Virus record (IMG/VR): IMGVR_UViG_3300020469_000001
Coordinates: 32,001 to 96,000 of that record
Length of the DNA: 64,000 nucleotides
From: a virus
Direction: 5' to 3' (one strand)
Both the position numbers and the translations under genes were made by a program. The notes below the pieces were generated by a model. The model did not search any database. It was not told the DNA's origin and saw only the letters and a program-made list of their open reading frames with translations. Shown one piece after another: positions 1 through 64,000 of this stretch. Each line of letters starts with the position of its first letter. Positions within the stretch are counted from its first letter, which is position 1.

Positions 1-1627
1 TCTGTGCGATTTCTCTTACAGACTCCCCAATAATCTTTCTTGGGTCTCTTTGTGTGCTACCTTGTGCGTTGCCTGGTTCAAAAGTCTCATATGGGTCTCT
101 CATATAAGTATAGTTTACATTTACACCGCCTCTTGGGCCTACCATAACATCTTCTGCTCTTGCACTACTTGCAAATCTTCCTGACCTAAAGTTTAGTGCA
201 GGGCTTGTCATTTTTGAAGCAACAACTTTTGGTAGTGCTTCATTTAACAAGGCTTCTAATGCTAAAGGATTATCTTCAGTACGCATTCTTGCTTCCTTGC
301 CGCCTCCGTACTTAACCTGTCTTAACGCTGCTCCCGATACTACTCTTTTCTTTGCTTTCTTCCCTTTTCCAGTAACACCTCTTGCTTTACTTTCTTCTTT
401 GTGTTTATATTTTGCATCTGCAAAAAGTTTTTTATTTATCTTAAAGCGCATGTCGGGCATACCACTTGAAGTTTTCATACTCATTGCTACTTTTGCAAAG
501 ACACCTCTTTCAGCCATTTCTACTAAAGAAAGTGAGCCTTTTTCAGTAGGATTATAATTTTTCGCTAATTTAGTATATAAATCTGCAAAAAATCCATCTA
601 ACCCTGTTCCATCTAATCCATCCCCTTTATCAGCATATTTTGCTAGAGCTTTTTTATCTTGGTGTCCTAAAACAACAGTAATAATTACAGATTTTAGTGC
701 TACAACACCTTCTCCCTGCCTATCAAATATATCAATCTTGTTAATACCTCTTAACTTATATGCAGAGTTAAAAGCAGTATTAATATCATACTGAACTTTA
801 TTTAGTGCTAGTTCTTTCTTACTTCCAGGCCTAGCTGATATTTCACCTTTCATAAGAGGATCAAAAGCTGATTCTAAAAAGTCTACTAGTCTTGCAGTAG
901 AATCGTTTCTTGCTCCTGCATCGCTACCTGCAAACCCTGCGTTAGAAGCTTGGGCTTTTGTAACAGCATGGTGTCTTTGATGCTGTGCCGCTCTAACAGG
1001 AATAAATCTTCTTGCCCCTTTTGTAGTATTAAAATGTTGAGAAGCATCTGTTCCCGAGTCATCTTGATACTGATTTGCATATTTCTTTGCATCCGCATGC
1101 AGTCCATTAGCAGTATGTCCCATTATCATTTTCAGAACATCTTTAATTATCGGTAAATCAGCGTCTGAAGGTGACTTATACATAGTAAAATTTTGATAAA
1201 ATCTTACTTTATAGTCTCTACCTTGAGAATGAATAGTAACTTGATTACCAGCAGATGGATCGTACCTTCTGTCTATAGGTAAATCAACTCCCGTAGCTTT
1301 ATCCTTTTTTAGAGTACTTGCTAAAACATCAAATCCTGCAGATTTGTACTTCCCTTTTAACAAGTTCACACCCATTCTTTTAGTGTAACCCTGCGCCGCT
1401 ATTCTTTCTAATCTAGGTTTTATTAGTCGCCATTCTTTAGCATTTAATCCTCTAGGTTGTTTTCTCAAATATAGTGCTACTTCTGTTACAATATAATTAA
1501 CTATCCATTCTTGAGTATAAAAGCTTTCTGTAATATATCTTTTACTCTGATTCTTTGTAGATACTTTAGACCCTGGATAATGTGCGAGAAATTTATCAAT
1601 TTCTCCAAACATTGTATCAAGAGCCAT
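1..1627 (-). CDS. T5 p143-like tail completion/neck protein, 3' end runs off the window (>540 aa)
   Basis: Hand-translated open frame from the ATG overlapping the upstream stop (TAATG at 1625-1629) to the window edge. C-terminal ...PALNFRSGRFASS...YTYMRDPYETFEPG...RDPRKIIGESVREIA resembles T5-type tail completion proteins; synteny fits. Confidence 0.65.
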   Translation of the reverse strand, partial: MALDTMFGEIDKFLAHYPGSKVSTKNQSKRYITESFYTQEWIVNYIVTEVALYLRKQPRGLNAKEWRLIKPRLERIAAQGYTKRMGVNLLKGKYKSAGFDVLASTLKKDKATGVDLPIDRRYDPSAGNQVTIHSQGRDYKVRFYQNFTMYKSPSDADLPIIKDVLKMIMGHTANGLHADAKKYANQYQDDSGTDASQHFNTTKGARRFIPVRAAQHQRHHAVTKAQASNAGFAGSDAGARNDSTARLVDFLESAFDPLMKGEISARPGSKKELALNKVQYDINTAFNSAYKLRGINKIDIFDRQGEGVVALKSVIITVVLGHQDKKALAKYADKGDGLDGTGLDGFFADLYTKLAKNYNPTEKGSLSLVEMAERGVFAKVAMSMKTSSGMPDMRFKINKKLFADAKYKHKEESKARGVTGKGKKAKKRVVSGAALRQVKYGGGKEARMRTEDNPLALEALLNEALPKVVASKMTSPALNFRSGRFASSARAEDVMVGPRGGVNVNYTYMRDPYETFEPGNAQGSTQRDPRKIIGESVREIAQ

Positions 1628-2223
1628 TAAATTACTACTCTATATAAATCCAGTACTCTTTTTATGTGGTCTGGAAAATCTGAAGAAGTTCTTATACCCG
1701 AAGTTCCTTGATTTTGTACTTGCGCGCCACCTAATGTTCTTCTTTCTTTGTGTTCGTCTCTCATATAGTAATTTACTAAGTCAAAGAGTGCTAATTGTAA
1801 ATCTTTAGGAGTAGTGGCATATCCAGCTTTGTATGTAATTCTGACTGCCCCCATACCTTTTGCCCAATTTTTGGGATTTCCACTCGTATGTGTTCTGATT
1901 ATCGCATCAGATTCAGTATCAACATAGTATTCATAGTTACCTGTCGTCAATTCTACATAAGGTTCTGAGTAAGCTGTTCTTTCTTCTACTTTTGAAACCT
2001 CTACTAGCGGACTCTCACTCGTAATTACGGTTGTTGTCGCTGTATCGTTCATTGAGAAAGTCTCAACTTTGCTTGTGCTATAAAAATCTATAAAACTTAT
2101 TCCACAATATTTCTTTACTAAGTCAGATACCTGAGGTACTATAACTGCAAGACGGTCGTCATCCTTCTCTCCTCTGAGACCCTCTGCATCTTTGTATTCT
2201 GCTACTGTAATTAAATCTGCCAT
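1627..2223 (-). CDS. Head completion / head-tail connector protein
   Basis: 198 aa with YKAGY..P.DL.LA and FPDHIKRVLDLYR motifs; directly downstream of the capsid gene. Confidence 0.8.
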   Translation of the reverse strand: MADLITVAEYKDAEGLRGEKDDDRLAVIVPQVSDLVKKYCGISFIDFYSTSKVETFSMNDTATTTVITSESPLVEVSKVEERTAYSEPYVELTTGNYEYYVDTESDAIIRTHTSGNPKNWAKGMGAVRITYKAGYATTPKDLQLALFDLVNYYMRDEHKERRTLGGAQVQNQGTSGIRTSSDFPDHIKRVLDLYRVVI

Positions 2224-2229
2224 AATAAA

Positions 2230-2259
2230 GTGGTGGGTTATAGGTAACCCACCAAAAAC
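2230..2259. terminator. Hairpin after the capsid gene (probable intrinsic terminator)
   Basis: gtggtgggtta-tagg-taacccacc inverted repeat in the capsid/head-completion gap. Confidence 0.5.
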
Positions 2260-2271
2260 CGTAATTAGGTA

Positions 2272-4329
2272 TTAGCTACCTTTATAAGCAAATGCCCACT
2301 TAGAAGTTGCACCGTCAATTAAGTCAGTGAATCCTAATCTCTGAGAAGCCACTAGGACTCTTCTTTGATTAGCTACTTCGTAGTCAGATTCTATTGTAAC
2401 ACCTCTTAATCTTGGCATTACATAGTTTCTTGGGTATACAGCGATTGCGCCATATTTACCAGCTGCTTTAGTTGCGAATTCATCACACATGATTACTCTT
2501 GATCCGAATACTTGTCCGATTTCGCCTGATAGTTTTGTTGCCATGTCGCCAACTAGGTTAGCATCTTGGAACTCAGCATCTTCTAGTAAGTTGTAGTACA
2601 CGTCTTGTGAGACAATGTAAACAATTTCTGAAGGATTGATACCATATTTACCCATGTTCTTTCTCATGGCTAATAGGTCAGCTGCTGTAACTGCATCAGT
2701 TGCTGCGAATCCAGAAGCACCGTCTGAAGTTTCGTGGTTATCACCGTCAGCCATATTTAATAGCCCAGCAAACGCTCCTGATGAATAAACACCATTGTCG
2801 TGGTTACCAGCTAAAATAGCATTTTCGATACTTCTTGCGTGTGATCTTACCATTGACTCTCTAATTAAAGGAAGTATTGGCATGATTGCATCTTCTTCAG
2901 TCTCATTACCTAAGTATGATTGTGAAATCAACTTAACTGTTGAAAGTGTTCTTTCAGCTAAGTCTACACCACCGTAAGGTGAACCTAATGTGTCGCCTCT
3001 TTGGGCTAAGTTACCATGTGGTGAACTACCTGAAGCTGTTTGAGCTGAAGCAAATTCAGCATAACCAGCATCTGGCATGATTGGGATAATCATATTAGCA
3101 GAAGTCATAGCAATTTCTCTAAATAGAGGCGCTAAGACTAGCTCGTTTTGAATATCTCTTTCAATATTTGTTGAAACGATTTGCTCAAAGTCTGCTGAAG
3201 ATACTTGAACACCTGAGTGTTCGTTCACTTTTTGCATAATTGATTTTGAGTAGTCATTGTCCCATCCTTTCCCAGTAGCTAAACCAGCAAATTTTGCATC
3301 AATAATATCGTTTTCGAATTCCTTCTTCCAATTACCGTTTCCTTGTCTATCAGCAAAATGTCTTTTAGAATCACGAATACTCATGATTTCTTCAGATTTT
3401 TCTGCTAATTGTTTTTCAAGGGAATCGACAACTGTTTTCAGATCTTCATTCTTTTCATTGACTCTAGTTTCTAGGTCGTTCATTAGCTTTTCAGCTCCTG
3501 TTAAACCTGCTTCCACTATAGTCTTTGTTTCTTCCTGTTTTGCTTCTTGAGCAGCTTTTTCTTCAGCTTCTACTTGAGCTAGCTTTTCAGCCTGCTCTTG
3601 TACTTGCTTTACTTCAGCTGCCTTTGCTTCGGCTTGCTTCATTGCAATTTTAGTCGCAGTATCTTCTGCTACTTTTTTTGCAAATGCTTCAAGGTCGATT
3701 GAAGTTTCAGGAGATTTTCTTTCTTCTGACATATCAGTCTCCGTTGATGAGGATTTCTCCTCGCTTGGCTGCTCAATTTTAACAGCGTCTGCTGCTGCGG
3801 TTGAGTTAGCCTGTAAAATTTCTTTCTGGTAGCTTCTGTAATCTTCCATAGAATCAAATGATTTTGCTAATCCAAAGGTTGCCCCTTGGTTGCAAGGCAC
3901 TGAGACTACTGAAACTTCAAAAAGCTCCGCATCTTTTATTTTATATCCATCGGTTTCAGTCATATATTCTGAATCCTTGCATCTGAAACCAACAGAAAAT
4001 GCTCCAAGGACTCCATCTTTAACTAATTGAGTTACATCGCCGGCAGCTTTAGATATCTTTGCAGTTATCTCTAAGCCTTTATCGGTTACTTCTAAACCAC
4101 TGGCTCTGCCAATTGGTTTATTGTAATCATGGTTAAAAAGAATAATTGGATTACCTTTATAGTTTTCCAATCCGCCTTTCATCCACGCTTCTGATTCGAT
4201 AATATCTCCAGCTCTATCTAGTCCGTTTGTACTTGCAGACCCTTTGATATTAACTCCGCCATCATCAGTTTCACCTAATGATTTAAAAGTGCTAGTCCAT
4301 TGATATATCTTTTCGTTATTTTTTGACAT
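2272..4329 (-). CDS. HK97-type prohead protease fused in frame to the major capsid protein (internal MCP start probably 3732)
   Basis: N-terminal protease motifs (DRAGD, FNHD..PIG, FSVGF, ELFEVSVVSVP), then a coiled-coil delta domain and HK97-fold capsid; GGAG-N6-ATG at 3732. Confidence 0.92.
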   Translation of the reverse strand: MSKNNEKIYQWTSTFKSLGETDDGGVNIKGSASTNGLDRAGDIIESEAWMKGGLENYKGNPIILFNHDYNKPIGRASGLEVTDKGLEITAKISKAAGDVTQLVKDGVLGAFSVGFRCKDSEYMTETDGYKIKDAELFEVSVVSVPCNQGATFGLAKSFDSMEDYRSYQKEILQANSTAAADAVKIEQPSEEKSSSTETDMSEERKSPETSIDLEAFAKKVAEDTATKIAMKQAEAKAAEVKQVQEQAEKLAQVEAEEKAAQEAKQEETKTIVEAGLTGAEKLMNDLETRVNEKNEDLKTVVDSLEKQLAEKSEEIMSIRDSKRHFADRQGNGNWKKEFENDIIDAKFAGLATGKGWDNDYSKSIMQKVNEHSGVQVSSADFEQIVSTNIERDIQNELVLAPLFREIAMTSANMIIPIMPDAGYAEFASAQTASGSSPHGNLAQRGDTLGSPYGGVDLAERTLSTVKLISQSYLGNETEEDAIMPILPLIRESMVRSHARSIENAILAGNHDNGVYSSGAFAGLLNMADGDNHETSDGASGFAATDAVTAADLLAMRKNMGKYGINPSEIVYIVSQDVYYNLLEDAEFQDANLVGDMATKLSGEIGQVFGSRVIMCDEFATKAAGKYGAIAVYPRNYVMPRLRGVTIESDYEVANQRRVLVASQRLGFTDLIDGATSKWAFAYKGS

Positions 4330-4594
4330 CTTTAACTTCCTTTTTTACAGGTGCTTTCTTAGGTGCAGGTTTCTTAACTTCCTTTACCTTAGGTTTTGCA
4401 ACTGCTACTTGGACAGGATATCTTTTCTTAACAACTGACAGTACTCTATTCCAAGAACCAAATGCTCTTTTAAGCATAAAGTCTTTAACAGGTACATCGT
4501 TGCCAAAACTTTTATAGGTTACTAAATCCATAGTTTCAACGCCTTTGCTGGCTATGAAATCGGATAAAGCCTTTACCATCATGTCTTTTGTCAT
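4316..4594 (-). CDS. Hypothetical protein with Lys/Pro-rich tail
   Basis: 92-aa ORF overlapping both the portal and protease genes. Confidence 0.6.
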   Translation of the reverse strand: MTKDMMVKALSDFIASKGVETMDLVTYKSFGNDVPVKDFMLKRAFGSWNRVLSVVKKRYPVQVAVAKPKVKEVKKPAPKKAPVKKEVKDVKK

Positions 4595-5802
4595 TCTTGC
4601 TCCTCGCTTGGTGGGGTCTCTTGTGGCCTACCACCTTCTTCGGGATTTGCGGCTGAACCTGCGATATTCGCAGGAACTCTTGGTTTATCAAATCCTGAGA
4701 TTTCTTCAAGTCTTAATGCCTCCCTTGCTTCATTCGGTGTCATAATACCTGAGTTCACAAGTGTAGCATAGTAGCTTGCTTGGTCTCTTAACTCTGGTTG
4801 AAGTGCTGGAATTCCAGACACATTCTCATCAAGTTTAAAACCGAAGTATCTCTCGAAAGCATACCTAATCTTGTTAGTGATTGGTAGTATGGTTTCTAAA
4901 TAATATAATCTATGGTTTGGTCGTAAATTTGCATTATTACCGCTATCCATCAAAATTGGTGGTACACCTAACGCTTTAAGTATTATCTTTTCATTAGTGG
5001 CGATGCCATCTTGAAAGTCTAAGTTCTTAAAATTAACTTCTGTTAAGTTTTCCACTGTTAAACCACCATCTAAAAATAATGGTCGTCTTCCACCAGACTG
5101 TGGATTGTATCTTGCAACCCAAGCCTGTAACATTCTCTCTTTGATTTTCTCAGAGAGTGTGTTTGGTGATTTCAGTACCAATCCTGGTACTGCTCCATTC
5201 TTGAAGAAGTTATCCTGGAATCTTCTCATGCTCGATAGTAACTGCATAGTTCTAAGAGCTGGTTTGAGTCTAGGTACTCCTCTATAAATAGAGTTAAAAC
5301 TGTTTTCTTTTATGTGTATAATTTCTGAAGGACTATAATCTATACTGTGGTCATAAGTATACTTCTCTACGTAAGTATTCTCGTCACTATGTATAGTCAT
5401 GTGATCTGCTGGAAGATGATAGAGATGTCTACCATCAAAATAAACAAAGATATTTCCATCAATCAGTAAGTCTATCAAAAGATTTCTTTTAAATGTGCTT
5501 ACATCTTGAAATGGATTTGGTTCTTTATTTAGTAGTAAGTCTACTCTACTTCTTCTTATGTCTTTCTTTATAGGTTGTACACCTATTATCTTTTCTCCTA
5601 CATCAAATGGTACTTCAGCTGAATCATCCACAATCATGTTGACCGCTCTATTTACCACTTCTAATGATTCGTAAGCATTTCGATAAGTTATAATATTTTC
5701 ACGGCTATCAATAGTCATTCCCTCATCACGGGAAATCACATATTGTGCAGGATTTTCTTTTTCCTGTTTATCTCTGCCTAAAAATCTATCGTACCATGCC
5801 AT
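4591..5802 (-). CDS. Portal protein (HK97 family)
   Basis: PNPFQ, FFKNGAVPG, LGVPPILM and GIMTPNEAR motifs. Confidence 0.93.
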   Translation of the reverse strand: MAWYDRFLGRDKQEKENPAQYVISRDEGMTIDSRENIITYRNAYESLEVVNRAVNMIVDDSAEVPFDVGEKIIGVQPIKKDIRRSRVDLLLNKEPNPFQDVSTFKRNLLIDLLIDGNIFVYFDGRHLYHLPADHMTIHSDENTYVEKYTYDHSIDYSPSEIIHIKENSFNSIYRGVPRLKPALRTMQLLSSMRRFQDNFFKNGAVPGLVLKSPNTLSEKIKERMLQAWVARYNPQSGGRRPLFLDGGLTVENLTEVNFKNLDFQDGIATNEKIILKALGVPPILMDSGNNANLRPNHRLYYLETILPITNKIRYAFERYFGFKLDENVSGIPALQPELRDQASYYATLVNSGIMTPNEAREALRLEEISGFDKPRVPANIAGSAANPEEGGRPQETPPSEEQE

Positions 5803-6160
5803 ATTTTTGTCTCTGTATATCCACCCAATGTTGTTGTTTCTTTGCTGTTAATAACTTTGGTCGTTTTCCATATATGTTATGCAGTTTCAGGTGGTGCATA
5901 TGACATAAAGTAACAGCTTGGTTATAAACTTCGTCTTCGTTTTCTTTTATGAAATCTTCACGAAGTGCTAGTATTTCTTCTTCTGTCTTAATGGTGATAT
6001 TTTTTTGTTTCATCCACCATTCAAGTAATTCAGTTAGTCCGTTATAGTGATGAAAGTCCAGATTCTCTGTACTTCCACAGATGTAACATTCCGTCTCTTT
6101 TTTATATTTAGACTTGGCCTTGTCACGAACATATTTAACTAAATCTCTTTTTAAAGTCAT
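5786..6160 (-). CDS. HNH endonuclease (T5-type nicking nuclease position)
   Basis: CYICG...FHH...TLCHMHHLKLH; lies between portal and TerL as in T5. Confidence 0.8.
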   Translation of the reverse strand: MTLKRDLVKYVRDKAKSKYKKETECYICGSTENLDFHHYNGLTELLEWWMKQKNITIKTEEEILALREDFIKENEDEVYNQAVTLCHMHHLKLHNIYGKRPKLLTAKKQQHWVDIQRQKYGMVR

Positions 6161-6180
6161 AAACCTACTTGTATATTAGA

Positions 6181-6209
6181 ATTGTAACAAAAATTTTAGC
6201 TCATGTCAA
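6181..6209 (-). promoter_or_regulatory. sigma70-type promoter
   Basis: TTGACA-N17-TACAAT with an upstream AAAAATAGTTC extension. Confidence 0.7.
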
Positions 6210-6231
6210 GAACTATTTTTGATAGGTATAA

Positions 6232-7530
6232 TTAAAAGGTAGTGGCACTTGTTTCAAACGAATAGAGTGCATATCGAATCGCGTCTGCCATGTGAGACGC
6301 ATAGTTATGTTTAGGTTTTTCTTTTAATAGATTTGGATTTGGATCCCACTGATATTGGTCTAAACAAAGTAATGATTCTTTACAACCTTGATGAACGAAA
6401 AGTTGGTCATTATCTACTATACCTGCTACTGCTCCGATGCCATCTAGTACTGACTTTTTGGCATTAATAGTGCTAATATCATAGTTTTGTGCAAAGTCAA
6501 ATCTTGTTTGTTGAGCTGCAGAATCTATGTAAATGTAGTCTATGTCCCACTTAATTATAAGTTTGTTAATTTCTATTGCATGCTGTTCAGTAGTTCGTTC
6601 ACTATCTAAATATTCGTCTACTAAATAGTATTTATCTGCGTCCCAGTCATACGCAATCACACAGAAAGCTGTAGGATCTTTGTACCCTACGTCCATTCCT
6701 GCAAAAATATCCATTCTTCCAGTTTCTAGTTCGGATAAATCTGCAATCTGTGTTTCATGATTAAATGCCCATACCTGACCTTCAAAAACATTGAAGTCAG
6801 CCATATATTCCTGATTAAATTCAGCTTCTGACATCGTCTTTTTAGCTTCGTCAATATCTGTTTGTGATAATCTAGGATTTTCGTGATAAGTTGCTCGTAC
6901 TGAAGCCCACTCTGGGAACTCATCGCTGAATCCTCTATGCCAGAACTCTGCAAACCAATTATTTCTACCCCGTGGAGTTGAGATAAATATAGCTTTAGAG
7001 TTTTCTTTATCTAGTGTAGGTCTTAGTGCTACATTGAAAGCATCTCTGCCATCAACAAGAGCCGCTTCATCAAATATGATGAGATCATAACTTCTACCTA
7101 CCACAGAGTCTACTTGGTTAACAGAACCCATACGAATTGTTGAGCCATTTGATAGCTCAATAACTTTATCTTTTGCATTATCTCTAGTAACTTCTAAATC
7201 AAAGTGTTTAATCAGTTGTCTTTGTAAATCAAATGAGATTTGTGATAAAGAGTAGTTAGGCGACATAAGTAAAACATTAGAACCTGGTACTAATGTGATT
7301 AATTGTCCTATGATATTTGCAATATAAGTTTTGCCCTGCCTACGAGAAATCGCAGCACATACAAATCTATATTTGGGGTTGTTTATAGCGTTGATCAACG
7401 CTGTTTGTGATGAATTAGGCTGAACGCCTAGTAAGTCCATGTAACCATTAATAGGTAACTTTATAAATTTTCTTTCATCAAATGTCATTAGTTCATCACT
7501 AAGGACATCTTTTCTGCTAATGGTTATCAA
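6232..7530 (-). CDS. Terminase large subunit
   Basis: Walker A RRQGKT, Walker B IIFDEAA, ISTPRG, RNase H-like GMDVG and HMADAIRY. Confidence 0.95.
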   Translation of the reverse strand: MITISRKDVLSDELMTFDERKFIKLPINGYMDLLGVQPNSSQTALINAINNPKYRFVCAAISRRQGKTYIANIIGQLITLVPGSNVLLMSPNYSLSQISFDLQRQLIKHFDLEVTRDNAKDKVIELSNGSTIRMGSVNQVDSVVGRSYDLIIFDEAALVDGRDAFNVALRPTLDKENSKAIFISTPRGRNNWFAEFWHRGFSDEFPEWASVRATYHENPRLSQTDIDEAKKTMSEAEFNQEYMADFNVFEGQVWAFNHETQIADLSELETGRMDIFAGMDVGYKDPTAFCVIAYDWDADKYYLVDEYLDSERTTEQHAIEINKLIIKWDIDYIYIDSAAQQTRFDFAQNYDISTINAKKSVLDGIGAVAGIVDNDQLFVHQGCKESLLCLDQYQWDPNPNLLKEKPKHNYASHMADAIRYALYSFETSATTF

Positions 7531-7763
7531 TGTATTGTCTCGTTGAAAAATAATAATGTATCGTCTTCGTCATCGAGAAGACCCGCCTCTTTGGCTTTTT
7601 CGTAAAGGTATAAAAAGGAGGCTGACATCTGTTTTAAGTTTTTTTCTGATGATGAGAGGTTTCGTTTATCTGCTACCTCTAACATTTTTGCTAAAAAATT
7701 ATGTGCATGAATTTGACTTTCATCTAACCATACTTTTCTTCCGTCAGTTGTGGGTAATCCCAT
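7527..7763 (-). CDS. Hypothetical protein
   Basis: 78 aa, GGAG RBS, coupled to terL. Confidence 0.6.
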   Translation of the reverse strand: MGLPTTDGRKVWLDESQIHAHNFLAKMLEVADKRNLSSSEKNLKQMSASFLYLYEKAKEAGLLDDEDDTLLFFNETIH

Positions 7764-7775
7764 ATTTTCTCCTTT

Positions 7776-8066
7776 CTACCATTTAACTTTATTTGCCCAG
7801 TATGCTGCTGACATCTTGCCTCGGGCAATATTTCTTCTATGTCTAGCTTTAAAACTCTTACGCTTCATCTTCATTCTACGAGACTCTCCAGCTTTAGGTT
7901 TCCCTGCTGTTTTAGCTCCTTTTTGTCCAAAACGAATAGTTTTAATTTTATTTCCAACTTTTGCCACTACTATGTGTGACTTGGTTCTGTGGCCAGGGGT
8001 TCTTTTGGGCTTGTTGAATCCTCTGACACCTGCTCTTTTGAGTCTTGGGTCGCGCTTACGGGGCAT
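7776..8066 (-). CDS. Small highly basic phage protein
   Basis: 96 aa, K/R-rich; IRFGQKG...SFKARH...YWA..VKW pattern seen in aquatic phages. Confidence 0.7.
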   Translation of the reverse strand: MPRKRDPRLKRAGVRGFNKPKRTPGHRTKSHIVVAKVGNKIKTIRFGQKGAKTAGKPKAGESRRMKMKRKSFKARHRRNIARGKMSAAYWANKVKW

Positions 8067-8067
8067 A

Positions 8068-8628
8068 TTAGTCTCTAAAATTCCAAAATACTAGTGCGTA
8101 TCTTGTCCCTGAGGTCACTTTATCTACACCGTGCCACCATTTAGCTTTTATTTCTAAGCCGTCTTGTGGAAACTGTATAGCTTGACCAACTTTTTGTTCT
8201 AAAGGTTGCTCTTTATTCTTACCTAGTGAAAGATTACCACCTTCATAATCATCATTTAAAGGAATAATAACAATATCTTTTGCAGTTTTGTTAGTTCCTT
8301 CTTTCCAATAATTACTCTGGCACATCCACATACTATCTCTGTGAGGATTGGTAAAATCTCCTTCCTCATACTTCATTACTTTACTTCTGTAGACAGGTAA
8401 ACCGTCCCAAGTATCAAAGCAACTTAATTCAGATTGCTGTACGCTTCTGCCTCTGCCACCTTTTTTGAGAACGACAGTATTTGCTTCCAGCTCATCTTTT
8501 GTCATGTTCTGTGCATCAACATCAAAGTTTATATCTCTTTTATATATATCATCTTCCCAGCTTTCAACAGAGTTTATTATCTGTTGACAGCGTTCTTTTG
8601 ATAGTGCGTTCTCAGTGTATTTTAACAT
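8068..8628 (-). CDS. 2OG-Fe(II) oxygenase
   Basis: HRD, LNDDYEGG and HGV.KV..GTRY motifs. Confidence 0.85.
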   Translation of the reverse strand: MLKYTENALSKERCQQIINSVESWEDDIYKRDINFDVDAQNMTKDELEANTVVLKKGGRGRSVQQSELSCFDTWDGLPVYRSKVMKYEEGDFTNPHRDSMWMCQSNYWKEGTNKTAKDIVIIPLNDDYEGGNLSLGKNKEQPLEQKVGQAIQFPQDGLEIKAKWWHGVDKVTSGTRYALVFWNFRD

Positions 8629-8900
8629 TATCTTCCTCGTCTAGGTAGTATTCTTCCTGCTGACCTTTTGCCAAAGGTTGCTCTTTTTGGATTTAGTGTT
8701 TTACCAAATCTTGGACCAATTGCCTTTGGAGCTGCACCATAAAATCCTGCTGAGCTAGACAACGGGCTTTTTGTATTAACAAAAGTTCCTGCTGCTGCAT
8801 TCAAATCTCTGGTTAGTCCTCTTTTTAGTTTATGTTTACGAATCTTCTGAGTACCATGTACACCAGTAGGGCCGCTTAAAAATGAACCTGTTCTAGCCAT
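8628..8900 (-). CDS. Small basic protein
   Basis: 90 aa, K/R/G-rich, translationally coupled. Confidence 0.6.
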   Translation of the reverse strand: MARTGSFLSGPTGVHGTQKIRKHKLKRGLTRDLNAAAGTFVNTKSPLSSSAGFYGAAPKAIGPRFGKTLNPKRATFGKRSAGRILPRRGR

Positions 8901-9090
8901 TTCTTTCTCCTATAAGCTTTTTAATTTGCTTATCCCGAAAATTACACTCCTGCATAGTTGCGTAATTTTTCATTTTTACTAATTGGGAGAGGGCTCTGCG
9001 TCTTGTTATTACTACAGTAGCCACGGTTTTTTCAATCGCCGAAAGCTGTTGAGTCATTTCAAACTTTTTAGCTAGTGTGCGACTGTTCAT
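8893..9090 (-). CDS. Hypothetical protein
   Basis: 65 aa within the operon. Confidence 0.5.
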   Translation of the reverse strand: MNSRTLAKKFEMTQQLSAIEKTVATVVITRRRALSQLVKMKNYATMQECNFRDKQIKKLIGERNG

Positions 9091-9378
9091 TTACCTTCTC
9101 CTTCTTCGTGTTGTTTTTCTTTTTCGTTTAACAAAGGTTGATACGTTTCTAGGTTTGCCACCAGGATTACCTGCTCTCCTCTTGCGTGTTACTGCAGATC
9201 GTTTCTGCGCCGAAGTCATTCTTCGAGCTTTACTAGCTGGTACGCATTTGGGATAGCCTCCCTTACTTCGTGCGGATTTTCTTCCACACGGAGGGTGTCC
9301 TCCTCCTTTTCTCTTACGAGAAATATCTACCCAACCTTCTTTGAACCATTTTGTTAGTCCACCTTTAGGTTTTGCCAT
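9091..9378 (-). CDS. Small basic protein (GLTKWFKE.W..CGR..YPKCVP type)
   Basis: 95 aa, very R/K-rich. Confidence 0.7.
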   Translation of the reverse strand: MAKPKGGLTKWFKEGWVDISRKRKGGGHPPCGRKSARSKGGYPKCVPASKARRMTSAQKRSAVTRKRRAGNPGGKPRNVSTFVKRKRKTTRRRRR

Positions 9379-9575
9379 TACTTCCTTCTTTTACGTCCAG
9401 TACCCATACGATACCTTCCGCCTTTGGCTTTGTAAGTTTTTACTAGCCATCCATTAGCATATGCTGATGGGTATACCTTAAACTTTCTCTTTGCTTGTGC
9501 TTTTACTCTTGCATAAAGAGTAGGGTTTGTAGGTACTGGCCTTTTCTTAGCGGCCTTTCTTCTTTTTCTTGCCAT
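9378..9575 (-). CDS. Small basic protein (KFKVYPSAYANGW type)
   Basis: 65 aa, very R/K-rich, GAGGAG RBS. Confidence 0.7.
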   Translation of the reverse strand: MARKRRKAAKKRPVPTNPTLYARVKAQAKRKFKVYPSAYANGWLVKTYKAKGGRYRMGTGRKRRK

Positions 9576-9628
9576 TGAATCTCCTCAATGCATAGTGGGC
9601 GTTTCAGCCCACTATACCCCCGAAATGT

Positions 9629-9805
9629 TTATTTATCTTTCGCTTTGCCAACATTTAAGGCAAACCAGTCAACTAGTTTATAGACTTTCTTCATCCAACC
9701 GTCATCTATAGGGGTTGGAGTTAAAGCTGCTATTAGAGAACAGATCATTACTATTGTTGGTAATACTGCTATCCATGCTTGGAGCCATTCAAAGAATCCT
9801 AACAT
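9629..9805 (-). CDS. Small membrane protein, holin-like (not in the ORF track)
   Basis: Hand translation MLGFFEWLQAWIAVLPTIVMICSLIAALTPTPIDDGWMKKVYKLVDWFALNVGKAKDK; AGGAG RBS. Confidence 0.65.
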   Translation of the reverse strand: MLGFFEWLQAWIAVLPTIVMICSLIAALTPTPIDDGWMKKVYKLVDWFALNVGKAKDK

Positions 9806-9854
9806 ACTTATCTCCTATCGTACTAAAAAGTACTCCTTGCGATGTATACGCGTC

Positions 9855-10430
9855 CTAGTAGCCTTGGCCACCTGGATTATCCTGCAAAGTGTCTAATTGA
9901 CCTCTCCACAGACCTTCCTTATTCACTTTGTTTCCATGGCTAAAAAACCAAGGTAACCCAGTAACATAAGTATTTAAGATCCTCTCGAGTCGAGTTTTAT
10001 GCTCTATCTTCACTGTGCATCTATACAGCTTTTTACAACTGTAATCGACAACATATAAACCGCCAAACAGGCCGTCATTATTTTCTAATTTTCTTGCTTC
10101 GTCTAAATTCTTAACACAAATGGTATTGAAAGTGTCATGTCCAAATTGAAATGACTGTGCGTTGTTATTTGCGTCTCGAGTGATCGTTATTACTTCATTA
10201 CGAACGCTAATTGTATGTGCATCAGCCCAGATACAGAACGGTTGTAAACCTATAGCTTGTTGGTTAGTTCTGCTTTGTCCTTCTAATTTTTCCCATGTTT
10301 CTTTTTTGAAGAATCTAGTATTTCCTCTTCTAGAGAATAAGTCACCATACAACACTGGCACTTCCCTATCATTTGGAACTGCGTTATCGTTGTAAAATGC
10401 TCTTGCTATTTGATATGGTGTTTTTTGCAT
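9855..10430 (-). CDS. Hypothetical protein
   Basis: 191-aa ORF with a weak RBS. Confidence 0.6.
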   Translation of the reverse strand: MQKTPYQIARAFYNDNAVPNDREVPVLYGDLFSRRGNTRFFKKETWEKLEGQSRTNQQAIGLQPFCIWADAHTISVRNEVITITRDANNNAQSFQFGHDTFNTICVKNLDEARKLENNDGLFGGLYVVDYSCKKLYRCTVKIEHKTRLERILNTYVTGLPWFFSHGNKVNKEGLWRGQLDTLQDNPGGQGY

Positions 10431-10554
10431 AATTCTTTGTAGAAGGGCGGATTGGAGACCCCTCGATATTTTTCCGTGTCATGATATAATATCATGCTTT
10501 TGCGTTTAGTATAAGGTCATCCAATCCTAAATTGTTGATCACCTCCTCGGTAAA

Positions 10555-10728
10555 CTACTTGCAGGGTTTGTTTCTTTTACGAATTCCTGACTGTAAAGCT
10601 TTTGGTAATTTTTTCTGCGCTGCAGATAAACAAGGTTTGAGTCCGCTCATACCTTTTTTCTTTTTACCTTTTCCTTTCTTCTTTGGTCGGCCTCTTTTAG
10701 AGCCGTAAGTTCCTTTGCCTCTTGGCAT
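10555..10728 (-). CDS. Small basic protein with an AT-hook-like GRP motif (not in the ORF track)
   Basis: MPRGKGTYGSKRGRPKKKGKGKKKKG... 57 aa, GGAG RBS. Confidence 0.7.
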   Translation of the reverse strand: MPRGKGTYGSKRGRPKKKGKGKKKKGMSGLKPCLSAAQKKLPKALQSGIRKRNKPCK

Positions 10729-10739
10729 ACTTCATCTCC

Positions 10740-10928
10740 CTAAGTCCAACGAGGTGGCTCGTCTGGACACTCAGCCCATCGTAGTTTTGTTTTGAGGGGC
10801 ATAAAACAGTGACAAATCTTACAAGTTTTCCAAAACTTACTATAGTTTGGACACTGTTCACAAATCTTTAATCTTTCTTTATGTGACTTTTTATTCGAAG
10901 TCCGCGTACCAATTCGTTCCATATTCAT
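10740..10928 (-). CDS. Small Cys-rich (Zn-binding) protein
   Basis: C..C, C..C.C and CP...W pattern. Confidence 0.65.
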   Translation of the reverse strand: MNMERIGTRTSNKKSHKERLKICEQCPNYSKFWKTCKICHCFMPLKTKLRWAECPDEPPRWT

Positions 10929-11394
10929 TTAATTTATTAGTCCACCATTCTTCGTTATGTAGACTTACATGAAAATTAGTACCATCACTAAACTTTTTAA
11001 TTGCTGGTTTAGTATCAATATGAAAATACACAGAGTTTCCTAAAAAGAATATTGAGTGTAGTACACTATCGACTTCTTCTGGTAGTATGTGTTCCATCAC
11101 ATCTACACATAGTACTAAATCGAAAAAGTTACATTTATATCCTGCTAGTTTATTATACTTAGCTACGTAAGGATCGTATAGTGTTGGCATTGGTATACCC
11201 CAATCTTCGTGTACATTCTGTCGAGTGTACTGCCAACCTTTACCACAACCAAAGTCTAAAACATTGACAGGATTTACTCTGTCTATAACTTTCTTAATTA
11301 TATCTTTGTTCTTTACTGTTGTTCTACCACTCATTGTAGTAGTGTTTTCATGAACCCAGACATACTCTTTAGCAAGTCTTTCCTTATCGATCAT
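10891..11394 (-). CDS. Class I SAM-dependent methyltransferase
   Basis: VLDFGCGKG and FDLVLCVDVMEHI. Confidence 0.85.
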   Translation of the reverse strand: MIDKERLAKEYVWVHENTTTMSGRTTVKNKDIIKKVIDRVNPVNVLDFGCGKGWQYTRQNVHEDWGIPMPTLYDPYVAKYNKLAGYKCNFFDLVLCVDVMEHILPEEVDSVLHSIFFLGNSVYFHIDTKPAIKKFSDGTNFHVSLHNEEWWTNKLNEYGTNWYADFE

Positions 11395-11549
11395 CTTGTT
11401 CTTTTACGATTAGGGTTGTGTGATCTTCTCTTTAAATTTTTCTTTCTAGCAAGTAATCTTTTCATTCTGCTAGTAAGTTCTGGAGACTCATTCTTTTCTT
11501 CTGAGTGCTCCACTGCCTTTTTCAAGGCTTCTTTTATTTCGTTAGCCAT
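11391..11549 (-). CDS. Small protein with a basic C-terminus (not in the ORF track)
   Basis: MANEIKEALKK...RKKNLKRRSHNPNRKRTR, 52 aa, overlaps both neighbours. Confidence 0.55.
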   Translation of the reverse strand: MANEIKEALKKAVEHSEEKNESPELTSRMKRLLARKKNLKRRSHNPNRKRTR

Positions 11550-11716
11550 GTAAGTGCTTCCTGTTTAGTTTTAAATATTTGGTGGTCTATTCCATCTCCT
11601 TTTAGATGCCATAGTCCTCTTTTTTCATAAAGTTCTACACCTTCAGGTACTTCTGTTTTTACCTTTTTCATTTTAGGTGCTTTTGTTATATCTTTTTTAG
11701 AATAATCTAATTCCAT
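11534..11716 (-). CDS. Hypothetical protein
   Basis: 60 aa, AGGAG RBS. Confidence 0.55.
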   Translation of the reverse strand: MELDYSKKDITKAPKMKKVKTEVPEGVELYEKRGLWHLKGDGIDHQIFKTKQEALTWLTK

Positions 11717-11725
11717 TGTTTTCTC

Positions 11726-11923
11726 CTATGAGTGCATACTCCATATTGTAAATATGACGGTTGCTGCTCCGACAATAACCCCACCAGCTGCAGAAATCAG
11801 TATTGTTTCTACACGCTTTAAGCTATTATCCATGTCGTCAAAGCGGTTAAATGCAGTTTTCCATCGCTCCGCGCAGACTGCTTCATGCCTAGCTAGATCG
11901 TTTGCCACTTGTTCAGCGTCCAT
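11726..11923 (-). CDS. Small coiled-coil + C-terminal TM protein (XhlA/holin-like)
   Basis: HEAVCAERW motif and hydrophobic C-terminus. Confidence 0.6.
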   Translation of the reverse strand: MDAEQVANDLARHEAVCAERWKTAFNRFDDMDNSLKRVETILISAAGGVIVGAATVIFTIWSMHS

Positions 11924-11965
11924 TTGTTACTCCCTTTTCTTAACTTTTGTATTAAATACATGATA

Positions 11966-11994
11966 ATTATATCAAATTACCAACCTGATGTCAA
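11966..11994 (-). promoter_or_regulatory. sigma70-type promoter
   Basis: TTGACA-N17-TATAAT. Confidence 0.75.
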
Positions 11995-11997
11995 GTA

Positions 11998-13782
11998 CTA
12001 TTTTCGTATGGTATAGATTTTTACAGGTTCTGACTTACCTTTTACAGTTACCTCGTCAAGAAACTCATAATCATAACCATCTACTAAACTGTGCTCAGAT
12101 ATAATTAAGTCAGCATCATATTCTTTACAGCTAGATTCTAGTCTAGCAGCCAGATTGACGCTATCACCAAGAACGCTGTAATCAAAGCGAGTGCTGCTGC
12201 CAAAGTTTCCAACGACACAGTCCCCGGTGTTGATTCCCGCTCCTGTATTAATCTCATCCAAGCCTTCTTCTCTGAGTTTTTCATTTAACTCCTCCAATGC
12301 CACTCTCATTTCGAGAGCTGCCTTTGTTGCATTTTCGACATGATTCTCGTCTGGACACGGCGCTCCCCAAAATGCCATGATGCAATCTCCCATATATTTG
12401 TCTATTGTTCCCCCATGCTTGAGAATAATCTCAGTCTGATTATCAAGGAAACGATTAATGAGGCTCGTAAGTCCTTGTGGATTCTTTTGGTATTTTTCCG
12501 AAATCGGGGTAAATCCTCGTATATCAGAAAAAAGAAAAGTGAGTCGTGAAGTTAACCCACCCAATCTCAGTAATGTTGGGTCGTCCTGTAATTTTTTTAC
12601 TAAGTCGGGACTAACGTATGTCCCAAATTGTTGTTTGATTCGAAGTTTCTGTTGATACTCCGATAGGAAACTCAGAAAGGTATGAATACTCCAAAAGAGA
12701 ACGGATATAATTACGATTCCACTAACGTCAAGCAAGTAAGAAGATTTATATAGATGCCAGGCTCCATATAAACTTCCTCCAGTTATCAGTAATAGTGCGG
12801 GAACGGAAAGCCAGACTGACCTTGATGCAAAAGCAAGTATTATCAGTGCTAGTAGTGTTGCGATGATTTCTGCTCCTGTAGCCCAAGTTGGTTGGCTAGG
12901 TGCGGTTCCTGTAATTAGATTGTGTAGAATGTTCGCTTGGATTTCGTGTGGGTATTTAGCCCCCGCAGGGGTCGGCACTGGGTTAGTTATACCCTCTGCA
13001 GTCGTGCCGAATATAACGAACGGAGCTTCTATTGGTTTCTTAAGAAACTCCAGTCCGCTTTGTTTGTAAAACTTCGTATTCCAATTTAAAAAGATACGAC
13101 CATTCGCATCTGTATTCATCAGTGGGTAGTTTGGGATTCTTATCCAATCAATACCTTCTGGTGTTGTTTTTAGCTGGTACGAAGGATCGTTTACGGCGAC
13201 TCTTAAGAGTTCCAAGGCGAAACTCGGGTAAAGTTTTGACTGCACGTTTACGACTAGGGGAATGCGACGAGTAACCCCGTCTATTTCCGGCGTAGCGGTT
13301 ACTACTCCGATTCCCTTTGTTTTTGACTCCAGCGTAGACGCGGTAGGTAAAATTCCTGGTAGTTCGAATAGCCATGGTAATGGGTCCTCTCCTAACTGAG
13401 CAGTACCTACATGAGGGTTTGTCCCAGTTACTTGTGTCGATGCTGCTGAAGCAAGGACTGTTGGTATGTATTGCATTCGCATAGCAAAGTAATTATCATA
13501 ATCTTTGCCACGAATGTCGGGGTTTGGCATCAAGATTGTAAAACCTGGTACGGCCTGTGTAGTAGTGATTAAGTCACCAAACACTGACCTAGGTAATGGC
13601 CATCCGCCATAAGTCTGTAGAAAATCTTCATCAAGATCAACTATCAGAATGTTCTCGTTCTGTACTGGTTCGGTATTCATGATTAAGTAGTCGTAACCAA
13701 TTAGTTCGACTCTTTGCATGACACCAGGATTCCATATAAGCAATCCCATAAACAGTACTATTGTGATAACTTTATTTAGCAC
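11998..13782 (-). CDS. CHASE2-domain membrane adenylate/guanylate cyclase (class III)
   Basis: CHASE2 (GGWPLPR, DGVTRRIPL, HEIQANIL), three TM helices, cyclase motifs FSDIRGFT, DKYMGDCIMAFWGAP and GDSVNLAARLES. Confidence 0.93.
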   Translation of the reverse strand: MLNKVITIVLFMGLLIWNPGVMQRVELIGYDYLIMNTEPVQNENILIVDLDEDFLQTYGGWPLPRSVFGDLITTTQAVPGFTILMPNPDIRGKDYDNYFAMRMQYIPTVLASAASTQVTGTNPHVGTAQLGEDPLPWLFELPGILPTASTLESKTKGIGVVTATPEIDGVTRRIPLVVNVQSKLYPSFALELLRVAVNDPSYQLKTTPEGIDWIRIPNYPLMNTDANGRIFLNWNTKFYKQSGLEFLKKPIEAPFVIFGTTAEGITNPVPTPAGAKYPHEIQANILHNLITGTAPSQPTWATGAEIIATLLALIILAFASRSVWLSVPALLLITGGSLYGAWHLYKSSYLLDVSGIVIISVLFWSIHTFLSFLSEYQQKLRIKQQFGTYVSPDLVKKLQDDPTLLRLGGLTSRLTFLFSDIRGFTPISEKYQKNPQGLTSLINRFLDNQTEIILKHGGTIDKYMGDCIMAFWGAPCPDENHVENATKAALEMRVALEELNEKLREEGLDEINTGAGINTGDCVVGNFGSSTRFDYSVLGDSVNLAARLESSCKEYDADLIISEHSLVDGYDYEFLDEVTVKGKSEPVKIYTIRK

Positions 13783-14318
13783 GATACATTTACGCCTGTA
13801 ATATGATGGTAATTAAAATCTCTGCATTCTGAAGCCTCTTCATACAAGTAAAAGTTTCTTATTATTACTGCTGCAAGAATCCAGTTTGTAAGCACCATTT
13901 GCTCCTCTTCTAAGTTAGCTGCTATAATTGGAGTTAATACAGATTTGTGTAGTAAAAATTCTGCAGCAGACGGCTTTTCCGGCAGTAAAAAGTTGGCTTC
14001 CTTTATGTGCGGGTTGTTTCTAGTAAACACATATGAAGTTGTCATGTCAACCGCATTGAGAATATAGTAAGCTCTTAGTGTTCTCTTAGTGGGTTCATTG
14101 TTTATCTTTATAAATCTAAGACGCTTTTTCTCAGCAGCTTCTATTTGAACAGAGTCTTGCTTCATCTGTTCATAGTTGAATGGAGTTTCAGGTAGTGTTA
14201 AATCTAAGCTATCCGCTTGATTGTTTGACGCTAATAGTAACATCGGCACCATTACCAACGACAACATTGTAAGCTTTGCCATCTTGTTCCAATATAATGT
14301 TATATCCAGTTTGTCCAT
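13776..14318 (-). CDS. Hypothetical exported/membrane protein (true start probably downstream of 14318)
   Basis: Signal-like hydrophobic segment; EANFLLP motif; overlaps the FecR-like gene. Confidence 0.55.
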   Translation of the reverse strand: MDKLDITLYWNKMAKLTMLSLVMVPMLLLASNNQADSLDLTLPETPFNYEQMKQDSVQIEAAEKKRLRFIKINNEPTKRTLRAYYILNAVDMTTSYVFTRNNPHIKEANFLLPEKPSAAEFLLHKSVLTPIIAANLEEEQMVLTNWILAAVIIRNFYLYEEASECRDFNYHHITGVNVSC

Positions 14319-15312
14319 TTATATCTAACCTTACACTTTGATTTACTTCTCGAATGAGAGTAAGAAACTCTGCATCTCCAAAAGTTGTAATCTGTGTGCT
14401 TGCATCTTGTCCGAATGTAGTACCTTTTAAATCTACAGGTGCTGCTCCAACGGATGCGAGTTCATTATTATCTAGTTCATCTACTGATTCTATTATTTCT
14501 AGTAGATCTTCCAGGAAGTTAGTTCCTAGGTAGTCTATGTCAAGTTCTCGAAAGTCTTCCTCTACTTCTAATAAGTCTACATCGAGCCCGTCGTAAGCGA
14601 GGTAGTCGATATCAAGAATATTAGTACCAGAGTCGTCACTTCCAGACGATCCCTCATTTTGTTGTATTTCTTCATTTTTCTTAGGTGGTGAGACAATCAA
14701 AAGATTGTCTATCAGATCTAGTGTTAAGTCGAGGATAACAGGTTTAGTAGGACTCTGTTCCCATACAGTTGTAACAGTAGATTGATACGGTTTATTTAGT
14801 ATTACCTGTCCTAAAGCAGTTGCTACTACAATCTCGCCAGAGGGCAGTCCGTTTGCATCTGGTAAGAGTATCACCAATGACTTACCGAACTCGTCAACGG
14901 TAACAGTAAAGTCTGTTCCTCGAATTGCGATTTGTGCTGTTGGTGTACTGATGTTGATATTCTGTTTGTTTATCTGTCCTATCTTACCAGTAATAAATCG
15001 AGCAGTGCCACTTGCAAATTGCATACTCATCTTTGACTTGTTTGGATTTGGGTCAAAGATTACTTCGTCTATAACAAGTTTGCTATGCTCTGTGAGTCGA
15101 ACTTGACTATCGTCTATGAATGTGATACCTAGTCGCCCATTAGCTGTACGCACATCATCCATTTGTTGAATGTCTTGTTCTAAAGTTGCAGGTAAGGTGT
15201 CATCTCGAATGACGGCACCTTGCCCGCGTAGTTCCGTGATTGCGCCTATATCAGCAAGAAGTGGATGTACCACCATCAGACTGAATAACACAGATGTTAC
15301 TGTTTGACGCAT
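14209..15312 (-). CDS. FecR-domain protein
   Basis: Signal peptide; D.VRT..G...I.F.D.S and TPTAQIAIRGTDF FecR motifs; acidic C-terminus. Confidence 0.85.
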   Translation of the reverse strand: MRQTVTSVLFSLMVVHPLLADIGAITELRGQGAVIRDDTLPATLEQDIQQMDDVRTANGRLGITFIDDSQVRLTEHSKLVIDEVIFDPNPNKSKMSMQFASGTARFITGKIGQINKQNINISTPTAQIAIRGTDFTVTVDEFGKSLVILLPDANGLPSGEIVVATALGQVILNKPYQSTVTTVWEQSPTKPVILDLTLDLIDNLLIVSPPKKNEEIQQNEGSSGSDDSGTNILDIDYLAYDGLDVDLLEVEEDFRELDIDYLGTNFLEDLLEIIESVDELDNNELASVGAAPVDLKGTTFGQDASTQITTFGDAEFLTLIREVNQSVRLDINGQTGYNIILEQDGKAYNVVVGNGADVTISVKQSSG

Positions 15313-15964
15313 CGCTCTCTATTTTTAACCAATCGAGTGCTAGTGTTGATTTTTGTTGTATTTCAATAGTATTTGTACTACCATTTAAATCCAAGTAAAA
15401 ATAACCTGCATCACTCGATGAGGCTCCTTGACCAGTTTTGGTCAATTCCATTGTATTACTATCTCCTAAGATATCCATATACGCAGTATAGTAGTCAGAG
15501 TCTATATCGAATGTTAAATCGTTACTGTCTCCGTCTAGTATTAGATCTAAGTCTAAATAACTTGCTCCTGCATTTTCACCGATGTCCCAATCAAAAACGT
15601 TTGAGCTACCTGTTACATCTACATTGATGTTTGCAAAGTCAACTGTATTTAGTCCTGTAGTATCCATAGAAAACTCGAATGTATTTGAATCTCCATCAAA
15701 TTCGAAGAAACCAGTAAAGTTTTCGCCTAATACACCGTCAGTTAGAAATTTATTTGAAGAACCAATCTGGTTAATATCCAATGTCCATGTACCACCGTTT
15801 AAGATAGCTTTTGTCATAGAACCGCTTGTTGCATCGTCACCACCAATAAGGTTGTTCGATCCTAGTTGCTCTAAGTCAATATTGACATTGTTTCCAGTTT
15901 GATCTATGTAAATTTCATTGTCTGCATATAAACCAAAGGATAGTAATAAAAGTAATATTCTCAT
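15251..15964 (-). CDS. Secreted curlin-like beta-repeat protein
   Basis: Signal peptide; repeated x.Q.G..N / GDSN units (IDQTGNN, LEQLGSNN, INQIGSSN, GDSN x3). Confidence 0.7.
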   Translation of the reverse strand: MRILLLLLSFGLYADNEIYIDQTGNNVNIDLEQLGSNNLIGGDDATSGSMTKAILNGGTWTLDINQIGSSNKFLTDGVLGENFTGFFEFDGDSNTFEFSMDTTGLNTVDFANINVDVTGSSNVFDWDIGENAGASYLDLDLILDGDSNDLTFDIDSDYYTAYMDILGDSNTMELTKTGQGASSSDAGYFYLDLNGSTNTIEIQQKSTLALDWLKIESDASNSNICVIQSDGGTSTSC

Positions 15965-16830
15965 TACTTCTCTCCCCAGTACTTCCAGTACCCTTTCTCT
16001 TTGCCGTCTTTTATCAATTGAACTACTGCAGTTTCAAGCGCTGCTTGTATTGCAATAGATTTACTTTCATTCATTGCAGTTCCGCTTTCAAACTCTACGA
16101 GCTTTGTGCCTTCTGCTATAAACCTAAAGAAGTCATTTGATACTCCGACAGAGAGTATTTTCTTTGACGTAAGGATTTCCATTAAGATCTCTCCTGTACT
16201 CACAGAAACTAGTCTTAATGAGACCACTACGGTATCCTCACGATATTGCTTGGAGTTACCAATGCCTAAATATCTAGCACCTATACCTCCTGTTAATAGA
16301 TTAGTGTTATAATCTACTATTCCCCCTTCAATGATTAATCCAGCAAACAGTAGTGGAAGCTGCTCGTCTTCATCATTAAAACTTTGTCTAGTCTGTCTTA
16401 TTAATTGTCTTTCTCTAGTTAAGTGGTCAAGGCCACCTCTTTCGACAACTTTGAAGAATCCAGACTGTTTGAGTGCTCTTATGAGGTATGTCTCGGGAGC
16501 CATAGTAACAGCAGTACTGAAACTAGCTATACCATCGACACTCTTTCTTTGTCCTGTTGAATCTGTAAATTTGTATACGGCCACCACGGGATATCGTGAT
16601 GGTTGTGGAATTGTTTTAATTGCATCTGTAACTGGCGTATTGATAATAGCATCTCCAGAAAAGCATTGCGCTTTTCCGATAATAGTTACAACATCTTTAT
16701 AGTCTTCGTCTGGATTTGTTAAGCAAGGTGACACATATTTGTAATGTGTAAAGTTTGCACAACTAGCCAGTAGGAAAACCGAAGTCGCCAATAGGGATTG
16801 TAATGACAGTCGTTTCACCAGTAGCCTCAT
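15964..16830 (-). CDS. csgG: Curli secretion channel CsgG-family lipoprotein
   Basis: Lipobox LASC; VAVYKFTD.TGQRK, FSTAVT, VVER.GL..L..ERQLIR and GGIGARYLGIG. Confidence 0.9.
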   Translation of the reverse strand: MRLLVKRLSLQSLLATSVFLLASCANFTHYKYVSPCLTNPDEDYKDVVTIIGKAQCFSGDAIINTPVTDAIKTIPQPSRYPVVAVYKFTDSTGQRKSVDGIASFSTAVTMAPETYLIRALKQSGFFKVVERGGLDHLTRERQLIRQTRQSFNDEDEQLPLLFAGLIIEGGIVDYNTNLLTGGIGARYLGIGNSKQYREDTVVVSLRLVSVSTGEILMEILTSKKILSVGVSNDFFRFIAEGTKLVEFESGTAMNESKSIAIQAALETAVVQLIKDGKEKGYWKYWGEK

Positions 16831-17257
16831 TAAATATGGTCATTGTAATTGATATACCATCTGATGTCCATGTAATCAGATTATCAAACAACATGAATGA
16901 TCCTTCCGATGCAGGGTTTTCTCCGAACAACTGGTCTACTAGCTGTCGAGATAACTGTGCGTATACTCTACTCTCAAAGTTCTTTATAAATCTTGCGAGA
17001 GTACTATTATTTTCCTCTCGTTCTGCGGCTTCTTTGAGTGCTTTAATTTCTGCGGCGATTGCCTCTTTTCTTGACATCTCTTGTGAGTCAATTGTAAGAT
17101 AGTGGCTAGATGTACCTACACCACTGAATGAAGGATTTTTAAATCCAAACTTTATTTCATCCGCGTTTAAGTCTGCTGCAATTGCTATAAAGCTTAATAT
17201 AAATAAAGCTCCTATAACACTATTTGCAACTCTGTTATTTAGTTTTCTTTCGTTCAT
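16763..17257 (-). CDS. csgF: Curli assembly component CsgF-like
   Basis: Signal peptide then F.FKNPSFSG.G; ESRVYAQLSRQL; directly upstream of csgG. Confidence 0.8.
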   Translation of the reverse strand: MNERKLNNRVANSVIGALFILSFIAIAADLNADEIKFGFKNPSFSGVGTSSHYLTIDSQEMSRKEAIAAEIKALKEAAEREENNSTLARFIKNFESRVYAQLSRQLVDQLFGENPASEGSFMLFDNLITWTSDGISITMTIFNEATGETTVITIPIGDFGFPTG

Positions 17258-17498
17258 TTTCTTTTAACTGTAAAACTGTGTCCAGTTTCTTTTGCAGTCG
17301 TATCATGTCATTATCCAACATTCTTATCTGGTCGATAAGTTGTAGTATGGTAATTTTCATTTCTTCGATTGCTGGGTCTATCTTCTCGGTCACTGTAGTC
17401 CATACGAAGTATACGAAATATCCAAGTCCAACCATTGCAACAACTGGAAATCCAAATTGTTGTATGGCATCAATCACGTCTTGCATCGATACTCCCAC
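17235..17498 (-). CDS. Small membrane protein (paralog of the next ORF)
   Basis: GFPVVA..GLGYF TM; LIDQIRMLDNDMIR. Confidence 0.65.
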   Translation of the reverse strand: MGVSMQDVIDAIQQFGFPVVAMVGLGYFVYFVWTTVTEKIDPAIEEMKITILQLIDQIRMLDNDMIRLQKKLDTVLQLKENERKKTK

Positions 17499-17766
17499 TT
17501 TCTACAAAGTTTTCTGCTCTTGCTATTTTTTCTAAGTCTGGTGCAAGTCCCAGCGCGGATGATACACTCATATCTATTTTAATCATATCATTGTTCATAA
17601 CTTTGATACGAGTAATTAACATCTTAGAGATTCCTCGAACTTCTTCTGTATCTCCAACAACGTCATCCATAATCTTTCTTATGATGAGAAATATAAAACC
17701 ACCCATAAACAGTGCTGCAGCGATAGGTGCTCCAACTTGTCCGATTACGTCAAATATCTCACTCAT
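17470..17766 (-). CDS. Small membrane protein
   Basis: GAPIAAALFMGGF TM; LITRIKVMNNDMIK. Confidence 0.65.
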   Translation of the reverse strand: MSEIFDVIGQVGAPIAAALFMGGFIFLIIRKIMDDVVGDTEEVRGISKMLITRIKVMNNDMIKIDMSVSSALGLAPDLEKIARAENFVESGSIDARRD

Positions 17767-18002
17767 AAGTACTTAATCATTTCTTGATTGATTGCCATAC
17801 ATCCAAACATGCCAAATAGTACAGTAACCTGTATAATACTTGCATAAGTAATTTGTCTCATTGGATGCATATCTGTTAACTTCTCTATCATGCTTTCTGA
17901 TGGCGATAGGTTAACTATTTGTAATGCTTTCCTAGAAGCCGATGCTTTCTCCGCATCCGCATCTATATGTTTCTTTTGGGTTGTTAAATCTGAATTCTTC
18001 AT
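17763..18002 (-). CDS. Hypothetical membrane protein
   Basis: 79 aa with a C-terminal TM. Confidence 0.55.
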   Translation of the reverse strand: MKNSDLTTQKKHIDADAEKASASRKALQIVNLSPSESMIEKLTDMHPMRQITYASIIQVTVLFGMFGCMAINQEMIKYL

Positions 18003-18249
18003 TTAGTCCGTCCGTGTGCCAATCAATAGTCATGCCTTCTAAATAAGGCGCAGAGTTAGGGTCTACCCTAAATCTAATCTTGCCCCAATCTATTACCAGA
18101 TCATCTGAATAATTTTTAGGGTTAAAAGCAAAAAGATACTCCATACCACCGCAGCCACCCCCAGTAATACCAAGTCTAAAAACAAAGTTGTCTTCTGCGC
18201 TCGCTTTCTGTATAAGTTTAGTATACGCCTCATTAGTAATTTCTATCAT
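17932..18249 (-). CDS. iscA: A-type Fe-S carrier (IscA/HesB family)
   Basis: GGGCGG.EY and F.NP....CGCGES. Confidence 0.88.
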   Translation of the reverse strand: MIEITNEAYTKLIQKASAEDNFVFRLGITGGGCGGMEYLFAFNPKNYSDDLVIDWGKIRFRVDPNSAPYLEGMTIDWHTDGLNEEFRFNNPKETYRCGCGESIGF

Positions 18250-18295
18250 CTATCTAATTTAAATAGTCTCCAAACATTTTGTATTCTGCTTGCTT

Positions 18296-18712
18296 TCATA
18301 AATTTGTGTATTTTTCTGAACATTTATCCTCCCAGTTCTGAATAGCCTTTCTTATTGCGTCTTCGGCTAGAACTGAGCAGTGAATCTTTATTGGCGGCAA
18401 CTGTAGTGCCTCGGCAATATCTTTGTTCTTAATTTCTTTTGCTTCTTCTATAGTAAGTCCTTTTAACATATCTACAAACATTGTAGAAGACGCGATAGCT
18501 GAACCGCATCCATATGTTTTAAATTTTACATCAATGATTTTTTCTTGTTCGTCAAGTTTAAGTTGTAACTTCATGACATCACCACAAGCGGGTGCTCCTG
18601 TCATTCCTGTAGCTATATCGGGGTCGTTCGGGTCAAAACGGCCTACGCTAAATTGCTTAGGACTGTTCAGTACTCCTTCGAACCTTTCGATAACTTCTTT
18701 ACTATATGCCAA
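18296..18712 (-). CDS. iscU: Fe-S scaffold IscU
   Basis: GAPACGDVM, FKTYGCGSAIASS and LPPIKIHCSVLAEDAI. Confidence 0.95.
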   Translation of the reverse strand: MAYSKEVIERFEGVLNSPKQFSVGRFDPNDPDIATGMTGAPACGDVMKLQLKLDEQEKIIDVKFKTYGCGSAIASSTMFVDMLKGLTIEEAKEIKNKDIAEALQLPPIKIHCSVLAEDAIRKAIQNWEDKCSEKYTNL

Positions 18713-18908
18713 TTTTCTTTATACCAAATACATAGTTTTCAGCTGCATCTTCTGCATACGCTTCACTATGTCCTTTGTAAAATTCGGTAGCTACTAATAC
18801 ACCCTCTGGGTTGTAGAATCTAGCACCAAATACTCCTTTGTCTACGATTGTGTCGGCTCGTAGATTGCCACTCATGTACGTTGATAGTTCTTGCATTTTT
18901 TTCCTCAT
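18702..18908 (-). CDS. Hypothetical protein
   Basis: 68 aa, EDAAENYV motif. Confidence 0.6.
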   Translation of the reverse strand: MRKKMQELSTYMSGNLRADTIVDKGVFGARFYNPEGVLVATEFYKGHSEAYAEDAAENYVFGIKKIGI

Positions 18909-18911
18909 ATT

Positions 18912-19364
18912 TTATTTCAACAACTTCTCCATCAGTTTGCCATAGTTGCCTTGCCCGAAAGGGAGTTCGTTGATCTGTACATTTGTCTGATTTTTGACAT
19001 TTGAGGTTTTTGCTTTTTCTAGTTCTGCCATAGCTTTGATTTCATCCATACGCATTTTGTGTGCCATTTGTATTAAATCCGCTAGGTCTTTGTTAGTATA
19101 AATTTGAGATTCTTCGCTCTCTTCTAGTTTGCGCTCAATAATATCGTCAAGTGTGTTTGCTAATTTAAAACGATTTCTGTAACCTGTATCTAGATACACT
19201 TGATCGATGTACGCTTTGATTTCCCGTTTTCCTAAAAATTCTTGCACGGTGTTTTCATCTATTTTCATTCTGGCGCACACGGCTGGTATGCTTCCTAATT
19301 CTAGATAGTTGTTCGCTATTTCAAGCCCTTCTGGACTCATCTTGGTTACAATTTCATTTTTCAT
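18912..19364 (-). CDS. Terminase small subunit (T5-type)
   Basis: SPEGLEIAN.YL...YID.VYLDTGYRNR; start reassigned to the ATG just downstream of the promoter at 19371-19399. Confidence 0.8.
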   Translation of the reverse strand: MKNEIVTKMSPEGLEIANNYLELGSIPAVCARMKIDENTVQEFLGKREIKAYIDQVYLDTGYRNRFKLANTLDDIIERKLEESEESQIYTNKDLADLIQMAHKMRMDEIKAMAELEKAKTSNVKNQTNVQINELPFGQGNYGKLMEKLLK

Positions 19365-19370
19365 ATTTTG

Positions 19371-19399
19371 ATTATACCAAATTTTAATCCTCGTGTCAA
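19371..19399 (-). promoter_or_regulatory. sigma70-type promoter for terS (nearly leaderless)
   Basis: TTGACA-N17-TATAAT ending 7 nt before the ATG. Confidence 0.75.
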
Positions 19400-19536
19400 G
19401 AAGTATTTTCGTATGCATCGTCACGATGCTCTGTGCGCGTCTTTTTACTCTTTTCCAAAAAATCCAAAAGTCGTACGCGCAGGGGGGTGTGGGCGAGACA
19501 GGGGAGCAAGGTCTACTAACCCCCCTATCATATATG

Positions 19537-19719
19537 CTAGACTGTGTCAACTGTTCTTTCAAGAAAACTGCCAAAGGGCGATTCTTGAAGGCTCACTACT
19601 TGACATCTATTATCAAATCTTTTCTTTTGCTCATCACAGATTTTTTCTGCTATTGCTTTTGCTTCTTCGTCATTCTCACACCAAATATTTAATGAGAATT
19701 CTACTCTATATCTTTCCAT
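19537..19719 (-). CDS. Hypothetical protein
   Basis: 60 aa, GGAGG RBS. Confidence 0.55.
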   Translation of the reverse strand: MERYRVEFSLNIWCENDEEAKAIAEKICDEQKKRFDNRCQVVSLQESPFGSFLERTVDTV

Positions 19720-19919
19720 ATTATTTGCCCTCCAATTTAATTTTTAGCTTATGGATTCTATTTGAAATATTGAAATACATTTTTGAGCCAACTCTAACTT
19801 GCTTTCTAGCTTTGAGCCAAACTTGAATTTCCCTTTCCATTTCTTTTTTCGTTTTCATAATATAATTATACACTCCTTATTTTAAATTTGCAAATCTTTT
19901 TTTCTTAAAAACTTGAACA

Positions 19920-19984
19920 TGGTTTAAAATTTGTTTACCCTTCGGGTTAATCTAAACTTGTTTAGATAAACAAATTTTAAACCA
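19920..19984. repeat. Branched (Y-shaped) palindrome, copy A
   Basis: TGGTTTAAAATTTGTTT...AAACAAATTTTAAACCA stem enclosing hairpins ACCC-TTC-GGGT and ATCTAAAC-TT-GTTTAGAT. Confidence 0.85.
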
Positions 19985-20237
19985 CGAACGCCTTTTTGTC
20001 AACTTTTGTGACAGATTATTTTTCGGGTTTCTCATACACGATTTTAGCAAAAATGTCAAATTTTGTGACAGAATTTTTTGCGAACTTTTGAGAAATGTTT
20101 TGCAAACTTTAGAGAAAAGATTTATAATTTATATATTGTTAATAATTAAATGGAGACAATATAAGAATGGAAATATTTTTAATACCTATGGGACTGCTAA
20201 TACTAGCAATCGGATTTATGATTAATGGGGGAAGATA

Positions 20238-20453
20238 ATGCACGATAAATTATACATGCACTTACTGAAAGCCAAACATCAAGCCGAGAAAGAAAGGCTA
20301 GAAGTTAAGCAAAAACTAGACCTATTCAGAAAAGCGAATAGACATGCTAAACTTACTAAAGCGATAGGCTCAGAATATAAACAATTCGAGAAACAAATCA
20401 ATTCATATAATGGGTTGATTCGTGGACTGAAAGAAAGACTAAAACAAGGTTAA
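20238..20453 (+). CDS. Hypothetical coiled-coil protein
   Basis: 71 aa with RBS. Confidence 0.6.
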   Translation: MHDKLYMHLLKAKHQAEKERLEVKQKLDLFRKANRHAKLTKAIGSEYKQFEKQINSYNGLIRGLKERLKQG

Positions 20454-20455
20454 AG

Positions 20456-20668
20456 ATGTTGACCTTTAGCAACAACATCACAAATGGAGAAAATATTATG
20501 GTAGATAAACCAAAATATTATGAAGATATGACTAAATCAGAAATGGTAAAAATCATATCTGAATCAACAGGGATTAAACTCCCAGCACTCGAAAGAGCAA
20601 CGAAGATTGATATTTCTAATATAGCGAAAGCGTTAAAAGTATCGGCAAATTATAAGGGGGCGAATTAA
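20456..20668 (+). CDS. Short A2-family-like protein (C-terminal module only; real start probably the second Met)
   Basis: TKSEMV..I....GIKLPALERATK, similar to the C-terminus of 24195-24506. Confidence 0.55.
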   Translation: MLTFSNNITNGENIMVDKPKYYEDMTKSEMVKIISESTGIKLPALERATKIDISNIAKALKVSANYKGAN

Positions 20669-21549
20669 TGTCACCTCATAGCACGAGGGCAACGCATACT
20701 ATTGTATGCGTTGTCGATACTGAAACAACTTTTATCAATGAAACGCCTAGAATGGTTTATCATTTTGGGGCGACCTTTGGAGACATTGAGCAAGAGAATT
20801 CTTTTAATGTTGTTAAAATGGATTATTATGTTAAGGAAGTTATCGAAGATTTATCTTTATTCTTACATCAGAATAAAGAGGGGCATAACTTTGGATATAA
20901 TAAATCTATGGCTAGAGCATTAAAAGACGCTATTAACAATCCTCATAAGGTTAAGAAATGGAAAGATATAATAAAAGAATGGCAAGACTATTTACACGCT
21001 ATGAATGTTCAATATCTTACATCTTATAATTTCAATTTTGATATTGGCACAGATTCAAGCGAAATTGCCACCATTAGAAAAACACATCAACAGCTAACAG
21101 ATAAGACTTTTTTCTTACCTCGTAATGTTGATTATTGTTGCTTAATGGATATAGGGGCAACTTTGTTTATGAATAGAAATTATCTTAATTGGGTTAATTC
21201 CTTAGATGAGAATGAAAAGAATCAGATGACTACAGAAAAAGGAAATTTATCTTATTCGGCTCAATCTTGTATGCGATACATAAACCGAGATTTATGGTAT
21301 CAAGAACAACATACAGCATTAAGGGATTCATTACTTGAATTTCAATTATTCGCACATTTTTGGGGTAAATGGAAATCAATAATAAAAAAAGAGTTTGTTA
21401 ATAATGTAAATACTCCCTCGTGGCAACATCTTAAAAAGGGTTATTCGGCAACGAAAAAACGCCAATTAAGAAAAGGGATTAAATCGAAAAAGGTTGCTAA
21501 AAAGAAAATGCAAATACAAACCGAGCTAAACTTACAAGGGGGTAAATAA
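20668..21549 (+). CDS. DEDDh-type 3'-5' exonuclease-like protein
   Basis: VDTET, SYNFNFD and HTALRDS motifs. Confidence 0.75.
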   Translation: MSPHSTRATHTIVCVVDTETTFINETPRMVYHFGATFGDIEQENSFNVVKMDYYVKEVIEDLSLFLHQNKEGHNFGYNKSMARALKDAINNPHKVKKWKDIIKEWQDYLHAMNVQYLTSYNFNFDIGTDSSEIATIRKTHQQLTDKTFFLPRNVDYCCLMDIGATLFMNRNYLNWVNSLDENEKNQMTTEKGNLSYSAQSCMRYINRDLWYQEQHTALRDSLLEFQLFAHFWGKWKSIIKKEFVNNVNTPSWQHLKKGYSATKKRQLRKGIKSKKVAKKKMQIQTELNLQGGK

Positions 21550-21721
21550 TGGCTAAACAATTAGAATTAAATTTTGATCCAAAATCGGCAATGGTTAAGG
21601 AAATAGAAAAAGATGTTCCAGACTTTAAAAAGAATGGATTTAAAACAAGGGACGAATATTTGGTTGCTTGTGAATTTGATAGATGTGCAAGGCACATGGA
21701 ACAAATGAAAGGGGGTAAAAA

Positions 21722-21976
21722 ATGAGATATATGTCAGAATTTGAAAGGCACGATAGAAAACTTCGTAAAATAAAAAATTGGTTAACTGTATTAGCTATGC
21801 TTTTAATTTTTATAGGATTGCAAGGGTTTTTACCCTTGCCACGCCTTGAATCTACATTTTTCATATTTACAGGTAATGCCTGTATTTTTTGGGTTGCTAT
21901 GGTAGATGAAGATAAAAGATTATTTCTTTTTACTTTGTTGATGATAATTGCACAAATTTCTAGGGTGGCATTATGA
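21722..21976 (+). CDS. Small membrane protein
   Basis: Three hydrophobic segments. Confidence 0.55.
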   Translation: MRYMSEFERHDRKLRKIKNWLTVLAMLLIFIGLQGFLPLPRLESTFFIFTGNACIFWVAMVDEDKRLFLFTLLMIIAQISRVAL

Positions 21977-22515
21977 CTTTTAGAGGAATGAAAGCGTATC
22001 TATATCTTAAACTTATAACTCGATTTTGTGATAGACTTTTTAATATAAATCAGAAAATCAGAATTTATGATTTAGATGGAACTATAATAGATTCGAGCCA
22101 CCGAGCAAAGCATAATGAATATGGAAAATTAGATTTAGACCATTGGAAAGAAAACAATACTAAAGAAAATATTTTTAAAGATGATTTGCTTCCTATGTAT
22201 TGGCAACTCGTAGCCGATTATAAGAATGGCGATTATATTATTTTATGCACAGCTAGAGAAATGGGAAAATGGGATTTAGAATATTTGCATACAATGGGTA
22301 TTTATTACGATAAAATTTTATGTAGAAATGAAAATGAAAATACTGCCGATTGGAAATTAAAAAGGCGTTTACTAAATCCATATTTTAATTTGAAGCCATT
22401 TAGAAATATACAAAAATATTTCTATGATGATAACGATTCTAACCTTTTAGCCATTGGCGATATGGGGGCGACTTGTTGCAACGCTAAAGAATGGAATAAC
22501 AAATTTAGCAAATAG
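21973..22515 (+). CDS. HAD-superfamily phosphatase (PNK 3'-phosphatase/nucleotidase-like)
   Basis: YDLDGT, CTAR, K and FYDD motifs. Confidence 0.85.
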   Translation: MTFRGMKAYLYLKLITRFCDRLFNINQKIRIYDLDGTIIDSSHRAKHNEYGKLDLDHWKENNTKENIFKDDLLPMYWQLVADYKNGDYIILCTAREMGKWDLEYLHTMGIYYDKILCRNENENTADWKLKRRLLNPYFNLKPFRNIQKYFYDDNDSNLLAIGDMGATCCNAKEWNNKFSK

Positions 22516-22527
22516 AAAGGGGGAACA

Positions 22528-22556
22528 GGGGCGAGAAATCGCCCCACTTTTTTTTT
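22528..22556 (+). terminator. Rho-independent terminator
   Basis: ggggcga-gaaa-tcgcccc followed by a T-run. Confidence 0.85.
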
Positions 22557-22641
22557 CAAAAAAAGACTTGACTTTTACCCCAAAATCCTGTAAAAAAATC
22601 CACAAAAAAACTTGTCACAAAACTTGACTTTTTCTCGTGCG

Positions 22642-22700
22642 TGGTTTAAAATTTGTTTATCTAAACAGATAAACCCGAAGGGCTAGCAAATTTTAAACCA
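22642..22700. repeat. Branched palindrome, copy B (inverted relative to copy A)
   Basis: TGGTTTAAAATTTG...CAAATTTTAAACCA enclosing TTTATCT-AAAC-AGATAAA and CCC-GAA-GGG. Confidence 0.85.
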
Positions 22701-22904
22701 AGAACGATTTATCAACCTTCACAAATCCATAACACGAAACGCCAAAAATGTCAAGGGTTAATTTTCAAAAATTTTGTGATATAATCACTAGGTGAATTTA
22801 CTTTATAAATATAGAATCGTCATGGAATTAATCAGAACTGTAATTCCTGTTATTATGGTCATATTACAGGGCATAATTATTTTTAAATTATTTTCATAAA
22901 TCGC

Positions 22905-22933
22905 TTGACAATAGGGGCGAAATCGCCGATAAT
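22905..22933 (+). promoter_or_regulatory. sigma70-type promoter
   Basis: TTGACA-N17-GATAAT. Confidence 0.7.
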
Positions 22934-22944
22934 ATTTATATTGA

Positions 22945-23212
22945 TTGAGAGGGAAACAACCGAAAGGGAAACGAACTCGACAGACTAGGAAAGACAACAG
23001 AAACATAGACACAGAAACCCACTCTCTAAGAATCGAACTCGCAGAACTTCAACCACCTCCGAGACTGAGTCGCTGACAAGGTCAACAGGGAATGAACTCA
23101 AAATCAAGACAGGCTAGGAAGTCTCGACCAACTAGCCGACCGAGAGGGAAAGGACTCATACTCCGAGATTATATCAAAAGAGATTGTTGGACTTCCCCTC
23201 TCACTTTTTTTT
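22945..23212 (+). ncRNA. Candidate ~260-nt structured sRNA (U-poor, GGA-rich)
   Basis: Follows a promoter; 5' TGAGAGGGAA pairs with 3' TTCCCCTCTCA, then T8; no + strand ORF in the track. Confidence 0.55.
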
Positions 23213-23270
23213 CACCGATTTTTTCGGAGGACTGCCCCTGCCCGAGATTTGAGAAATCCTGACGCGCCCT

Positions 23271-23400
23271 GCGCCAACGCAGTGCAGTGTCGAAACGAAA
23301 CGTGGTGCGGGTGCGCCAAAGGCAGTGCAGTAACGAAACGAGAGGTCTGCGCAGAGCGATCCGACTTATCCACAGGTTATCCCCAAGTCTCTGTGGGTAT
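23271..23400. repeat. GCGCCAA-CAGTGCAGT-CGAAACGA direct repeats plus DnaA boxes
   Basis: Repeat copies start at 23271 and 23313; TTATCCACA at 23366-23374 and TTATCCCCA at 23377-23385. Confidence 0.75.
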
Positions 23401-23418
23401 CCCGCCCCCCACCCTATT

Positions 23419-23447
23419 ATTGTATCACACTTTGTCGCTCTTGTCAA
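23419..23447 (-). promoter_or_regulatory. Leftward sigma70 promoter reading into the repeat/DnaA-box cassette
   Basis: TTGACA-N17-TACAAT. Confidence 0.65.
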
Positions 23448-23489
23448 GTCTTTTTGAAAATAAAAAACCCGCTTTCGCGGGTTCTGTGA

Positions 23490-23678
23490 TTAGGAACAGA
23501 TGTCGATTAATCTTTTGATTGTTTCTGCATTCGCTCTCTCAAGACTGTTTAAGAAACCTTTGTCGGCTCTGATTACCACCTCTAATTCTGCAACTAATGT
23601 TGCTTTAGTTTTTACAACTTTTTTCGCTTTTTCGTTTTTCATTTCGTTCTCCTTATTTATAGATATAATTATACGCAC
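23490..23678 (-). CDS. Short A2-family-like protein (C-terminal module; real start probably the internal Met MKNEK)
   Basis: TKATLVAELE...SLERANAETIKRL; has its own promoter and terminator. Confidence 0.55.
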   Translation of the reverse strand: MRIIISINKENEMKNEKAKKVVKTKATLVAELEVVIRADKGFLNSLERANAETIKRLIDICS

Positions 23679-23796
23679 ATTTTCTAGGATATCAAGAACT
23701 ATTTTACATTATTTTCAGAAATTACCACAAAACACCAAAAAACCCGCCCCAACTGCCTGAAAGCCCCTGTTTATGCGGGTTTCACGGGCACGCTCC

Positions 23797-23868
23797 GCGC
23801 CAAACGCCCAGTGCAGTATCGAAACGAAGTGCGAAAGTGAAGTGCCAAAGCGAAGTGCTAAAACGAAC
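23797..23868. repeat. Third copy of the CAGTGCAGT repeat plus GAAGTGC iterations
   Basis: gcgccaaacgcccagtgcagtatcgaaacgaagtgc...gaagtgc...gaagtgc. Confidence 0.7.
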
Positions 23869-23891
23869 TAGTCTATAATTAGGTTATTTAT

Positions 23892-23920
23892 AGTATATCA
23901 TACATTTGGGCGGGTGTCAA
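23892..23920 (-). promoter_or_regulatory. Leftward sigma70 promoter reading into the second repeat cassette
   Basis: TTGACA-N17-TATACT. Confidence 0.6.
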
Positions 23921-24034
23921 GGGAATTTTGCACAAATTTGCGTTTTTTGCGACAAATCGCAACGAAGGTTGGTGGTTTCGCGTCCCGCCCCCCGAATCAA
24001 ATGCTGATAAATTATAAATAAATCACATTTATTG

Positions 24035-24164
24035 TTGACACAAGTGATAAAAGCGAATATAATATATACATATTAAAAAGGAGGCAAAAGTGAAATACAA
24101 GAAAACAATCAAATCAAAGTTTTTTCATAAAATCCTTGACAATAGAAACAAAAGTGGTTATAAT
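24035..24164 (+). promoter_or_regulatory. Tandem consensus sigma70 promoters (24035-24063 and 24136-24164)
   Basis: Two exact TTGACA-N17-TATAAT. Confidence 0.85.
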
Positions 24165-24194
24165 ATACTATATAAAATATTTGGGAGAATACTA

Positions 24195-24506
24195 ATGGCA
24201 AACGCTAAAAATTATACAGAAGAAATGGTCAGTCAAATGACCGAAGCATACTCTGCTAACCCTAGTAGAGAAACAGTAGACGAACTTGCTCAAACTTTCG
24301 GCAAAACAACTAGAAGTATCATTGCTAAGTTGTCAAGAGAAGGAGTATACATCGCTCAACCTAGAACTACAAAATCTGGTGAACCAGTTGTAGCAAAGTC
24401 TGAGTTAGTTGCTCAACTCGAAGCACACTTTGGAATTGAACTACCTACACTTGTCAAAGCAGGTAAGCAAGACCTACAAAGATTGGTCGACACAATCGCA
24501 TCTTAA
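24195..24506 (+). CDS. T5 A2-like DNA-binding protein
   Basis: NYTEE...ELA..FGKT.RSIIAKLSREGVY HTH-like; start reassigned using the GGGAG RBS. Confidence 0.7.
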   Translation: MANAKNYTEEMVSQMTEAYSANPSRETVDELAQTFGKTTRSIIAKLSREGVYIAQPRTTKSGEPVVAKSELVAQLEAHFGIELPTLVKAGKQDLQRLVDTIAS

Positions 24507-24556
24507 TTGTTGAGGAGTGATTACCCTAAGTAATCAATTTTGAAGAGAGTATCTAT

Positions 24557-24621
24557 CTGAGGTAAGTGTCTACGGAAGCACACCTAAAGAGGAAGTAGCA
24601 AGTTCGACTCTTGCACCTCAG
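24557..24621 (+). ncRNA. tRNA-like element lacking an anticodon arm and CCA
   Basis: Acceptor CTGAGGT/ACCTCAG, D-arm GTGT-CTACGGAA-GCAC, T-arm GCAAG-TTCGACT-CTTGC; anticodon arm reduced to CCT-AAAG-AGG. Confidence 0.7.
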
Positions 24622-24671
24622 ATATCTCTGCTCTGCTCAAAGTTTAGTCAGTAAAAAAATCGCTTTTTCTA

Positions 24672-24700
24672 TTGACAAATCCTTAAAAAGCGAGTATAAT
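24672..24700 (+). promoter_or_regulatory. Consensus sigma70 promoter
   Basis: TTGACA-N17-TATAAT. Confidence 0.85.
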
Positions 24701-24719
24701 ATATTTATATTCAAAAAAA

Positions 24720-24800
24720 GGAAAACCCACTGGGACTGGGCATCTGGAAGTGATGACATAGTTAACACTTAGAATTAAACTGTTTGCCCTACCCACCTTT
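24720..24800 (+). ncRNA. Candidate ~80-nt small RNA
   Basis: Only sequence between two promoters; TGGG-ACT-GGGCA pairs with TGCCC-TA-CCCA. Confidence 0.35.
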
Positions 24801-24823
24801 CAAGAAATAAATCAAAATTTTTC

Positions 24824-24852
24824 TTGACAAATGGTTAAAAAGTGGATATAAT
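24824..24852 (+). promoter_or_regulatory. Consensus sigma70 promoter of the large ncRNA candidate
   Basis: TTGACA-N17-TATAAT. Confidence 0.85.
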
Positions 24853-24859
24853 ATACTTA

Positions 24860-25797
24860 TATTCAAAAACAAAAAAGAATAGCAAAACACGGAGTGAAGT
24901 ACGCCATTAAAGATACTTCTAGTGTGGCGACACGATAAAATGACTGCCGAACGCTCGTTAGATATTGAGAGAAAGCGTTAGATGAGTTCAATATCCGCTT
25001 TTGAGAGTCAGATACAGACATATCCTCCGCAGCAGGAAGCGAGTGTATCTTCGATTGACTTGTCGGTAAAGGGAGTATAAAAGCACGATAACTGCCAGTA
25101 ATTCCTACACTAAGTCCCTTTTTCGGGCAGTAGGTAGTAAGCGATTTCGTTGACTGCTCTCCAAGTAGTGTATTGGCACTATAAAGTCCTGAGGATTAGT
25201 ATGAATTACACAGGTAAAACAGTAAATCATACCGTGATTGACGCGTAGATACATCGAGAATATCACGCAGAGTGAGGAAACCACGCTGATTCTATACCAC
25301 ACCCTCAACCGTTTCGGTAGTAGGAAGTAGAGCATAGAACGAGTAGTAAACCAGTTTGACATTTCAGTGTGCAAGGTATGAGATAATTTCAAAACCCACC
25401 AAGTAATGAGAGCATAAATGCAAACTTCAAGGGCAAGGAAGTTAGAGGAACATATGATGTACTTTAGTTGAGACTTCCACGCTACCTGCGAGTGAGAACC
25501 CACGCGGCGATTCAGGTTTACCTGTCAAAGTAGTAGGGACATTGGGGGCAGTTAGCAACTTAGAGGAAATAGACACCGATTGATGAGTGAGGAAAACAAT
25601 CGAGTGAGCAAGTGAAAGGTCGATACAACCTCTATTCCAAGTATCGCACTTGCAGTTAGGCATACACTATCGTTGAGGTTTCGAGTAAAGCAATCCGAGA
25701 TAGAGAGTAATGCCAAGTTGTAGACCGATATCAGTCTGACAGCGATAGTAAAAAACAAATAGTTTTTTCGAGGGAACAGCGCGTTCCCTCTTTTTTT
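24860..25797 (+). ncRNA. Candidate giant (~900 nt) highly structured non-coding RNA
   Basis: Promoter-to-terminator unit with no + strand ORF >=60 aa; many local and long-range helices (see findings). Confidence 0.7.
25769..25797 (+). terminator. Rho-independent terminator
   Basis: gagggaac-agcgc-gttccctc followed by T7. Confidence 0.88.
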
Positions 25798-25847
25798 GTC
25801 TCAAATAAGTTAACATCAAAATTTCTTATGTTAATTTAAAATAGTTC

Positions 25848-25876
25848 TTGACAAACAAGATAAAAGTGAGTATAAT
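25848..25876 (+). promoter_or_regulatory. Consensus sigma70 promoter
   Basis: TTGACA-N17-TATAAT. Confidence 0.85.
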
Positions 25877-35309: not shown

Positions 35310-36132
35310 AGAAGATTGGGAGATAACTCCACAATTTAAAAGAGATAACTGGGATAACGAACCAATTCGTTTATTTGTTGGAACAAGTGAAACTTTTGAT
35401 AGACACCCAGAGCAAATATATCTATACAGTATACTAAGAAATACTGACCACCCTGTAGAAGTCACTTGGCTTAGACCAAGTATGTTCCCTGATTGGACAA
35501 GACAAGGATGGGGAACACCATTTACTTGTTTTAGATATGCAATACCAGAGATGTGTAATTTTAAAGGAAGAGCCTTGTATACTGACTGCGATATGATAAA
35601 CTTTAGAGATATACAACATCTTTGGAGAACAGACTTAAAAGGTAAACCTTTTGGAATGGTCTGGGATGCACTACAAATGAATTCAGATAAATTTAAAGGC
35701 ACTGACCACGAAAGAGGTTGGTGGTGTGATAGTGTCATGTTGATAGATTGTGAAAAAGCAAAAGAATACATACACCCTATAAAAGAACAAGCAAAGTGGC
35801 CTACAACATATAAATGGGATTTCATGGCAGGTATAGGTTCTCCCTTCAAAGAGAAATCAAAAGAGATAGTGCAGGAACTAGATGCAAGATGGAACTCATT
35901 TGATGGTGCTGATACAGCATTTCCATACAAAAAACCATACCCAATGGATGATAAAGAACAGTTAGCCTTAGAAGAAATATGGCAAGTGCATTTGACAGCG
36001 TTAAGCTATCAACCTTGGCATCCGAAGTACTCTCCTCATGCAAAAGCTAGTCATAAACGACAAGACATAATGGAGGTGTATTGGAAGTATAGTAGGGAGT
36101 TGAAAACATTGGAGAAGTTAAGTGAGATTTGA
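35287..36132 (+). CDS. Glycosyltransferase (GT8-like)
   Basis: TPFTCFRY, ALYTDCDM (DxD), SVMLIDC and WN...H.T...QPW. Confidence 0.75.
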   Translation: MSHTMISEEDWEITPQFKRDNWDNEPIRLFVGTSETFDRHPEQIYLYSILRNTDHPVEVTWLRPSMFPDWTRQGWGTPFTCFRYAIPEMCNFKGRALYTDCDMINFRDIQHLWRTDLKGKPFGMVWDALQMNSDKFKGTDHERGWWCDSVMLIDCEKAKEYIHPIKEQAKWPTTYKWDFMAGIGSPFKEKSKEIVQELDARWNSFDGADTAFPYKKPYPMDDKEQLALEEIWQVHLTALSYQPWHPKYSPHAKASHKRQDIMEVYWKYSRELKTLEKLSEI

Positions 36133-36808
36133 AGAACTAATTCATCCCATCGGGGTTGATGAGTTTCACTTAAAATACAAGGGGAAGAAACATTTTTACA
36201 TCAAACGGAAAGATAATCCGTTTGTAAAACATTTTAGTTGGGAAGAACTAGATAACTATCTCAATCAGATAAGTATAGGAACTTGGGATAGAACACCACA
36301 GCTACAGGTAGTGTTGCCTGACGGAAAGAAGTGGTGTAAGAAAAAAGACAAGACTAAAAAGACACGCACAGAACTTTGGAATCTGTGGAATAATGGAAGT
36401 AGTTTCATACTCACACTTAGTGAGTTCTTAAGTGAAACTATGTGGAAGCAATGTCAAGAGTTTGAAAAACATTACGGTGTTGGTCAAGCAAACATTTACT
36501 GCAGTAAGCAGGAAGATGCTAAGTGCTTTCCCATTCATGCAGATTCTACTGACAACTTTTTATTTCATGTATCTGGTAAAATACGCTGGTACATTTATGA
36601 GGAGTTTGCAGAAAAGGGAGGTCGCTGGGAAGATGCTACTTTGGAAGAAGTAGTAGATTTAGATGATGGCGACTTACTTTACATACCGAAAGGTAAGTAT
36701 CATAGAGTGGATACTCTAAGCCCACGAATATCAATTAGCTTTCACTTTCAGGACCGAAGTGAAGGTAACCCATATTATAGGAAGAATTGGTATAACTGGA
36801 AACCATAG
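36122..36808 (+). CDS. JmjC/cupin hydroxylase (RoxA/YcfD-like)
   Basis: ANIY, HADSTDNF...SGK..W and GDLLYIP.G.YH. Confidence 0.85.
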   Translation: MRFEELIHPIGVDEFHLKYKGKKHFYIKRKDNPFVKHFSWEELDNYLNQISIGTWDRTPQLQVVLPDGKKWCKKKDKTKKTRTELWNLWNNGSSFILTLSEFLSETMWKQCQEFEKHYGVGQANIYCSKQEDAKCFPIHADSTDNFLFHVSGKIRWYIYEEFAEKGGRWEDATLEEVVDLDDGDLLYIPKGKYHRVDTLSPRISISFHFQDRSEGNPYYRKNWYNWKP

Positions 36809-36817
36809 GAGATTACT

Positions 36818-37192
36818 ATGGCAGAAGGAAGTGATAATTCACGAAATGAAGTCGAAATAGATTTAGACAAGTATATGGCTCTCATAGAGAAGTTAGACAA
36901 GTCTGAAGATATGATAAAAGAAATGCAACTTGAGGCTGCAGCAGCCAAGAAAAGACTTGCACCTCCTAAACGAAAGTTTATGGACTTATTTCTTGACGAC
37001 AATGATGTTAATGAGAAGGCTATAATTGGCTTTATCGCATTCTTTATGCTTATTGTTTTCGCTGGGTGTGACTTAGTAACGGCGTTCTGGGGACAGGACT
37101 TAGTAATTAGTGACACCATATTCACAAGCCTCGTAGTGATTACACTAGGAAGTTTTGGAATCAGTGAAGCAGGAAGAGCATTTGGAAAGTGA
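36818..37192 (+). CDS. Membrane protein (two TM, holin-like)
   Basis: Coiled coil, then NEK.IIGF TM and LGSFGI. Confidence 0.55.
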   Translation: MAEGSDNSRNEVEIDLDKYMALIEKLDKSEDMIKEMQLEAAAAKKRLAPPKRKFMDLFLDDNDVNEKAIIGFIAFFMLIVFAGCDLVTAFWGQDLVISDTIFTSLVVITLGSFGISEAGRAFGK

Positions 37193-37575
37193 TAACAGCA
37201 AAATTATTTATAGACTTTGAATTAATTGAAAAACAGTATGAACCAGCAATGATTCATACTACGGATATATTCTGTCCTGTTTCTCATAGAAAGGAACAGG
37301 ATGGGTATGCCCAACTCCGACAGGATGTACTCAGCAATGGGATGAAGCATCCTGTCATCTTAATTCCTAATACAGAAAACAACTATCAGTTAGCAATAAG
37401 ACAAGTAAATGCTGAGTATATTGTTGACAGAGTAAAGACTAAATATTTATGTATGTATGGAAATCAAAGATTAGACATATACAAGGACGCTTCCTTCAGT
37501 TATATATGGAGTGTGGTAACTGAAAATGTGGAGTGGTCACATGCTGTATTCCTAGAACTAAAAAATAGTTCTTGA
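37189..37575 (+). CDS. Hypothetical protein, ParB/Srx-like
   Basis: NGMKHPVI...GNQRL. Confidence 0.45.
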   Translation: MITAKLFIDFELIEKQYEPAMIHTTDIFCPVSHRKEQDGYAQLRQDVLSNGMKHPVILIPNTENNYQLAIRQVNAEYIVDRVKTKYLCMYGNQRLDIYKDASFSYIWSVVTENVEWSHAVFLELKNSS

Positions 37576-37600
37576 CACGAACAAAAAATTTCTGTATAAT
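37572..37600 (+). promoter_or_regulatory. sigma70 promoter
   Basis: AAAAATAGTTC-TTGACA-N17-TATAAT. Confidence 0.8.
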
Positions 37601-37760
37601 ATACATATGAATGAAAATACAACAAACAAAAAAACTTGTCAGATGTGGAACTCAGAAACACAGTCCTTTGAGACTTGGTACTGGGATAACTGCGAACATT
37701 GTGATACATTAGTAGACCACAAAACAGGCGAGTGTAAACAATATAAGTGCTGGATATAAT

Positions 37761-38357
37761 ATGAATTTATTTTACTTAGACGAAGATTTAGACAAGTGTG
37801 CTGAATACCATGTGGATAAACACATAGTAAAGATGCCACTTGAAGCTGCACAGCTTTTGTGTACTGCTGTCTGGGTAGACCATGTACTTGGCTTTGTTCC
37901 CCGTGCTTTGAACAAAGAAGAAAGTAAAATCCTCAACGAGGAGAAAGCAAAAATCAAAGACTTACCAATGGAAGAGAGACCATTGACACCTTACTTACCA
38001 ATGATGTACAACCATCCTTGCACAATATGGACTAGGTCATCTCTTGACAACTTTGAATGGACTCATTGTTATGCAAATGCACTAAATGACGAGTATCATT
38101 ATCGTTATGGTAAGCAACACAAGTCGATAGTAGAAGTAGTAAACAAACTGCCTGAGCCAAAGAATATGGAGCGTCTAGGACAGACTCCATTCGGAATGGC
38201 TATGCCAGATGAGTTGAAAGACGAAGCGGATGTTGTAGGCAGTTATCGACTCTATTATCACACAGACAAGGCGACATTCGCCAAGTGGTCACACCGAGAC
38301 AAACCCCATTGGTGGGATGAAGGTCTCGCATGGTATGACCAACGGATAACAAGATGA
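37761..38357 (+). CDS. Pyrimidine-dimer DNA glycosylase-like protein
   Basis: MNLFYLD...DKHIVKMPLE.AQLL, NHPCTIW and EY.YRYGK.H. Confidence 0.75.
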   Translation: MNLFYLDEDLDKCAEYHVDKHIVKMPLEAAQLLCTAVWVDHVLGFVPRALNKEESKILNEEKAKIKDLPMEERPLTPYLPMMYNHPCTIWTRSSLDNFEWTHCYANALNDEYHYRYGKQHKSIVEVVNKLPEPKNMERLGQTPFGMAMPDELKDEADVVGSYRLYYHTDKATFAKWSHRDKPHWWDEGLAWYDQRITR

Positions 38358-38548
38358 TTAAAGTAGAAAGCGAAGGCTATACCTTTACATTTAATGACGG
38401 AACAACAGAAGAACAACAGCAAGAAGCAATCAAAAGACATCTAGCAAAGAGCAGATGGTTTAGACCGATTGTTATGCACAAGAAAGATGGCAATATTGTA
38501 CATCTAGGAAATGGAGTAAGAAAACATGGCAAAAGACATACCTCTTGA
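38354..38548 (+). CDS. Hypothetical protein
   Basis: 64 aa. Confidence 0.5.
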   Translation: MIKVESEGYTFTFNDGTTEEQQQEAIKRHLAKSRWFRPIVMHKKDGNIVHLGNGVRKHGKRHTS

Positions 38549-38741
38549 TGTATTATTGGGAGTCAAAAAAGAACCTATAAATACTATGGAACATAGAGAT
38601 ATGATTCGTGTAAATCTAAACAAACAAAGAGAAGTCACCGAGCAAGAAATTTCTTTGCTTCAGGGTCAATTAGACTCTAAGAAAGAATACCTTGCAAAGA
38701 TAGAGGGCGGACTTGATGTACTTGATGAATTAAGCAAGTGA
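38526..38741 (+). CDS. Hypothetical coiled-coil protein
   Basis: 71 aa. Confidence 0.5.
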   Translation: MAKDIPLDVLLGVKKEPINTMEHRDMIRVNLNKQREVTEQEISLLQGQLDSKKEYLAKIEGGLDVLDELSK

Positions 38742-39364
38742 TAGTAATAAAGGACGATTTTTACGCTTACCCAGACGAGGTCAGAAAAGAAGCCTTGTCT
38801 ATGTTTTTTAGACCAGGGCGCAGGGAACGAAGAACTATGTTTCCAGGGCGTCGCACTAAGTCATCCTTCAGTAATGAGAACTTCATTTATTGTAGGAATA
38901 GGTGGGAGAATATGCTTAACGCAAAAATGCAATATTTTCCTAGAAGAAATAGTAATACAGCTTTTACATTGTCAGAGCATGATGATGCAAACTGGAACTG
39001 GGTACACCATGACTGTTCAGGATTCTTAGAGAATACTAGCAAAGACATGAGAGGTCAAGCGTACGCAGCAGTTATATATCTAAGCCCTAACGCAGATGTT
39101 AGAAAAGGTACAGGATTATTCCAGTCTATAAAGACAGGAAAAGTACATAAGAATGACGAACTAAGTAAAGGCAAAGGTATGTTCAAACAAATGTGGAAAG
39201 AGGACGGAGAGTTCTTAATGCACACTTATGTTGGGAACATCTATAACAGATGTGTTTTGTACCCTGCACACTATTGGCACGCTCCATTCTGTGCGGGATA
39301 TGGACACGACAAAGCTACTGGACGATTAGTTCAGGTTGGCTTTTTTACGATAAACAAAAAATGA
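38738..39364 (+). CDS. 2OG-Fe(II) oxygenase-like (DUF6445-type)
   Basis: DDFY..PD, FPG.RT, WVHHD, A.VIYLSP, GT, YNR.VLY...WH and RL.Q.GF. Confidence 0.7.
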   Translation: MIVIKDDFYAYPDEVRKEALSMFFRPGRRERRTMFPGRRTKSSFSNENFIYCRNRWENMLNAKMQYFPRRNSNTAFTLSEHDDANWNWVHHDCSGFLENTSKDMRGQAYAAVIYLSPNADVRKGTGLFQSIKTGKVHKNDELSKGKGMFKQMWKEDGEFLMHTYVGNIYNRCVLYPAHYWHAPFCAGYGHDKATGRLVQVGFFTINKK

Positions 39365-39678
39365 GTGAGTACAACAGCGATAAATTTAACGAACATCAAG
39401 TATTAGAAATGCTTGAAGAATACATAATGTCTACCTATGGTAAGCATTACAGTATGAATAAGATACAATCTACTGAGTTCGTATTCGATGCAGGACATGG
39501 CGAAGGTTTCTGTTTAGGAAACATCATCAAGTATGCACAGAGATATGGCAAGAAAGATGGTAAGAATGTTGATGACTTACTCAAAATTTTACATTATGGA
39601 ATAATTTTATTAGGGGTAGAAATTGAGAACGAAGAAACACGAAAATCTTTCACAAGCAAATATAAGCAAGGTAATTGA
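39361..39678 (+). CDS. DUF3310-like protein
   Basis: HY...FCLGNIIKYAQRYGKK.G...DL.K; start reassigned to MSEYN. Confidence 0.7.
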   Translation: MSEYNSDKFNEHQVLEMLEEYIMSTYGKHYSMNKIQSTEFVFDAGHGEGFCLGNIIKYAQRYGKKDGKNVDDLLKILHYGIILLGVEIENEETRKSFTSKYKQGN

Positions 39679-40282
39679 ATACTTAAACCCTACAGATGGT
39701 AGTAAGCCTATCACTAAAAAAGAAGCATGTAGTATACTTAACATAGCTTACAACACAACAAGATTAGGCAACATCATTGCAGAGTTTGAAGAAATGATGG
39801 AATTCCGTGCAAGAAGAAAAGCACAGAACAGAGGCAAGGCTGCAACACCAGCAGAGATAAAAGATACAGTAAAGATGTATCTTGAAGGAGATAATGTAAG
39901 TGATATAGCAAAATCGCTATATAGGTCTCCAGCATTTATCAAATCAATAATTGATAAGATAGGTGTGCCACAAAAGATAGCACACACAGATTACGAAGGC
40001 AGACGAAATGCCATGCTACCAGAACAATGTGTAGCAGAAAGTTTCGAACCAAAAGAAAAAATATGGGCAATCAGACAGAACTATCCTGCAATAGTGCAAA
40101 GAGAGTTATCACCTGAAGTTGCCGAACAGCGAGGATTCAAAGTATATCTAGTATATACTATTGAAGCAACACAAGACGACCTCGCAAATACATTCTTCCC
40201 ATACTTAGAGTATGCAGGTAAATATCATTGCCTCGCAGCTTTTGATATGGGTAGTTTAAGACATTTACAAGAGTACATGTAA
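39623..40282 (+). CDS. T5 D2-like protein
   Basis: TKKEAC.ILNIAYNTTRL...YL.G..VS.IAK.LYRS. Confidence 0.7.
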   Translation: MRTKKHENLSQANISKVIEYLNPTDGSKPITKKEACSILNIAYNTTRLGNIIAEFEEMMEFRARRKAQNRGKAATPAEIKDTVKMYLEGDNVSDIAKSLYRSPAFIKSIIDKIGVPQKIAHTDYEGRRNAMLPEQCVAESFEPKEKIWAIRQNYPAIVQRELSPEVAEQRGFKVYLVYTIEATQDDLANTFFPYLEYAGKYHCLAAFDMGSLRHLQEYM

Positions 40283-40294
40283 AAAGGAATAAAA

Positions 40295-40555
40295 ATGGAC
40301 GCACTAATGTTAGTGTCGGCATTTTGGATAGCTGGAGTGGGAATGGCAATTTATACACTCTACATTCCAGCAGTGCAGATAATTGGAAGAATAGATAAGA
40401 ACAATTTAGGATATAGATATGCTTGGTTAGGCGGGATTGTTTTCGCCTTCTTTTCAGCAGTATCTTTACCTTTTCTTATACACATAATACTAATAGACAA
40501 ACATCAGGAAAGATTCCTGAGAGCATTTATACCAGCATATATGGGAGAAAAATAA
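40295..40555 (+). CDS. Membrane protein
   Basis: Two TM segments. Confidence 0.55.
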   Translation: MDALMLVSAFWIAGVGMAIYTLYIPAVQIIGRIDKNNLGYRYAWLGGIVFAFFSAVSLPFLIHIILIDKHQERFLRAFIPAYMGEK

Positions 40556-40890
40556 TGTATAGAGGAAACGCATACTACGAAGCATTAAAATTAAAATACT
40601 TAGCCGAAATTGCAGAAGCAGAGGCAGTACTAGGAACATACTTTACGAACTCAGTAGGTATTGGGGAACACTCCGAACTATTACCAGAGTTTGATAAATG
40701 GGTAGGTGTACTAGCAGAATCAAAAGATAAGCTAAAAGCATTAGAAGGGTTGCTGTAATGCACGATATACAAAAGTGTACTCAAAAACTTATTGCATTAA
40801 TTGATGCAGTAGAAAGAATAGACAAGGATAACCAAACGACCTTACCTTGGAAACTACAAAACGCAAAAGAGTTAGCAAGAGAACTAAAGA

Positions 40891-41247
40891 ATGAATCAGA
40901 GTTTATTACTTCACTACGATAACAAAACTATCGGAGTTGTACGAAACCCCTATGAACGAGTAGTTAATCTGTATATGGAGAGCTTGGATTATATTGGATT
41001 GGATAATTGGATAGCCAAATACCCTCCTGAAAAACAAGTAGTTCTGTATAAGAATTGTGACCACTTAGTTCGTTTCGAGGCATGGGAAGATGAACTTAAA
41101 TTTGCAAAACTACATCCAAAAGATACATCAATTTTGAAGGATGAGGAGATAGTACCTATGTGGAATAGGTGGTATACAATGAAGACTAAAACTTTAGTTT
41201 ACTCAATATATCGGGAAGATATTTTAACCTACGGTTATAGCTTCTAA
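40891..41247 (+). CDS. Short sulfotransferase-like protein
   Basis: VRNPYER and Y.ED...YGY motifs but no 5'-PSB motif. Confidence 0.5.
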   Translation: MNQSLLLHYDNKTIGVVRNPYERVVNLYMESLDYIGLDNWIAKYPPEKQVVLYKNCDHLVRFEAWEDELKFAKLHPKDTSILKDEEIVPMWNRWYTMKTKTLVYSIYREDILTYGYSF

Positions 41248-41257
41248 AATATAGTTC

Positions 41258-41286
41258 TTGACACAAGGTCAAAATTCCGTTATAAT
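41258..41286 (+). promoter_or_regulatory. sigma70 promoter
   Basis: TTGACA-N17-TATAAT. Confidence 0.8.
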
Positions 41287-41431
41287 ATATCTATATTATG
41301 GAAATAAGCTAATGAGTGACAGATTTTATACGCAACAGCTAGAAGCCACAGGTTGGTGTCCTGGCTACCGCAATACTCTAACTCTTAGTGAATTTGAATC
41401 AAAATTTGGTAAAACAAAAAGGAGAAAAAGA

Positions 41432-41782
41432 ATGGCTTGGACAGATGAAGCTAAAGCTCAAGCAGTAGAGATGTATACTGCGGAAGAACCAACTCCAGAC
41501 AACAGTATGGAAGTTGTAAAGATGATTGCTGAAGAATTAGGCGAGAGCCCAAATGGTGTCAGAATGATTCTAACAAAAGCTGGTGTATATGTAAAGAAAA
41601 CTCCAGCTGCAAAAAGCAGTGGTGGAACTGGCGGTGGCAGAGTAAATGTCGCAGCTGCTCAAGACGAGTTAGCAAAAGCTATCTCAGATATGGGTAAAGA
41701 AGCCGATACTGCAATCATAAGTAAGCTAACAGGTAAAGCTGCTATGTATTTTGCAACACTAATTAACGAACTTAACGATTAA
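41432..41782 (+). CDS. T5 D3-like DNA-binding protein (possible upstream in-frame start at 41312)
   Basis: MAWTDE.K...V.MY...PT..NSME.V..IAEE.G.SPNGVRMIL.KAGVYVKK. Confidence 0.75.
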   Translation: MAWTDEAKAQAVEMYTAEEPTPDNSMEVVKMIAEELGESPNGVRMILTKAGVYVKKTPAAKSSGGTGGGRVNVAAAQDELAKAISDMGKEADTAIISKLTGKAAMYFATLINELND

Positions 41783-41902
41783 TTACCCCTGAATCTTGGG
41801 GAGGGCAACCTCCCTGAGTATTTTTGTATCTAACAGAAATAGCTCGTAAGAACCTTACCATTGATAGGACGCTAATAGATATTAACCACCTACAAGGAAA
41901 GA

Positions 41903-42175
41903 ATGAAAAAGGACGATTTTGTTAGAAAACTAGACGATGCAGGTGATGCAATCGTCACCTACAGAAGTCAAAACAGTCGTAGACTAAAGTATAATGTCTG
42001 CACTAGTGACTTCGACAATAAATATATACAATCAAAAAAGAATCGAGCTAAGCCGAATCCAAGACAAGTTCTCTTGTTTTGTTGGGATACTGATTCTTAC
42101 AGATTATTACAACCTGACAATGTAACTTCTATCGTGCCTTTAGCAGCTATACTAAAAAATGATAGAACTACATAA
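41903..42175 (+). CDS. Conserved T5-like hypothetical protein
   Basis: KYNVCT.DF...YI...LLFCWDTDSYR. Confidence 0.65.
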   Translation: MKKDDFVRKLDDAGDAIVTYRSQNSRRLKYNVCTSDFDNKYIQSKKNRAKPNPRQVLLFCWDTDSYRLLQPDNVTSIVPLAAILKNDRTT

Positions 42176-42461
42176 CGAAACACCTGTCTACGAAAAGGTT
42201 ATTCATTATAACGAAGAAAAGAATGAAAAAGTTTATGTTATGATAAACAATTTTCGTGGCACAGAGTATCTACACATAAGGAAGTATTATCAAGACTTTG
42301 ATGAAGAATGGAAACCTACAAGGGAGGGCATTGCCTTACCTATTGATTTGGATAACACTAGAGAACTTTTTGACGCATTAGTTGAGATTCTTTCCATATC
42401 AGAAGTCAAAGGAGTATTAGAAACACATTTCAAAGAAATACTCGATAAGATTTATTTATAG
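42159..42461 (+). CDS. PC4/p15-like ssDNA-binding protein
   Basis: FRG.EYLHIRKYY.D....WKPT..GI. Confidence 0.8.
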   Translation: MIELHNETPVYEKVIHYNEEKNEKVYVMINNFRGTEYLHIRKYYQDFDEEWKPTREGIALPIDLDNTRELFDALVEILSISEVKGVLETHFKEILDKIYL

Positions 42462-42477
42462 TATCAAAAAATAATAC

Positions 42478-42506
42478 TTGACACGAACCCAAAAATTCTG
42501 TATAAT
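42478..42506 (+). promoter_or_regulatory. sigma70 promoter (leaderless ligase-A mRNA likely)
   Basis: TTGACA-N17-TATAAT, ATG 6 nt downstream. Confidence 0.75.
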
Positions 42507-42512
42507 ATACTT

Positions 42513-43454
42513 ATGAATAAAACAGAATACCTAGAATATTGTAATCAGATGTATGCAGAAGGTAATCCTATATTGCCTGACGAAGTATACGATAGACTAG
42601 TAGAAAATACCGAACTTGAAAGTAAGGTCGGATATGATTCCACAGAAGAACGATTTCAACATCCCTACCCAATGTATTCATTACAGAAAGTCTTTGTCGG
42701 AGAAGATAAAGAACCAGATTGGGAAATCAAACAACCACATATAATGACTGCCAAGTTGGACGGTGCAGCCGTGTCTATAACTTATATAGATGGCGTACTG
42801 ACACAGGCGTTGACTCGTGGTGATGGTAAAGCAGGGCTAGATATTACTGATAAAATGAGATGTATAGTACCAGAACGATTGGATAATCTTTATGGGGTAA
42901 GACAAATTACTGGAGAAGTAGTTGCTCCCAAAAGTATTCCTAACGCTAGAAATTATGCGAGTGGTGCTTTGAATCTCAAAGATATAGAAGAATTTAAATC
43001 CAGAGATGTAACTTTCATAGCGTATGGTGTTCAGCCATATCCAACCGATAGTTGGGTAGAAGATATGAGAGAACTTGTACATAATGGATTTTCAACTGTC
43101 ACACAAAGTGATTACAGCATGTTCCCTCAGGACGGTAAAGTGGTACGAGTCGACTCTAATAAATATTTTGAAAAATTAGGCTACACCTCACACCACCCTA
43201 GAGGCAGCTTCGCTCTAAAAACTAGACAGGCAGGAGTAGTTACTCGACTCTTAGATGTTGAATGGAATGTCGGGAAGTCAGGTGCTGTTTCACCAGTAGC
43301 AATACTGGAGCCCTGTGTAATCGGTGAGGCGACAGTTAGTAGGGCAACCCTACATAACATGGCGTATATTGATGCATTGGAACTAGAGATTGGTTGTGAT
43401 GTAGAAGTAATACGAAGTGGAGAAATAATACCTAGAATAGTAAAAAGAATATGA
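42513..43454 (+). CDS. ligA: NAD-dependent DNA ligase, subunit A (adenylation + OB domains)
   Basis: D..YDRL, MYSL.K, KLDG, TRGDG, GEV, RN.ASG, ATLHN and RSGEIIP. Confidence 0.92.
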   Translation: MNKTEYLEYCNQMYAEGNPILPDEVYDRLVENTELESKVGYDSTEERFQHPYPMYSLQKVFVGEDKEPDWEIKQPHIMTAKLDGAAVSITYIDGVLTQALTRGDGKAGLDITDKMRCIVPERLDNLYGVRQITGEVVAPKSIPNARNYASGALNLKDIEEFKSRDVTFIAYGVQPYPTDSWVEDMRELVHNGFSTVTQSDYSMFPQDGKVVRVDSNKYFEKLGYTSHHPRGSFALKTRQAGVVTRLLDVEWNVGKSGAVSPVAILEPCVIGEATVSRATLHNMAYIDALELEIGCDVEVIRSGEIIPRIVKRI

Positions 43455-43990
43455 CAGTGGATGATTACAGAAAACTTGGCAATCCTAGAAGGAACGGCTT
43501 AGGTTTCATATGGATTATGGATGGAGAGGAAAGATATAATTTCTATCATCCAGAGCTACTGCCTATTGGAGTACAACAGTATCACAATCATAGATACAGT
43601 TTTATTTCTAAGATTCTTAAAGGTAAGTTCTGCAACAGAAAAGCAGAGTTAGTTGAGGGCAATAAAGAGCTTTGGGCTATTGACTGCGTTGGAGACAAGA
43701 GTAAACTAAAAGGTGGAGAGTCTAAAAAACTGGACAACGGCATTGATATATTTGAAGGAGAAGTAGAGTATCTAAATGAGGGCGACAGTTACTATATGCA
43801 CCAAAATGAATATCACATAGCATGGGCAGAGACCCCTGCTATTACGCATCTAGAACAAATGGGCGAACCTATACAAGGTCTAGGAGTGTATCATAGATAT
43901 GACTATCATCATTGTCCTATCGCAGATTTTAAATTACCACACCATTTATGTTGGGAGATTATTGAGGAGATTATAAACCATGGCAAATAA
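43451..43990 (+). CDS. Cupin-like hypothetical protein
   Basis: GLGFI...NFY.P.L...HNHR; paralog of 46143-46673. Confidence 0.55.
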   Translation: MTVDDYRKLGNPRRNGLGFIWIMDGEERYNFYHPELLPIGVQQYHNHRYSFISKILKGKFCNRKAELVEGNKELWAIDCVGDKSKLKGGESKKLDNGIDIFEGEVEYLNEGDSYYMHQNEYHIAWAETPAITHLEQMGEPIQGLGVYHRYDYHHCPIADFKLPHHLCWEIIEEIINHGK

Positions 43991-44288
43991 AAAAGAAATA
44001 ATCTTTAGTAAAGAAGAACAAAAAAATAGTAATAGAATTTATAAGAGTGCCACACCAAAACAGACAACTGATTGGTATATCAAGTGGGCAGCCTCTGGAG
44101 TACTACTTACAGCTATGGTTATTAGGTCGGCAGGAGTATCAAATCTTGCTGATACAATATTATCTTTTATTGGGTGTTTAGGTTGGTTATTTGTAGCGTT
44201 TATCTGGAAGGATAGAGCATTAATACTTTTAAACGGCATAGCTTGTTTCATATTATTAACAGGAATATTCACTAAAGTATTGTCATGA
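43980..44288 (+). CDS. Small membrane protein (DUF6552-like)
   Basis: WYIKW.AS...W.DRALI.LN. Confidence 0.6.
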   Translation: MANKKEIIFSKEEQKNSNRIYKSATPKQTTDWYIKWAASGVLLTAMVIRSAGVSNLADTILSFIGCLGWLFVAFIWKDRALILLNGIACFILLTGIFTKVLS

Positions 44289-45052
44289 ACCCCATACTAA
44301 TCAATATAGATGTATGTGGTATCTGTAACGAATCGTGTAATTATTGCCCGAGGTCATCTTCATATCCAAACAAAAAAGAATATATGAGTGTAGAACTTTT
44401 TACTAAGTTCATAAATGATTGTAAGGATTATACTGGGTTCATCTGTTTTACAGGCAGAGGAGAAAACAGTTTAAACCCAAAATTCAAGAAACTTGTGGAA
44501 ATTTTACATTCGAGTGATAGGAAGTATAAGACTAGAATTTTGACAAATGGATATAAACTAAAAGAAAAGTATGAATGGTTTAACATGTTTGATTCGCTAA
44601 TCATCAACTCTTACGAGAGTAAACATCAGATGGAAGCAAGAAAAAAACTTATGCCTCGTGCTACCCACAGGTATTGGGATCAAAGTATAGAGCCAGAAGA
44701 ATGGGGTGAAACACCTATTCAAGTTCAAAATAGAACTGAACTATACGAAAGAATCGCAACAGATAGAAGTGAAATTAACACACCTTGCATATTACCAGCA
44801 AGTAAAGGGTGGATACATCATGACGGAACTATACAGTTATGTTGTAATGATTGGACAGACACAAATGTATATGGCAACATTGCACATGATAACTTCTTTG
44901 ATGTATGGAATAATAATGAAGAACTTATAAAGATAAGAACACAGCTGTTATATGGCAATAGAAGTGCTAATCCTATATGCACAAATTGTAATAGGAAAGT
45001 AACAGATAGAGAGGAGAAAAGAATTGGAAGGCTTAGACAAGTCTATAAATAG
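44285..45052 (+). CDS. Radical SAM/SPASM protein
   Basis: CNESCNYC; C-terminal C..P...DG.IQLCCND...GN...C..C. Confidence 0.88.
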   Translation: MNPILINIDVCGICNESCNYCPRSSSYPNKKEYMSVELFTKFINDCKDYTGFICFTGRGENSLNPKFKKLVEILHSSDRKYKTRILTNGYKLKEKYEWFNMFDSLIINSYESKHQMEARKKLMPRATHRYWDQSIEPEEWGETPIQVQNRTELYERIATDRSEINTPCILPASKGWIHHDGTIQLCCNDWTDTNVYGNIAHDNFFDVWNNNEELIKIRTQLLYGNRSANPICTNCNRKVTDREEKRIGRLRQVYK

Positions 45053-45770
45053 TATAGTAAATGTAAGTGGTGGGGCTGAGTGCTTTGCTGCTTTGTGGTG
45101 GGCAAAAGAAAATGGATTGAAACCAGTAGGATTACATCTATATAATAATCCACACAACCACCCAGCAAAAGATGCACAATTACACTATGCTCAGAAACAA
45201 TGTGATTTTTTCAAGATTCCGTTAGTAGTAGATAGAAATGAGTTACCACAACAAGTAACTCTAGCATTAGCTGTCAATCAACATATGTCAGCAGCTGCAA
45301 CTTTATTACTTGGAAACCCAGACAATGATTGGAGATACTTAGTATGGGGAGCAAATGCAGAAGATTCTTTTGCACAAAGGCTACAATTAAGGTTTCCTAT
45401 AAGAGCTTACTTGGCTCAAAGGTCATATCAATTAGACCTACATGGAGTATCAGCACAAGAAGTAATGTATGCTCCTATAAATATATTCCCATTTGAAACA
45501 CTATATAAATCAGAAGTAGTTTCAATGATAGCAAAGAACTTATGGGACTTTGCAAAACACAACATCTGGTACTGTTACCCTCCTGATAGAAAAACAGACC
45601 TAGTTAAAAAGATAAAGAAGAAAGATGATGGAGGTTACATTCCATGTGGAGAATGTATAAAATGTATTGAGTGGAAACACGCAGTACAAGTAGCAAATAA
45701 ATCAGTTTACAAACAACAAGAAGGAACATTTAAAAAGAAAAAACCAAACCAACAATGGATAGACGAATAG
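45024..45770 (+). CDS. QueC-like PP-loop ATPase
   Basis: VSGGAE and WYC...PCGECIKC Zn motif. Confidence 0.65.
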   Translation: MEGLDKSINSIVNVSGGAECFAALWWAKENGLKPVGLHLYNNPHNHPAKDAQLHYAQKQCDFFKIPLVVDRNELPQQVTLALAVNQHMSAAATLLLGNPDNDWRYLVWGANAEDSFAQRLQLRFPIRAYLAQRSYQLDLHGVSAQEVMYAPINIFPFETLYKSEVVSMIAKNLWDFAKHNIWYCYPPDRKTDLVKKIKKKDDGGYIPCGECIKCIEWKHAVQVANKSVYKQQEGTFKKKKPNQQWIDE

Positions 45771-46153
45771 GATTTACATGTGGAGCATTTGATTTGCTTC
45801 ATGCAGGACATATCGTTATGCTAAAAGAGGCAAAAGCACATTGTGACCACTTAATAGTAGGATTACAAACAGACCCTAGCATAGACAGACAAGACAAAAA
45901 TCAACCTATTCAGTCAGTATTTGAAAGATATGTCCAACTAAACGCAGTAAAGTATGTAGATGAAATCATACCTTACGATACAGAACAAAGCCTTCTAGAT
46001 TTACTAGAGGCAACTCCAATACATATAAGATTTGTTGGAGAAGATTGGAGTGAAAAACATTTCACAGGCAAAGGATTACACGAAATATTCTATACGAGTA
46101 GAGCGCACTCCTTTTCAACAACACAACTAAGGAACAGAATAAGTGATAGATGA
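45755..46153 (+). CDS. Cytidylyltransferase (TagD-like)
   Basis: GAFDLLHAGH, VGLQTDP and FSTT. Confidence 0.88.
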   Translation: MDRRIGFTCGAFDLLHAGHIVMLKEAKAHCDHLIVGLQTDPSIDRQDKNQPIQSVFERYVQLNAVKYVDEIIPYDTEQSLLDLLEATPIHIRFVGEDWSEKHFTGKGLHEIFYTSRAHSFSTTQLRNRISDR

Positions 46154-46673
46154 GTTAAAATCTTGGGGAGTTAAACCTGAGTATAGTGGATTAGGATTTA
46201 TATTCCTGCACGAATCTAACAAGCAAGTTAGATGGAACTTCTATTGCCCTGACCTTACACCTGTTGAAGTAAATGATTTTCATACCCATAGAATTAGATT
46301 TGAGTCCCAAGTAATAAGAGGGCGACTAGTCAACGAAGTATGTAAGTGGGAGAGGTCAAAAGATAGCCTACTACAGATAGTAGAAACCAACTGCATACAT
46401 CCACATTTCAGAAGAAATGTAATAGAAGAAAGTATTCATATACGACCAGACGGTACATACTCACTCCCAGCGGGTGCATGGTATATCAGCGAAGCAGATA
46501 CCTTTCACAGAGTGAAGTGTCCCGAACAAACCATAACAAGATTACACATATTTGACAAGGAAACTAGAAACAACTTGACAATAAGAAGAAAAGATAAAAC
46601 GTTTCGTTGTCCTTTACAGGACTTCAAAAAGTCTGAGAAAGAATGTTGGGAAATAATTAGGACATTCTTTTAA
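46143..46673 (+). CDS. Cupin-like hypothetical protein
   Basis: GLGFI...NFY.P.L...HTHR; paralog of 43451-43990. Confidence 0.55.
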   Translation: MIDELKSWGVKPEYSGLGFIFLHESNKQVRWNFYCPDLTPVEVNDFHTHRIRFESQVIRGRLVNEVCKWERSKDSLLQIVETNCIHPHFRRNVIEESIHIRPDGTYSLPAGAWYISEADTFHRVKCPEQTITRLHIFDKETRNNLTIRRKDKTFRCPLQDFKKSEKECWEIIRTFF

Positions 46674-47053
46674 TGGCTGGGGGAATATATAACGAAACAT
46701 ATTTTAAGAACTACCCTGAAGAAAAAGAAAGGGAAGGAATACTGTATGGTATTGTATTGGTAAATATGAAAACATGGGAACGAGAAACTATAAAAGTAGG
46801 CATCGCAAAAGGAAGAACCTTCAAAGACGCAGTACGAAGAGGGCGTGGATTTACAAACTACGACATTCGGATTCAGAGACTGTGGCAGGGGAATCTATAC
46901 GATTGTTGGAGATTCGAGCAAAAACTACACAACCAGTTTCAGAAAGATAGACATAAAACGGAGCATAAATTTGGCGGACATACGGAGTGTTTCTCAATGG
47001 ACAGCAAAATCTTGGAGGTATTTCCGAAGAAGAATGAGATATTTAGGGATTAG
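46673..47053 (+). CDS. GIY-YIG/T5orf172-like protein
   Basis: LY...KVGI...EQKLH...FGGHTECF. Confidence 0.65.
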   Translation: MAGGIYNETYFKNYPEEKEREGILYGIVLVNMKTWERETIKVGIAKGRTFKDAVRRGRGFTNYDIRIQRLWQGNLYDCWRFEQKLHNQFQKDRHKTEHKFGGHTECFSMDSKILEVFPKKNEIFRD

Positions 47054-48380
47054 CGAGGGCTTTCACAATGCAGCATACGCTGTAGTGGAAGGAGATAAGG
47101 TTATCTACGCAACAGAAGTAGAGAGAATAACTCGTGTAAAAAATGATAAAACAATACCAGATTTTCATTTCAACACATTACAGAGTAAATTTAATTATGA
47201 TGAAACAATTTTTTATGAACATACTGATATCAAGAATGCGAGACGAGACATGTACAGAATGGCAAAAACAACGCCGTGCAGACCGTATACTCACAGAAAT
47301 ATATTTCACCATGAAAGCCATTACGCCGCTGCTTATTTTTCTGCTCCTTTCACTCCTGACAGCACGGTTGTAATCGATGCTATTGGAGAGTTTGATACAG
47401 CAACAATATGGGTAGAGGGTAAGAAAGTATGGTCAAAGCAATACCCATGGTCACTAGGATTATTCTATAGTGCAATCACGAAACGAATAGGACTAAAACC
47501 AAACGAAGATGAGTATATTACTATGGGCATGGCTGCCTTTGGGGATATATCTATAGATATGCAGGAAGAAATACACCAAAATAATCACAAAGGTTTTAAG
47601 AGACGTAAGTGGTTTTGGCACACTCCTGAAGATATAGCTGCGTCAGCACAAGCTCATCTAGAAACAGAGCTACTAGACATCTTTGCAAAAGCAAGGAAGT
47701 ATGGACCAAATGTAGCGTATGCTGGTGGGGTTGCGTTAAACTGTGTGGCAAACAGTAAGATAAGACCTATGTTTGACAATATGTGGATATTTCCAAACCC
47801 AGGCGATGCAGGTAGTGCGTTAGGTTGCGTACTTGCAAAAACTAAACAGAAAATAAAATTCGAAGACACTTTCCTAGGACATGATATAACAAGAAGTATC
47901 AATCCTAAGTTAGTAGTCGATACACTACTTAAAAGAAAAGTAGTAGGAGTAGCAAATGGAAAAGCAGAATTTGGGCCTCGTGCCCTCGGGAATCGCAGTT
48001 TGCTTGGTGATGTTCGTTATGATATTAAAGACACAGTCAATAATATTAAGCGAAGACAAAAGTTTCGTCCTTTTGCTCCCGCAATCCTCGAGGAGTATTA
48101 TGAAAAATATTTTGAAGGATACGGAAACGAATACATGCAATTCGTTGCAAAAGCGAAACACGACTACAGTTCTGTCACACACATTGATGGAACCTCAAGA
48201 GTCCAGGTGGTCAAGCCTAGCTCTAAGTCAGCACTGCGACCTATACTAGAAGAATATTACGAGAGAACAGGAGTACCTATGTTGCTCAATACAAGTTTGA
48301 ATATTAAAGGCGAACCTATGGTTAATACTGTGGAAGACGCTGATAGATTTCAAAGCAACTACGGAGTGAGAGTATTTTGA
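47034..48380 (+). CDS. Carbamoyltransferase (NodU/CmcH family)
   Basis: LGI..GFHNAA, HHESH, DAIGE, GGVALN, EFGPRALGNRS, FRPFAP and LNTSLN. Confidence 0.92.
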   Translation: MRYLGISEGFHNAAYAVVEGDKVIYATEVERITRVKNDKTIPDFHFNTLQSKFNYDETIFYEHTDIKNARRDMYRMAKTTPCRPYTHRNIFHHESHYAAAYFSAPFTPDSTVVIDAIGEFDTATIWVEGKKVWSKQYPWSLGLFYSAITKRIGLKPNEDEYITMGMAAFGDISIDMQEEIHQNNHKGFKRRKWFWHTPEDIAASAQAHLETELLDIFAKARKYGPNVAYAGGVALNCVANSKIRPMFDNMWIFPNPGDAGSALGCVLAKTKQKIKFEDTFLGHDITRSINPKLVVDTLLKRKVVGVANGKAEFGPRALGNRSLLGDVRYDIKDTVNNIKRRQKFRPFAPAILEEYYEKYFEGYGNEYMQFVAKAKHDYSSVTHIDGTSRVQVVKPSSKSALRPILEEYYERTGVPMLLNTSLNIKGEPMVNTVEDADRFQSNYGVRVF

Positions 48381-49126
48381 TTTACTGGAACGGATGTAGT
48401 TTTGTTAGAGGCATGGAGATACGCAACCGTCCTCGTGATATCTTTGCTAACATTGTTAGTGAAGAATTTGGTCAACCTTGGTGGGATAATGCTAAAGTTG
48501 GTGGAAGTAATGACAGAATATGGAGAACAACCATGGATGACATGATACGGAAACCAGCAAAGCTAGCCATCATCTGTTGGTCAGGAATAAATAGATTTGA
48601 GTATCTTGACGACCACAACACATGGAGAAGTGCAGTTTGGGTAAAGTATAAGTTTGATAAGAAAAATTTAAAAATTAGTGAACAATCAGAAACACACTTT
48701 CACCCACGCATGACATTGAAACAGTGGAAAGCTATACAGGGTTGGGCTATACACGTTCGTTCTATGAGATACAATATTATAAATACATTTAATCATATGA
48801 TAAGTATAAAGTATTTTTTAGAATCAAAGAACATACCATATCTATTTTACAATTTGTCTGATGGACAAATACAACCCACACTAAAAATATTAGACGAGCA
48901 AAGAATGGAAGGCGCTAATAACTTGTGGGAGGTAGGACACATGAAGTTAAATGACTATCTAGATGAACTACCTCACTTGCAAGAAGAAGCTTTCTATGAC
49001 ATGTGTAAAAGAGAACAAGTGCCATTCGGACCGAAAGACCATCCATTAGAGGAAGGTCACAAGTTGATGGCAGAGAGAATTATTGGAGATATATATGATA
49101 AAAAACTGGATAAAGTCTTTAGTTAA
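48377..49126 (+). CDS. SGNH-like protein (DUF6071-type)
   Basis: NGCSF, N.A..GGSN.RI.R, WS...R.E and HP.EEGH. Confidence 0.65.
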   Translation: MIYWNGCSFVRGMEIRNRPRDIFANIVSEEFGQPWWDNAKVGGSNDRIWRTTMDDMIRKPAKLAIICWSGINRFEYLDDHNTWRSAVWVKYKFDKKNLKISEQSETHFHPRMTLKQWKAIQGWAIHVRSMRYNIINTFNHMISIKYFLESKNIPYLFYNLSDGQIQPTLKILDEQRMEGANNLWEVGHMKLNDYLDELPHLQEEAFYDMCKREQVPFGPKDHPLEEGHKLMAERIIGDIYDKKLDKVFS

Positions 49127-49251
49127 GAAATGGAAAGCTTTGTGCTGGCAGTGGGAGAACCGCAACATGGTTGAGGACACTCACATTTATGAAGGCGAGG
49201 ACAATTAAATTTTGTCCCAAAAAATCGTATCTAGCACTCAAAAAATAGTTC

Positions 49252-49280
49252 TTGACAGCAGCTCAAAAATCGTCTATAAT
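49252..49280 (+). promoter_or_regulatory. sigma70 promoter
   Basis: AAAAATAGTTC-TTGACA-N17-TATAAT. Confidence 0.8.
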
Positions 49281-49308
49281 ATATCTATATTTTGGAGAGA
49301 GAAGCTAA

Positions 49309-50082
49309 GTGAAACAGATTATACCACCGACTAACTGTCCTTGTTGCGCTAGTATATTAGTATACCGCAATGACCAGTTATTTTGTGAGGACATTACTTG
49401 TCCAGCACAGTGGGATAAAAAAGTAGAACACTTTGCTTCGACTCTTAAGATAAAAGGACTCGGACCTGCAACTCTTAACAAGTTGCAAATCGAAGACTAT
49501 GCAGAACTTTACGAACTAACAGTATCTGAAATAAGAGAAAGATTAGGAAGTACAAAGTTAGCTGAGAAACTCTTTGTCGAGATTGAGAAATCAAAACAAA
49601 GTAAGTTGGTTGATATTATACCAGCTTTCAGCATACCCCTTATTGGTCGGTCGGCTTCTCAAAAATTATGCGATAGAATATCACACATCGAAGATATTAG
49701 CGAGAAAAGTTGTACTGAAGCAGGTATCGGACCAAAAGCATCGGCTAACTTAATTCAGTGGTTAGAAACTGAATTCTACCCTAATCAATACTTGACAACA
49801 CTACCTTTCAAATGGAATAATAAAGTAATTAGAAAAAAAGAGGTCATAGGAGTTGTTTGCATATCAGGTAAGTTAAAGTCATATTCGACTAAGGCACACG
49901 CCACTAAAGTTCTAAATGAATATGGTTTTACAGTAAAGAGTTCGTTGACAAAGGACTGCACTCATCTTATAAATGAGAGTGGAATCGAGTCAGCAAAAAC
50001 AACGACAGCTCGTGACCGAGGTGTTATAATAATAAGTAATATTAAACATTTGATAGAGGAAAATAAAAATGGCATTACCTAA
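49309..50082 (+). CDS. NAD-dependent DNA ligase, subunit B (Zn finger, HhH, BRCT)
   Basis: PTNCPCC...C...C, IKGLG, IPLIG, GIG and a BRCT-like C-terminus. Confidence 0.88.
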   Translation: MKQIIPPTNCPCCASILVYRNDQLFCEDITCPAQWDKKVEHFASTLKIKGLGPATLNKLQIEDYAELYELTVSEIRERLGSTKLAEKLFVEIEKSKQSKLVDIIPAFSIPLIGRSASQKLCDRISHIEDISEKSCTEAGIGPKASANLIQWLETEFYPNQYLTTLPFKWNNKVIRKKEVIGVVCISGKLKSYSTKAHATKVLNEYGFTVKSSLTKDCTHLINESGIESAKTTTARDRGVIIISNIKHLIEENKNGIT

Positions 50083-50785
50083 ATGGACAGACGAAAGAAC
50101 TCAACAATTAGTTGATTTCGTTGGAAGTGAGTCACCTATCTCACAAAACACAGTTGCTAACGCAGCTGATGAGTTAGAAACATCTGTAAGAAGTGTTTCT
50201 TCTAAACTCAGAAAAATGGGTTTCGAGGTTGAACTAGCTTCAGCTTCAGCTTCTAAATCATTCTCAGATGAGCAAGAAGCTACATTAAGCACATTCGTGC
50301 AAGACAATTCTGGCGTATACACATATGCTGAAATTGCTGGAAACTTTGAAGGCGGACACTTTAGTGCGAAGTCAATTCAAGGAAAAATCCTTTCTATGCA
50401 GTTAACAGAACATGTTAAACCTGCACCTAAAGTTGAGACTGTTAAGTCTTACAACGAGGAAGAAGAAGGGCAATTTGTATCATTAGTAAATGATGGTGCA
50501 TTTATTGAGGACATCGCTGAAGCCCTAGGCAGAAGTGTAAACTCAATCAGAGGTAAAGCATTATCTCTTCTCAGAGCAGGAGAAATCAATGCTATTCCTA
50601 AGCAGAAAGAAACCAAAGGTTCAAGCAAAGCTGATCCTTTAGCAGGTGTCGACATTGACGGCATGACTGTTGAAGAAATTGCTGATGAAATCGGCAAAAC
50701 AGTAAGAGGCGTGAAAACAATGCTTACTAGAAGAGGCTTACAGTGTGCGGACTATAACGGCGCTGCTAAAAAAGAAATAGGCTAA
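50069..50785 (+). CDS. T5 D5-like DNA-binding protein
   Basis: Repeated HTH units RSVSSKLRKMG, RSVNSIRGKALS and KTVRGVKTMLTRRG. Confidence 0.8.
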   Translation: MALPKWTDERTQQLVDFVGSESPISQNTVANAADELETSVRSVSSKLRKMGFEVELASASASKSFSDEQEATLSTFVQDNSGVYTYAEIAGNFEGGHFSAKSIQGKILSMQLTEHVKPAPKVETVKSYNEEEEGQFVSLVNDGAFIEDIAEALGRSVNSIRGKALSLLRAGEINAIPKQKETKGSSKADPLAGVDIDGMTVEEIADEIGKTVRGVKTMLTRRGLQCADYNGAAKKEIG

Positions 50786-50798
50786 ACTATTTCTATCC

Positions 50799-50838
50799 GA
50801 GGCGAGCAGTTCATCTATGGATTGCCTCGCCTTTTTTG
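50799..50838 (+). terminator. Rho-independent terminator
   Basis: aggcgag...ctcgcct followed by a T-run. Confidence 0.7.
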
Positions 50839-50869
50839 TATATATTAACTTTGTTTTGGGAGAGACAGA

Positions 50870-52231
50870 TTGACTTTAGAGAGTGCATTACTCAAACAAA
50901 TACTTGCGAATGGCGACTTTGAGACTTGGAATGGTCTGAAAGAACACTATTTCCCAGAAGGTGAGTACCGAAAACTGTGGCGAATAGTAGACAAACATGT
51001 TCACAAGTATAACGATTTACCTAGCTTTGAAGATTTAAAGCTAGAAGTCCGTTCGCGTGATTTACAAGAAAAAATATATGCAATCGAAACAGTTGAAACA
51101 GATGTCGAGTCTATAATTCTATTAGACTATCTGAAAAATCAATTTACTCAATCCGAGATATTATCGAAAATCGAAAACTATGTTGACACACAAGTAGCTA
51201 TATCAGATGCTAGAGAAAACATAGACCTACTACAAGAAATTGTTGTGCAAGTGGAAGATAGCGTTGACACCAACGACGAAGCTGACAACATGGAAACTGT
51301 AGAGCTTTTCGATAGTGATGAGGACTTAGCAAAGTTTTTACCGCTCGGGCTCAATCAAGAATACGACCTGGACTATACATTCTCTCCCAAAGACTTGGTA
51401 GTTATCGGTGGACAGCGTGGTGGAGGTAAGTCCTTTACCTGTTGTAACGTGGCAGCTGCTGCCCAAGATAAGGGCAAATCAGCACTATACTTTACTATTG
51501 AAATGGACACTAGACAAATGTTGCAGAGAATCTGTGGTATTCAGACAGGTGTTCCTAGTAAGCGAATCAAAGCAAAGAATCTTTCTCCAATGGAGTGGGA
51601 TAAAGTTGCTCAATGGTGGGCTGCTAGATTCAATTCAGGAGAAGAAGTCTACAGTAAGTGGCAAGACCACCAAGATTTCGACAAGTTCCATTATGAACTT
51701 AGTAGAAACAGACTGAAAGAAGGACAACCTCTCATAGATATTCATTACGACCCATCACTTACTTTAGCGAAAATTATTAGCGTAGTAAGACAAAAGCAAG
51801 TCCAGTTACCAAACTTGGGCGTGGTCATAGTGGACTATCTAAACCAAGTGAAACGCCATAACGCACCAAATCGTTCAGGTCAGTATGATTGGACCGAGCA
51901 AATCGAGATCTCAAAAGGTCTCAAATCTCTCGCACAAGAGAGCAAAGTTCTAGTTCTCTCCGCTTTTCAGACTAATGAGAAAGGAGAGGCAAGATTCTCA
52001 AAAGGAATCTTGGATGCTGTTGATGCTGCTTACAGCATACAGCATTGGGGAGACGAAGAACCTTGTATTAAGTTTAAGTGTGATAAGATGAGAAGTGGAG
52101 CAGCAGAAAACTTCACCTCAGAAATGAACTGGGAAACCTTAAAGATTGGGCCTCACACTGCCCTTGACCCAGATGAAAAGTCAGAAATGAAAGAAGCAAT
52201 GACAACAGGGGAAGATACATACGATCTATGA
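50870..52231 (+). CDS. dnaB: DnaB-like replicative helicase
   Basis: GQRGGGKS, FTIEM, IVDYL and KCDKMR. Confidence 0.88.
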   Translation: MTLESALLKQILANGDFETWNGLKEHYFPEGEYRKLWRIVDKHVHKYNDLPSFEDLKLEVRSRDLQEKIYAIETVETDVESIILLDYLKNQFTQSEILSKIENYVDTQVAISDARENIDLLQEIVVQVEDSVDTNDEADNMETVELFDSDEDLAKFLPLGLNQEYDLDYTFSPKDLVVIGGQRGGGKSFTCCNVAAAAQDKGKSALYFTIEMDTRQMLQRICGIQTGVPSKRIKAKNLSPMEWDKVAQWWAARFNSGEEVYSKWQDHQDFDKFHYELSRNRLKEGQPLIDIHYDPSLTLAKIISVVRQKQVQLPNLGVVIVDYLNQVKRHNAPNRSGQYDWTEQIEISKGLKSLAQESKVLVLSAFQTNEKGEARFSKGILDAVDAAYSIQHWGDEEPCIKFKCDKMRSGAAENFTSEMNWETLKIGPHTALDPDEKSEMKEAMTTGEDTYDL

Positions 52232-52381
52232 TATTATACACAGAAAAACAACTTGAAGACGCATGGCACATTCATTGTGCAGAAATAGTATATAGCAACC
52301 AAGAAAGCACAGTATATTTAGCATATCCAACACTAGAGGAGTTCAGACCTATCTATGAAGAAATGATGGAGGATATATTAA

Positions 52382-53035
52382 GTGGTCGCACATGATAAGA
52401 AATGGTGTTATGTACATATACCTAAATGCGGAGGTATATCAATAACAAGAGCATGGTTAGCTCAACAAGACAAAAAATTTTTATTCCAACATAGAAATTG
52501 GCAAGTAGGATTAAATGCCGATTTTATTAGAGAGGGAATAGACAACAGAACAAAAGGAACAGTATTTAACAATATACACGCAACCTACGACCAGTTAGCA
52601 ATACAGTACCCAAACTATAAGTATTATACTGTAATAAGAAACCCTCTCACAAGATGGGAAAGTCTTTATAAACACGCTTGTGATGAAGGCTTTATAGTAG
52701 ACTGGGATATTATAACTTGGACAAAGAAAGCAATACAGTCCCTAGAGAATGGGGCATACTTCGGTACTATACAGAACTTAGATGTATTTGAAAAAAGTTT
52801 AGTTCGTATGGGCAGTTACCATGTGATGTATTTACCAGCATGGACATACTACAGAGAACCAGAAGTAGAAGTGCATAGACTAGAAGACCACACTATTTGG
52901 AAAGCTCTAGGAATAATAAGAAACAATCATCATGCCTCTATAACACAACTAGCAGGGTATGATAAAGAGTATGTAATGAAATTAATTTACGAATACTACA
53001 GGAAGGATTTTGAAAGATGGCAGATGACAGAGTAA
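52382..53035 (+). CDS. Sulfotransferase family 2 protein
   Basis: YVHIPKCGG.SI, IRNP..RWES.Y and Y..DF. Confidence 0.85.
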   Translation: MVAHDKKWCYVHIPKCGGISITRAWLAQQDKKFLFQHRNWQVGLNADFIREGIDNRTKGTVFNNIHATYDQLAIQYPNYKYYTVIRNPLTRWESLYKHACDEGFIVDWDIITWTKKAIQSLENGAYFGTIQNLDVFEKSLVRMGSYHVMYLPAWTYYREPEVEVHRLEDHTIWKALGIIRNNHHASITQLAGYDKEYVMKLIYEYYRKDFERWQMTE

Positions 53036-53496
53036 GTAGAGAAACTGCAGAACTAGTACCTCTAGCACCACATACTTGGTATGTAAGAAAGATAGGGTGG
53101 CTACTAGAGCAACCTAAAGTAAAAGAGAATATAGTAAATGTTCCGCCCAATGAACCACTGAGAGAAGCACTAAAGAAAGAAGGAGTGCGTTCTCCATTTT
53201 TATGTATGCCAAACTGGTACCCGATTGCAGGAAGTCAAAGACTGAGAGTGCTTAGTGAGATACCTGAACTATGGGAACAAGAAGTAAGAGTATGCAGATT
53301 TGATAAAGAGTGGTGGCTACATTATTATTTATGGGGCGACACAGAATTTAGAGACAAAGCGGTTGCTGTTTGGTTTCAAATGGCAGAATTAGTATGGAAA
53401 AGTATGTACTATGAGAATGATGAAAAATTTAGGGAGTACGAAAGATTAGGAGATGAATTGGAATGGAAACACAAGTCAAAGTTAACGGACAAGTAA
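53017..53496 (+). CDS. Hypothetical protein, ParB/Srx-like
   Basis: EGVRSP...AGSQRL. Confidence 0.45.
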   Translation: MADDRVSRETAELVPLAPHTWYVRKIGWLLEQPKVKENIVNVPPNEPLREALKKEGVRSPFLCMPNWYPIAGSQRLRVLSEIPELWEQEVRVCRFDKEWWLHYYLWGDTEFRDKAVAVWFQMAELVWKSMYYENDEKFREYERLGDELEWKHKSKLTDK

Positions 53497-53957
53497 TAAT
53501 TCTAGCAGACACAAATCCTTTACATCATGAAGGGTATTGTCAATGGAAAAATATAAATACAAAACAAATATGGAATGTTGATGGCAGCGAAGCACAAGTA
53601 TGTTTCAATGCAGAGTTAGCAGAGCAGAAAGAGATTACTTTTCTAGCCCCAGTAATAACACGACCAAATACTATAGAAATATGTAGAAACAATAAAATAA
53701 TAGAGCATACATGGGTAGAGACAATAGACACAGAATTAGACCAGAATCAAATTATGGTACATGATTTATATGATGGCAACATATTTGTAGATGTATGGGA
53801 AAAAGGTGTAGGTTATGTACCTAGTTGCGGAACAGGAGCTGCATCTGCAGCACTATTCGGTAATAATACATTTATGGATGTATATTGCAGAGGCGGTAAG
53901 TATACAATCAAAAAGGATTATTACAGTTGGACTATGGAGGCGGAAAATATTTCTTGA
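53463..53957 (+). CDS. Miniature diaminopimelate-epimerase (DapF)-like protein
   Basis: WNVDGSEAQVC and VWEKGVG...SCGTGA match the two DapF catalytic-Cys motifs. Confidence 0.6.
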   Translation: METQVKVNGQVIILADTNPLHHEGYCQWKNINTKQIWNVDGSEAQVCFNAELAEQKEITFLAPVITRPNTIEICRNNKIIEHTWVETIDTELDQNQIMVHDLYDGNIFVDVWEKGVGYVPSCGTGAASAALFGNNTFMDVYCRGGKYTIKKDYYSWTMEAENIS

Positions 53958-53982
53958 CAAATCCTTAAAAATTTGTTATAAT
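53954..53982 (+). promoter_or_regulatory. sigma70 promoter
   Basis: TTGACA-N17-TATAAT. Confidence 0.8.
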
Positions 53983-53992
53983 ATATGTAATT

Positions 53993-54832
53993 ATGATAGC
54001 TGAAGAACTTCTTAGAGAAAAAGGAATTGATTATCGTCTTTCGGGTAAAGACGCAATAATCTCATGTCTGAACCCAGAGCATGACGACACTAATCCATCA
54101 ATGAGGGTGGACAAAATTACAGGCATATTCCATTGTTTCTCTTGCGGTTACAAAGGTAATCTATTTAGTTATTTTGGTGCACCAGCATCACCGTTAGAAG
54201 TGAAGATGCACCGCATAAAAGAAAAGGTCAATAAAGTTAAAAGCGAAACTGTCGGTATCCAACTCCCAAAGGATCGAGTGATGTGGAAAGGTGGCGGACT
54301 CAGAAATATATCTGAGGAAACTCTCGCAATATGGGATGCATTCACATGGAGTGCTCCCCAGTTCGAGAACCGTATCATCTTTCCTATTCGTGACATTCGA
54401 GGCAAGACAGTCGCACTGATAGGTAGGAGTTTAGATGACTTCTCACAAATGAAGTATTACATCTATCCGAATGGCGTAGAAATGCCATTCTGTCCAGCAA
54501 AAGTAAAACCTATGCAGAATAGAGTTATATTGGTGGAGGGCATATTTGATGCTCTTAACCTTTGGGATAAAGGTCTCAAAAATACAGTGTGTACATTTGG
54601 CACACAACAAGTGAATTGGGTCAAACTAAGTCTGCTGAAACTACAAGGTGTTCAAGGCTTAGACATTATGTTTGACGGGGATGAGGCGGGTATAAAAGCT
54701 GCTGAGCAAGCCAAAGGCTTGGCTGAGAAACTGGAGCTCTCAGCAAGAGTAGTAAAACTAAGGGATAATGTAGACCCTGGTAATTTAACAAAACCAGAAA
54801 TAGAAAGATTAAAGGAAAAATTATATGGCTAA
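53993..54832 (+). CDS. dnaG: DNA primase (CHC2 Zn finger + TOPRIM)
   Basis: C..PEH.D..PS...CFSCG, LVEGIFD and FDGD.AG. Confidence 0.92.
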   Translation: MIAEELLREKGIDYRLSGKDAIISCLNPEHDDTNPSMRVDKITGIFHCFSCGYKGNLFSYFGAPASPLEVKMHRIKEKVNKVKSETVGIQLPKDRVMWKGGGLRNISEETLAIWDAFTWSAPQFENRIIFPIRDIRGKTVALIGRSLDDFSQMKYYIYPNGVEMPFCPAKVKPMQNRVILVEGIFDALNLWDKGLKNTVCTFGTQQVNWVKLSLLKLQGVQGLDIMFDGDEAGIKAAEQAKGLAEKLELSARVVKLRDNVDPGNLTKPEIERLKEKLYG

Positions 54833-57086
54833 TGTAGCAATAATAGAAAAGACAATGTCAAGTACTAACTATGATAAGTACTTTGACTTTGAGCATGACA
54901 GATTTGCGTTATGTTCAGATAGTTCAAAACAGAAAATTTTGAAAAGAGATGTTGATATTGAAATCGATATCGATTCGTACGAATGGCTCATTCTTGTAGG
55001 TTCAGAGCCTTTCAAACATTTCACTAAAAAGACATCAATAACAGAGTACAATGGAAAAATAATTGATGATAGATTTTTGGCTTTGATAAACCCTGCAATG
55101 ATTAAGTTCAGACCAGAGGCAAAGAAGTCATTCGAGGAAGCCGTTGAGAGTATATCGGGATATGTAAGCGGAGAGCTTACACAGAAATCCTTAGGCGAAG
55201 ATAGATGCTTTGGTATACAAGATTCAGAACAGCTTCATGCGTACCTACAAGATGCGCTAGACCATCCAAATGATTTCGTTGCACTTGACTCCGAGACATC
55301 AGCACTATATTGCCGTGATGGCTATATGCTTGGTTTCTCTATGTCATACAAAAAAGAACATGGTGTATATGTAGATACAGAGTGTATAGATGAAAAAGCA
55401 GAACAAATGATGCAAACACTATTCAGCAAGAAACGAGTTGTATTTCACAACAGTAAGTTTGACTTGCAGTGGTTTGAGTATCATTTCAACTTTGAGTTTC
55501 CACACTTTGAAGATACTATGCTTATGCACTATATGTTTGACGAGAATCCTGGTACGCATGGTTTGAAACAACTTGCTATTAAGCATACAGACTATGGAGA
55601 TTACGAGGCAGAACTCGACAACTATATCAAAGATTATTTGAAACGCACAGGAATACTTAAAGCTAGTTTCAGTTATGATTTGATACCCTTTGAGGTAATG
55701 AAGAACTATGCTGCAATGGATGCTGTAGTTACTTTCTTATTGTTTGAAAAATTTGAGAGTGCTATATTGAAGAATGAAAAACTATATTGGGTTTACAAGA
55801 ATATTCTTATAGAGGGTGTTCGATTCTTAAAAGATGTAGAATCCAATGGCGTACCTTTTGATAAGACTCGACTAGAGTTTGGGCAAAAGAGAATGGGAGA
55901 AGATATACAAGCTGCAGTTGATGCACTTCAAGCTTTCCCAGAGGTCAAAGCATTTATAGCTGCAAAGGGTGGGTTCAATCCTAACTCTACAGTTCAATTA
56001 CGAAGTCTATTGTTTGACTACATAGGCTTAGCCCCAACGGGTAAGAAAACGGGTACTGGTGCTGATAGTACTGATGCGGAAGTATTGGGTATACTAGCAG
56101 AACAACACGAAGTACCAAAACACATTCTTGAAATTCGTCAAAAGGTTAAAATTAAGAATACATATCTTGATAAAATTATACCTAACTTGGACAAGGACAG
56201 GCGACTTAGGACGAATTTCAACCTTCATGGTACAACTTCGGGCAGACTTTCATCAAGTGGTAAACTAAACATGCAACAGCTTCCAAGAGACAATCCTACA
56301 GTAAAGGGTTGTATCAAGGCAAAGGCGGGTCATAAGATAGTTGCCATGGACTTGACAACCGCAGAAGTATATTGTGCGGCTGTACTTGCAAATGATAAAG
56401 GTCTAATGAATGTGTTTAAGTCTGGAGGAAACTTCCATAGTACGATTGCAAAGCAAGTGTTCAGACTTCCTTGTGAAGTAGAACAAGTTGCAGAGTTATA
56501 TGGAGACAAAAGACAACAAGCGAAGGCAGTTACCTTTGGTATCATGTACGGAGCTGGCCCGAAGAAAATTAGTGAGCAGGTAACTAAGGATAGTGGAAGT
56601 GTATTTAGTATGCAAGAAGCTCAATATGTTATCAAAGATTACTTTGAGGCTTTCCCTAAACTGCGAGAATGGTTGAACAACATGCAGAAGTTCATTCAAG
56701 CAAATGGTTTCATTTATTCTCATTTCGGAAGAAAGAGAAGATTACCAAATGTATTCTCGCAAGACAAGGGAATCGCTGCTCACGAAGTAAGGTCTGGAGT
56801 AAATGCACTTGTGCAGTCTGTATCATCTGACATCAACTTGCTTGGTGCGATAGATACACAGAAGTATATTCGTAAGACTGGCATGAAAGCAAAAATATTT
56901 GCGCTAGTGCATGACTCCATACTTGCTGAAGTTCCAGAAGATGAGATAGAACTATATAGTGCTAAACTAAAAGAGTTTATTCAGAAAGATAGAGGACTGT
57001 CAATACCTGACGCCCCTGTTGGATGTGACTTTGATGTTGCTGATGATTACTCACTAGGTAAGTTTGAGAAATTATACGGACTATGA
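54825..57086 (+). CDS. polA: Family A DNA polymerase with 3'-5' exonuclease (T5-like)
   Basis: LDSET, HNSKFD, YAAMD, T.SGRLSS, motif B RQQAKAVTFGIMYG and motif C VHDS. Confidence 0.95.
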   Translation: MANVAIIEKTMSSTNYDKYFDFEHDRFALCSDSSKQKILKRDVDIEIDIDSYEWLILVGSEPFKHFTKKTSITEYNGKIIDDRFLALINPAMIKFRPEAKKSFEEAVESISGYVSGELTQKSLGEDRCFGIQDSEQLHAYLQDALDHPNDFVALDSETSALYCRDGYMLGFSMSYKKEHGVYVDTECIDEKAEQMMQTLFSKKRVVFHNSKFDLQWFEYHFNFEFPHFEDTMLMHYMFDENPGTHGLKQLAIKHTDYGDYEAELDNYIKDYLKRTGILKASFSYDLIPFEVMKNYAAMDAVVTFLLFEKFESAILKNEKLYWVYKNILIEGVRFLKDVESNGVPFDKTRLEFGQKRMGEDIQAAVDALQAFPEVKAFIAAKGGFNPNSTVQLRSLLFDYIGLAPTGKKTGTGADSTDAEVLGILAEQHEVPKHILEIRQKVKIKNTYLDKIIPNLDKDRRLRTNFNLHGTTSGRLSSSGKLNMQQLPRDNPTVKGCIKAKAGHKIVAMDLTTAEVYCAAVLANDKGLMNVFKSGGNFHSTIAKQVFRLPCEVEQVAELYGDKRQQAKAVTFGIMYGAGPKKISEQVTKDSGSVFSMQEAQYVIKDYFEAFPKLREWLNNMQKFIQANGFIYSHFGRKRRLPNVFSQDKGIAAHEVRSGVNALVQSVSSDINLLGAIDTQKYIRKTGMKAKIFALVHDSILAEVPEDEIELYSAKLKEFIQKDRGLSIPDAPVGCDFDVADDYSLGKFEKLYGL

Positions 57087-57574
57087 GTTTAGTTACAGTA
57101 ATAAAGCACTATGATGAATTAACAACTGATGAACTTTATAGAGTTATTCAGTTGAGAATACAAGGTTTTATTGTAAGAAATGGAACTTGTTATCAAGATC
57201 TTGAAGCGCATTATGATAAAGAGCAGTGGTATATGATGACATATGACACAGTTCTTGGTATGCAACCGCAAGTTATGGTGGGCGTAAATGCATTGTGTAC
57301 TAATAAAGTATTTACAGGGGATGATGGTACAGAGTATCGCTACCCTGCGTTTCGTAGACAATCGTGGGTTGATGCCTACAAGGGTGGAGCATCAACCTAT
57401 GACCTTACTATCGGTAAAGAGTTTTGTGAAAAACAATTCGATAGTCCTAACATGATGTGTGAAATAACATATGAAAAAGGTAGAGATGTATTTTTAGATT
57501 TTGGTATGATAGAAGTAGGAACAAATGTAGACCCAGCAGGTAGAAGAAACTGGGTTTTTATCTATGAGGAATAG
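57083..57574 (+). CDS. ElaA-like GNAT-fold protein
   Basis: ELT..ELY....LR...F.V....YQDL. Confidence 0.65.
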   Translation: MSLVTVIKHYDELTTDELYRVIQLRIQGFIVRNGTCYQDLEAHYDKEQWYMMTYDTVLGMQPQVMVGVNALCTNKVFTGDDGTEYRYPAFRRQSWVDAYKGGASTYDLTIGKEFCEKQFDSPNMMCEITYEKGRDVFLDFGMIEVGTNVDPAGRRNWVFIYEE

Positions 57575-57881
57575 TATGAAAAAATTTATTTTATGGGTAG
57601 TGGATTGTTGGAGATTAGTAATGGATAATAGATATAATCCATTGAAACATATTCCAGACCCTAGTTTACAAATGTACTTCACATTAGTATTGTTTACAAT
57701 GTGGTCAGTATATTTTGGAGCAGTCGCAACTTATTATATGGGTTGGTATGGATATAATACAGTAACAAGTATAGTAGTTCATCTAGCCGTTTTGATTCCA
57801 TTAGGATTTACAAATGCAATATTTTTAGATGCAGAAAGAGATGGCGCACAATGGTTGAAGGACTGGAGAAACGACAAGTAA
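57564..57881 (+). CDS. Membrane protein
   Basis: VMD.RYNPL.HIPD...L..MWS; two TM segments. Confidence 0.6.
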   Translation: MRNSMKKFILWVVDCWRLVMDNRYNPLKHIPDPSLQMYFTLVLFTMWSVYFGAVATYYMGWYGYNTVTSIVVHLAVLIPLGFTNAIFLDAERDGAQWLKDWRNDK

Positions 57882-58646
57882 GTGAAAGTATTGATATTTG
57901 GTCAGTCTGGTTCAGGCAAGACTACTCTATGTAAAAACATAGTCGATATAATGGGCGATAGAGTCGTTCATATCAATGCGGATGAAGTTCGTAAAGAAGC
58001 AGATGATTGGGACTTTTCAGAACAAGGTCGTTGGAGACAGTTTAGAAGAATGTTGAACAAGGCAAATGCTGTATCAGAAAGTGGTAAAGTTGCCTTAGTA
58101 GATTTTATATGCCCATACAAGTCAGGTCGAGAGCAGTTTGATGCCGACCTGATTATTTTTATGTCAACAGTAGTGAATGGTAAGTATGAAGATACTAACA
58201 AGATATTTGAATGGCCGCACTGGAGTGAGTATGACTTCGATATACATGAGTGGGATGATGACGATCCTGTTGATGTATGTTGGACTATAGGTAAAAGATT
58301 ATGGCAAGATGATATGCCAACAGTACAAATGCTTGGTAGGTGGCAACCATGGCATGAGGGACACCAAGCCCTGCTAGATAGATGTCTAGAGAAAGCGCCA
58401 CAAGTAGATATACAAATAAGAACAATGCCTTGGGGTGACAATAACCCCTTTAGTGTACATGAAGTACAAACAAATTTAAGAAACAAACTAGCACATCTAG
58501 CTGGTATAGTATCAATATCCATAGTGCCAAATATAGTAAATATTACATATGGCAGAAAAGTAGGGTATACTATAGAACAAGAACATTTTGAGAAAGAAAT
58601 TGAAAACATTAGCGCAACAAAAATACGAAATAATACAACCGATTAG
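57882..58646 (+). CDS. cysC: Adenylyl-sulfate kinase fused to a HxGH nucleotidyltransferase domain
   Basis: GQSGSGKTT, NAD.VR, DFS..GR and FICP; then GRWQPWH.GH and ISATKIR. Confidence 0.75.
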   Translation: MKVLIFGQSGSGKTTLCKNIVDIMGDRVVHINADEVRKEADDWDFSEQGRWRQFRRMLNKANAVSESGKVALVDFICPYKSGREQFDADLIIFMSTVVNGKYEDTNKIFEWPHWSEYDFDIHEWDDDDPVDVCWTIGKRLWQDDMPTVQMLGRWQPWHEGHQALLDRCLEKAPQVDIQIRTMPWGDNNPFSVHEVQTNLRNKLAHLAGIVSISIVPNIVNITYGRKVGYTIEQEHFEKEIENISATKIRNNTTD

Positions 58647-59148
58647 TTTCAGAGCTGATGTTGAATATTTATTGGATAAAGCAAATAAACTAAAAAAGAA
58701 AGACTATACACATAAAGATGGGACAAAAGTTCCCAACTATAAGTTTGCACATTACCATGATGATGAAATAGAAGGCTTCCTAGAAACTATGCCTTTTCTC
58801 TCAAAGTGTAAATACAGAACAAGTTTTGTCTGGCTTACTAAGAATAGTGTATTGCCATGGCATACAGACAAGAATAATAAGTGTACTATAATATGGTCAC
58901 TTGCAGGTGGGTGGGATAACTCAACTACATACTTTAGACATCCAAGTCAGACTGGTGGCAACAGAGGAGACCATGATAGAAAGTGGGTATACAAAGATGC
59001 TTTAATAGATACACAGATAGAACATAAAGTAAAAGTTAGAAAAGAAGATAAAATTATGTTTAAAATATCTATAATTGATAAGGACTTCCAATGGTTAGTC
59101 AAAGAGTGGGAAACTTGCTATAAAGGATTTAAGATAAGTCGTGATTAA
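58588..59148 (+). CDS. 2OG/cupin-like protein
   Basis: LPWHTD...DT...H.V. Confidence 0.5.
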   Translation: MRKKLKTLAQQKYEIIQPISFRADVEYLLDKANKLKKKDYTHKDGTKVPNYKFAHYHDDEIEGFLETMPFLSKCKYRTSFVWLTKNSVLPWHTDKNNKCTIIWSLAGGWDNSTTYFRHPSQTGGNRGDHDRKWVYKDALIDTQIEHKVKVRKEDKIMFKISIIDKDFQWLVKEWETCYKGFKISRD

Positions 59149-59605
59149 ATTTCCAGCATACATACTTTCAGACGAGCCAGAAGAGATAGATGGATTAGTA
59201 TTGATTGGCGACCAGATAGTAGACGATAGAAATATGACTGGTAAAACACTAGGAATGAGAAGATTACAAAGCCCTATGAAAAGTATCTATCCGCTTCGTT
59301 ATCAGATTGATGATGAAATAGGAATGATGAAACATAGAGGCAAACATTTCATAGATACAAATGGAGTGTATTGGTACAATGAGAAAACAGGAACTGCCCA
59401 ACTCAAATATCATAAAATAAGAAAAGTAGAAAAGAAAGATATTGCCACAGTTGTGTGGTTAAAGGATGTTCCTTTCCCTTTTGTAGAGGCACGACCTCCG
59501 CAAGAAGGTAACTCATGGGCAGGAGTTTTGTACAAGAAAGGAATACCATGGAAGATATGGGAATACTGTGAGGAGCAGAAGAAAGATACATGGCGGAAAA
59601 TTTAG
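59141..59605 (+). CDS. Conserved T5-like hypothetical protein
   Basis: VDDRN..G.TLG.RRLQ. Confidence 0.6.
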   Translation: MIKFPAYILSDEPEEIDGLVLIGDQIVDDRNMTGKTLGMRRLQSPMKSIYPLRYQIDDEIGMMKHRGKHFIDTNGVYWYNEKTGTAQLKYHKIRKVEKKDIATVVWLKDVPFPFVEARPPQEGNSWAGVLYKKGIPWKIWEYCEEQKKDTWRKI

Positions 59606-59796
59606 TTATATTCTACAAGGCAATAACTTGGAGAATAATAGCAACAACAATAACATTTTTAATCGCTTGGGCAATACTCGGCAAAATCGAGTATGCGGCA
59701 GGCATAGCCTGGCTTGATATGTTAGTCAAGCTAGTAGCATATATGGGGCATGAAAAGATATGGTTATCAATATCGAAAAACTCAAAAGTAAGTTAG
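59590..59796 (+). CDS. DUF2061 membrane protein
   Basis: KAITWRI.AT...Y..HEKIW. Confidence 0.75.
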   Translation: MAENLVIFYKAITWRIIATTITFLIAWAILGKIEYAAGIAWLDMLVKLVAYMGHEKIWLSISKNSKVS

Positions 59797-60002
59797 AAAC
59801 AAATATAGTATTAATCACATTTGAAAGTTTAAAGTCTGGCAAAGTATATTCCAGAGAGTACACTTTAAATGAGAAATACATGGAAGTTCCTAATCATATA
59901 AAAAATCAAAGTGGAGATACTTTGATATGTTATGATGTAGAATTTAAAAAGTGGGAAGACTTACAACTTTACACTATACAACAATTTAAAGTAGTACAAT
60001 GA
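59760..60002 (+). CDS. Hypothetical protein
   Basis: 80 aa. Confidence 0.5.
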   Translation: MVINIEKLKSKLETNIVLITFESLKSGKVYSREYTLNEKYMEVPNHIKNQSGDTLICYDVEFKKWEDLQLYTIQQFKVVQ

Positions 60003-60505
60003 TAATGGTTATTAATAATTTCTTTACGGATGAACAGTGTGCCTTTTGGCGCTCTTACTGTTCTTTTGCTAGTAATAATGATAGTTTAGAAGTAGCATTA
60101 AAAGTACAAGAAGTGCCACAAAAAGTAGATAGAAATTATTACACCTTACTAAGTAAATATAACTTTATGGATGAAGTAAAGTATCTTGCAGAGAAAAATT
60201 TTAAGAAAAAGTTATATTTTCAAAAAAGAAACTATGGACATATAATGCATTATCACACTCCTGGACAAGGATTGAGGTGGCATGCAGAACCTAATATTAG
60301 TACTGTATCAGTATCTATCAACATATCAGAAGAATATGAAGGTGCTGAATTACAGTTTAGACAAGAAGATTTACAACTGCCATATAAAAGCGCAGTATTT
60401 TACGATAGTAACTTGGCACACAGAGTCAGTCCTCTTACGAGTGGTGAAAAGATGAGTATAGTTATGTGGCTACCAAATAAGGAACAATTATGTGTGGATT
60501 CGTAG
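59999..60505 (+). CDS. 2OG-Fe(II) oxygenase-like
   Basis: WHAE, YEGAEL and HRVSP..SG.K.S.V.W. Confidence 0.75.
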   Translation: MIMVINNFFTDEQCAFWRSYCSFASNNDSLEVALKVQEVPQKVDRNYYTLLSKYNFMDEVKYLAEKNFKKKLYFQKRNYGHIMHYHTPGQGLRWHAEPNISTVSVSINISEEYEGAELQFRQEDLQLPYKSAVFYDSNLAHRVSPLTSGEKMSIVMWLPNKEQLCVDS

Positions 60506-61998
60506 TAACAACTAGAAGGCATGATATAGAATACATGACCATGAGACAGAAACATCGTGGTCCAACAGATACAGGTTACTATAAAGATGGTAGGTTTGCT
60601 TACGGGCATGTTTTACTTGATGTAAATGGAGAGCATCAAGTACAACCTTACAAAACAAAGAAAGGAAATATTCTAGTATTCAATGGAGAAATGTATGATT
60701 CTAATGTTAGTAATGATACAGCTTTTCTAGGAAATGGGCTAGATTTATTCGGATATAGATTTATTGGAAGCACTGACTTTCATGGCTCGTTTGTATATCA
60801 CAATAAACAAACAAATAAATTAATCATAGTACGAGATCACTTTGGGGCAAAACCTTTGTGGATTTATAAGAAAGGTAATGATATTACTGTTAGTACTAGT
60901 TTGAGAAGTATATATTGGAAAGAAACTAATAAAGATGAATATAATATGTACATGCACAACCCTTTATGGTTAGGAACAAAGTCTCCATATAAAGATATAA
61001 TTAAAGTTGCTCCTGGTCAAATGTGGATTTATGATTTAAAGACAAACAAAATGGAACAAAAGAATCTATGGGCAAATATGAGAATTGGGTCAAAGGAAAT
61101 AGACTTGGCAGAGTTCAAAGAAAACTGTATCAATGGAATAAAAAAGGTTGCAAAGAATAAACAAAAAACAGCATTATTCCTTAGTGGAGGATTAGATAGT
61201 ACTTGTGCACTAGGTGTGCTCAAAGAAGAAGATTTGAACTTGACTGCGTACATCTGTAATTATGGTAAGGGTGGAGAGCTTTTTCACGATCATGATGGAT
61301 TTAGAAATGAGGCAAGAATGGCAGTACAAACTTGTCAAGAGTGGGGAGTTCCTTATAAAGTTGTAAATCTAAACTATGAATCTTTACATCACTATCATAG
61401 AATGTGGTTAGCACATACACACTATCCTTGGGTAGATAGAAATAGAACAGCTCCTAGATTTGCACTGTGTAAAGCGGCAAGTCGTGACGGGTGTAAAGTA
61501 GTTCTAACTGGAGATAGTGCCGATGAATTATTTACAGGATATCAACATCATGATAGATACTATGATGATGAATATAATAAAGAAACAATAGAACAATATT
61601 CTACAAGACAACAGTGGATTCCAAGACAGATATTTAGTGAAACAGACCACAAGAATAATGCTTTATGGTATGATTTAGTGAGTACATCAGAACAAAATAT
61701 ACTGACAACTGACCAAACCTGCGGTATGTGGGGATTAGAAAGCAGACCAGTATTTTTATCACAAAGTTTTGTAAGATACATGATAGGTATAGAAAGCGGA
61801 GTAAAATTCACTAAGCATCGTAAGTATCAGTTAGGGACATATAAGTATCTATTAAGAGAAGTTATGGCGGACTATTTACCAAATCATGTCCGTAACAGAA
61901 TGAACAAAACAGGGTGGTCATCCCCTTGGGATAATAACCATCCAGAGTTGACTAAGCTATGGAAGCTACAAGATTTGGAATTTATTGCAAACTTATGA
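60490..61998 (+). CDS. asnB: Asparagine synthetase B-like glutamine amidotransferase
   Basis: N-terminal MCG, HRGP, FNGE.Y, RD.FG.KPL, LSGGLDS and LTGD.ADE.F.GY. Confidence 0.88.
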   Translation: MCGFVVTTRRHDIEYMTMRQKHRGPTDTGYYKDGRFAYGHVLLDVNGEHQVQPYKTKKGNILVFNGEMYDSNVSNDTAFLGNGLDLFGYRFIGSTDFHGSFVYHNKQTNKLIIVRDHFGAKPLWIYKKGNDITVSTSLRSIYWKETNKDEYNMYMHNPLWLGTKSPYKDIIKVAPGQMWIYDLKTNKMEQKNLWANMRIGSKEIDLAEFKENCINGIKKVAKNKQKTALFLSGGLDSTCALGVLKEEDLNLTAYICNYGKGGELFHDHDGFRNEARMAVQTCQEWGVPYKVVNLNYESLHHYHRMWLAHTHYPWVDRNRTAPRFALCKAASRDGCKVVLTGDSADELFTGYQHHDRYYDDEYNKETIEQYSTRQQWIPRQIFSETDHKNNALWYDLVSTSEQNILTTDQTCGMWGLESRPVFLSQSFVRYMIGIESGVKFTKHRKYQLGTYKYLLREVMADYLPNHVRNRMNKTGWSSPWDNNHPELTKLWKLQDLEFIANL

Positions 61999-63275
61999 AG
62001 GCAGTATACTCTAACAGAATCTATCTTTCTGTAGATACAAAAACAAGTTCGGATATCGAAAAGGAGCTTACATATACAATAGCACCGCGTATTCCGACTG
62101 ACCCACCTATCGTGTTCAAAACAATACGATGGATAAAAGAGGGATTGATTTCCATACCAATGGGTAGAGAGGATTTAGTCCCATCAGATTACGAGATTAT
62201 CGACAAGCGAGTAACATCGCCAGTCGAACTACCTGACTTTGCGTACACTTTACGACCTTCCCAGCAGAAGGTACATGACGAGGTACAAGACAATGCGATA
62301 GTTAACGCATGGGTAAGTTGGGGAAAGACAATAACGGCTTTGGCTATAGCTAAGAAGTTAGGTCAGAAAACATTAGTTGTTACCCACACAACTAACTTAA
62401 GAAATCAGTGGGAAAAAGACGTACAAAATTGTTTTGGAATACAAGCAGGGAGAATCGGGTCAGGTAGCTTTGATACTTCGTCCCCAATCGTTGTCGGGAA
62501 TATCCAAAGTTTGTACCGAAAAATGGACGACATCAAACAAGTTTTCGGAACTGTGATTTTAGACGAGATGCACCATGTTAGTAGTCCGACTTTTACTCGG
62601 ATTGTTGATGAAATGCCTTGTCGTTATAAGATAGGTTTGACAGGAACACTAGAAAGAAAGGATGGACGCCATGTGGTTTTTAGAGATTACTTTGGTCACA
62701 ATGTAATGAAACCACCAAAAGAAAATTACATGACTCCTAGGATTGATGTAATTAAGTCCGAGATACGCTTCCTTGATGGTGCGTATACGCCTTGGGCAGA
62801 AAGAATAAATCATCTTGCATTTAATGAGGAATATGTTCATAGTGTAAGTATGATTGCTGCAAAATATGCCGCACAAGGACACAAAGTTTTAGTAGTGTCT
62901 GACAGAGTAGCTTTTCTAAAGGCATGCTCTGAATTGTGTGGCGATAAAGCAGTTTCCATAACAGGAGATATGGAGTTTGCTGAAAGAGATAAAGTAATGA
63001 ATCAAATAAAGAAAGATAAAAATATTTTGTTTGGTACACAGTCTATATTCTCAGAAGGCATATCATTGAACGATTTAAGTTGTTTAGTGTTGGGTACACC
63101 AATAAATAATGACCCTCTGCTAACACAGCTAATCGGTAGAGTAATAAGAGAGAAGGAAGGAAAACAACAACCTGTGGTTGTAGACATTCATCTCAAAGGA
63201 AAAACGGCAGCCCGTCAAGCAAATGCAAGACTGGGCTACTACATGAAACAAGATTACGAGGTAAATATACTATGA
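61995..63275 (+). CDS. SF2 DNA helicase (T5 D10-like)
   Basis: LRP.Q, WGKT, DEMHH, LTGT.ERKDG and Q.IGR; start reassigned to MKAVYSNRIY. Confidence 0.9.
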   Translation: MKAVYSNRIYLSVDTKTSSDIEKELTYTIAPRIPTDPPIVFKTIRWIKEGLISIPMGREDLVPSDYEIIDKRVTSPVELPDFAYTLRPSQQKVHDEVQDNAIVNAWVSWGKTITALAIAKKLGQKTLVVTHTTNLRNQWEKDVQNCFGIQAGRIGSGSFDTSSPIVVGNIQSLYRKMDDIKQVFGTVILDEMHHVSSPTFTRIVDEMPCRYKIGLTGTLERKDGRHVVFRDYFGHNVMKPPKENYMTPRIDVIKSEIRFLDGAYTPWAERINHLAFNEEYVHSVSMIAAKYAAQGHKVLVVSDRVAFLKACSELCGDKAVSITGDMEFAERDKVMNQIKKDKNILFGTQSIFSEGISLNDLSCLVLGTPINNDPLLTQLIGRVIREKEGKQQPVVVDIHLKGKTAARQANARLGYYMKQDYEVNIL

Positions 63276-64000
63276 GTAATGAAAAAACAATACAGTTAAA
63301 TATTGAGGAAATGCGCAAGAATAAAGTATTTCTTGCTACACCTATGTATGGTGGTATGTGCAATGGACTTTATACTAAGTCTTTAATGGACACTACTGCA
63401 GTATGTATGAATCACGGATTGCAGTTGCAAATTTACTATATGTTTAACGAATCACTTATTACTAGAGCTAGAAACTATTGTGTTGCTAACTTTCTTAAAA
63501 GTGATGCAGAGTACCTACTTTTTGTAGATAGCGATATAGCTTGGAATGCAATGGACTTACTTTATATGTGGCATTTACTTGCTACAAGAAAGGAAGAATT
63601 AAAAGTTTTCTGTGCATTATATCCTAAGAAAACTATTGCATGGGAGAAAGTACTTAGAGCAGCAAAAACAGGGTTATATGACGAAGACCCTATGGCACTA
63701 GAAAAAGTTGCAGGAGATATGGTGTTTAATCCTTTACCAGATGAGCATCCAGATGGGCAAGCCCCTATCTACGAACCTGTAAAAATAAAAGAAGGTGCAA
63801 CAGGATTTATGTTTATACATAGGTCTGTCTTTGAAGAATATGACCAGCATCACCCTGAAAGACTATACACTCCTGACCATATAAGAGAAGGAGAGTTTGA
63901 GACTGGTGAGCAAATAATGGCATACTTTGATTGCATAATCAATGAACAGAACAGATATCTTAGTGAAGATTATATGTTCTCTGAAACTGTAAGAAATTTT
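63272..64000 (+). CDS. Glycosyltransferase-like protein (partial, runs off the window)
   Basis: ATPMYGG.C, ESLITRARN, LLFVDSDI, ATGFM.I and YLSEDY. Confidence 0.75.
   Translation, partial: MSNEKTIQLNIEEMRKNKVFLATPMYGGMCNGLYTKSLMDTTAVCMNHGLQLQIYYMFNESLITRARNYCVANFLKSDAEYLLFVDSDIAWNAMDLLYMWHLLATRKEELKVFCALYPKKTIAWEKVLRAAKTGLYDEDPMALEKVAGDMVFNPLPDEHPDGQAPIYEPVKIKEGATGFMFIHRSVFEEYDQHHPERLYTPDHIREGEFETGEQIMAYFDCIINEQNRYLSEDYMFSETVRNF

Follow-up and report, generated by a model that had tools for sequence, protein, structure and literature searches.

The window, a 64,000-nucleotide stretch of viral DNA, contains a cassette of nine tightly packed genes running on the minus strand from 18002 to 11998, with adjacent genes overlapping by 1 to ~110 nt (Table 1). 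Eight of them had been listed in the original prediction and were all recovered, on the minus strand, at the coordinates given there, but one more conserved gene for a small membrane protein, g0, had been overlooked. Profile matches also bore out the domains named there, namely CsgF (PF10614), CsgG (PF03783), FecR (PF04773), CHASE2 (PF05226), and Guanylate_cyc (PF00211). The phage genome is 105 kb in length with direct terminal repeats, and its TerL and PolA are 47-48% and 45-46% identical, respectively, to those of T5-like phages, in agreement with the T5-like affiliation proposed earlier. Directly upstream are two Fe-S cluster genes, IscU and IscA, which probably share a transcript with the cassette. 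Judged from its sequence, the upstream sigma-70-type promoter is the likely start of a transcript running through IscU, IscA, and the cassette, and no convincing minus-strand terminator was found between this promoter and position 11998.

Table 1. Genes of the cassette and the upstream promoter, with coordinates in the window.
Feature	Coordinates	Strand	Basis or remark
g0, 79-aa small protein, C-terminal membrane helix	17763..18002	-	conserved motif across loci
g1, 98-aa single-pass membrane protein, N-terminal helix, coiled-coil tail	17470..17766	-	phrog_18771
g2, 87-aa paralogue of g1	17235..17498	-	phrog_18771
CsgF homologue, signal peptide, FxFxNPxFxG motif	16763..17257	-	PF10614
CsgG outer-membrane lipoprotein, pore subunit	15964..16830	-	PF03783
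Curlin-like, putatively secreted beta-solenoid, 237 aa	15251..15964	-	AlphaFold2 model, hhalign
Exported FecR-domain protein, 367 aa	14209..15312	-	PF04773
g7, exported/membrane protein, 180 aa, variable slot	13776..14318	-	remotely DUF5658-like
CHASE2 class IIIb adenylate cyclase (predicted), 594 aa	11998..13782	-	CHASE2 + Guanylate_cyc
Sigma-70-type promoter	19371..19399	-	TTGACA-17-TATAAT with TG, 12/12 matches

This gene block has been published before. In SAR11 podophages and myophages, Wittmers et al. (2022) found genes in the same order, FecR and cyclase included (PMC9599517), and thus the FecR-cyclase coupling was already known. The same order is found in HTVC008M (gp011-gp019), whose counterparts are 32-48% identical to the cassette proteins, and in Melnitz (gp97-gp104). 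As the original prediction required of a functional unit, the FecR and cyclase genes do accompany csgFG in related viral loci, with gene order kept in 80/80. Among the 63 viral loci whose sequence extends far enough beyond FecR, 59 have the cyclase; the four other cassettes retain FecR and are missing the cyclase. The FecR protein is encoded by at least 497 viral contigs.

The two pore components were identified with high scores. CsgG matches PF03783 (E 4e-49, 167 bits, cut-off 20.8), the NCBIfam CsgG model (E 1.5e-46, under the equivalog cut-off), and E. coli CsgG structures (E 2e-42), and carries the lipobox LASC. Of the constriction-loop residues of E. coli CsgG, F56 is kept whereas Y51 and N55 are not, and the phage loop is one residue longer. 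CsgF matches PF10614 (E 3e-19, 69.8 bits, cut-off 25.8) and phrog_35372 (E 6e-35), and its N-terminal pore-binding motif reads KFGFKNPSFSG, although no sequence match to the solved CsgF structures was obtained. A search of the whole phage genome for the periplasmic adaptor CsgE (PF10627) found nothing at E 0.1, and sigma-70 region 2 (Sigma70_r2) is likewise absent; the lack of CsgE and of an ECF sigma factor originally noted for the window thus holds genome-wide.

The putative substrate of this pore is the 237-aa repeat protein. Its match to Pfam Curlin_rpt (E 0.03, 14.6 bits) is under the 20.7 cut-off, and no solved CsgA sequence was matched in a profile search. Nevertheless, its profile aligns with the curlin region of HTVC008M gp018 (hhalign, 97% probability, E 4.5e-11), which itself passes the Curlin_rpt cut-off. 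The AlphaFold2 model is all beta (pLDDT 79.7) and superimposes on Pontibacter CsgA 8c50 with a Z of 17.0 and an rmsd of 9.0 A over 195 aligned residues at 20% identity (VIA-align 2). The protein is very acidic (38 D+E versus 6 K+R), and its two C-terminal cysteines are invariant.

The FecR-domain protein matches PF04773 (E 2e-11, 44.6 bits, cut-off 24) and is covered over its full length by phrog_37870 (E 4e-71). Its signal peptide is followed by a FecR domain (residues ~20-200), a helical linker rich in acidic residues, and a beta domain at the C-terminus; its AlphaFold2 model has a pLDDT of 35. Although it can be aligned across three phage lineages, bacterial matches are confined to residues 21-196, and the acidic linker and C-terminal domain find no counterpart in bacterial FecR proteins. 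The only hydrophobic segment is N-terminal and signal-like, with the FecR domain following from about residue 50. A role as FecR-type anti-sigma factor was rejected, since the protein has only a signal peptide and lacks both a cytoplasmic domain and a partner sigma factor. Wittmers et al. (2022) interpreted FecR as an iron regulator (PMC9599517).

In the T5-like cassette, g7 occupies a variable slot that separates FecR from the cyclase. Pelagiphage regions frequently, albeit not universally, carry a second CsgA/B-like gene here, and curlin repeats are present in this slot in HTVC008M and Melnitz. No curlin repeats were found in g7, which likely starts at the Met at 14282 and whose homologues fill the slot in almost all loci of the T5-like lineage. 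A signal peptide and an LDxxTT...E.NP motif characterise this family; relatives match PF18902 below the cut-off (E 1.5e-4 to 0.02), and the nearest named ESM Atlas cluster of g7 is DUF5658 (0.89). A DUF5658-like gene standing in for the second curlin gene is a new feature of the T5-like cassette.

The cyclase matches CHASE2 (PF05226; E 5e-32, 112 bits), Guanylate_cyc (PF00211; E 9e-21, 74.7 bits), and P. aeruginosa CyaB 3r5g (E 3.5e-38). Class III enzymes use two metal-binding Asp residues, a Lys and a Ser/Thr that specify the substrate, and an Asn and an Arg that stabilize the transition state. All of these, D420, K462, D466, S536, N543, and R547, are present and aligned to CyaB, and the catalytic motifs are thus intact, as originally predicted. 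They are kept in all three viral lineages and in the aligned bacterial homologues, except at two Melnitz columns where the deviation is probably an alignment shift. Hydrophobic segments lie at residues 4-23 and 298-374, and the predicted topology runs from a single membrane helix through a periplasmic CHASE2 domain to some three more helices and a catalytic domain in the cytoplasm. The viral cyclases are united in a single clade, apart from 30 alphaproteobacterial ones (SH-aLRT 100). Within the lineage, the periplasmic CHASE2 part is 45% identical and the catalytic part 80%; such faster evolution of the CHASE2 part fits the expectation for a sensing domain. However, a search for the cNMP-binding domain (PF00027) was negative for the phage and for 39 of 41 Pelagibacter-family genomes (only 2/41 have it), so that the cyclase would produce a signal with no known receiver; the host of this lineage is itself uncertain. 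The CHASE2 domain is not named in the description of the cyclase by Wittmers et al. (2022; PMC9599517).

Three small membrane proteins are encoded at the upstream end. g1 and g2 are paralogues, as noted before (26% identity, E 4e-12), and both match phrog_18771 (E 2e-22 and 3e-26, respectively). g1 is homologous to HTVC008M gp011/gp012, and Pfam detects no kinase domain in it. The small membrane proteins of the region were named 'HK' by Wittmers et al. (2022; PMC9599517). g0 matches no Pfam family and has a single hydrophobic segment (residues 51-72); its motif LQVVNLSPSE..HPMKQIT..IIQV is kept in loci of the T5-like lineage and also in the second lineage, there with the small membrane gene on one side and csgF on the other.

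FecR and CHASE2 recur as neighbours in bacteria. Of 105 alphaproteobacterial genomes, at least 26 have a gene with a FecR domain no more than 3 kb away from a CHASE2-cyclase homologue; in one example, a 329-aa FecR protein and a 721-aa cyclase are encoded divergently, the cyclase sharing 35% identity with the phage enzyme over its full length, and overall the alphaproteobacterial cyclases show 35-43% identity to it. FecR genes also form operons with CHASE2 histidine kinases in Burkholderiales and P. aeruginosa (PMC5192318). In contrast, neither FecR nor the cyclase was found within 10 kb of the bacterial csgFG loci examined, nor were the examined bacterial FecR-CHASE2 pairs adjacent to csgFG. 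Since the FecR-CHASE2 pair recurs in bacteria but is absent near these loci, the cassette joins two bacterial modules, and the csgFG-FecR-cyclase coupling is virus-specific, without a bacterial model.

With moderate confidence, we regard the cassette as a member of the published pelagiphage curli-FecR-cyclase region that works as a pore-exported solenoid together with a FecR-CHASE2 cAMP sensor. CsgG and CsgF would assemble an outer-membrane pore in the infected cell, through which, we infer, the acidic curlin-like solenoid is exported to the cell surface. The FecR protein and the CHASE2 cyclase would be a sensor pair acquired from bacteria as a unit; through presumed contact with each other they may read out the condition of the envelope or the secretion machinery and turn it into synthesis of cytoplasmic cAMP, the predicted product, by which any effect on the cell would be exerted. 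g0, g1, g2, and g7 would be accessory inner-membrane parts. The trans-envelope signalling put forward in the original prediction is plausible by analogy with Sinorhizobium, in which CHASE2 cyclases receive a signal from NsrA, a protein of the outer membrane (S. meliloti; PMC13001267), and it agrees with the genes travelling together and with the bacterial FecR-CHASE2 pairing, but the coupling is not novel, and sensing of contact or superinfection is pure conjecture. Weighing against our reading are the missing receiver, the four cyclase-less cassettes, the lack of a bacterial model for the coupling, the absence of CsgE for bringing substrate to the pore, and the finding that the S. meliloti FecR-domain gene beside cyaD1, SMc02177, is dispensable for signal perception.

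It is possible, but unlikely, that the cassette only builds fibres: curli-like fibres on the host would serve aggregation ('sibling capture') or shield against superinfection, a proposal of Zaragoza-Solas (2020) and Wittmers (2022; PMC9599517), and FecR and the cyclase would do no more than regulate their expression. CsgG, CsgF, and a curlin-like substrate are indeed all present and conserved, and myophage copies encode a second, bona fide curlin-repeat protein. However, this second curlin gene is swapped for an unrelated small protein in the T5-like lineage, and no clumping was seen in Melnitz infections (Buchholz et al.; PMC9004378). Moreover, the cyclase, which resides in the inner membrane and has its sensor domain in the periplasm, is an enzyme rather than a transcription factor, and a cAMP-responsive regulator was not found in the phage or its likely host.

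Buchholz et al. (2022; PMC9004378) proposed a lysis-timing device, in which the CsgG/CsgF pore and holin-like small proteins form a gated secretin/pinholin controlling progeny release. Both g1 and g2 are small, span the membrane once, have the holin-like families YvrJ and BhlA as their closest named look-alikes (for g2, ESM Atlas clusters YvrJ at 0.88 and Holin_BhlA at 0.86), and weakly match holin PHROGs (E 0.04-0.06), but the look-alike scores are too low for more than a lead. The genes flanking the cassette encode no endolysin or spanin domain, CsgG belongs to the outer membrane, which is not a site of holin action, and the conserved exported solenoid and the sensor cyclase would be left unexplained, all of which makes this proposal quite improbable. 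Still less probable is the uptake channel, one of several ideas of Wittmers (2022; PMC9599517), in which a pore left ungated for want of CsgE admits nutrients, cofactors, or iron compounds sensed by FecR: the genome-wide lack of CsgE, the name FecR with its hint at iron, and the probably co-transcribed IscU and IscA genes directly upstream would suit it, but the FecR protein has no cytoplasmic anti-sigma part in a genome without sigma-70 region 2, neither the myophage cassettes nor those of the second lineage have IscU and IscA, and uptake needs no conserved secreted solenoid.

The pore-exported solenoid with a FecR-CHASE2 sensor could be extended to a bolder and rather unlikely scenario. In this case, the phage would bring a self-contained envelope-to-cytoplasm second-messenger system, with FecR-CHASE2 coupled to the state of the curli-type pore or fibre, into a host without its own cAMP signalling, and the cAMP would be read by an unrecognised phage or host receiver. 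If so, the system could time late functions or answer neighbouring cells or competing phages.

Compared with known systems, the phage resembles the E. coli curli system (CsgBAC, CsgDEFG) in having CsgG, a motif-bearing CsgF, and a putative curlin-like solenoid substrate. However, CsgE, CsgC, and CsgD of E. coli were not seen in the phage, the phage solenoid is much more acidic than the E. coli substrate and ends in a cysteine pair, and the phage set is coupled to FecR and a cyclase, unlike the bacterial csgFG loci examined. With FecIRA trans-envelope signalling it shares the periplasmic FecR domain, but not the cytoplasmic anti-sigma domain, a membrane anchor beyond the signal peptide, or an ECF sigma factor. 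The FecR gene adjoins a CHASE2 sensor gene as in SMc02177/CyaD1 of S. meliloti and in the LysM-FecR and CHASE2 histidine-kinase systems of Burkholderia and P. aeruginosa (PMC5192318, PMC5498481), whereas the bacterial FecR-CHASE2 systems have a Crp-type receiver (Clr), none of which was found for the phage. The closest likeness is to the pelagiphage region, with which the order of small membrane proteins, CsgF, CsgG, curlin-like protein, FecR, slot gene, and cyclase is shared. The slot is occupied by a second curlin or a PA14 protein in pelagiphages and by the 180-aa DUF5658-like protein here, and the T5-like phage differs further in having g0 upstream of g1, as well as IscU and IscA upstream. 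Whereas HTVC023P-type podophages average 58.8 kb and pelagimyophages are T4-like, the present backbone is a 105-kb T5-like one, and the novelty of the cassette lies mainly in this carrier, a third phage lineage.

The csgFG cassette of this marine T5-like phage belongs to an already published kind; what is new is the phage backbone that carries it and a different gene in the slot between the FecR gene and the cyclase. The cassette consists of nine closely packed genes on the minus strand, running from 18002 to 11998, and Pfam, NCBIfam and PHROGs name most of them. These databases bear out the genes originally read at 11998-17766, from two paralogous small membrane proteins through CsgF, CsgG, a curlin-like repeat protein and a FecR-domain protein to a CHASE2 cyclase, and one gene, g0, is now added. 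Signal-peptide-like N-termini were found in CsgF, CsgG, the repeat protein, the FecR protein and g7. The original prediction saw no CsgE and no ECF sigma factor in the window, and neither CsgE nor sigma-70 region 2 was found in the complete phage genome.

Genes of the cassette and their family matches
Gene	Position	Strand	Family match
g0	17763-18002	-	no family
g1	17470-17766	-	phrog_18771
g2	17235-17498	-	phrog_18771
CsgF	16763-17257	-	PF10614, E 3e-19
CsgG	15964-16830	-	PF03783, E 4e-49
Repeat protein	15251-15964	-	Curlin_rpt, E 0.03 only
FecR-domain protein	14209-15312	-	PF04773, E 2e-11; phrog_37870 full length
g7	13776-14318	-	no family
Cyclase	11998-13782	-	CHASE2, E 5e-32; Guanylate_cyc, E 9e-21

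The phage CsgG has the lipobox LASC and aligns with E. coli CsgG at E 2e-42; of the E. coli constriction residues, F56 is kept but Y51 and N55 are not, and the phage loop is one residue longer. CsgF retains the N-terminal FxFxNPxFxG motif. The repeat protein, which is strongly acidic and has two invariant C-terminal cysteines, is a true but distant curlin relative. Its family profile matches the curlin-repeat region of HTVC008M gp018 (97% probability, E 4.5e-11), a protein that itself scores above the Pfam Curlin_rpt cut-off. The AlphaFold2 model is an all-beta solenoid (pLDDT 79.7), and in a structural comparison with 48,161 chains Pontibacter CsgA was the second-best match (Z 17.0, rmsd 9.0 Å, 195 residues aligned) and had the highest identity among the matches, 20%. 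No PDB entry scored below E 1e-3 in a Foldseek comparison with the solenoid model, and CsgA was not recovered when the profile of the solenoid family was run on PDB sequences. That the cassette serves to build fibres and nothing else is unlikely, and it would leave conserved parts of the block unexplained.

The two small membrane proteins g1 and g2 are single-pass paralogues with 26% identity (E 4e-12). The label 'histidine kinase' ('HK') that they carry in the literature can be rejected, because neither contains a kinase domain and both are very short (87-98 aa). Their nearest named look-alikes are the YvrJ and BhlA holin-like families, which we regard as a lead only; lysis timing as the purpose of the cassette is improbable, and it too leaves conserved parts without an explanation. 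The adjoining g0 is a conserved small tail-anchored protein present in the T5-like lineage and in a second viral lineage (loci L044-L083). The g7 family is fast-evolving and occupies the slot in nearly all loci of the T5-like lineage; its members have a signal peptide, an LDxxTT...E.NP motif and a weak likeness to DUF5658. In the myophage cassettes the slot is occupied instead by a curlin or PA14 protein, and in two T5-like loci (L024 and L025) it is enlarged to 0.9-1.3 kb and holds a g7-like gene with two or three small ORFs of no family. The slot is a hot spot for gene gain.

Because the phage FecR protein is without the cytoplasmic part, it is not an anti-sigma factor. A curlin-like repeat in its C-terminus was also considered and is unsupported (hhalign probability 1.5%), and the AlphaFold2 model of the whole protein from a 15-row alignment has a pLDDT of 34.8, too low for the C-terminal domain to be read from it. 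In the cyclase, one hydrophobic segment is N-terminal and others lie at 298-374, beyond the CHASE2 domain. Its catalytic domain is closest to that of P. aeruginosa CyaB (3r5g, E 3.5e-38) and retains the metal-binding D420 and D466, the adenine-specifying K462 and S536, and the transition-state N543 and R547. Within the T5-like lineage the periplasmic CHASE2 part is 45% identical, whereas the catalytic part is 80% identical; a periplasmic part so much more variable than the catalytic one fits a sensing surface.

The window is part of a complete 105,272-bp virus record with direct terminal repeats. Its TerL is 47-48% identical to those of T5-like phages of Pectobacterium, Serratia and Vibrio, and its DNA polymerase A is 45-46% identical to those of T5-like phages of enterobacteria, so that the label 'T5-like' given at the outset is correct. 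A 685-aa ORF at 2272-4329 (-) has matches to head maturation proteases towards its N-terminus and to families of major head proteins along its whole length, which suggests a fused protease and capsid gene. The replication region carries an auxiliary metabolic gene, a Nol-like carbamoyltransferase (phrog_1601, E 2e-83) at 46845-48380 (+). Directly upstream of the cassette, at 17932-18712 (-), lie IscU (NifU_N, E 8e-40) and an IscA-type Fe-S assembly protein (E 1e-14). A perfect sigma-70-type promoter at 19399-19371 (-) is 5' of IscU, IscA and the cassette, which are probably on one transcript from it. A second perfect promoter, TTGACA-17-TATAAT with a TG extension, lies at 11966-11994 (-), four bases past the cyclase stop, and heads a run of small basic ORFs towards terL. 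Among cellular genomes the FecR protein was matched only in a 14.6-kb contig of Candidatus Pelagibacter sp. MED1116 (NZJW01000021.1, locus L084), which is made up of the same phage genes from IscU through the cyclase, mostly 70-81% identical, and carries the sole cyclase and the sole CsgG found in that metagenome-assembled genome. It has the appearance of phage sequence that was binned together with the bacterium and is for this reason weaker as host evidence; it gives a faint hint of Pelagibacter as the host.

At the nucleotide level the cassette matched none of 50,697 phage records, and relatives were sought with protein searches instead. The FecR protein is encoded in at least 497 viral contigs and the cyclase is matched by thousands of proteins; the best 120 cyclase relatives are all near-identical viral proteins (at least 83% identical) and add no bacterial context. 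Gene order is retained in the 80 loci compared wherever the contig allows. In 63 loci FecR is followed by at least 2.3 kb of sequence, and of these 59 have the cyclase and four lack it. In the T5-like lineage the FecR protein is 57-95% identical to the window copy, IscU and IscA are kept upstream and TerL lies downstream; IscU and IscA are missing from the myophage and second-lineage cassettes. The second lineage has a single small membrane gene and mostly lacks a slot gene, and its cassette is followed by ribonucleotide reductase. It probably corresponds to the podophages already described (HTVC023P-type), and its virion protein shows only weak matches to podophages. The same gene order is found in Pelagibacter phage HTVC008M (gp011-gp019) and Methylophilales phage Melnitz (gp97-gp104).

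Buchholz et al. (2022; PMC9004378) treated csgFG only, and the words 'cyclase' and 'FecR' are absent from their text. Wittmers et al. (2022; PMC9599517) described the full region in HTVC023P-type podophages and pelagimyophages in the order 'HK', CsgF, CsgG, CsgA/B, FecR, often a second CsgA/B, and adenylate cyclase; they found it at every one of the 65 GOV2 stations and also in metatranscriptomes, inferred transfer between phage families, took FecR as an iron regulator and never named CHASE2. Since HTVC023P-type genomes average 58.8 kb compared with 105 kb here, this phage is not of that type, and our literature search found no paper linking CsgG with T5-like marine phages. A quick maximum-likelihood tree was built from 17 viral cyclases and 30 from Alphaproteobacteria. 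A branch with SH-aLRT 100 sets all the viral sequences apart; the myophages diverge first, and the T5-like lineage is sister to the second one (support 94). The tree extends the published picture of a single origin and cross-family transfer to a third phage architecture. The second-lineage cyclase is on a very long stem (1.96 substitutions per site) and only ~33% identical to that of the window, whereas FecR (~58%) and CsgG are ~58-60% identical; the cyclase has thus evolved far faster in that lineage, which is also the one usually without a slot gene. The cassette is among the most widespread accessory gene blocks of marine phages, and its intact presence in a third, unrelated architecture, together with the single viral cyclase origin, makes a stronger case for selection on the whole block.

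Homologues of the phage cyclase (35-43% identity) occur in 105 of 301 sampled alphaproteobacterial genomes, and FecR-domain matches in 103. When the two coordinate lists are read together, at least 26 genomes have the FecR match no more than 3 kb from the cyclase, against a rough chance expectation of less than one. At one such locus a 329-aa FecR-domain protein is divergent from a 721-aa CHASE2 cyclase, and TolC-like genes adjoin. In Alphaproteobacteria the FecR domain also often heads giant secreted-type proteins. Two of these, at loci L124 (G088:C1) and L125 (G007:C1), are each ~15 kb from a CHASE2 cyclase; one giant has RTX repeats and lies beside a TolC-like gene, and the other has Calx-beta and FG-GAP repeats. 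At L125 the gene directly after the cyclase encodes an AlgE-like outer-membrane barrel, an arrangement that recalls nsrA-cyaK of S. meliloti. Neither FecR nor the cyclase was found within 10 kb of csgFG at five alphaproteobacterial loci, whose CsgG is 38-44% identical in these alignments, and the five genomes that match FecR best have no CsgG. Thus the cassette unites two bacterial modules that occur apart in the genomes examined.

The best-supported reading of the cassette is that it has an export half, in which CsgG and CsgF would export the curlin-like solenoid, and a sensing half, in which the FecR protein and the CHASE2 cyclase would form an envelope sensor making cAMP. The step from gene adjacency to proteins that communicate is one that we infer. 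An uptake channel is the least probable of the alternatives and likewise fails to account for conserved parts. A real difficulty for the sensor reading is the absence of a cAMP receiver: searches of the phage found no cNMP-binding domain, and in the Pelagibacter family, to which the host is itself only weakly assigned, just 2 of 41 genomes carry such a domain. The experimental target is narrowed both by the FecR protein and CHASE2 cyclase being a pre-existing bacterial pair and by no canonical cAMP receptor being visible in the phage or its likely host. The trans-envelope device first proposed, which could sense contact or superinfection and change cAMP levels, is confirmed as to its genes and partly supported, by analogy, through the bacterial pairing of FecR with CHASE2; sensing of contact or superinfection is conjecture, and against the device count the missing receiver and the case of S. 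meliloti SMc02177, a FecR-domain gene beside the CHASE2 cyclase CyaD1 (SMc02176) that is dispensable for signal perception. In the same bacterium the outer-membrane barrel NsrA passes a plant protein signal to CHASE2 cyclases, and Burkholderiales and P. aeruginosa have operons of LysM-FecR with CHASE2 histidine kinases. As analogies, these published FecR and CHASE2 cases fit the picture of a bacterial pair.

Follow-up and report, generated by a model that had tools for sequence, protein, structure and literature searches.

What occupies positions 24860-25797 of this viral DNA, an interval with no usable open reading frame on either strand? The window, meaning the whole stretch of 64,000 nucleotides analysed here, was taken from an IMG/VR virus that is complete, has terminal repeats and measures 105,272 bp, of which it covers bases 32001-96000. 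Comparison with Demerecviridae gave identities of 45% for the DNA polymerase and about 35% for the head protein, values which identify this marine virus as a distant T5-like phage and which agree with the T5-like affiliation given in the initial annotation of this DNA. A single 685-aa ORF of the minus strand (2272-4329) has matches to the major head protein as well as to the head maturation protease, which are encoded by two separate genes in cultured T5-like phages. Short palindromes are strongly depleted across the window relative to expectation from base composition (43 observed and 216 expected for GATC, 21 and 216 for ACGT, 4 and 75 for CCGG, 21 and 75 for GGCC), which may reflect the avoidance of restriction sites. 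The initial annotation interpreted the interval as a large structured non-coding RNA with its own promoter and terminator, distinct from GOLLD, ROOL, RNase P, tmRNA and introns, and it is this proposal that the present analysis follows up.

The limits of the putative gene are sharply drawn. A sigma-70 promoter on the plus strand at 24824-24852 (-35 element at 24824-24829, -10 element at 24847-24852) matches the consensus at 12 of 12 positions, exactly as the perfect TTGACA-N17-TATAAT reported initially, and nearly all of the roughly 76 related loci have a perfect promoter at the equivalent position. Transcription would start at about 24859-24860 and yield what is probably a single primary transcript of about 938 nt on the plus strand (24860-25797), beginning with an A-rich leader (24860-24917) which in the MAFFT segment alignment of the homologues varies in length and sequence and in some carries extra hairpins. 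The terminator, described at the outset as strong, deserves the description: an intrinsic terminator at 25770-25797 (plus strand) consists of an 8-bp stem (25770-25790) with five G-C pairs, a 5-nt loop and a U7 tract, and its counterparts in the homologues differ in stem sequence and keep the hairpin and the U tract. No strong internal promoter or terminator was found inside 24860-25797. A second perfect promoter lies downstream of the terminator at 25848-25876. The genes beyond it share the strand of the RNA, as would be expected if the transcript were a long cis-acting leader controlling downstream early genes through terminator read-through, but these genes are served by the promoter at 25848-25876 in the window and by its counterpart in every relative, and the terminator with its U7 tract is strong, which together render such a leader very improbable. 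Folding energy gave z-scores against shuffled sequences of -1.85 for the plus strand and -1.94 for the minus strand of the interval; the measure fails to separate the strands and is therefore not used as evidence.

Could the interval nevertheless encode a protein? The initial claim that no plus-strand ORF is present holds in practice, the longest being 32 aa, and the three plus frames together contain 70 stop codons, with all three kinds of stop in each of them. On the minus strand an ORF of 132 aa (25105-25503) overlaps the RNA interval; it matches no PHROG or Pfam family and is interrupted in a close relative, L003, which is 84% identical. Among the homologous units no frame is consistently open, and no protein-coding signature is conserved on either strand. 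A coding function (recoded, frameshifted or divided among small ORFs), or a DNA-level function such as an origin or a packaging site, could appeal to this minus-strand ORF and to GC-rich iteron-like repeats 1-2 kb upstream. Besides the stop codons and the lack of conservation of the ORF, it is the pattern of covariation described below that largely refutes both, because crossing helices and frequent G-U pairs among covarying positions characterise RNA and not DNA, and the probability left to them is close to negligible.

In a blastn comparison, 50,697 GenBank phages returned no nucleotide match. Homologues were retrieved instead through the gene for a 103-aa protein just upstream (24195-24506), which led to 80 IMG/VR loci. 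About 76 of these repeat the same layout, in which the 103-aa gene is followed by one or two perfect promoters, then by an ORF-poor stretch and its terminator, and finally by another perfect promoter. The 68 distinct homologous units range in length from 833 to 1291 nt and share a common base composition (A 0.33, G 0.22, C 0.19, T 0.25); conservation among them, as detected by blastn, is patchy and strongest in the first ~430 nt. A covariance model of one core domain (domain II, described below) added a further 29 IMG/VR loci with 30 matches among 56 newly fetched loci that were searched; these are the loci that model confirmation kept after a 15-mer scan of viral contigs with many chance hits. 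The same model found a single copy in the window's own genome and no match in Vibrio phage phi 3, Pantoea phage AAS21 or E. coli phage DT57C. One locus, L103, contains two adjacent domain II folds on the minus strand (7080-7379; 83.6 and 55.7 bits), a duplication of a core domain within the RNA. Homologues occur in more than 70 related viral contigs, and the RNA is a near-universal feature of one abundant uncultured marine phage clade.

Does the conservation of the first part of these units reflect a fold? A naive all-against-all covariation scan recovered only a few helices from the full-length MAFFT alignment, which is poor, and segment alignments and a covariance model were needed for this reason. 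A recurring theme in the segment alignments is that the loop of a hairpin pairs with the sequence directly downstream. As these comparisons show, the 5' ~430 nt constitute a conserved core, in which short helices, arranged into five or more H-type pseudoknots among other elements, are joined by conserved A-rich linkers and whose domains follow one another in the same order in all homologues. About 70 base pairs of this part are supported by compensatory changes. Most of the core is built from pseudoknots, a feature that the initial annotation missed.

Domain I (24918-25070) was assessed on a plain MAFFT alignment of 19 sequences fitted to no structure. In this alignment 91.6% of the cells assigned to pairs are complementary, compared with 76.2% after shuffling and 30-49% with slid partners; 26 of the 41 pairs have changed on both sides, and the covariation score is 0.478 vs 0.185. 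The first element on the plus strand, pseudoknot 0 (24922-24948), has a hairpin 24922-25/24930-33 that is paired in all sequences and in which three of four pairs differ on both sides. The loop of this hairpin, GGCG (24926-29), is joined to 24945-48 with 95% pairing, and this loop helix, being nearly invariant, provides little information for or against itself. Pseudoknot A (24950-24995, plus strand) consists of an outer helix 24950-54/24975-79 and an inner helix 24955-58/24967-70, which are weaker (74% and 71% paired, respectively), and of a loop strand 24961-65 joined to 24991-95. This crossing helix, proposed initially as the local stem GATAT/ATATC, is 96.8% paired and covaries at all five pairs. 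In pseudoknot B (25007-25050, plus strand), a 3-bp stem 25007-09/25017-19 (GC in 13 sequences, CG in five, GU in one) encloses the strand 25010-16, which pairs with 25044-50 across an inserted hairpin 25023-26/25034-37 (88% paired, 4/4 covarying). The 7-bp helix so formed is 99.2% paired with covariation at every one of its seven pairs and represents the inner part, (A)GATACA/TGTATC(T), of a nested stem in the initial annotation, the outer part of which, AGTCA/TGACT, is not conserved. The domain ends in hairpin Hc of the plus strand (25051-55/25062-66, loop UGACUU), which is always paired, has three pairs changed on both sides and has a closing pair that is UG in 15 sequences and UA in four.

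Between the two well-supported domains lies a central branched domain (25072-25163, plus strand), for which we provisionally propose a closing helix at about 25072-75/25159-62 and a hairpin of variable length based on 25104-08/25130-34. Inspection of the alignment by eye indicates that its linkers CAGUAA and GUAAG are conserved, and an anchor-based check gave 4.7 bp vs 3.9 bp in shuffles, a weak improvement.

Domain II (25163-25289) was modelled from nine sequences, and the resulting covariance model matched 44 of 61 sources (the window and 60 loci), once per locus and always on the plus strand. Over these 44 matches 91.0% of the paired cells are complementary, against 69.1% after shuffling and 32-48% with slid partners, and 26 of 30 pairs covary. 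Hairpin Ha (AGTGT/GCACT, 25167-71/25176-80, plus strand), which belongs to one of the eleven helix sets of the initial annotation and is followed by a conserved UAUAAA, is 98.3% paired over the 44 sequences, with 5/5 pairs covarying, and 98.5% paired on the unfitted alignment. Pseudoknot C (25188-25232, plus strand) combines a stem 25188-91/25211-14, paired in 96.9% of cases on the model alignment and in 100% on the unfitted one with covariation at all four pairs, and a loop strand 25199-204 that pairs with 25227-32. The latter, the GTATGA/TCATAC helix of the initial annotation, covaries in the sense that all six pairs have changed on both sides; it varies in register and is 60-71% paired, the upper figure being that of the unfitted alignment. 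The TTAC/GTAA stem that had been nested within it, as well as the separately proposed CGTGAT/ATCACG, gave way to the better-supported CCTG/CAGG and GCG..GATA/TATC..CGC. Pseudoknot D (25233-25268, plus strand) joins the strand 25233-35 to the loop 25254-56 of a hairpin formed by 25243-45/25266-68 and 25248-51/25261-64; the hairpin is 97-100% paired, and the linker GAUUGAC is conserved. The first pair of its crossing helix is CG in 18 sequences, GC in 13 and AU in five and is never unpaired, and since this helix is absent from the covariance model, its pairing cannot be an artefact of fitting. The pseudoknot stems left outside the model still covary. Hairpin He (25272-74/25282-84, plus strand, extended by 25269-70/25286-87) is 92-99% paired, with longer variants of the GUUAG/CUAAC type in some lineages, and its loop AGGAAAC corresponds to the first GAGUGAG motif. 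The four GAGTGAG copies initially counted in the interval are indeed present (25270, 25490, 25585 and 25602) and make up four of 11 in the 64-kb window.

Which strand carries this structure? Across domains I and II, 125 cells are occupied by G-U and only 30 by A-C, an excess which implies that the RNA is read from the plus strand and which agrees with the orientation of the promoter and terminator. The strong covariation of both domains among the homologues, for which the initial annotation had asked, shows the base pairs and pseudoknots of the core to be under selection on the plus strand, as judged from the substitutions that these sequences have accumulated.

The remainder of the RNA evolves differently. 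Comparison of lineages shows the last ~500 nt, of which the variable region 25290-25760 forms the bulk, to be a fast-evolving mosaic of predicted hairpin modules that have been swapped, moved or duplicated, with the order and combination of modules differing from one lineage to another. On the plus strand of the window the region includes a helix M1 (25368-72/25412-16), a widespread three-way module, a small hairpin 25513-16/25521-24, hairpins at 25577-82/25597-602 and 25608-26/25641-53, and a helix 25660-64/25712-16 with compensatory changes in L003. Within the three-way module, P_b (25437-42/25473-78), known from the outset as GGAAGT/ACTTCC, is 96% paired with 4/6 pairs covarying; for P_a (25432-34/25481-83) the MAFFT alignment allowed no count, as the lineages differ in the register of this helix. 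In P_c (25484-89/25548-53) a strand ending in CUGC pairs with a downstream GCAG strand; perfect 9-bp partners occur in 14 units in three sequence versions, and compensating changes are seen in L003 and L014. The 3' strand of P_c is the one which the initial annotation had paired with 25089-96 as part of a closure spanning about 450 nt (25089-25119 with 25535-25554). L003 has two mismatches and zero compensation in that closure, and its 5' strand is absent from other lineages, so the long-range pairing is not supported by the sequences compared and the nearer partner fits better. Much of the 3' half can be compared with L003 only. There the helix CGATAC/GTATCG (25621-26/25641-46) of the original proposal gains two compensatory changes, while the stems CGATTG/CAATCG, GCAAGTG/CACTTGC and ACTATCGTTG/CAGCGATAGT are identical or nearly so in this sole close homologue; GCAGT/ACTGC, proposed elsewhere in the interval, found no support. 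In L009, L010, L016, L020, L021, L023, L026-L029, L031-L033 and L035, a 19-nt hairpin module (GUAGUAGGGCAAGUCCCAC) is present in exactly one copy per locus, without exception within the RNA, where depending on the lineage it caps M1 or sits in the loop of the terminator.

The surroundings of the gene contain several other elements. In L007 and L013 a tRNA-Glu(UUC) gene lies between the 103-aa gene and the promoter of the RNA, and in L074 a tRNA-Glu gene lies downstream of it. At the position that this gene has in L007 and L013, the window has a tRNA-like element (24545-24638, plus strand) with acceptor, D and T arms and a truncated anticodon arm, which ARAGORN and Rfam miss and which L003 has in an equally truncated form. 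Next to it, a perfect promoter at 24672-24700 is followed by about 120 nt up to the next perfect promoter (24672-24823, plus strand), with no ORF in the window; the equivalent region in some relatives contains an ORF of 60-86 aa. Further upstream, 22905-23215 (plus strand) is a second unit running from promoter to terminator, of about 260 nt, purine-rich, without an ORF and with complementary ends, which is a candidate for a separate small RNA. The segment 23260-23995, just upstream of the RNA island, is GC-rich (about 0.5 against a background of 0.33) and contains repeated CAGTGCAGT..CGAAACGA units and inward-facing promoters. A 180-aa protein encoded at 21973-22515 (plus strand) matches the HAD_PNKP phosphatase domain weakly, at 25.0 bits where the cut-off is 27.6 bits, and may correspond to the pre-early deoxynucleotidase of T5; we take this gene and the GC-rich repeats to resemble the T5 boundary between pre-early and early regions. 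A phage ribosomal protein bS21 (PF01165, 36.6 bits) is encoded on the minus strand at 30026-30289, 4.3 kb downstream of the RNA, and more than 25 loci of the clade have conserved it at 4-5 kb on the downstream side.

Is the unit one RNA, or a precursor that is cut into several small stable RNAs, in the manner of a small-RNA operon such as the T4 and T5 clusters of tRNAs and stable RNAs? The supported helices are nearly all local, none that would close the unit over a long range has survived, the 3' modules are shuffled between lineages, domain II can occur in two tandem copies as in L103, and a tRNA or tRNA-like element adjoins the unit, all of which would suit a precursor. A precursor would nonetheless sit poorly with the single promoter and single terminator, with the fixed order of the core domains in all homologues, and with conserved linkers that join these domains directly, leaving no spacer; nor are there tRNA-like processing signals within the unit. 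We consider processing into small RNAs unlikely, and favour the reading of the unit as one large RNA.

Does this RNA belong to a family already described? At the gathering score, a cmscan of the whole window against Rfam 15 gave no hits, including to GOLLD (RF01998), ROOL (RF03087), OLE (RF01071), raiA and HEARO, and at E <= 10 the region 22800-26100 gave only small-RNA hits at chance level; among fifteen homologous loci Rfam detected only tRNAs. Neither RNase P RNA nor group I or group II introns were matched by their Rfam models, and ARAGORN found no tRNA or tmRNA in the window. A large IMG/VR survey of 10,006 csRNAs describes motifs of only 29-151 nt (PMC10690425). The pseudoknot-rich core and the strictly conserved unpaired GAUUGAC, AAACAG and AGGAAAC loop would be accounted for if the RNA were a ribozyme or a ligand sensor, large and of a new class; yet no ribozyme or intron family of Rfam is matched, flanking exons and an obvious substrate are missing, and 940 nt is far above the size of known self-cleavers, so that we assign this reading a low probability.

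Phages are known to encode arrays of pseudoknotted units (bioRxiv 10.64898/2026.09.22.753630; 10.64898/2026.04.26.720920), and the RNA might by analogy be the template or guide of a reverse-transcriptase or RNA-guided system (a retron, a DRT/UG27 array or a VIPR vrRNA) or an antitoxin-mimic array of the ToxI type. The complete 105-kb genome, however, contains no reverse transcriptase (RVT_1, PF00078) in a search that matched three of 14 control genomes, which excludes a retron msr-msd and a template RNA of the DRT or UG27 type as described in the first of these reports. The VIPR vrRNA of the second comprises 9-16 tandem YNNGG repeats and a tail next to a Vipr RAMP gene (bioRxiv 10.64898/2026.04.26.720920); it was rejected on its repeats, as the RNA has no run of three or more YNNGG or GGY 5-nt repeats and no 5-nt GG periodicity. 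An array like the type III antitoxin ToxI was likewise rejected for want of tandem direct repeats of about 36 nt, TRF detecting no tandem repeats in the RNA, where direct repeats are short and scattered. These readings are largely refuted, and together they are extremely improbable. A sponge of the CsrB/RsmZ type, an SD-like sponge and an Hfq sponge were rejected as well: GGA motifs number 14.4 per unit vs 17.8 in shuffles and (ARN)4 tracts 1.44 vs 1.47, and SD-like motifs are not enriched in the units. AGUAG is enriched 2.4-fold and UUCGG, as in UUCG-type loops, 3.7-fold, which fits an RNA with a tertiary fold better than a sponge; UUCG-type loops in excess and conserved linkers between helices are typical of such RNAs.

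With homologues in more than 70 loci, covariation, no coding signature and no Rfam match, the central proposal of the initial annotation stands, and 24860-25797 is very probably a structured non-coding RNA gene of a new family outside Rfam. A length of 938 nt, about 70 covarying pairs, at least five pseudoknots, its own promoter and terminator, and the tRNA-Glu gene adjacent in relatives place the RNA, under a loose definition with a lower size limit of 500 nt, among the large ornate phage RNAs: it is a new family of the GOLLD/ROOL kind, adjoining a tRNA gene.

What could such an RNA do? The promoter, consensus in sequence and one of a set of near-identical cassettes in this region, and the position in the early region lead us to infer that the RNA is made early and abundantly. 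We envisage that the early promoter would transcribe the RNA up to the intrinsic terminator, and that the transcript would fold into a compact particle acting in trans early in infection, as a scaffold or decoy, rather than as an mRNA, antisense RNA, guide RNA or template. The particle would bind a protein or further copies of the RNA, as is thought for ROOL and GOLLD, and a conserved fold with lineage-specific contact surfaces would be in keeping with a core that stays fixed while its periphery is quickly reshuffled. This trans-acting role, argued largely from analogy, is a possible rather than a probable one. A bolder version would see here the first member of a new class of giant pseudoknot-chain RNAs, which either assembles into an RNA-only multi-copy particle, like ROOL and GOLLD, or acts with the phage bS21 on the small ribosomal subunits of the host, which the two would capture or reprogramme early in infection; we regard it as distinctly unlikely. 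A self-complementary loop covarying as a palindrome was looked for by eye and not seen.

Among known RNAs, the closest parallels are found in phages and in bacteria. ROOL (RF03087) is a large RNA of phages and prophages with many pseudoknots, often located beside tRNA genes and transcribed as its own unit, with protein partner and function not known (PMC12286853). The RNA described here likewise comes from a phage, has many pseudoknots, its own transcription unit and a tRNA gene nearby, but matches ROOL in neither sequence nor structure, is longer (about 940 nt, compared with about 580-660 nt) and belongs to a marine T5-like clade, whereas ROOL is found mostly in phages of Bacillota; ROOL forms an octameric cage. 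GOLLD (RF01998), often longer than 800 nt, is encoded by phages near tRNA islands (PMC12286853). It resembles our RNA in being large, phage-encoded and tRNA-adjacent, and differs in that its model gives no match and that it assembles into a cage of 14 copies, with a level that rises during lysis, while the RNA of this clade would, from the type and position of its promoter, be early. GOLLD also has one conserved and one variable half, as does the RNA described here, in which the conserved half is the 5' one. OLE RNA (RF01071) is a proposed binder of the ribosomal protein bS21 (PMC12286853). The likeness lies in a large ornate RNA and in a bS21 gene 4-5 kb from it, a link that in this clade is a co-occurrence of both genes; OLE differs in that it is chromosomally encoded, in extremophilic Bacillota, and has Ole proteins dedicated to it, and its model gives no match. 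A run of several H-type pseudoknots in one RNA is reminiscent of tmRNA, but the present RNA is about 2.5 times longer and has neither tRNA-like pairing of its ends nor a tag reading frame, and with ARAGORN and Rfam also finding none, tmRNA was rejected. The species 1 and 2 RNAs of T4 and the stable RNAs of T5 are stable non-coding RNAs, their role not known, encoded beside tRNA genes in large virulent phages; they differ in size, being about 100-140 nt long, and the domain II model had no match in DT57C, a relative of T5.

To our knowledge, bacteria and phages have yielded very few RNAs above 500 nt whose folds are complex and conserved. Where such RNAs have been studied, they have proved to be ribozymes, the cores of ribonucleoproteins or, in recent work, cages made of RNA only. 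The RNA of this marine clade would rank among the longest of the large structured RNAs and has a core made almost wholly of tandem pseudoknots. Given the consensus promoter above it, it should be expressed in E. coli and is thus a ready subject for chemical probing and cryo-EM. Set beside ROOL and GOLLD, it adds a new data point on the role of the large phage RNAs that adjoin tRNA genes.
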